In this document: piece by piece, positions 1 to 24,009 of the stretch
Numbering within the stretch: the first letter of the stretch is position 1
How the letters are laid out: each line of letters opens with the position of its first letter
Source of the DNA: a virus
Lineage: Duplodnaviria > Caudoviricetes
Direction: 5' to 3' (one strand)
IMG/VR virus record: IMGVR_UViG_3300032320_001596
Location: 1 to 24,009 of that record
DNA length: 24,009 nucleotides
Program-made: the position numbers and the translations under genes
The notes under the pieces: generated by a model
What the model was told of the DNA's origin: nothing
Databases searched by the model: none
What the model saw: the letters and a program-made list of their open reading frames with translations, nothing else

Positions 1-369
1 CAATGGTGTTCCATCACCACCTGGTGCCAAAACTCTTAAATATCCAGCTTGCCAGTTTAATTCCAATTCCACAGCGCATTGAAGGGAAACACCTTTATCG
101 CCACCTCTTCCAGTGTTGAATGTTCCTTTGCCTAATCCAGCGCGATTTGCACCAACAACAATTCGATCTAATTCAGTAAGAATAATATCGTATTCAAGTG
201 TTTCATTTCCATCAGCAAGAACACTATCTAATGGCTTTAATCCACCAGATTCAACAATCAATTCAATAATGGCTTTCAAAATGAAATTCATTTCATCACC
301 AGTTATTGTTCTGTTTCCGTTTTTTTTAATTGTTGAATTGATTCTATCAATTACTTCAGCTTCAGTCAT
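1..369 (-). CDS. Putative tail fibre / distal tail protein, N-terminal 123 aa, runs off window edge (absent from ORF track)
   Basis: Hand translation from ATG at 369: MTEAEVIDRINSTIKKNGNRTITGDEMNFILKAII...GGDKGVSLQCAVELELNWQAG..., open to base 1; starts 3 nt after the 713-aa gene stop; IKxNGNxxITG resembles Bacteroidota phage tail N-termini. Confidence 0.7.
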   Translation of the reverse strand, partial: MTEAEVIDRINSTIKKNGNRTITGDEMNFILKAIIELIVESGGLKPLDSVLADGNETLEYDIILTELDRIVVGANRAGLGKGTFNTGRGGDKGVSLQCAVELELNWQAGYLRVLAPGGDGTPL

Positions 370-372
370 ATT

Positions 373-2514
373 TTAAGAATTGAAATCTACATTGAAATCT
401 GAATTATAATCACCAGAACCAACTTTCTTATTTGATAAATAAGTGATTGTAACTGGCGAAACATTAGATTTCGATAGTGTAAATTTCAACTCTTTTACAA
501 TTCCAACAAAGGACATATTGCGCTGCTGAATAGTGTGAATCGGTTGTTTCCATTTCATTATTTCAAGAATGTTTTGAAATGAAAGGTTAAGATTCTTTTC
601 AATTTGGCGATTGTAAATTTTAACCAAATTCATAAACTTTGCATAAATATCTAAATGTGAATCTTCATCATTGAAGTAAATTGAAGCTGTTCCAAATGCG
701 CCAACATAATTGATGAATTCACCAAAATATTCAACATTATTTGATTGAATAGAATTTGAATTATAGCAAATTAATCTTTCTTCAGAAAATTCTGCTGGTG
801 GATTAATACCATCAGAACCAATTGTGAAATCAATCAGATAATTTCCACGATATAAGCCAATATTTAACTTTTCATTTGCAATCCAATCATTTTCATTATA
901 AGCTTCAGATTTTGCAAGAAAAGGAACATGCAATGTTGTTGGCTTTTTATTCTGTGAAACCATTGGCAAATAATTCACTTCTTCAATAACAGGATCATTT
1001 GTTGAAATTCCAATTGTTTTATCCTGGAATTTATCAGTTGCAAATCCATTGATAAAATCTAAATATTTCCATGATTCTTCGCCAAGGCCATAACCAAAAA
1101 GTAAAGGTTTTGAATCCAGTTCTTCATAAGTATAATCTGGAAGGCAAAATTTTGATAAATCAGCTGCTTTTGTATTGATTGCAATTCTTTGAATGGTTAA
1201 TTTATTATTCACCAAATCAAATGAAATTCCAAAAAGCGTGCGCAAAGTTTTAAAAATATCGATCAGTTTATTTGCTGGCTTGAAATTGTTCAAATCCAAA
1301 TATTGACCATGAACATTGTATTGATAGCCATCTTCATCTTGGCGCAAATCTTGAACTTTACCAGAAAAATATATCAATTCTTGATATTCATCAATGCTGT
1401 TTAATATTGAACTATCCACATTTAGCTTCAAAAATTCAAGTGATTTTTCAAATAAATGTTTCACTTTTAAGCAAGGAGAAACAGTTGTTTGCCAATTATT
1501 TGTGAAATCTTGAATCAATCCAGTTCCTTGTGTTGAAGTTGTAATGGACCACGCACCAGGCAAAGTTCCAATGGCTGAATCATCAGTTGTTCCACCTTTT
1601 ACATTTCTGATATAGATTCCATTTGTTGGTGTTCCAATCAATGTAAAAAACTCAAAATCTTCAACAACATTTAAGATTTCACCAATCATTTGTGAACGTA
1701 CTTCTTCAGCTGTTGCAGTATAAGTTAATTGAACTCTTATTCCTGTTCTGCCTGAAACAACTGGATCAACTCCTATTGGTGTAAATCCAAAAATGCGCTG
1801 GAACCAAACATAATATCGATTAAAATTATTTGCAGAATTGATTGTAAAATATTCGCCACCAGAAAGCGAAGCAGAATCATCAACTTCTAAATAAGTAACT
1901 TCTTGAATTGGAAGCAATACACCAATATTTTTCACATGTTCACCAGTTGCCAAATCATAACGATTGGCGCACCAATTATTTTGATTCATGCCTTTATTAA
2001 TGGCAGCACCATTTTCACCATTGATTTTCCATTCTTCGCGCGGAAAAGCTTCAATTGGTGGAAACTTAAAATCACCAACATTCACAGCTTCATTCTGTGG
2101 CAAAGTAGCATTCATCAAATCATTCCAAGCTTGAATTTTTTCTTCTGGAGTATCTTCAAAATCATAAACCTGAATTGTTTGCAATTCAATTTGATCAAAT
2201 CCAATATTTTCTAAAGATTGTCGCAAATCCAAACCTTCATTTTTTATCATTATAGAAATTCCACTTGAATCGCGTTTCATTCTTGCAACTCCAGTTGTTA
2301 TTTTATGCGATTGAAATGAAAGTGTAATCTTTGGTGATTTTTGGAAATACTTATTGTAAATAGCAATGTTTCTTGGCGAAGCTTTTAATGAAAATGAATA
2401 AGTGAAAATTTCATTGAATCCTGTTTCAGAAACCAAAGGATTGGAAGCCACAATTGGCACTTGAATATCTTCAGGCAAATCGAAAACATCTGAATTGATT
2501 CTAATTTCTAACAT
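373..2514 (-). CDS. Putative phage tail/baseplate structural protein (713 aa)
   Basis: Long ORF in tail operon; N-terminal ...NP...FTYSFSL..SPRN segment and C-terminal GDYNSDFNVDFN motif resemble Bacteroidota phage tail proteins. Confidence 0.6.
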   Translation of the reverse strand: MLEIRINSDVFDLPEDIQVPIVASNPLVSETGFNEIFTYSFSLKASPRNIAIYNKYFQKSPKITLSFQSHKITTGVARMKRDSSGISIMIKNEGLDLRQSLENIGFDQIELQTIQVYDFEDTPEEKIQAWNDLMNATLPQNEAVNVGDFKFPPIEAFPREEWKINGENGAAINKGMNQNNWCANRYDLATGEHVKNIGVLLPIQEVTYLEVDDSASLSGGEYFTINSANNFNRYYVWFQRIFGFTPIGVDPVVSGRTGIRVQLTYTATAEEVRSQMIGEILNVVEDFEFFTLIGTPTNGIYIRNVKGGTTDDSAIGTLPGAWSITTSTQGTGLIQDFTNNWQTTVSPCLKVKHLFEKSLEFLKLNVDSSILNSIDEYQELIYFSGKVQDLRQDEDGYQYNVHGQYLDLNNFKPANKLIDIFKTLRTLFGISFDLVNNKLTIQRIAINTKAADLSKFCLPDYTYEELDSKPLLFGYGLGEESWKYLDFINGFATDKFQDKTIGISTNDPVIEEVNYLPMVSQNKKPTTLHVPFLAKSEAYNENDWIANEKLNIGLYRGNYLIDFTIGSDGINPPAEFSEERLICYNSNSIQSNNVEYFGEFINYVGAFGTASIYFNDEDSHLDIYAKFMNLVKIYNRQIEKNLNLSFQNILEIMKWKQPIHTIQQRNMSFVGIVKELKFTLSKSNVSPVTITYLSNKKVGSGDYNSDFNVDFNS

Positions 2515-2515
2515 C

Positions 2516-5314
2516 TTAAATGTTTACAAGTGTTATTCCATAATCAGCCAATCCATCACCAGCATAAGCACCAGTTCCATCAATGATTGCTTGTGCAACT
2601 GAATTCACAACAACTTCTGATGTGATTCTGATTTCAAAGGCATTATCATAAGATTTTCTGAAATTCCAAATTTCACGAATCAGCAATTCAAAATTATCAA
2701 CTGAAATATTACTGTTGTTCAAAATCAAAAATTCCAAATCTTTTTGAAATCCAAGATTTAATTGATAAATTGTTGTATTAATGAAAGTTATTTCTTCCAA
2801 TTTATTCAATGCTGTAAGATAATAATTTCCAGCAGCGCAATTGGTGATTATCAAATCTTTTAAACTATTAAATTTTGAAAAATCAAAATTATTGGATGCG
2901 TTCTGAATGGTGAATTGTGTGATGTCAAAAAATGAAGGTTTTGAAATACGAATCAATTTTTTTCCATTTGTGCTGTAACTTTTTGTAAACAAAGAAGCTG
3001 TTGAAACAGTTACATCATCGACAGTTCCATCACTCCAATCAATGCGCATTGGTGTGCCACCGGTATAAATTGAACTGAATCTAATTATAGCAGTATTTGC
3101 CATTGCAAAAACTTCATATTTCAATTCATCCCATTGATTGTTTATTTGTTTTCGCACTACTTTTTGAACATCATTAACACTACAATTTAATTCCAGTGTT
3201 AAAATTCCTTCTGTTGTGATTGCTGTTCCTGTGTACCACTGTTGTGTTGGAACATAAGTGAATTCACCAAGTTCAATCCCTTCTTTATAAATCTTAATTG
3301 AACCAAAATCAGTGATGTTTAATAAGTTTCTTTTCAATGAAACAATTGAAAAACCAATTGAATTTGTTTTCAAAATCTCAAAATCTGGAAGCACTTCATA
3401 GTAAGAAACGCGGTTGCTTTCATTTGCTCGCACCAAATCCAATTGAATTTTTTGAAGAAACGCATTCACTTTATAAACAGCCGTTGTTCCGGCGTTAATT
3501 ACTACAGGAATGAAATTGCCATTTTCCAAAATGAAAGTAATTGTTGAATTTAACAACGGCATCAATCGTTCAGCTTCGATATTTTTCAACATCATTGTTT
3601 CAGCTTGGTAACTGATCAATGCTTTTGAATCAAAAATATAATTCTGTGGGAATAAGGTATCAAGCGCATAGCTTTCTGTGCGTGTTGCTAATTCTTGCGA
3701 AGTGGTGATATTTTGTTGCCAATTTGCCGAAAGAATGAAACTTTCAGGAATACCAAATGAATTAAAATAAACAATTTGTTTTGTTAAACAAGATTTTTCA
3801 GGATAGAAAGTTTGAATTGCTTCTATTTCATTTGAAACATTTCTTCCGTTTACAGAAAAACTTATAATATATGGATTTTCAATAATTTCAAAATTTCCAT
3901 AAGGAAATTCATCTGCTGTATTTAAAAATCCACAATAAACTAATCCTTCTATACCACCTATATAACATTTCCATACCCCATCAAATTTAACAAAAGGCGA
4001 TAATGATTCTAACCCAAATTTCCTTTTTCCATTTTCAAAACCTGAAGGTGATAAAGTATAATTTGTAGGAACTGCACCCGGATAATTGGTTGTATAAAAA
4101 CCAAATATTAAATCATTTATTTTATATTTTCGTGTTTCCCATCTTTGTATGTAAACACTTTCAATTTCAGGATTATCGGTTAGAAACTGATCTATTTGTT
4201 CTTTAAAATTCACATCAAAACCTATGTTTTGAATATGTGATTCGAATGGATTGATTCTTTTATTTGACACCAAATTTTGGGTAAATTCATAAACAAAACT
4301 TTCACCTTCATAAATCACAGAACCATAAGCAATTGCATCAATTGTTAAGTAATGAATATCAGCTCCATTCATCCAAGCCAACCAATCAGATTGTTCTTTC
4401 AAAATGCGCTTTCCAGAAGGCCACCAAGTAAGAAATTTTCCGCTTGTGTTTTGTGCTGCAATTAAATCACTTGTGTAACTATCATCTGAAGAAGCTCCAC
4501 CCCAGTGTGCAAAAAGTGTTTCACTTGTTGTTTCAATTGCTTGTGTTTCGTTGGTAAATGTTTCTGAAAATTGAACATAATACCTTCTTAAATTTGGCGC
4601 AATGTAGCCAAATGTTTGTTCAAATGGCACAGGATATTCGCGCCAAGAAGCTTCAATTTCTGCATCAATATATTTTGAAACATCAACATGTGAAATTGAA
4701 TTTTCATCCAATACACAATCAATAGAGGTAACAAAATCAAAATTGCCAGAATTGTATTGTCTTTCTAAAAAAAGCGAAGCCTTCAATTCATATCCATCTC
4801 GCACCCCTGGTTGATGATAGGCAATTGAATTGGCTTCGCTTATGTATTTATCAGGTGAATCTGGTTGATTGCTTGTGAATTCAATCACCAATTCTTGGAT
4901 TGCTTCTTTTGCACGAATGATAAAAGAGGGTGTGCTGCCTGGAAACTCTATTATTGGAAATTCTAAATCATAAAAAGCATTTAAAATATATCTTTGTTGC
5001 AATTTTTCGAACATAATTGAACGAAATTCTGCCAATGTGCCAACAAATCCTGATCCTGGAATCTGCCATAAATTCAAATAGTTTTCTGCATTTGTTCCAT
5101 CCACAGCAACCAAATCAATGTTTTCCCTATTTCCATTTTCAGGATTAGTAAATGCAAATCTGTAAGTTGTTCCAATTGATGGAAGTTCTTCAAACAGCAA
5201 ACGAATAAATGGTTTAACAGTTGCAGTTTCAAAATACAAATTGGATTGAACTGTAAAATCAATTGCATTTTTCGTTAAAGAACAAATGTAAGGTTGTTTG
5301 GTTATTGTTATCAT
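2516..5314 (-). CDS. Putative phage tail structural protein (932 aa) with C-terminal PKD-like/leucine-rich-repeat-like region
   Basis: Long ORF coupled to neighbours; YFNSFGIPESF motif; IDWSDG and LxxLxIxN-type repeats near C-terminus. Confidence 0.55.
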   Translation of the reverse strand: MITITKQPYICSLTKNAIDFTVQSNLYFETATVKPFIRLLFEELPSIGTTYRFAFTNPENGNRENIDLVAVDGTNAENYLNLWQIPGSGFVGTLAEFRSIMFEKLQQRYILNAFYDLEFPIIEFPGSTPSFIIRAKEAIQELVIEFTSNQPDSPDKYISEANSIAYHQPGVRDGYELKASLFLERQYNSGNFDFVTSIDCVLDENSISHVDVSKYIDAEIEASWREYPVPFEQTFGYIAPNLRRYYVQFSETFTNETQAIETTSETLFAHWGGASSDDSYTSDLIAAQNTSGKFLTWWPSGKRILKEQSDWLAWMNGADIHYLTIDAIAYGSVIYEGESFVYEFTQNLVSNKRINPFESHIQNIGFDVNFKEQIDQFLTDNPEIESVYIQRWETRKYKINDLIFGFYTTNYPGAVPTNYTLSPSGFENGKRKFGLESLSPFVKFDGVWKCYIGGIEGLVYCGFLNTADEFPYGNFEIIENPYIISFSVNGRNVSNEIEAIQTFYPEKSCLTKQIVYFNSFGIPESFILSANWQQNITTSQELATRTESYALDTLFPQNYIFDSKALISYQAETMMLKNIEAERLMPLLNSTITFILENGNFIPVVINAGTTAVYKVNAFLQKIQLDLVRANESNRVSYYEVLPDFEILKTNSIGFSIVSLKRNLLNITDFGSIKIYKEGIELGEFTYVPTQQWYTGTAITTEGILTLELNCSVNDVQKVVRKQINNQWDELKYEVFAMANTAIIRFSSIYTGGTPMRIDWSDGTVDDVTVSTASLFTKSYSTNGKKLIRISKPSFFDITQFTIQNASNNFDFSKFNSLKDLIITNCAAGNYYLTALNKLEEITFINTTIYQLNLGFQKDLEFLILNNSNISVDNFELLIREIWNFRKSYDNAFEIRITSEVVVNSVAQAIIDGTGAYAGDGLADYGITLVNI

Positions 5315-5841
5315 GGTTCAGGGGTTATCCATTTAGTTGGATCAATCGCTGTGCTGATTCGCTCATTCAAGAAAAATGAACATTGCCAGCCAATGTATAA
5401 TCCAGTTGAATTTCTTATTTTATCAGATGGAATTAAACGAACATTTTCATATTCAAAACCACCATACAAAAATTCATTTTCAGAATAAGTTTTGGAATCA
5501 AAATTGATTTTATTAACAACTTCTTTAATCACATTTTCACATAAATCAAGCGCATCTTCTTCAGCATTCCAATCATCTTTTGAATAGGCTTGCAAAATCA
5601 TAAACATGAACTGTTTCTTTTGATTTACACAATCAATGCGCGAAAAATCAGTGATATAGTTGAATAGAACCATAAATGGACCAGCTTCAGCAGAAGGCAA
5701 TTGTGCAACTGTTCCTGAATAAAATTCAGCCATGTCCAATCGGAAAAACTTCTTATTTCCTTCAGCTTCAGTGTGTGCAATATCTACATTGGCAATTGCC
5801 AAAGATTTAAAGTATTCAACAGCATCTTTATATGTACTCAT
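5311..5841 (-). CDS. Phage protein, possible tail completion/terminator-like (176 aa)
   Basis: First gene of tail operon, ATGA overlap with the 932-aa gene; function inferred from position and size. Confidence 0.5.
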   Translation of the reverse strand: MSTYKDAVEYFKSLAIANVDIAHTEAEGNKKFFRLDMAEFYSGTVAQLPSAEAGPFMVLFNYITDFSRIDCVNQKKQFMFMILQAYSKDDWNAEEDALDLCENVIKEVVNKINFDSKTYSENEFLYGGFEYENVRLIPSDKIRNSTGLYIGWQCSFFLNERISTAIDPTKWITPEP

Positions 5842-5880
5842 GTTACAAAAGTCAATACTTTATCAGGAAAAAGTTAGGAC
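5842..5880 (-). promoter_or_regulatory. Putative late promoter (GTCCT...GACTTTTG-N4-ATG)
   Basis: Same motif and 27-nt offset as at 6017 and 20430. Confidence 0.65.
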
Positions 5881-5883
5881 AAC

Positions 5884-5915
5884 AAAAAAGCTCCAAACTT
5901 ACGAATGGAGCTTTT
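5884..5915 (-). terminator. Intrinsic terminator hairpin (possibly bidirectional)
   Basis: AAAAGCTCCA (5886-5895) / TGGAGCTTTT (5906-5915), 10-nt loop, U-tract on minus strand. Confidence 0.75.
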
Positions 5916-5962
5916 CTGCTTAAAAAAAAATCATGAAAAAACAAGTTTGTCAAAACTACTTG
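5884..5962 (-). ncRNA. Candidate small non-coding RNA (~75-80 nt)
   Basis: TATATTTGC -7 element at 5965-5973 upstream, terminator downstream, no ORF between; ACAAGT/ACTTGT 5' hairpin. Confidence 0.35.
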
Positions 5963-5964
5963 TG

Positions 5965-5999
5965 GCAAATATACAGCTTTTCGCAATATTCAATGCAAA
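5965..5999 (-). promoter_or_regulatory. Bacteroidota housekeeping-type promoter (TTTG ... TATATTTG)
   Basis: CAAATATA at 5966-5973 and CAAA at 5996-5999 on + strand. Confidence 0.5.
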
Positions 6000-6016
6000 T
6001 TTTCACTATTATCTAA

Positions 6017-6056
6017 GTCCTTTCACGCGCGCGTATAAATGTTGAATTTTGATATT
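6017..6056 (+). promoter_or_regulatory. Putative late promoter (GTCCT...GAATTTTG-N5-ATG)
   Basis: GTCC at 6017, GAATTTTG at 6044-6051, ATG at 6057; spacer contains palindrome ACGCGCGCGT (6025-6034). Confidence 0.65.
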
Positions 6057-6440
6057 ATGATAGATTTCAAAAAGTATGACATCAACAAAGCGCGTGAACT
6101 TGCAAAAAAGCATGGTGCAAATGTTACGCAACAAATGATGCAGAACATTCAGTCAATGGATTTGGTGCAAAAAGGAAATCTTCTTAAATCAATAAAATCA
6201 AGTGTGCGAAGTACCAAAGGCGAAGTTGATAGAATTCAATTTTCTTATGAATGGTATGGTAAATTCCATGAAATTGGAGTTGATAACGCATTTGGAAAAG
6301 GAGTAAAAATAAAAAAACAGCCTTGGCGATCAATGGCTATAAATCAAGAATTACCACAAATTTCAGAAGATTTTGCTGATTATTATGCGCAGTTGATTAT
6401 TGAAGAAATTCAAGTTGATTCTACAAAAATGGAAATGTAA
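6057..6440 (+). CDS. Phage virion morphogenesis / neck-type protein (127 aa; start moved from 6039 to 6057)
   Basis: GNLLKSIKS...YGKFHEIGV...QPW pattern resembles HK97 gp10-like morphogenesis proteins; TAATG coupling to tape measure; start chosen from the promoter motif. Confidence 0.55.
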   Translation: MIDFKKYDINKARELAKKHGANVTQQMMQNIQSMDLVQKGNLLKSIKSSVRSTKGEVDRIQFSYEWYGKFHEIGVDNAFGKGVKIKKQPWRSMAINQELPQISEDFADYYAQLIIEEIQVDSTKMEM

Positions 6441-9400
6441 TGGCTAAAACTAACATCTTTATTGACGGCACACAAGCTGGTCAAACATTGAAACAGATTG
6501 AAAAAAATGTAAAGCAATTAAACAATGAAATTCGCCAACTTCCGCGCAATTCTGAAGAATACAAGAATAAATTGAAAGAGCTTGGAACAGCATCAGCAGC
6601 ACTTACAAAACATCGCCAAGATGTGAAAGCTGTTTCTGATTCCTATGTTCCAGCAAAAAACAACATGAAATCATTGATTTCTGGCGCACTTCCATTTGTT
6701 GGAATTGCTGGATTGATTTCTGTTGGAATTCAAGGAATTTCTGCTGCTGTTGGTTCCTGGTATCGAAACAATAAAGAAATGGAAAAAAGCCTTTCTTCTT
6801 TGCAATCAATTACCGGAGCTTCAGCACAAGATATTGAATATTATAAAGAAACAGCAAAGGAAATGGGAAGAACAACAACACTTTCTGCAATCCAAGCTGT
6901 TGAAGCATTTAAGTTGATTGGTTCCGCGCGCCCAGATTTATTGAAAGACCGCGAAGCATTGGCCGCAGTTACACATGAAGCAATCATTTTATCTGAAGCA
7001 GCTGGAATGGAATTGGCACCAGCAGCACAAGCTTTGGCATCTTCCATGAATCAATTTAATCTTGGTGCTGATCAATCAAAAAGAATCATTAATACTTTGG
7101 CCGCTGGTTCTGTTGCTGGAGCTGCCGAAATTGAAGATTTAACCGCTTCCATTGATAGATTTGGAACTGTGGCAAATGCCAACAATGTAACAATTGAAGA
7201 ATCAGTTGCCTTGACTGAATTGCTTTCAGAAAAAAACATTAAAGGAGCTGAAGCTGGAACACAATTGCGAAATGTGTTATTGGCAATGTCAACAGCAAGC
7301 GCATTTGATGCCAAAGCAGTTGAAGAATTAGAAAGATTTGGTGTGAATGTTGAATTGGTAATGGATAAAACAGTGCCATTCAATGAAAGATTGCAAGAAA
7401 TGAGCAAAATTTCAGGTGATCAAACTGCTTTATTGCGCGTTTTTGGAAAAGAAAATGTTGTTGTTGGCCAAACGATTTTGCAAAATGTTGATCACTTTGA
7501 AAAATTGAATACTGCTGTTACAGGAACAAATACTGCTTATGTTCAAGCAAAAATAAATAATGATAATTTGGATGGCGATTTGAAGAAATTATCTTCTGCA
7601 TGGGAAGGATTGACACTTTCAACTTCAGCAGCACAATCACCAATGCGCGGAATTGTGCAAATTGGAACTGAAGTTTTGAATTGGATTTCAGATATTATTG
7701 GCTTATTAACTGAATGGGATGAATTGAAATTTGAAGAAGTTTTGCTTGATTTTGGAAAAGCATTAACTTACTTAAATCCAATGATGTTTCTTTTTGGTGA
7801 TTCCATTCGTGATGCCATTGATGAACAAGCAAGAATGAATCGATTAACACAAGAAGTTGTGGATGGCATGAAATCACAAGCTGATGAAGCGGCAACTTTA
7901 ACAATGGCATTGGACCAAAACAACAAAGCTTTAAGATCAAAGAATTTAACAGATTTGGAATCCAAAAAAATTCAAGATGAAAACGCATTAATTATTGAAC
8001 AATTAAATTCAAAATATCCTGAATTAACCAAAAATTATGATTTACAATCAGCTTCAGGCAGAGAATTAAGTAATTTACAAAAACAAATCACTGCTAATCT
8101 ATTGGATCAATCTATTGCAGCAGTTCAAGCAACTGAAGCTGAAAGATTATTGGCTGAAATGGTGCAACAATCAATGGCAATTGCAGAACAGCGCGCAACA
8201 GAACAAAACCGCTGGGGCTTAACCAATTTTGTTGCTGATATTTTCACAGATGATGCAGCTGATTTGGAAGAACAATTGAAAAAATCACAAGATCAATTGG
8301 AAAATTTACCAAATACAATGAAAGATGTATCTGGAAGAATCAAAGGATTGAATTTGAATTTTGGGCAAACCTTTGCAACACAAACACAATTGATTGAACA
8401 ATCTATTAATAAAATCAATGGATTGAAAGTAAATCAAAACTTGTTCAAAGGTTCTTGGATGGAAGATATTTTTAAAGGCCAAATGAAATCTGAAGAACAA
8501 ATCTTAAAGGTTTTGAAGGCACAATCTGAAGAAGAAAAAAAGAAGTTTATCCAAGATAAAAAAGAAGCAGAACAGAAAGAAAAAGCAGAAAAAGCGGCTG
8601 AAACTGCTGCTGCAAAATCCAAAGCAAAAGCGGATGCAGCAGCGCAAAAATGGAAGGAACTTCAAAAAACATTGGCTGATATTATTGCTTCTTCAGAAAA
8701 ATTCAAAATTGATTTTGAATATGAAAAAAGATTATCAGAATTCACAGATGAATTTGCCAAAGAAATGTTTGTTTTTGAAAGCGGAATCAAATCCAAATAT
8801 CAAAAAGAAATTGATTCTGCTCGCGAATTATCCAAGGAAAAGGGAAAAATTGGCGAAGATGCAGCAAAGGAATTGGCAGCACTTGAAACTTTACAAACTG
8901 AAGAATTAGAATTTGGAAAAGATGGAATTCGCAAAAAATGGCGCGCAAAAGGCGAAGCAGAATTTTTGGAATTTCAAGCTAATCAAACAGCGCAACAATT
9001 GGCACAAGCTGAAAGCTTAGAACAAGCCTTGATGGATATTAAAGTTGCACGCGCTTATGCTGCTGCTCAAGCTGTAAAAGATGGTGATTTGAAAACGCGC
9101 CAACAAGCAAATGAAGAATTAAATGCAGTATTGATTGAACAGCTTGAATTTGAAGCTAAATTAAAAGCTGAAGCACTTGCAAAGCAATTGAAGGAAGGCG
9201 AAATTAATCAAGCTGAATTTGACGCAAGAAAATTGGAAAATGAAACTTTATTAGCAGAACAAATTTCAGGCATTCAAACGCAAACACAAGAACAAACTTT
9301 GAAAATGTTTCAAGAAAGATTTGATTCAATTGTTAATTCCTTGCAACAGATTTCTTCAACAGCTTCAAAAATATTTGATGCGTATTTTAAAACACAATTA

Positions 9401-10123
9401 ACCAATATTGATACAGAAAAAAACACAGCAATTAAAGCAGAAGAACAAAGAATGCTTGCTGGATTGCAAACAAGGGAAGAATTTGAATTAAGAAAACAAG
9501 AAATTCAAGACGCAAGTGATAAAAAGCGCATTGAAGTTGAAAGAAAACAAGCAGAACGTGCTAAGCAAATAGCTATGTTTGAAGCTGCAATTAATTCTGC
9601 TGTGGCAGCTTCAAAAGTATTGGCGAATCCTTTCTTATTAGCTTTAACAATTGCTGCTGGAATTGCACAACAAGCAATGATTGCAGCAGAACCTTTACCG
9701 CAATTCCTTGATGGTGGATTCAGAAACATAATTGGCGCACAAGATGGAAAAACGTACAATGCACAAAAAGTTTCACCACTTAAAGGTGGTATGACACCAA
9801 ACACACCGTCTTATGCGCTGTTTTCAGAAGCTGGTCCAGAATACTTTGTGCCAAATAATTTATTGAAAGATGTTCGCGTTGCCAACATGGTAAATGCAAT
9901 TGAAGCAATCAGAACCAACCAGCAAGGAGCAAATGTTGGAATGAATGGAATGCCAGCAACCAATGGAATGAATGATAATCAATTAACTGCGTTATTGAAT
10001 GCAAATTTGGCAATCATGACTGCATTAAATGCCAAAATTCCAAACATGGGAGTTAAAATTGGTGATAAACAAATTGATGATATTTCCATTCGCACCAATG
10101 AATTGAATAGTTTCAAGGCATAA
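6440..10123 (+). CDS. Phage tail tape measure protein, TP901-family core (1227 aa)
   Basis: LSSLQSITGAS...AKEMGRTTTLSAIQAVEAFKLIGS...GAEAGTQLRNVL...NLDGDLKKLSSAWEGL core; long Ala/Glu/Lys/Gln-rich helical sequence. Confidence 0.92.
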   Translation: MAKTNIFIDGTQAGQTLKQIEKNVKQLNNEIRQLPRNSEEYKNKLKELGTASAALTKHRQDVKAVSDSYVPAKNNMKSLISGALPFVGIAGLISVGIQGISAAVGSWYRNNKEMEKSLSSLQSITGASAQDIEYYKETAKEMGRTTTLSAIQAVEAFKLIGSARPDLLKDREALAAVTHEAIILSEAAGMELAPAAQALASSMNQFNLGADQSKRIINTLAAGSVAGAAEIEDLTASIDRFGTVANANNVTIEESVALTELLSEKNIKGAEAGTQLRNVLLAMSTASAFDAKAVEELERFGVNVELVMDKTVPFNERLQEMSKISGDQTALLRVFGKENVVVGQTILQNVDHFEKLNTAVTGTNTAYVQAKINNDNLDGDLKKLSSAWEGLTLSTSAAQSPMRGIVQIGTEVLNWISDIIGLLTEWDELKFEEVLLDFGKALTYLNPMMFLFGDSIRDAIDEQARMNRLTQEVVDGMKSQADEAATLTMALDQNNKALRSKNLTDLESKKIQDENALIIEQLNSKYPELTKNYDLQSASGRELSNLQKQITANLLDQSIAAVQATEAERLLAEMVQQSMAIAEQRATEQNRWGLTNFVADIFTDDAADLEEQLKKSQDQLENLPNTMKDVSGRIKGLNLNFGQTFATQTQLIEQSINKINGLKVNQNLFKGSWMEDIFKGQMKSEEQILKVLKAQSEEEKKKFIQDKKEAEQKEKAEKAAETAAAKSKAKADAAAQKWKELQKTLADIIASSEKFKIDFEYEKRLSEFTDEFAKEMFVFESGIKSKYQKEIDSARELSKEKGKIGEDAAKELAALETLQTEELEFGKDGIRKKWRAKGEAEFLEFQANQTAQQLAQAESLEQALMDIKVARAYAAAQAVKDGDLKTRQQANEELNAVLIEQLEFEAKLKAEALAKQLKEGEINQAEFDARKLENETLLAEQISGIQTQTQEQTLKMFQERFDSIVNSLQQISSTASKIFDAYFKTQLTNIDTEKNTAIKAEEQRMLAGLQTREEFELRKQEIQDASDKKRIEVERKQAERAKQIAMFEAAINSAVAASKVLANPFLLALTIAAGIAQQAMIAAEPLPQFLDGGFRNIIGAQDGKTYNAQKVSPLKGGMTPNTPSYALFSEAGPEYFVPNNLLKDVRVANMVNAIEAIRTNQQGANVGMNGMPATNGMNDNQLTALLNANLAIMTALNAKIPNMGVKIGDKQIDDISIRTNELNSFKA

Positions 10124-10149
10124 AAAAAGCCACTTGTTAGGTGGCTTTT
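10122..10149. terminator. Bidirectional intrinsic terminator between convergent genes
   Basis: AAAAGCCAC-ttgttag-GTGGCTTTT with A/T tracts on both sides. Confidence 0.85.
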
Positions 10150-10152
10150 GGG

Positions 10153-10398
10153 TTATTCTAATTGCTTTTGCTGTAAAATACACTTGAACAATTCACTGTT
10201 TGAATTCATTTGCCCTGTTGCTTTGAGAAAATCACATTCAACTTTTGCTGAATTTACCAAAACAGCACCAATTGAAGCGATTTGTTTTGCTGTGATGCTT
10301 TCATTGTAACGCTGTTCTGGAGTTAATGATTCATCATTCAATCTTTCCAATGCTACAAACATGTGATCTCTTAAATCACTCATTTTGTTTTTTGCCAT
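10153..10398 (-). CDS. Conserved phage hypothetical protein (81 aa; start MAKNKMSDLRDH)
   Basis: KMSDLRDHMFVALERLND...AKQIASIGAVLVNSAKVE pattern recalled as a partner of HNH-like genes; downstream start reduces overlap with the HNH ORF. Confidence 0.65.
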   Translation of the reverse strand: MAKNKMSDLRDHMFVALERLNDESLTPEQRYNESITAKQIASIGAVLVNSAKVECDFLKATGQMNSNSELFKCILQQKQLE

Positions 10399-10960
10399 AA
10401 TCTTTAATTTTTTTATTGATTTTGTTAATAATGCTTTGAACTTCGCGAATTTCATCAGGATAGCTCAAATTTTTCTGTTTGTTTTTGATAGCCAATTCAC
10501 TATCAGTTAATAATTCCAAATTTTCAATCACACAATTTAATGAATTTCCATCTTTATAACACACATTCATTCCTGGTGCAATTGTGCCATGATTTGTGAT
10601 CCATAAATAACGATTTAAGAAAACAAATTCATTTTCAATTTTTATAACTTTGAAGCTTCGATTATTATTTGACCAAATCTTGATGGTTCCTTGACCAGTT
10701 ACACCAGTTTTCAACCATCTTTTTTCATTACAAATTCGAAACATTCCAAGTGATGTATTTCTGATGTTGATTTGCTTTTTTTCAAAATCTGTTCTTTTTA
10801 GGAACAAATATCTTCGCTTTTTCTCAATGTGTTTTTTGCTCCAGCCTTTTTTCTTGTGGTATTTTTCATTGAAATAAATAGCAATTTCAGTATCACCTTT
10901 TGATTTGTAATTTTCGCGCAAATACTGAATTTGTTCTTCATTCCAATATTCCATTTCCAT
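10376..10960 (-). CDS. HNH endonuclease-family protein (HNH_3-like), start uncertain (10984/10960/10954)
   Basis: NRYLWITNHGTIAPGMNVCYKDGNSLNCVIENLELL motif; N-terminal WNEEQIQYLRENY...EIA helix-turn-helix-like segment. Confidence 0.75.
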   Translation of the reverse strand: MEMEYWNEEQIQYLRENYKSKGDTEIAIYFNEKYHKKKGWSKKHIEKKRRYLFLKRTDFEKKQINIRNTSLGMFRICNEKRWLKTGVTGQGTIKIWSNNNRSFKVIKIENEFVFLNRYLWITNHGTIAPGMNVCYKDGNSLNCVIENLELLTDSELAIKNKQKNLSYPDEIREVQSIINKINKKIKDYGKKQNE

Positions 10961-11025
10961 TCGCTTTAAACCAAGCTGAAACAATTCATTTCATTCTTTT
11001 ATCAATAACATTTTTGCCAATTAAA

Positions 11026-11343
11026 TCAATGCAAAAATCTTTCATCGCCATCATTTAATTCGTAAATAATTTTGAAATCTAAAGCACAAGCCAGTTCTTT
11101 TTCAATGCGTGCGCCTTTGCTTTCTTTCCAGCCATCAAGCAAATAGATGCCTTTGCAATACATCATTGCTTTTATATCTTCTCTCATAAAGGCATTCCAA
11201 GTTTTACTGTGTTCGTGCGGCAAATCCATTGGTGAAATTGGTTGATAGCCTTTATTTAATTCAAGCAATGTTTGTTTTGCTTTTTCAAATTGCGCTTTGG
11301 CATTTGGGTTGTTGGTGATAGCACCTGAAATGTATATTTTCAT
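11026..11343 (-). CDS. DUF4406 family protein (nucleoside deoxyribosyltransferase-like fold)
   Basis: KIYISGAIT...W..FMREDIKAMMYCKGIYLLDGWKESKGARIE..LA signature. Confidence 0.88.
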   Translation of the reverse strand: MKIYISGAITNNPNAKAQFEKAKQTLLELNKGYQPISPMDLPHEHSKTWNAFMREDIKAMMYCKGIYLLDGWKESKGARIEKELACALDFKIIYELNDGDERFLH

Positions 11344-11367
11344 GTTTTTTTTATTAAGAGTTAAAAT

Positions 11368-11511
11368 TTAATTGCAATCTGTTTCTTGATTTTTTGTTCT
11401 TTCTACTCGAAAAGGCAAAAACTTGTTATCATAAGCTATTTGCATTTTCTTTTTTCTGAATGGATTTTCAAACTTCAAAAATCCATAACCTTGGATAAAT
11501 ATTTTTTTCAT
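11368..11511 (-). CDS. Small hypothetical protein (47 aa, absent from ORF track)
   Basis: MKKIFIQGYGFLKFENPFRKKKMQIAYDNKFLPFRVERTKNQETDCN; TAATG coupling to upstream stop; fills an operon gap. Confidence 0.5.
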   Translation of the reverse strand: MKKIFIQGYGFLKFENPFRKKKMQIAYDNKFLPFRVERTKNQETDCN

Positions 11512-11756
11512 TATAATTTTGATTTTATGTACATGATTCCATTTTCTATGCGAATGATTGGCTTTGGTTTATCAGCTTTGAATTCTGGAAGTGTATTTCT
11601 TACCAATTCAAAACTTCCTTTGTGTTCTTTTTCAATATTAATTTCGAAAGATTCAAAGCCAAACATCAAACAACTTAAAACTTCTTCAAAAATTACTGGT
11701 AATTCACTTTTTTGAAAATTATCAAATGAAATAATCAATGTTGTCGGTTGTTCCAT
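11511..11756 (-). CDS. Hypothetical phage protein (81 aa)
   Basis: Tightly packed co-oriented ORF. Confidence 0.6.
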   Translation of the reverse strand: MEQPTTLIISFDNFQKSELPVIFEEVLSCLMFGFESFEINIEKEHKGSFELVRNTLPEFKADKPKPIIRIENGIMYIKSKL

Positions 11757-11757
11757 T

Positions 11758-12189
11758 TTAATCTTCTAAACTTTCGAAAGTTGCCAAATATTCTTCAACT
11801 GCTGTAATGCTTTCAATGTTTTTCTTTTCAGCAACATCAACCAACAATTTTGCCTGTTTTTTAAATGCTGTGAAATTTTCAGAAGTCAAATATTTTAATT
11901 CTTTGATTAAATCTTCATTTGTTATTGAAATAGCTGGTGCTTTGCCGTTGTACACTTCAATGATTTCAATGATGGACATTCGTAGTTCTGATTCGTTTTT
12001 CAATGCAATATTAAATACAGCATCTTTTGATCGATTGTTTTCCAGCAATCTTGAATTTTTAAGTTTTAAAGCTTCAATTTCAGATTTCAATTTTTCAACT
12101 TGTGAAAACTGATTTCTTTCACCTTTGATTCTTGCTTTGTTCAATAGATCATCCAGTGCATATTGACTAATAATTCTGATTCCTAACAT
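11758..12189 (-). CDS. Hypothetical phage protein with coiled-coil segment (143 aa)
   Basis: Co-oriented ORF with A-rich start context. Confidence 0.65.
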   Translation of the reverse strand: MLGIRIISQYALDDLLNKARIKGERNQFSQVEKLKSEIEALKLKNSRLLENNRSKDAVFNIALKNESELRMSIIEIIEVYNGKAPAISITNEDLIKELKYLTSENFTAFKKQAKLLVDVAEKKNIESITAVEEYLATFESLED

Positions 12190-12204
12190 GTTTTTTTTTG
12201 TTTT

Positions 12205-12360
12205 TTAAGATTTGTATTCGTATTCATTTAATTCTTTAATTGCTTTCAAAATTTCCACTTTCTTATGCAATGAAATTTGAACTGTAATCTGTTTTTTATT
12301 CTTGATAATCCATTTGCGCCCAGAATTGGCACGCGCTCCACCTCTTGTTTCAGTTTTCAT
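12205..12360 (-). CDS. Small putative DNA-binding protein (51 aa, absent from ORF track)
   Basis: MKTETRGGARANSGRKWIIKNKKQITVQISLHKKVEILKAIKELNEYEYKS; RGGxRxxxGRK motif followed by a beta-strand/helix-like pattern. Confidence 0.65.
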   Translation of the reverse strand: MKTETRGGARANSGRKWIIKNKKQITVQISLHKKVEILKAIKELNEYEYKS

Positions 12361-12604
12361 TTACATTGGTATATAATTCAATTAACAAATCAACAGCTTC
12401 TTGATTGGAATAACGTGTTTCTTTTTTACCATCACAATCAATGATATAGATTTTCTTTTCAACATCTTCAGTAAGTTGAATTCTTCTGAAATTACGAGAA
12501 AGCATAGCATTTTTTACTGAATCATCAGCAACCTGAAAAACTTCTGCTTTAAGCTTCAAATTTGCCATTTCAGCAATTACTTGTAAATTGTTTAATTTAT
12601 TCAT
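12350..12604 (-). CDS. Hypothetical phage protein (84 aa)
   Basis: Co-oriented ORF overlapping the next start. Confidence 0.6.
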   Translation of the reverse strand: MNKLNNLQVIAEMANLKLKAEVFQVADDSVKNAMLSRNFRRIQLTEDVEKKIYIIDCDGKKETRYSNQEAVDLLIELYTNVNEN

Positions 12605-12707
12605 AGTTTATAGTTTACAAAATTTTAAAAAAACCTTTCCAATTGTATATATCAATGAAATTCTTATGTTTTTTTTTGATTGGGAAGGTTGGGTTATCAA
12701 ATCCTAA

Positions 12708-12953
12708 TTAATAATTTGAATTTTTACGAATGATTTCATTGCATAAATCTTCATAACCTTCTTTCATTCTGTTTCTGCCATCCTTTTTTTCACGAATTTC
12801 AGACTTGAATCCATCTATTGCCATTGTGTTTGTTGTGATTGCAGAAATTGTTTTGCCTCTATAATCACATTCAATGCGAAAATGACCACGACCAGTTGAA
12901 ATGATTGACAAATTTCTTTGATTTGATTCTGCTTGTTTAATGGTTGCTTTCAT
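12708..12953 (-). CDS. Hypothetical phage early protein (81 aa)
   Basis: ORF downstream of TACCTTTG promoter with A-rich start. Confidence 0.65.
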   Translation of the reverse strand: MKATIKQAESNQRNLSIISTGRGHFRIECDYRGKTISAITTNTMAIDGFKSEIREKKDGRNRMKEGYEDLCNEIIRKNSNY

Positions 12954-12989
12954 AATTTTTTTTTAAATAAGTAAATTTTTTTGACTTAA

Positions 12990-13022
12990 CAAAGGTAGTA
13001 TTCTTTTTGAAAAAAACAATAC
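12990..13022 (-). promoter_or_regulatory. Bacteroidota-type promoter (TACCTTTG) with adjacent imperfect palindrome
   Basis: CAAAGGTA at 12990-12997; GTATTCTTTTT...AAAAACAATAC at 12998-13022. Confidence 0.55.
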
Positions 13023-13057
13023 TTTTTTCAAAATAATTCAAAAAAATTCAAAAAAAA

Positions 13058-16000
13058 TCAGAAAGGATCATCATCTTCCTTATTGGCATTAAGAATTGCT
13101 GGTGTGTAATTCATTTCTTGTGCTGGTGAAAATGCTCCAGTTACCACATCTTTCAAACTTAAATTCAATTTATCAAAGTCAAAAGCATAAGCAGAAGTTT
13201 TACCATTATCAAATTCAACTGTTTTCACGTTGCCAATGAAAGATTTCTTATCTGATTTCATGTAAGATTTCAAAGATGTTTCTGCATGGCCATTTTCGCC
13301 TGTTTGCTTTCTGTGGTGTTCTGAATATTTAGGGAAAACACGCTGGAACCTTACAAACAAAACATTTTTATTCTGTGGAAATTCAATCACAACATCTTTA
13401 TCATCTTTTCCGCGCACTTTTAAGCTGGAAACACAAGCCACTTTGTAATCTTCATTGTTTTTAAGAATTCCATCAAAAGAAAGGAATTCAAGCATTTTCC
13501 AGAAGCTGTTTAAGATATTCGTATCTGAAGCAATAGAAGATTGATTGATAATCCATTCTTTGCAAATTTCAAACACTTCTTCATAATCCATTGGAATATC
13601 AATTTTGGAACCCATAATTTTTAAAACAGTTACCAAAATCGAAAGTGATTGCAAAGTTCTTCCTTCATAGCTTATGGCAGCCAATTCAATCTTCATTCTT
13701 CTACTTACATCATCAAATTCTGTTTGCCACTGATCTTCAAAATAATCGCGCCAAGAAACAACTTCCAAGATTAAATTTGATAAGCCTTTTTTTTGCCAAG
13801 AATTCAAAATGTTGTATTGGTCCACTTCTGCTTGTGTGAATTCTTCTTGCTTCTTTGTGAACTCCAAAAGAACTGTTCTTAATAAAAGTGAATTTTCATC
13901 CCTTGTTGGATAATGTTGGCCAGATATTCCAGCTCCTGAATTGATTAAAACTTGCTTGGTTCTGTTATCATTTGACATGATTGCCTTTTCTGCTCCAACT
14001 CCATCAAATAATGATTTCAAAGCTTGGAATCTTTTATCATCCAAATCATTGGTGTATTCATCCAGCCACACAAAAGAATTTCGCACCCTTGAAATTCTTC
14101 TCTGAAAACCATTAACAGTTCCTGAATTAAGATTGAATTCTGGTTGATTGAAGCAAAAAACCCTACTTAAAGAACGCGCACATGTTGATTTTCCTGTTTG
14201 TGGTTGACCAACAAAGAACAGCAAAGGGAAAACATTGGTTGATTGGTAAATAACATCACGAAAACAGCAGGCAATCATATACAGCGAAGTGATAATTCCA
14301 TTGTTGCCATACACTTTCTGAATTTGTTCACTCCAAAGCTTATAATTTACTTCTTCATTGAAATTATACTTTAAATAGCGATCAGCCACATAATCATCTT
14401 GATCATTCTTGAAAACAGTGTTGATTTTTGAAAACGCTGGCAAAAAGTATTTTTCACCATTTTTTTCTATCAATCCATAATCATCAATGCGCTTGAAATT
14501 TTTATCATACGCAATTCCATCCGCAAAAGCATAAAACTTATTATCTGGCTGCCATCCTAAAGTTGTTAAAGGTTGGCAATAAAGGAATTTAGACATGTAC
14601 TTGATATAAAAGTTCTGATGCTGAAAAGCAGAACCTTTAAACCAAAAGTTTCCATGATTTGCAACAGCTTCTCTAAATCCTTGCAAAGAAAGCCATTGCT
14701 TGTTTTTGATTTCAATAATCGTTTTTTTATGTGGATTTTGAATTTCAATAATTCTATCTGAATCATCCTTGGAACCAACTTGAAACACTGGTTTAATTAT
14801 AAAATTGGTAACGCGTTCAAAATCCTTGAAAGAATTGCCTTTTGGGAAATAATAACCGATTTTTTTCGGATCTGTTTCTGAATAAAAACCAAATTCGCTA
14901 AAATCTTGAATTTCATCTTTGGATAAATGGCGCGGCAACACAAAACCATCCACATCTTCTTGATTCTGTGCCGCTTTCTGTGTTAAGTTAAGCTTTACCT
15001 TTTCTTCAACTGTTTTGCGATCTAATTTGTATTCTTTTGCAAACAATTTTACATAAGAATTGCGCAATTGTGGATCTGTAATTACTGCAACAATTTCAGC
15101 AGTTTGAATTTCAGCATTTGTTTTTTCAATCGTTGTTTTTGCTTCTGAATAGATTTGTTTTACCAGGTATTCAACAGCATCCACTTTTCCTTCCAAAATT
15201 TCACTTTTCAAAGCTTTGTATTCGGAAGGTTGACGCGATTTCACCAAATCATCAGGATCCATTCCTTGTGTTTCAGGAATAAACAAGTAAACTTTCAATT
15301 CATTTTCCAAGCATGCAATTGTATCTTTTTTTATAGAAGCCAAGCCAGCTTTATCATTATCTACAAAAAGCATTACAGTATCACAATATTTGCGAATCAT
15401 TTGCATTTGGTCCACAGTAAATGCAGTTCCAAGGGGTGCAATAGTGTTTGAAAATCCGATTTCATGCAAAGATGTTACATCAAAGTTTCCTTCAACTTTA
15501 ACAGCAAAACCCATTTCACGCATTGAAAACTTTGCCAAATGAATTCCAAGCAAAGAATTTGATTTTGAATAAGCTTCAGTTTCTGCTGTGTTCAAAATTT
15601 TTGGAATTGTTTTTCCTGGTGCTGGTTCAATTATGTTTCTTCCTGAAAATCCAATTAGTTTTCCTGAATCAGTAAAAATTGGAAACATGATTCTTCCACG
15701 AAAGAAATCATAAACTTTTCCATTATCAGATTTCTTTGCTAATCCAGCTTTGATGATAATATCTTCAGAAAATCCTTGTGCTTTTAAATTTTTCTGAAGT
15801 GCATCAAATGAATCTGGAGCATAACCTAATGCAAATTTTTGATAAGTTTCAGGTTTTGCCCTCATTTTATCAACAGCAATTAAAGCCAAGTTTTCTTCTA
15901 AAGTAAAGAATTCAAGTGCTGCTTGATTGACTTCAGTTAAAGTTTTAATGCGTTCTGTTTTTTCCTGGTATTCTTTGGATCTTGGCGAATCATCAAATTC

Positions 16001-16285
16001 AACAGCAATTCCAAATGAAGATGCAATTTCTTTGATTGCTTCTGGATAGCTCATTGAGAATTTTTGCATCACAAAGGAAATTCCATTTGCGCCACCTTTT
16101 CCAGTGCTAAAACATTTCCAAAGATTCTTGGAAGGTGAAACATTAAATGATGCGCTTTTTTCTTCAGTAAATGGCGATTTTGCTTTGAAAGATGAACCTG
16201 ATTTTTTTAATTCAGGAACAAATTTGGAAATCACTTGAACTAAATCTAAATCATTGACTGCATCAATTGTGGTTCTACTTAACAT
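13058..16285 (-). CDS. dnaG: Phage DnaG-type DNA primase fused to C-terminal P-loop ATPase/helicase-like domain (1075 aa)
   Basis: CHC2-like N-terminus (SPFTEEKSASFNVSPSKNLWKCFSTGKGG), YDFFRGRIMFPI, Toprim (VEGNFDV, DNDKAG, DPDD), Walker A GQPQTGKST, Walker B VWLDEY. Confidence 0.9.
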   Translation of the reverse strand: MLSRTTIDAVNDLDLVQVISKFVPELKKSGSSFKAKSPFTEEKSASFNVSPSKNLWKCFSTGKGGANGISFVMQKFSMSYPEAIKEIASSFGIAVEFDDSPRSKEYQEKTERIKTLTEVNQAALEFFTLEENLALIAVDKMRAKPETYQKFALGYAPDSFDALQKNLKAQGFSEDIIIKAGLAKKSDNGKVYDFFRGRIMFPIFTDSGKLIGFSGRNIIEPAPGKTIPKILNTAETEAYSKSNSLLGIHLAKFSMREMGFAVKVEGNFDVTSLHEIGFSNTIAPLGTAFTVDQMQMIRKYCDTVMLFVDNDKAGLASIKKDTIACLENELKVYLFIPETQGMDPDDLVKSRQPSEYKALKSEILEGKVDAVEYLVKQIYSEAKTTIEKTNAEIQTAEIVAVITDPQLRNSYVKLFAKEYKLDRKTVEEKVKLNLTQKAAQNQEDVDGFVLPRHLSKDEIQDFSEFGFYSETDPKKIGYYFPKGNSFKDFERVTNFIIKPVFQVGSKDDSDRIIEIQNPHKKTIIEIKNKQWLSLQGFREAVANHGNFWFKGSAFQHQNFYIKYMSKFLYCQPLTTLGWQPDNKFYAFADGIAYDKNFKRIDDYGLIEKNGEKYFLPAFSKINTVFKNDQDDYVADRYLKYNFNEEVNYKLWSEQIQKVYGNNGIITSLYMIACCFRDVIYQSTNVFPLLFFVGQPQTGKSTCARSLSRVFCFNQPEFNLNSGTVNGFQRRISRVRNSFVWLDEYTNDLDDKRFQALKSLFDGVGAEKAIMSNDNRTKQVLINSGAGISGQHYPTRDENSLLLRTVLLEFTKKQEEFTQAEVDQYNILNSWQKKGLSNLILEVVSWRDYFEDQWQTEFDDVSRRMKIELAAISYEGRTLQSLSILVTVLKIMGSKIDIPMDYEEVFEICKEWIINQSSIASDTNILNSFWKMLEFLSFDGILKNNEDYKVACVSSLKVRGKDDKDVVIEFPQNKNVLFVRFQRVFPKYSEHHRKQTGENGHAETSLKSYMKSDKKSFIGNVKTVEFDNGKTSAYAFDFDKLNLSLKDVVTGAFSPAQEMNYTPAILNANKEDDDPF

Positions 16286-16541
16286 ATTCAGGAAGTTTTG
16301 AAAAGTGAATGATTTTGCGATTAAGAATGCGCGCCACAGTTAGCGAATGTTGAATTGCTGGCGAAGTTTCATTCGTGCAGTTAACAACAAGATTGCATTC
16401 TAATAATTGCGCCACATTCTCTTCCATATCTTCCTGATCGATTAAGACTATTGATTTAACATTTTCGCCTTGATAATTTGAAAGTTTGACAGCTTTCGAT
16501 TCATCACCAGTTAAGATGATGAATAAATTTAAGTTTTTCAT
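16275..16541 (-). CDS. Hypothetical protein (88 aa), possibly degenerate DUF4406-like
   Basis: Overlaps primase start; LLECNLV...S......VARILNRKII loosely resembles DUF4406 C-terminus. Confidence 0.6.
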   Translation of the reverse strand: MKNLNLFIILTGDESKAVKLSNYQGENVKSIVLIDQEDMEENVAQLLECNLVVNCTNETSPAIQHSLTVARILNRKIIHFSKLPEYVK

Positions 16542-16595
16542 GATTTTTATATTAGGGGTGGTAAAATTGACATTTTTAAGAAAACAATCAAATGA

Positions 16596-16835
16596 CTACT
16601 TTCTTTTTGCTAAAGTGTAAGCTTTTGATTGCCTTTCTTTTCTGTATTCTTCAGCAAGAAGCATTGCTTCAGCAATTGTTTCTGTGTTGGCATATTTAAC
16701 AGTTAAATGCCTTCTGATGCTATTTGGAATCAATCGTTTTCCTGTTTTTTCAAGAATGCGTTCTTGTAATTTTTCAGCATAACACCAGGGTAAAGAATTG
16801 CGCAAACGCATAAGAGTTTCTTCTGTGTAATCCAT
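16596..16835 (-). CDS. Small basic helical protein, possible Cro-like regulator (79 aa)
   Basis: Position early in the replication operon; basic, helical; function is inference. Confidence 0.55.
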   Translation of the reverse strand: MDYTEETLMRLRNSLPWCYAEKLQERILEKTGKRLIPNSIRRHLTVKYANTETIAEAMLLAEEYRKERQSKAYTLAKRK

Positions 16836-16839
16836 TTTT

Positions 16840-17004
16840 TTAATTATTAATTATTAAAGGTTCAATTTTTTCAGTTTCTTTTAAAAAATTTAGCTTTTCG
16901 CCTGTTAATTTCAAAACTTGAAGCATTTGTTCTGGTTCCAATCCAAATTCAATCATTTGATTGATCCATTTGTTAGCAAGTTTTTCTTCTTTAGATAGTT
17001 TCAT
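16840..17004 (-). CDS. Small hypothetical protein (54 aa, absent from ORF track)
   Basis: MKLSKEEKLANKWINQMIEFGLEPEQMLQVLKLTGEKLNFLKETEKIEPLIINN; first ORF after promoter at 17043. Confidence 0.6.
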   Translation of the reverse strand: MKLSKEEKLANKWINQMIEFGLEPEQMLQVLKLTGEKLNFLKETEKIEPLIINN

Positions 17005-17042
17005 TGGTTTTAATTTCATGGGTGCGAGAATTAATTTTTTGA

Positions 17043-17050
17043 CAAATATA
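17043..17050 (-). promoter_or_regulatory. Bacteroidota-type -7 element TATATTTG of the replication operon
   Basis: CAAATATA on + strand, between a terminator and the operon's first gene. Confidence 0.65.
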
Positions 17051-17060
17051 TATAATTAAT

Positions 17061-17087
17061 TGAATTAAATGAATTAAATGAATTAAA
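17061..17087. repeat. Tandem (TGAATTAAA)x3, putative operator
   Basis: Three perfect 9-mers; recurs at 23885-23913. Confidence 0.8.
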
Positions 17088-17097
17088 TTTTTGATAT

Positions 17098-17127
17098 AAA
17101 AAAAGGCCTACAAAATTGCAAGCCTTT
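17098..17127 (-). terminator. Intrinsic terminator after portal/lysis operon
   Basis: Minus strand AAAGGCTTGCAA-TT-TTGTAGGCCTTT (two G-U pairs) then U-tract. Confidence 0.7.
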
Positions 17128-17148
17128 AATCATTTGTGTTTTAGAAAA

Positions 17149-17322
17149 TTAAAGTTTTCCAAATAGCAATTTCCCGATTTTTTTAATCTTTTGGATGAAT
17201 GGAATTGGTTCAACTTTCACATTCAATTGGCGATCACCAACTTCATTTCTATTGAAATCCACATCAACATTTGGTGTGTCAATGTTTACTTTAAGCGGTT
17301 TTTTTGGGCGTTTCTCTTCCAT
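17149..17322 (-). CDS. Small hypothetical protein (57 aa; start MEEKRPKK)
   Basis: Downstream ATG with A-rich context; last gene before terminator. Confidence 0.55.
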   Translation of the reverse strand: MEEKRPKKPLKVNIDTPNVDVDFNRNEVGDRQLNVKVEPIPFIQKIKKIGKLLFGKL

Positions 17323-17542
17323 GATCTTTTGGTTTTGGTTTGTAAAAAATAAATAAGATTGTTGCAACAACAAATAACACAATTGGAATTGATTTTACTA
17401 TCAATTCAGGTGTTGATAATGACTTTGTGATTTCTTGAATCATAACTTTTTTCCCTTTTATCCATTGATAATGTGTCAAAGTATCTTGCGAAAAAGCAGA
17501 AAAGCAGAAAAGAAGCGCAATTATTAAAGTTAAATTTTTCAT
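17291..17542 (-). CDS. Small exported membrane protein (83 aa), lysis-associated candidate
   Basis: Signal peptide MKNLTLIIALLFCFSAFS|Q and C-terminal TM segment IPIVLFVVATILFIFY; coupled to holin-like gene. Confidence 0.6.
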   Translation of the reverse strand: MKNLTLIIALLFCFSAFSQDTLTHYQWIKGKKVMIQEITKSLSTPELIVKSIPIVLFVVATILFIFYKPKPKDHGRETPKKTA

Positions 17543-17853
17543 TTTTTAAAAAATATTGATTTGATTTTAGAGATTATAATATCATAAACATCATTTACAA
17601 ATGAATCCAATTTACTGGTTAATTCATTGGCAACCCAGCCAATTGAAAATGATGCCAAAACAAGAATTTTTGGTGATAAATCTTTAAAAAAAATATTCAA
17701 TAATGCAATGCCACCATACGCAACAATTCCACCCACTAACATTGAAAGAATTGTTGTTCTTCTTGGTAATTTCAACTTTAATGATTTAATCAATGCGCCA
17801 CCACTACCAACTCCAGTTGAAATAAGATCAAGCCAAAATTCAGAATTTTTCAT
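17539..17853 (-). CDS. Putative holin (104 aa)
   Basis: Two to three hydrophobic segments, basic C-terminus, small size, in a structural operon. Confidence 0.55.
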   Translation of the reverse strand: MKNSEFWLDLISTGVGSGGALIKSLKLKLPRRTTILSMLVGGIVAYGGIALLNIFFKDLSPKILVLASFSIGWVANELTSKLDSFVNDVYDIIISKIKSIFFKK

Positions 17854-18770
17854 GCAATAAAAGTTTTTGATGCCACCACTTCGGGAGCTGGCAATATATC
17901 GTTAATAATTAAATGATTTTGTGCCTTGGATAAATAGGAATTTCCCATTGATTCAAAGTTGGAAATTTGTTGGTGAATTTTATCAGCGTTTCCTGGTGCA
18001 TAAATTTGTTGATCTGTGTCTTTATCAGCTGAATATTCAACCAATCCTTGTGGTGTTAATTTCACAAGTGATTTTCTGAAAGCATTGGCAACTGTAAAAT
18101 TCACAAGTGCGTTCTTGGTAAATTTCAAAGCAATTTCTTTCGCTGGTTTATCAGCATCATCAGGAATGGTTCCAATGAATTCATCAACTATTTCATCAGT
18201 CAAAATTGCACGCAAATTAAAATCAATTGCTTCTTCTTGTTGTTGTGCCAATAATGGAAATAACAAATAAGGGCGCGCCATGTGTTGGCGAATATTAAAA
18301 TCTAATGTTGTTTTTATAATTAATGAATCGCGCAAAAGAAAAGCATTTTGAAATTCATAATCTTCAAATTCTGCTGCATCACTTTCAATGGTGCGAATCA
18401 ATTCAGAAATGTATATTTCACCACTTTCAATATAAGAAGCTTCAACCTTTTTTACTTGACCAGAATAAGCAGCTTTTGAATTTTCATTTTCTTCGCGTAA
18501 AATTCCCAAATCACCAATCACAACTTCGCCTGTTTGCGCCCATTGAAACATTGAAAAATAAACAACAGCACCTTCAATGAAAGATTTTGCTTTTACAATA
18601 GCTTCATTTGTGCTTGTTGATGCAAGAATCAATTCACAAAATTCAGTTGAAAAATACTTATTGATAAAATTAGCAAATGCAATTGGTTCATGTGCATTTA
18701 AGCGCGTAGCTGTAAAAGCATTGCTAACATTCACATATTTTTGAACTTGTGCAAGGTTTTGAATTATCAT
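17850..18770 (-). CDS. DUF6712-like phage protein, probable head-tail adaptor (306 aa)
   Basis: Follows portal-like gene; two-repeat helical pattern (AVVYFSM...IGDLGI...KAAY; LFPLL..Q.E...L..IL) recalled for this Bacteroidota family. Confidence 0.6.
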   Translation of the reverse strand: MIIQNLAQVQKYVNVSNAFTATRLNAHEPIAFANFINKYFSTEFCELILASTSTNEAIVKAKSFIEGAVVYFSMFQWAQTGEVVIGDLGILREENENSKAAYSGQVKKVEASYIESGEIYISELIRTIESDAAEFEDYEFQNAFLLRDSLIIKTTLDFNIRQHMARPYLLFPLLAQQQEEAIDFNLRAILTDEIVDEFIGTIPDDADKPAKEIALKFTKNALVNFTVANAFRKSLVKLTPQGLVEYSADKDTDQQIYAPGNADKIHQQISNFESMGNSYLSKAQNHLIINDILPAPEVVASKTFIA

Positions 18771-18772
18771 GG

Positions 18773-20080
18773 TTAAACAGTTTTAGTTCCTGATTTATTT
18801 TCATTCAATGTTGTTGGCACAATGTGTTCAAAGGTCCATTTCACATTGCTTGGCCATCCATTAACAATTCCAACTGTGCGCAATGGTTTTAACACAATCA
18901 TTTGTTCTGCATAAGAAGCTGAAATGGTGTTATCCATTCCAACTCTTTTATCACTTCCAGAACCAGCTCCCATTGAATTGGATTGTGTGCTGATATTAGC
19001 CAATGAAACATCAACCCCAATTGCGCGCGCTGTTTGCATATCAGCTTCTTGCAAAGATGTTAAGAACTGATCCTTTTTGATTGGATCTTTCAATTCTGTG
19101 ATTTTCCATCCTGGAATTTCTTTTCCTGTTGCTTGATGAATTCCAAAATGTGAATAAAAGTTTCTGCCAGCATTTTCAAAACCAAGCAAGTAAGTATTCA
19201 TTTCATTCATTTTTTCATCTTGCAAAGTGCGCTTTTCTGCTGGTGTTTTAGTGTTCCAATCTTTATAAACTTTTTCCCAGTAATCATAAGGAATTTCAAT
19301 ATGGTAACGCAAATTAAATCCATTGTTATTGATTTTATTCATTAATAATGGAACAGAAAGCGAATAATCCAACCAACCATTTGATTCAAACAATCCAATG
19401 TGTTGTGGAACAGCGTAAAGTGTGCGCCCTGGTGATGGAAGATTGTTATGTGTAATGAATTTCTTTCTGAATTTTAAAACTTCTTCCCTTCTTACTGAAT
19501 AATCATCAAGAAATTTCACATCAACATAATCTGAAGGTCTATCTGGCCAATTGGAATTGATAAACACATTTTTAATAATGTTATTTTCAATCAATCCAAA
19601 GCGGCAAAATTCAGCTTCTTGATGCCAAATATTTACAATTTTATCATTCTTAATGTTGAAAATAAATTCACAGAAAACATTGTTATACATTTTCAAATCC
19701 ATCCAGCGTTCCAACATGATTAATTCCAAATCATTATTTTCCAAAAATTCTTCTATTTCTGGAATGGCTGAATAATCCCTTTTGATTCCTTCTTCAGTTC
19801 TAATTTCACGATAATATTGAGGACCACGACCAAACAAGGTTGTTGCCATTTTTATCAAAAGCGGATAAGCAGTTGTTGTTTTTTCCAGTTTTTGCCTTTG
19901 TTCTGTTGGTTTTAAGTTATTGGTTCCCCAATATTGCATGGTTGTGCCTTGAACATAAGGTGTTGAAATTGGTGTTGTTGGCTTTGTTGCTGCATCTGGT
20001 GCTAAAGAAACAACAGTTCCAGAACCATGAAGCACTGCAAAATTTTCACCAACAAATTCAACTTGGTTTTCTTTTTTCAT
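18773..20080 (-). CDS. Putative portal protein, Bacteroidota phage type (435 aa)
   Basis: WGTNNLKP, PSPGRTLYAVP, LRYHIEIPYDYW, LLGFENAG, GSGSDKR, TTLNENKSG motifs; size fits a portal. Confidence 0.7.
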   Translation of the reverse strand: MKKENQVEFVGENFAVLHGSGTVVSLAPDAATKPTTPISTPYVQGTTMQYWGTNNLKPTEQRQKLEKTTTAYPLLIKMATTLFGRGPQYYREIRTEEGIKRDYSAIPEIEEFLENNDLELIMLERWMDLKMYNNVFCEFIFNIKNDKIVNIWHQEAEFCRFGLIENNIIKNVFINSNWPDRPSDYVDVKFLDDYSVRREEVLKFRKKFITHNNLPSPGRTLYAVPQHIGLFESNGWLDYSLSVPLLMNKINNNGFNLRYHIEIPYDYWEKVYKDWNTKTPAEKRTLQDEKMNEMNTYLLGFENAGRNFYSHFGIHQATGKEIPGWKITELKDPIKKDQFLTSLQEADMQTARAIGVDVSLANISTQSNSMGAGSGSDKRVGMDNTISASYAEQMIVLKPLRTVGIVNGWPSNVKWTFEHIVPTTLNENKSGTKTV

Positions 20081-20391
20081 AGCATAACTCTTTTATCATT
20101 GAACATTAAAATCAAAGGCAAATGCACTGGCTTCAATGAAGAAGTTTGGCGATCACCCATGTAAAGTGTAAAAATTCGTGTGAAATTTGAATAATGGTTT
20201 CTTTTTTTAACCTTTAAATCTTGAATTTTTTGAGTTTCTGTGCGTTCTGTTTTTGCTTTGGTAACTCTTCCAGTAATTGTGCGCAATTTTCCACCACTTT
20301 TGCGCATAATATCAAGCGAAACATATTGGATTTTAACCAATTCGCCAGCATCAATTGCTTCCACTACTTTTTCAAATCGAATGTGATTCAT
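20077..20391 (-). CDS. Conserved phage protein preceding portal (104 aa)
   Basis: NHYSNFTR...VHLPLILMFNDKRV C-terminus; ATGA coupling to portal. Confidence 0.65.
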   Translation of the reverse strand: MNHIRFEKVVEAIDAGELVKIQYVSLDIMRKSGGKLRTITGRVTKAKTERTETQKIQDLKVKKRNHYSNFTRIFTLYMGDRQTSSLKPVHLPLILMFNDKRVML

Positions 20392-20430
20392 AGTACAAAA
20401 ATCAAAGATTTTACATAAAAATATAATGAC
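20392..20430 (-). promoter_or_regulatory. Putative late promoter (GTCAT...GATTTTTG-N4-ATG)
   Basis: Same motif and 27-nt offset as at 5880 and 6017. Confidence 0.65.
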
Positions 20431-20460
20431 AAAAAAAAGCCACCTTTTCAGATGGCTTTT
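20431..20460 (-). terminator. Intrinsic terminator
   Basis: AAAAGCCA-ccttttcaga-TGGCTTTT with 8-nt U-tract on minus strand. Confidence 0.75.
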
Positions 20461-20505
20461 CCGCTTTCCATTTTACCTAAATTTACAATATGGCACTATT
20501 GAGAT

Positions 20506-20787
20506 TCAAATATAAATATTTTTTGTAAGAATCAAATAAATCGCAAAAACTGTTGCAGAAAATAAAGCTAAAAATCCAGCAATGAATAATAAAAATGCAA
20601 AAATGTTTTCAATGCAAGATGTGGATTTGCTTTCATTCAATCCGTTTTCAAGAAAATCAATTTCATCTTTGATTAAGATTGCGGCTTCAGAATCGGGCGC
20701 AATATCGCCTTCAATAACTAAAAATTGATAAGATTTTCTTAATTTTTTAAGTCGTTGATTGATTGGATGGTTTTGGTTTTGGTTCAT
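20506..20787 (-). CDS. Hypothetical membrane protein (93 aa)
   Basis: C-terminal hydrophobic segment; co-oriented. Confidence 0.6.
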   Translation of the reverse strand: MNQNQNHPINQRLKKLRKSYQFLVIEGDIAPDSEAAILIKDEIDFLENGLNESKSTSCIENIFAFLLFIAGFLALFSATVFAIYLILTKNIYI

Positions 20788-20944
20788 AATTTTGACATTT
20801 AAGAATTAATTTTGGGTATAAATCTAATTTTTTTCTGGCATCGGATTCACTATCCGCATCAATGAAGCGATAAATAATTTTTTGTTTTAGTTTTCCATCA
20901 ACAGGAACAAAGTTTTTTACTGTGAATTTGAAGGTTGCCATCAT
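20747..20944 (-). CDS. Hypothetical protein (65 aa)
   Basis: Packed between neighbours; IDADSESDARKKL helix motif. Confidence 0.55.
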   Translation of the reverse strand: MMATFKFTVKNFVPVDGKLKQKIIYRFIDADSESDARKKLDLYPKLILKCQNYEPKPKPSNQSTT

Positions 20945-20946
20945 TT

Positions 20947-21762
20947 CTATTTTTCAGGATTTGATTTAATATTCTGTTCTGATAATCTATCCAACTCAAA
21001 CATCACCGTGAACCAGTTTTGTTTTGCTTGATCTTCGTAATTTCCGAAAACGCCAGTATGCGACAAATCCAACAAAGCACCAGCCCAACCGCGATCATCC
21101 ATTTTGATTTTGCCACTTGATTCTGCAAAAATATACTTCAACATCTTGAAACGCTGTTCACGAACTGATTTGAAATAAATGAAATTTGCCACCAACAGAT
21201 TCAAAGGTAATTTGTTGAAATCTTCAATTCTTGATTTGCATCTTTCCGCATTGAATTCTTCGCGAATGTCGGTGTTCCATTTGGCTGTTTTTCTGAAAGC
21301 TGTTAAATCTGTTCGCTCTGGTCGATACATATATGACATCATCACCGCTAATTGTTCTGCATCCTTTCCATTTGAAGCTTTCACAAATGCCGTTTCAATC
21401 AAAGTGAATTCTTCAATGGTACATTTCGCCATTAAACCAATTGGACCGTAAAATCGTTCTTTGGCAACCAATATTGAAGGTAACAATTGACCAACCAAAA
21501 GCGGTTCTTGCAAGAATACAAAATCCAAGTGTGGCAAAATATCAACCCATTCGCTGGCTGTAATTTTGTTGGTGTATCTATCAGGAACATCGGAAAGGAT
21601 TCTGAAAGCTACAATTCGCAAAGCATTGTATTCTACGGCTGTGGCTTGCTTGTTTATGAATTGTGATAATAGTTGGCAAACATTGATAAATTCAAGTTGC
21701 GTAAATTCTGAATAGGAAGATTTTAGATGGTATTCTTCGGAGTTGATTAGGAGTTTTTTCAT
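20947..21762 (-). CDS. Conserved Bacteroidota phage protein, possible tail assembly chaperone (271 aa)
   Basis: FYGP....CTIEEF, LAVMMSYMYRP, GW...LLDLSHTGVFG motifs recalled from Bacteroidota prophage structural modules; function inferred. Confidence 0.55.
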   Translation of the reverse strand: MKKLLINSEEYHLKSSYSEFTQLEFINVCQLLSQFINKQATAVEYNALRIVAFRILSDVPDRYTNKITASEWVDILPHLDFVFLQEPLLVGQLLPSILVAKERFYGPIGLMAKCTIEEFTLIETAFVKASNGKDAEQLAVMMSYMYRPERTDLTAFRKTAKWNTDIREEFNAERCKSRIEDFNKLPLNLLVANFIYFKSVREQRFKMLKYIFAESSGKIKMDDRGWAGALLDLSHTGVFGNYEDQAKQNWFTVMFELDRLSEQNIKSNPEK

Positions 21763-22004
21763 TTGTTGAAATTCATTAAAGCCATAAATGAAACTGAATG
21801 ATCTACTAATTTTTGACTATAAGATGATGCAAGTTTCAATAAAACAGAATTAACTAATTGTAAGTCAAAATCATCTTTATTTTCTTGGTTTTCAATAAAT
21901 TTTTCAATTGATTCAAGAACGTGAACTTCTAATGATAATTGCTTAATTCTTTTAAGTCGTTTTTGTTCAAACATTTCTTTTTCCATTTCTTCTCCTATGT
22001 TCAT
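21759..22004 (-). CDS. Hypothetical protein (81 aa)
   Basis: ATGA overlaps with both the integrase and the 271-aa gene. Confidence 0.6.
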   Translation of the reverse strand: MNIGEEMEKEMFEQKRLKRIKQLSLEVHVLESIEKFIENQENKDDFDLQLVNSVLLKLASSYSQKLVDHSVSFMALMNFNK

Positions 22005-22801
22005 ATTGGTAAATTTATACGATTCAACATTGCTTGTGAAACGTGGGTGTATATTTCAGTTGTTTTGGTTGAAGAATGACCAGCAATCTTTTGAATCATT
22101 CTAATATCAGTGCCGTTTTCCAACAAATTTGTAAAACACGAATGGCGCAATTGGTGGATGTGACCTTTTTCATCAATATAATTTTTGAAAATTGCCTGGC
22201 AACTTCTTACAGAATATTGCAATGAATATTGACCATTGAAAAGAAATTCTTTTGGCTTGTAAACTTTGTAATATTCACGAAGCAATTCAAGTATTTTTTC
22301 ACTCAAAGGAACAACGCGATCTTTTCTTCCCTTGGCATTTTTGATGTGAATAATCATTCGCTTTGAATCAATATCAGAAATGCGAAGATTTACCACTTCA
22401 GAAACACGCAAGCCAACTGAAAAAGTCAACGAAAGCAATGTTTTGTGTTTCAGATTTTCAATTTTAGAAAGCGATTGTAAAATATGATTTGTGTCAATCA
22501 CAACTGGCAATTTCTTTTCCTTTTTTGCATAAGGAATAAAGCGAAATTTAAAAGGTTGGTGAACTGTCAATTTATAAAACAATTTCAATGCTGAATGAGC
22601 GTGCCTTTGTGAATTGATGCACTTCGCCGTCAATAGGTACTTTTCAATTTCATCACTTGAAATATGTTTTGGCGAATCTTTTTCTTTGAATTTATTCAAG
22701 AAAATTTCTACTTGACAAGAGTAGTTTTTGATTGTTGATGGCGAGTATTGTTTGACTTTCAATACTTGCTCATACTTTTCTAAGTAGTTTGAGTTTTTCA
22801 T
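22001..22801 (-). CDS. Tyrosine recombinase, integron-integrase-like but lacking the IntI-specific insertion (266 aa)
   Basis: Catalytic R132, K157, H216-x-x-R219, H242, Y251; IntI-like YSPSTIKNY, KKLPVV, KGRKDRVVPL, TTEIYTHV. Confidence 0.92.
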   Translation of the reverse strand: MKNSNYLEKYEQVLKVKQYSPSTIKNYSCQVEIFLNKFKEKDSPKHISSDEIEKYLLTAKCINSQRHAHSALKLFYKLTVHQPFKFRFIPYAKKEKKLPVVIDTNHILQSLSKIENLKHKTLLSLTFSVGLRVSEVVNLRISDIDSKRMIIHIKNAKGRKDRVVPLSEKILELLREYYKVYKPKEFLFNGQYSLQYSVRSCQAIFKNYIDEKGHIHQLRHSCFTNLLENGTDIRMIQKIAGHSSTKTTEIYTHVSQAMLNRINLPI

Positions 22802-22835
22802 GCTCTATTTATTTGATTTTTAATTTTTTAAGTGT

Positions 22836-22860
22836 GGATGTTTACATATTATTGTTAGGC
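22836..22860 (+). other. attI-like recombination site (core GTTAGGC at 22854-22860)
   Basis: Exact GTTRRRY core 53 nt upstream of integrase start, with no hairpin partner on the integrase side. Confidence 0.6.
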
Positions 22861-23121
22861 ACAATTAATTTCTTTTAATAATGCTTTTATCAATTCATCT
22901 CCTATAACAGAACACATATTTTGATCTTTCAATTTTTCGAGTAAAGAAATTAACTGTTCACTTCGTTGCTTAACAGCAGGTATATTCAATTTTTTAACCT
23001 TACACATCAGGTCATTTGTAACTGCATATATATCTGTTGCCTTATCTTCTGTCATTGTAGTTCCAATTGATAGTTCTACTAATGCTTCAATCTCTTTTAA
23101 TTTATCAATGTATTCTTTCAT
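22855..23121 (-). CDS. Cassette 1 hypothetical protein (88 aa)
   Basis: ORF whose TAA is the TTA of the GTTA core and whose start lies inside the attC-like loop. Confidence 0.65.
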   Translation of the reverse strand: MKEYIDKLKEIEALVELSIGTTMTEDKATDIYAVTNDLMCKVKKLNIPAVKQRSEQLISLLEKLKDQNMCSVIGDELIKALLKEINCA

Positions 23122-23168
23122 ATTTCTACTTTTAAATCGGTTAAAAAACTAAATATACCTGCAACACG
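22855..23168 (+). mobile_element. Integron-like gene cassette 1
   Basis: Starts G|TTAGGCA; complementary TGCTTAAC at 22967-22974 (7/8); attC-like hairpin closes at G|TT 23168. Confidence 0.65.
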
Positions 23169-23174
23169 TTATAA
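22967..23174 (+). repeat. attC-like site 1 (24-bp arms, 139-nt loop)
   Basis: TAAC-A-GCAGGTATATTCAATTTTTTAACC (22976-22999) / GGTTAAAAAACTAAATATACCTGC (23139-23162)-AACAC-GTT; 22/24 paired. Confidence 0.75.
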
Positions 23175-23623
23175 GCCATTTTAGGACAGCTTCACAATTA
23201 TCAAATCTGCCTCTGACGGAATTTCAGAAACCTTAATTCTGATTTCATTTCCCCATTGGTCGCCTGTCGTTTTTAAATCTACTTCAACACCATTTTGAAT
23301 ATACTCAATGATGCTATCGGTTCTTATATCTTCCAAATCATTACCACCAAGTTTGCCTTTAAAAAACTCACTTGTTTCTTTTGGAAATGATAAACTGTTT
23401 TCAATACAGAATTTAACTGCATTAAAGTGTTTCTGAAATTCTTTACTTTCTGTGCTTGAATAAGCTGTTACGTTTAATGATACTGACATTGTTTTTAAAT
23501 TAAATTGTTAAGCCAAACACGAATAAAAACGGCTTATAACAGTGGTTTGGCAAAATACCGCCACAAGCCTTTGTGCTAAATTTAAACATTGTGCAAGGCG
23601 GTACTTCGCCAAGCCACCAAACG
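23169..23623 (+). mobile_element. Integron-like gene cassette 2
   Basis: Starts G|TTATAAGCCATTTT; complementary AAAACGGCTTATAAC at 23526-23540 (14/15); attC-like hairpin closes at G|TT 23623. Confidence 0.75.
23181..23489 (-). CDS. Cassette 2 hypothetical protein (102 aa)
   Basis: Single ORF filling the cassette; A-rich start context. Confidence 0.7.
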   Translation of the reverse strand: MSVSLNVTAYSSTESKEFQKHFNAVKFCIENSLSFPKETSEFFKGKLGGNDLEDIRTDSIIEYIQNGVEVDLKTTGDQWGNEIRIKVSEIPSEADLIIVKLS

Positions 23624-23629
23624 TTATCC
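23531..23629 (+). repeat. attC-like site 2 (21-bp arms, 34-nt loop)
   Basis: TAAC-A-GTGGTTTGGCAAAATACCGCC (23542-23562) / GGCGGTACTTCGCCAAGCCAC (23597-23617)-CAAAC-GTT; 18/21 paired. Confidence 0.8.
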
Positions 23630-23851
23630 AAAAATCCACCATATCAAACTCCAAACAAGCACATTTGCCAACAATGTTCCAAAGAACATCAAGAAAAGTG
23701 AAAACTTTTTGAATCCTGGTTTTATCAATTTTGATTCATAGGTGTAATTCCACACTGAATAAATTTCACTAAAGCGGAAAATGAACAGAAATGTTCCAAT
23801 AAAAAGCCAAATAAACAGCTTAAAAATTCTTGTGATTTTGTTTTTCATCAT
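23624..23851 (-). CDS. Small two-TM membrane protein (75 aa)
   Basis: Two hydrophobic segments; stop TAA coincides with GTTA core at 23623-23626. Confidence 0.6.
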   Translation of the reverse strand: MMKNKITRIFKLFIWLFIGTFLFIFRFSEIYSVWNYTYESKLIKPGFKKFSLFLMFFGTLLANVLVWSLIWWIFG

Positions 23852-23865
23852 ATTGATTTTTTTTA

Positions 23866-23873
23866 CAAATATA
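23866..23873 (-). promoter_or_regulatory. Bacteroidota-type -7 element TATATTTG upstream of the cassette/integrase operon
   Basis: CAAATATA on + strand, 14 nt before ATG at 23851. Confidence 0.6.
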
Positions 23874-23884
23874 AAATAGAAAAA

Positions 23885-23913
23885 TGAATTAAATGAATTA
23901 AATGTGAATTAAG
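23885..23913. repeat. TGAATTAAA x2 + TG + TGAATTAAG, putative operator
   Basis: Near copy of the array at 17061-17087, in the same position relative to the promoter. Confidence 0.75.
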
Positions 23914-24009
23914 ATTTTTTTATAAGGGTTTTTTCTTGCTTAAAAATCTAAACATCACATTTTTAAGCCTTTACAAAAATAAATTTAAAAAATAAACCCA
24001 AGAAAAAAG

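Follow-up and report, generated by a model that had tools for sequence, protein, structure and literature searches.

A candidate hairpin-first gene cassette in a phage-borne integron-like array, with a gene that starts inside its own putative recombination site

In classical integrons, a tyrosine recombinase acts on attC sites, whose recombination is held to need an IntI-specific domain. An attC site, regarded as largely non-coding, is an inverted repeat of imperfect complementarity whose base is formed by RYYYAAC and GTTRRRY boxes and whose structure is conserved more than its sequence; the crossover falls at G|TT of the R′ box. The IntI-specific insertion binds the flipped-out bases of attC, of which each site carries two, and such extrahelical bases, with an unpaired central spacer, determine which strand is chosen. 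The classical cassette consists of a promoterless ORF upstream of its attC, lies on the top strand and is expressed from Pc at the integrase end. At the attP hairpin of CTX-phi, XerCD recombines a folded single strand without having the IntI insertion. In shufflons and related switches (Rci/PilV of R64; Gin of Mu and Cin of P1), a constant N-terminus is joined to alternative C-termini at a short site that is itself translated.

In phages, CALINs and integron fragments have been described in 21 phages with IntegronFinder and HattCI (Qi et al. 2023, PMC9892861). According to the available parts of that paper, they carry attC-type sites and cassettes, including in a Polaribacter (Bacteroidota) phage, and DNA methyltransferase cargo, as do the loci described here; unlike here, those parts mention no dedicated phage recombinase ('Xer' occurs 0 times) and no genes starting inside the site. 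The PeSL cassettes of T4-type phages (Arbiol et al. 2010, PMC2839356; Comeau et al. 2014, PMC4122927) share other traits with the present array: as far as the accessible text goes, they consist of small, dispensable phage genes that lie between copies of a stem-loop motif, with circular by-products and with whole-gene insertions, deletions and replacements between close relatives (PMC2839356). However, their motifs join an early promoter of the sigma-70 type to a terminator stem-loop and they move by homologous recombination, with no recombinase, TAAC/GTTA boxes or cassette-specific end boxes in the same portions of text. We found no published description of a phage hairpin-first array, the nearest being the attC clusters in phages, as presented in the available parts of Qi et al. 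2023 (PMC9892861).

We analysed a window of 24,009 nt of phage DNA (the whole stretch given by IMG/VR record IMGVR_UViG_3300032320_001596). We propose that positions 22855-23168 are a hairpin-first gene cassette (cassette 1) in an integron-like array that the phage carries and that the neighbouring Xer-type recombinase is predicted to mobilise, and put the probability of this reading at about 75%. As part of the same reading, the putative recombination site of cassette 1 would double as coding sequence, because an 88-aa gene starts in its 139-nt loop and runs through the 3′ arm and the GTTA box. The features are as follows, from the recombinase gene outwards:

22001..22801, minus strand: gene for a 266-aa Xer-type tyrosine recombinase, the putative array integrase (assigned by Pfam, NCBIfam and a structure-based alignment)
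22802..22860, minus strand: putative attI-like region, with a TAAC box (22857->22854) 56 nt before the recombinase ATG, then AATAATATGTAAACA
22854..22865, minus strand: cassette-end box, ATTGTGCCTAAC on the minus strand, with the TAA stop at 22857-22855; its last C (22854) belongs to the attI-like site
22855..23121, minus strand: ORF of 88 aa with an ATG start; front, residues 1-44; arm and box, residues 42-54; back, to residue 88
22858..22961, minus strand: inner inverted repeat in the back half, arms 22858-22875 / 22943-22961, with a 15-bp stem in the minus-strand fold
22963..22974, minus strand: GTTA box after hairpin 1, GTTAAGCAACGA on the minus strand; GTT is Val50
22976..22999, minus strand: 3′ arm of hairpin 1, read as VKKLNIPA
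23000..23138, minus strand: 139-nt loop, made of a 17-nt leader, the ATG and codons 1-41
23139..23162, minus strand: 5′ arm of hairpin 1, preceding the ATG on the coding strand; the copy in the related locus L005 is identical
23163..23171, minus strand: head of cassette 1, formed by a TAAC box (23171->23168) and an unpaired spacer of 5 nt; the TAA is that of cassette 2 and the C opens cassette 1
23169..23623, minus strand: candidate cassette 2, with hairpin 23537-23626, GTTA box, 102-aa ORF 23181-23489 and end box ATGGCTTATAA
23624..23930, minus strand: array-distal 75-aa ORF (23624-23851) and its AT-rich upstream region; the stop is the TAA of the first TAAC box

The recombinase matches Pfam Phage_integrase (9.4e-36) and has an N-terminal SAM-like domain. 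Against NCBIfam, it scored 174 bits with XerA (cutoff 220) and 150 bits, in two stretches, with the integron integrase family TIGR02249 (cutoff 265); against PRK15417 it scored 88 bits (cutoff 435). It aligns end to end with XerA (5hxy), and in the alignment with VchIntIA (2a3v) residues 4-179 correspond to 3-182 and residues 209-256 to 260-307, with 29 residues opposite 77 in between. As 29 residues stand where IntI4 has 77, the IntI-specific insertion (I2 region) is absent from the recombinase and, judged from this alignment, the array is not a classical integron. Action of the recombinase on the hairpins is a prediction.

The TAAC box 56 nt upstream of the recombinase ATG is a putative attI-like docking site. 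It lies at -55 to -57 from the recombinase start in 23 of 34 related loci and at -40 to -50 in seven others, whose start codon was a guess; four loci lack it. A conserved TAnnATATAT-like motif comes after the box. The window and L007, a locus whose recombinase is 95% identical, part and rejoin at this box, and the contigs of sequencing run X2 switch partners within GTTAGG (22854-22859).

Comparison with related sequences indicates that relatives swap whole cassettes, with junctions exactly at TAA|C. The window and two metagenome loci, L005 and L006, have only 22854-23171 in common, in three unrelated contexts, and the homology stops at TAAC 22854-22857. L007 matches 24009-23622 and 22864-22802, sharing the array-distal region 23624-23930 at 96%, and has 1081 nt of other cassettes in place of 22865-23621. 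Logan contigs from four runs (X2-X5) break at 22854-22859, 23168 and 23626: X2 record 2 joins cassette 1 at 22854 from foreign sequence, contigs of X3, X4 and X5 part from the window just before 23168, X4 record 17 and X5 record 26 each span 23168-23626 with six differences and have different sequence before 23168, and X3 record 5 spans 23166-23482. The junctions at 22854-22859, 23168 and 23623-23626 thus fall where integron crossover places them. No circular junction or recombination product was found among the joints listed for the contigs of the four runs; all of those joints skip 332-343 nt, have sides of 20-23 nt and fit other cassettes with the same boxes.

Each unit reads, on the recombinase-sense strand, C, about 4 unpaired nt, a stem of about 20 bp with its loop, T, a GTTA box, the body and a box ending in TAA. 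Across 38 loci with a related recombinase, the sequence upstream of the recombinase gene (about 98 kb) holds 119 TAAC...GTTA hairpin pairs and the sequence downstream of it (about 145 kb) none, with about 0.003 per kb in shuffled sequence; owing to the common descent of related hairpin families, these counts are not independent events. The 5′ spacer measures 4 nt in 74/94 hairpins, the 3′ spacer is 0-1 nt in 86/94 and a G follows TAAC in 88/94. Compensatory changes were seen in 17/25 pairs, with TAAC and GTTA invariant and a median stem of 20 bp, paired cells made up 97.9% against 73.5% in shuffles (a value reached in 0/500 shuffles), and positions 2-14 were paired in 89-100% of 45 distinct arm pairs, against 48% with partners shuffled; pairing is partly built into these statistics, because the hairpins used in them were selected by duplex energy; downstream regions, shuffles and models from which the window was left out serve as controls. 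Of 146 hairpins, 104 fold more stably on the recombinase-sense strand and six on the opposite strand, with 36 equal, and the consensus holds some invariant G.T pairs.

The boxes show a second kind of pairing. The 12-nt box after a hairpin pairs with the end box of its own unit and not with the box preceding its own hairpin: out of 8 extended positions, 5.8 agree with the next TAAC box in reverse complement (n=76), compared to 2.8 of 8 for the box before the same hairpin (n=93) and 2.75 for random pairs (Mann-Whitney p = 1e-18). Two covariance models were built from other loci without the window, one of their training sequences (L012:3290-3436) having the outer arms of hairpin 1. Model R2 (44 hairpins) matches 22973-23169 on the minus strand with 35.1 bits (E 3.9e-5), its best match in the window being the neighbouring hairpin at 23523-23634 on the same strand (68.9 bits), with all remaining matches at E >=0.7; model R1 (27 hairpins) finds the hairpin of cassette 2 at 23525-23634 with 74.4 bits on the minus strand and 13.1 on the plus strand. 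Together with the junctions and the box test, the R2 match bears out the suggestion of an earlier note on this DNA that the site is attC-like, in that it belongs to a large TAAC...GTTA family that bounds mobile units. An Rfam search of 22700-24009 gave one chance-level match (E 0.69) and none better, and a search for tRNA genes found none. In three cultured flavobacterial phages with recombinases 33-38% identical (Freya_10, Ingeline_1 and Leef_1), our hairpin finder detected no comparable TAAC...GTTA arrays upstream of the integrase gene.

Classical integrons, above all sedentary chromosomal ones whose attC sites are homogeneous, are among the known systems closest to the array. Like them, it has a tyrosine recombinase gene at its end with a putative docking site just upstream, imperfect hairpins with AAC/GTT boxes at the base that bound the cassettes, cassette ends that are split between neighbours, end boxes complementary within their own cassette only, folding biased to the strand of the recombinase gene, and a structure that is conserved over a variable sequence; the classical crossover G|TT corresponds to TAA|C here on the recombinase-sense strand. 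In contrast to them, the recombinase is of Xer type, without the IntI insertion, the element resides in phage genomes, and the genes lie on the 'bottom' strand, after their own hairpin, and point to the recombinase. The stems are continuous, with G.T wobbles and a bulge of 4 nt on the 5′ side and 0-1 nt on the 3′ side, and no pair of single flipped-out bases like that of attC is evident in them. CTX-phi also pairs an Xer-type enzyme lacking the IntI insertion with a one-strand hairpin, but involves a single integration site of a filamentous phage, host enzymes and no cassette arrays.

The loops also differ from those of classical sites. Instead of preceding the site, the ORFs follow the hairpin and, in 42 of 96 hairpins, the start codon lies in the loop, with the GTT read in frame in 33 of these 42. 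Many hairpins of the family have loops of 14-34 nt without a start codon; loops of up to 139-375 nt hold start codons or whole genes. Among the 61 hairpins with loops of at least 45 nt, 42 hold the start codon of an ORF that runs through the 3′ arm, and in L007 a complete 96-aa ORF lies within a 365-nt loop, in agreement with the idea, put forward from the window alone, that the loop is cargo space. Across at least a dozen unrelated families of arms, the crossover box keeps its GTT in frame. The region from -20 to -1 of the loop-start genes is 56% A and 4% G. A promoter-like TATATTTG occurs at 23866-23873, upstream of the array-distal ORF, and in the distal end of the array only; it fits TAnnTTTG, which we take to be a Bacteroidota promoter element. 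The strict TAnnTTTG motif is found within 90 nt upstream of 0/43 loop-start genes, and the junctions lie between unrelated arms.

These features bear on an alternative in which the hairpins act mainly in RNA, where they could be processing, stability or translation-presentation elements of a polycistronic mRNA, homologous recombination at repeated motifs shuffles the units in a PeSL-like manner, and the recombinase is an ordinary phage integrase. The wobbles do favour the coding strand (104/146 hairpins, with G.U invariant in the consensus), and G.T wobbles on that strand would stabilise mRNA hairpins equally. Array ORFs of at least 45 aa are mostly on the recombinase-sense strand (119, against 30 on the opposite strand), start codons sit in unpaired A-rich loops, the promoter-like sequence is confined to the distal end, and PeSL-mediated shuffling with mini-circles is documented in the available part of PMC2839356. 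However, junctions occur at TAA|C regardless of arm sequence, between hairpins without homology, and each cassette has end boxes of its own, which pair across that unit only, as a circular DNA intermediate predicts. Hairpins are also found on one side of the recombinase gene only (119 against 0), with the TAAC box at a fixed 55-57 nt, and several of the host phages are large and T4-like, and the flanks examined hold no further sign of lysogeny. We therefore consider an RNA role with PeSL-like shuffling unlikely, and favour the integron-like array.

The array is part of a phage genome, whose order here is terminase, array, recombinase, portal. The window and L007 are syntenic, including the portal gene, and phage genes adjoin other loci too. 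This is relevant to the proposal that 22854 is a prophage end (attL/attR) and 22855-24009 a cassette array of the host chromosome, which would agree with a recombinase gene 53 nt away from the junction, a position common for int genes, with the record being a 58%-complete linear fragment, and with the recombinase side and the cassette side of X2 being on separate contigs that have only GTTAGG in common. In L007, however, a large terminase gene (phrog_2, 3.3e-23) follows the array and the recombinase and portal genes precede it, so the array is internal to the phage, and 27 more viral loci share this layout, phage genes lying on the other side. A loose end of 30 letters after GTTAGG in X2 record 1 occurs nowhere in the window and is neutral in this respect. 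A prophage end is hence very improbable.

We now turn to cassette 1, which on the minus strand consists of C, a 5-nt spacer, the hairpin, the GTTA box, the body and TAA. The arms of hairpin 1 (22976-22999 / 23139-23162) are 24 nt long, complementary at 22/24 positions and 139 nt apart, with GCTTATAAC ... GTTAAGC as base boxes on the minus strand. The two mismatches are G.T wobbles on the minus (coding) strand and A.C mismatches on the plus strand. This is the sole inverted repeat of such quality in the whole window: a search for 24-nt repeats with at most two mismatches and a loop of up to 400 nt gave one, versus none in each of 20 block shuffles. The description given in the earlier note, of an ORF that starts inside the hairpin loop, reads through the arm and the TAAC box and stops on the TTA of the crossover core, is confirmed. 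The start codon at 23121 is within the loop; the arm is read, together with the box at 22968-22974 (GCTTAAC, which is GTTAAGC in coding sense), as part of ...VKKLNIPAVKQRSEQL..., the arm and GTTA box giving the peptide KKLNIPAVKQ; and the TAA stop (22857-22855) falls inside GTTAGGC (22854-22860) and the TAAC box 22854-22857.

An inverted arm upstream of the start had also been expected in homologous genes, and this was found in part. L005 carries the repeat (arms 878-901 / 1040-1063, loop 138 nt), and L012 is identical to hairpin 1 over the outer 14 nt, with an inner stem that co-varies. In L006 the gene is intact and the upstream arm is partly deleted (an 8-nt deletion), and in L004, a viral locus, the front domain is present with neither arm nor box and no hairpin. 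As these two loci keep the gene or its front domain, the 88-aa gene does not need the hairpin. The inner repeat of the back half is also present in L005 (1079-1096 / 1164-1181) and L006.

Inverted arms of 24 nt around a start codon, beside a tyrosine recombinase gene, could also belong to an invertible switch, in which the recombinase flips the 139-nt loop and the front is then read towards 23163, as a truncated product ending 6 codons past the arm; the right arm does encode VKKLNIPA on the plus strand as well. Any inverted repeat, however, encodes one peptide on both arms, and such arms occur in 90-odd hairpins, many with loops of 14-34 nt that lack a start codon. The strand-specific wobbles and asymmetric spacer also speak against a switch, as does the lack of any strand-changing joint among those listed for the contigs of the four runs, contigs being prone to drop rare variants. 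We regard inversion as even less probable than a prophage end. Finally, a chance repeat over a spurious ORF, for which one may invoke an AT-rich window with many short ORFs and weak repeats, is scarcely credible in view of the single repeat against none in each of 20 shuffles, the conservation in L005, the covariance-model match, the 47 homologues of the protein and the excess of synonymous differences.

The 88-aa protein has no family in Pfam, NCBIfam or PHROGs. Its AlphaFold2 model (mean pLDDT 82) contains helices at residues 2-18, 25-44, 47-67 and 72-86; a VIA-align fold search of 48,161 chains returned generic helical hairpins only, the best with a Z of 7.6 over 47 residues, which is below the tool's own informative level for helical proteins, and an ESM Atlas search gave unnamed clusters only, at 0.83. 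With the single protein as the query, no relative was found among viral contigs. Alignment A1 of the family recovered one distant locus among viral contigs (L004), two among metagenome contigs (L005 and L006) and none among genome contigs, and the DNA context of the gene's relatives is accordingly that of these three loci only. A blastn search of 20000-24009 against isolated phages gave no match.

The N-terminal 44-50 residues are at least 90% conserved across 47 homologues and are joined to 22 unrelated C-terminal families. Free combination of the front and back halves was a prediction set beforehand, and it held: front A (MKEYIDKL...) is fused to 22 back families, unrelated by blastp, among 44 homologues, and the back half of the window is found with three different fronts (P0001, P0046 and P0048). 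In 9 of 24 homologues with another back half, the similarity stops exactly at V50. The linker foreseen in the earlier note is present as well, since the 3′ arm of many cassettes is read as LNI(P/S)(A/D)V. The front differs from that of L004 by 13 synonymous and 9 non-synonymous codons and, compared to X5 record 21, 7 of the 10 differences among those listed are synonymous; these are signs that the front half of the ORF is under purifying selection. In summary, the dual-coding and chimera reading is supported by these comparisons. A diversity-generating retroelement was considered and rejected, as there is no reverse transcriptase gene and the backs are unrelated and not point-varied; an IS200/IS605-type hairpin element was likewise rejected, the window being without a HUH transposase gene.

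The cargo of the arrays in these loci includes two N6_N4 DNA methylases and Lar-like, PAPS-reductase-like and GNAT proteins, and 109/119 array ORFs are without a Pfam family. In L005, a C5 methylase gene likewise starts within a hairpin loop.

For the integron-like array, we propose a cut by the recombinase at TAA|C of the recombinase-sense strand in its folded form, comparable to that made by IntI in the attC bottom strand. The unit would be excised as a circle, in which its two boxes complete the stem, and would be inserted at the TAAC box 56 nt before the recombinase gene. The gene would normally travel with its own start, because crossover usually takes place at the opposite hairpin end (TAA|C). 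The loop may tolerate any content, which in this and 41 other hairpins comprises a leader rich in A, the start codon and the codons directly after it, and the cargo is likely to be small accessory or counter-defence proteins.

As the GTT is usually in frame, fronts (loop and arm) and backs (body) could be re-joined without a break of frame, either through a rare cut of the opposite strand at G|TTA or through homologous exchange in shared arms. We tentatively raise the possibility that the translated hairpin is a protein-shuffling device, in which any loop-encoded front (MKEYIDKL..., MSKEMRxxIDxF..., MKDLKHIKRFNESEENLNISDV) can be fused to any body, either through a recombinase cut at G|TTA on the 'wrong' strand or through arm-guided exchange, much like phase-compatible exon shuffling in phage DNA. 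The shared leaders may be functional tags, for example for virion loading of the cargo or for Shine-Dalgarno-less initiation. Shufflons similarly join a constant front to alternative backs across a translated recombination site, but they invert within one locus, whereas here the alternatives are spread across phages and cassettes and no inversion was seen in the contigs.

The present loci link a simpler, Xer-type enzyme to about 100 attC-like phage hairpins, nearly half of which double as the 5′ ends of genes. If the enzyme is active, the real role of the IntI insertion and the origin of integrons from Xer systems would become testable, and the array would show how phages may store and trade small accessory or counter-defence genes. 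The recombination site would then supply a start codon and a leader, and new proteins could arise by the re-pairing of halves, which bears on the question of cassette birth; the clearest example is the 88-aa gene family, with one front joined to 22 backs and one back to three fronts.

The recombinase and three small ORFs lie at the right end of the window, all on the − strand. The ORF nearest the recombinase gene overlaps an inverted repeat (hairpin 1), and no other repeat of this quality was found in the window, or in 20 shuffles.

22001–22801, − strand, tyrosine recombinase, 266 aa
22855–23121, − strand, ORF of 88 aa
22976–22999 and 23139–23162, arms of hairpin 1, 24 nt each, 22/24 complementary, 139 nt between them
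23181–23489, − strand, ORF of 102 aa
23624–23851, − strand, ORF of 75 aa

The ATG of the 88-aa ORF (23121) lies in the loop of hairpin 1, the 3′ arm and the next GTTAAGC are translated as VKKLNIPAVKQ, and the TAA stop (22857–22855) falls within GTTAGGC. Every element of what the earlier note had observed, namely a start inside the 139-nt loop, an arm and box read as protein and a stop within the crossover core, is confirmed; its interpretation, that the arm is dual-coded and could give rise to chimeric proteins, is supported. What is distinctive at this locus is the unusually long translated loop, together with the clearest record of combinations between the N-terminal half of the protein (the front, residues 1–44) and the C-terminal half (the back).

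Using the recombinase as query, we recovered 34 viral and 6 genomic loci. A finder for TAAC and GTTA 40–650 nt apart with inner flanks forming a duplex of −13 kcal/mol or better was applied to 38 loci with related recombinases. This finder returned 119 hairpins in ~98 kb upstream of recombinase genes, 0 in ~145 kb downstream and almost none in shuffles. Since the hairpins were chosen by pairing energy, their pairing is partly built in; the controls for this selection were the one-sided distribution, the shuffles and covariance models blind to the window, which detected just two significant sites across its 24 kb, 23523–23634 and 22973–23169 (hairpin 1), both on the − strand. Among 94 hairpins, the base after TAAC is G in 88, an unpaired 4-nt spacer is found in 74, the median stem is 20 bp long, 0–1 nt precede GTTA in 86 and a T stands immediately before it in 92. 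RNAalifold gave the same structure for 27 short hairpins, with compensatory changes at 17/25 pairs and 97.9% paired cells compared to 73.5% in shuffles, a level reached by 0/500 shuffles. A TAAC box lies 55–57 nt before the recombinase start codon in 23/34 loci, followed by a conserved AT-rich motif. Hairpin folding is strand-specific, the recombinase-sense strand (− in the window) being the more stable in 104/146 hairpins and the opposite strand in 6. Some G·T pairs are invariant in the consensus; the hairpins may also act in mRNA, possibly alongside a role in DNA, and wobble pairs would stabilise them there too. In ten Polaribacter phage isolates from one host (Freya_1 to Freya_10, H13–H23; 43,978–48,920 bp), the integrase gene lies 71 to 4168 from the record start; no regular TAAC...GTTA array was found by the finder in these phages, whose recombinase is only 33.5% identical.

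We compared junctions between relatives. The 88-aa gene is also present in two metagenome loci, L005 (85% identity) and L006 (80%), with homology running from the TAAC before the hairpin to the TAAC holding the stop codon, and unrelated flanks. L007, a viral contig with a recombinase 95% identical to that of the window, shares 24009–23622 and 22864–22802 with it; the intervening 1081 nt of L007 consist of other cassettes. Breaks at these places recur in Logan contigs from four public runs (X2–X5): one X2 contig follows the recombinase side as far as GTTAGG and then enters other sequence, and a second comes from other sequence to join the cassette at 22854; in X3, X4 and X5, from three further studies, the unit 23168–23626 is found alone, with other sequence before 23168. 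These coinciding breaks place the unit boundaries at the TAAC boxes on the recombinase-sense strand, and 22855–23168 is exactly one unit. The same junctions indicate that the hairpin travelling with a gene is the one upstream of it. No circle junction or loop inversion was seen in the Logan contigs of the four runs. Cassette 2 (102-aa ORF and hairpin, 23168–23626) is nearly unchanged in X3, X4 and X5 (3–6 differences), two of these runs being labelled single organisms. The box regions 23159–23183 and 23521–23555 occur on many contigs of X3–X5 at high summed depth, and thus the box family is multi-copy in these samples.

When the 12-nt box that follows a hairpin (GTTAxxxxxAGT) is compared with the reverse complement of the TAAC box closing its unit, the next one along, the two agree at 5.8/8 variable positions (mode 7, n = 76); for the box before its own hairpin the figure is 2.8/8 (n = 93; random level 2.75). 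This box test is blind to which hairpin travels with a body (the part after the GTTA box). This pattern is as would be expected from units excised at a box: the unit would be cut out, closed into a circle, and the two boxes would complete the stem. Taken with the junction comparisons, the box test gives a unit that reads, on the recombinase-sense strand, C, spacer, hairpin, GTTA box, body, TAA. Array ORFs of 45 aa or more number 119 on this strand versus 30 on the opposite one.

Loop-start genes, defined as ORFs of at least 40 aa that have their first ATG between the arms and extend beyond the GTTA box, were counted in 96 hairpins (two from L017 duplicate L018; L038 was left out as identical to L036). 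They were found in 42/96, that is, in 42/61 hairpins with loops of at least 45 nt and 0/35 with shorter loops; 33 of these 42 genes read the GTT in frame, as valine. A gene start inside the hairpin is the rule for long loops, and the proposal of the loop as cargo space is borne out by this proportion and by L007, where the 365-nt loop of a hairpin at 3202–3632 encloses a whole 96-aa ORF (3299–3589). This hairpin is followed by a tiny unit (3629–3669) with little beyond two boxes around a short stem. L012 has two clear loop-start cases adjoining the recombinase, one with the outer arms of the window and a co-varying inner stem. In L005, a TAAC...GTTA hairpin (1410–1534) two units downstream of that locus's relative of the 88-aa gene holds in its loop the start of a C5 cytosine DNA methylase gene (1464–2012; Pfam, 3.8e-15).

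A accounts for 56% and G for 4% of the 20 nt before loop start codons. No strict TAnnTTTG was found within 90 nt upstream of any of 43 loop-start genes, and one lies ahead of the array-distal 75-aa ORF (23866–23873), which we take to be a Bacteroidota promoter element; from this we infer that the array is read through from its distal end. The AT-rich block upstream of this ORF (23858–23925, including TATATTTG at 23866–23873) has an 81%-identical copy 6.8 kb off (17035–17099), which precedes other small − strand ORFs; the repeated block may act as a common promoter.

For the 88-aa protein, 47 homologues were found; residues 1–44 are at least 90% conserved among them and the remainder is not. 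By blastp, the 44 C-terminal parts group into 22 clusters, one of the window's type with 20 sequences, one zinc-ribbon-like with 4 and 20 with a single sequence each. Residues 45–88, used alone as query, retrieved P0046 and P0048, which join the window's back to two further fronts, so that the halves do vary combinatorially, as had been predicted. The 24 homologues carrying a different back remain similar to the window's protein up to V50, encoded by the GTT (9 homologues), R53 (3), residues 57–61 (5), residues 44–48 (5), residue 51 (1) or residue 55 (1). Related loci have three recurrent loop-encoded leaders, each followed by four or five different bodies. A 276-aa array ORF of L012 (2395–3222, no Pfam family) starts with MSKEMRKYINSF..., a leader common to several small loop-start genes elsewhere. 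One homologue (P0009, 128 aa) has 40 extra residues before MKEYIDKL, and therefore an open frame through the expected 5′ arm region. The front differs from that of L004, a 675-kb viral contig, by 13 synonymous and 9 non-synonymous codons (19/32 base differences at third positions), and of 10 differences listed for an X5 contig, 7 are synonymous; the front appears to be under protein-level constraint. AlphaFold2 (mean pLDDT 82, pTM 0.48) predicts two helical hairpins, residues 2–44 and 47–86, which would meet at the translated arm. The protein matched no family and gave no informative fold hit (Pfam, NCBIfam, PHROGs, ESM Atlas, fold search). Fronts and backs could be re-paired if the opposite strand were cut at G|TTA, or through homologous exchange in the shared arms; both fit.

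A second inverted repeat lies within the back half of the gene (22858–22875 / 22943–22961), with a nested box-like pair, GTTAATTTCTTT and AAAGAAATTAAT; L005 and L006 retain this repeat, and five homologues part from the window right after RSEQL, at the inner GTTA. Together, these suggest that the window cassette is a composite of two former units. An inverted arm upstream of the start is present in L005 and L012. In L006 the gene is kept although this arm has an 8-nt deletion, and in L004 the front domain lacks arms, boxes and a nearby recombinase. Hence, the hairpin is dispensable for the gene.

The window is a complete IMG/VR virus contig (24,009 bp, linear, completeness estimate 58%) with genes for a tape-measure protein, a primase and an HNH endonuclease and a weak portal match. 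ORF 11026–11343 is nucleoside 2-deoxyribosyltransferase-like (phrog_355, 1.4e-24) and adjoins the HNH endonuclease ORF (10376–10984; Pfam HNH_3, 4.6e-8). The gene order in the window/L007 lineage is terminase large subunit (L007 843–2384; phrog_2, 3.3e-23), array, recombinase, portal gene. Other loci, on contigs of up to 465 kb, neighbour terminase, portal, thymidylate synthase, RNA ligase, helicase, homing endonuclease and GroEL genes. Where a host is named, it belongs to Bacteroidota; one example is a Sunxiuqinia indica contig with a recombinase gene adjoining a terminase gene. No Pfam family was found for 109/119 array ORFs; the others include two N6/N4 DNA methylases, a PAPS-reductase-like protein and a GNAT. 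A Lar-like restriction-alleviation protein is also among the array ORFs (28.4 bits, cutoff 28.6).

The recombinase has catalytic and SAM-like domains, as in Xer and IntI-type enzymes, and scores under every curated cutoff. It aligns end to end with archaeal XerA and has 29 residues opposite 77 of Vibrio IntI4, and thus lacks the integron-specific insertion. The array is predicted to work in an integron-like way. Read on the recombinase-sense strand, its unit is oriented like an integron cassette's bottom strand; as in integrons, the recombinase is encoded on this strand too. However, its genes are inverted relative to classical cassettes (119 versus 30 ORFs), and the array lacks two defining features of integrons, the IntI insertion and an ORF before attC expressed from Pc. 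Clusters of attC sites occur in 21 phages (Qi et al. 2023, PMC9892861), the excerpted text mentioning neither a dedicated Xer-type enzyme nor translated sites. The nearest phage analogue, as excerpted, is the PeSL cassettes (PMC2839356), which are, however, homology-dependent. Full-text literature searching found no published description of a phage hairpin-cassette system. In the excerpted text of Escudero et al. 2016 (PMC4792948), IntI is framed as an innovation on an Xer-like ancestor, and it is on this view that the phage hairpin arrays bear.
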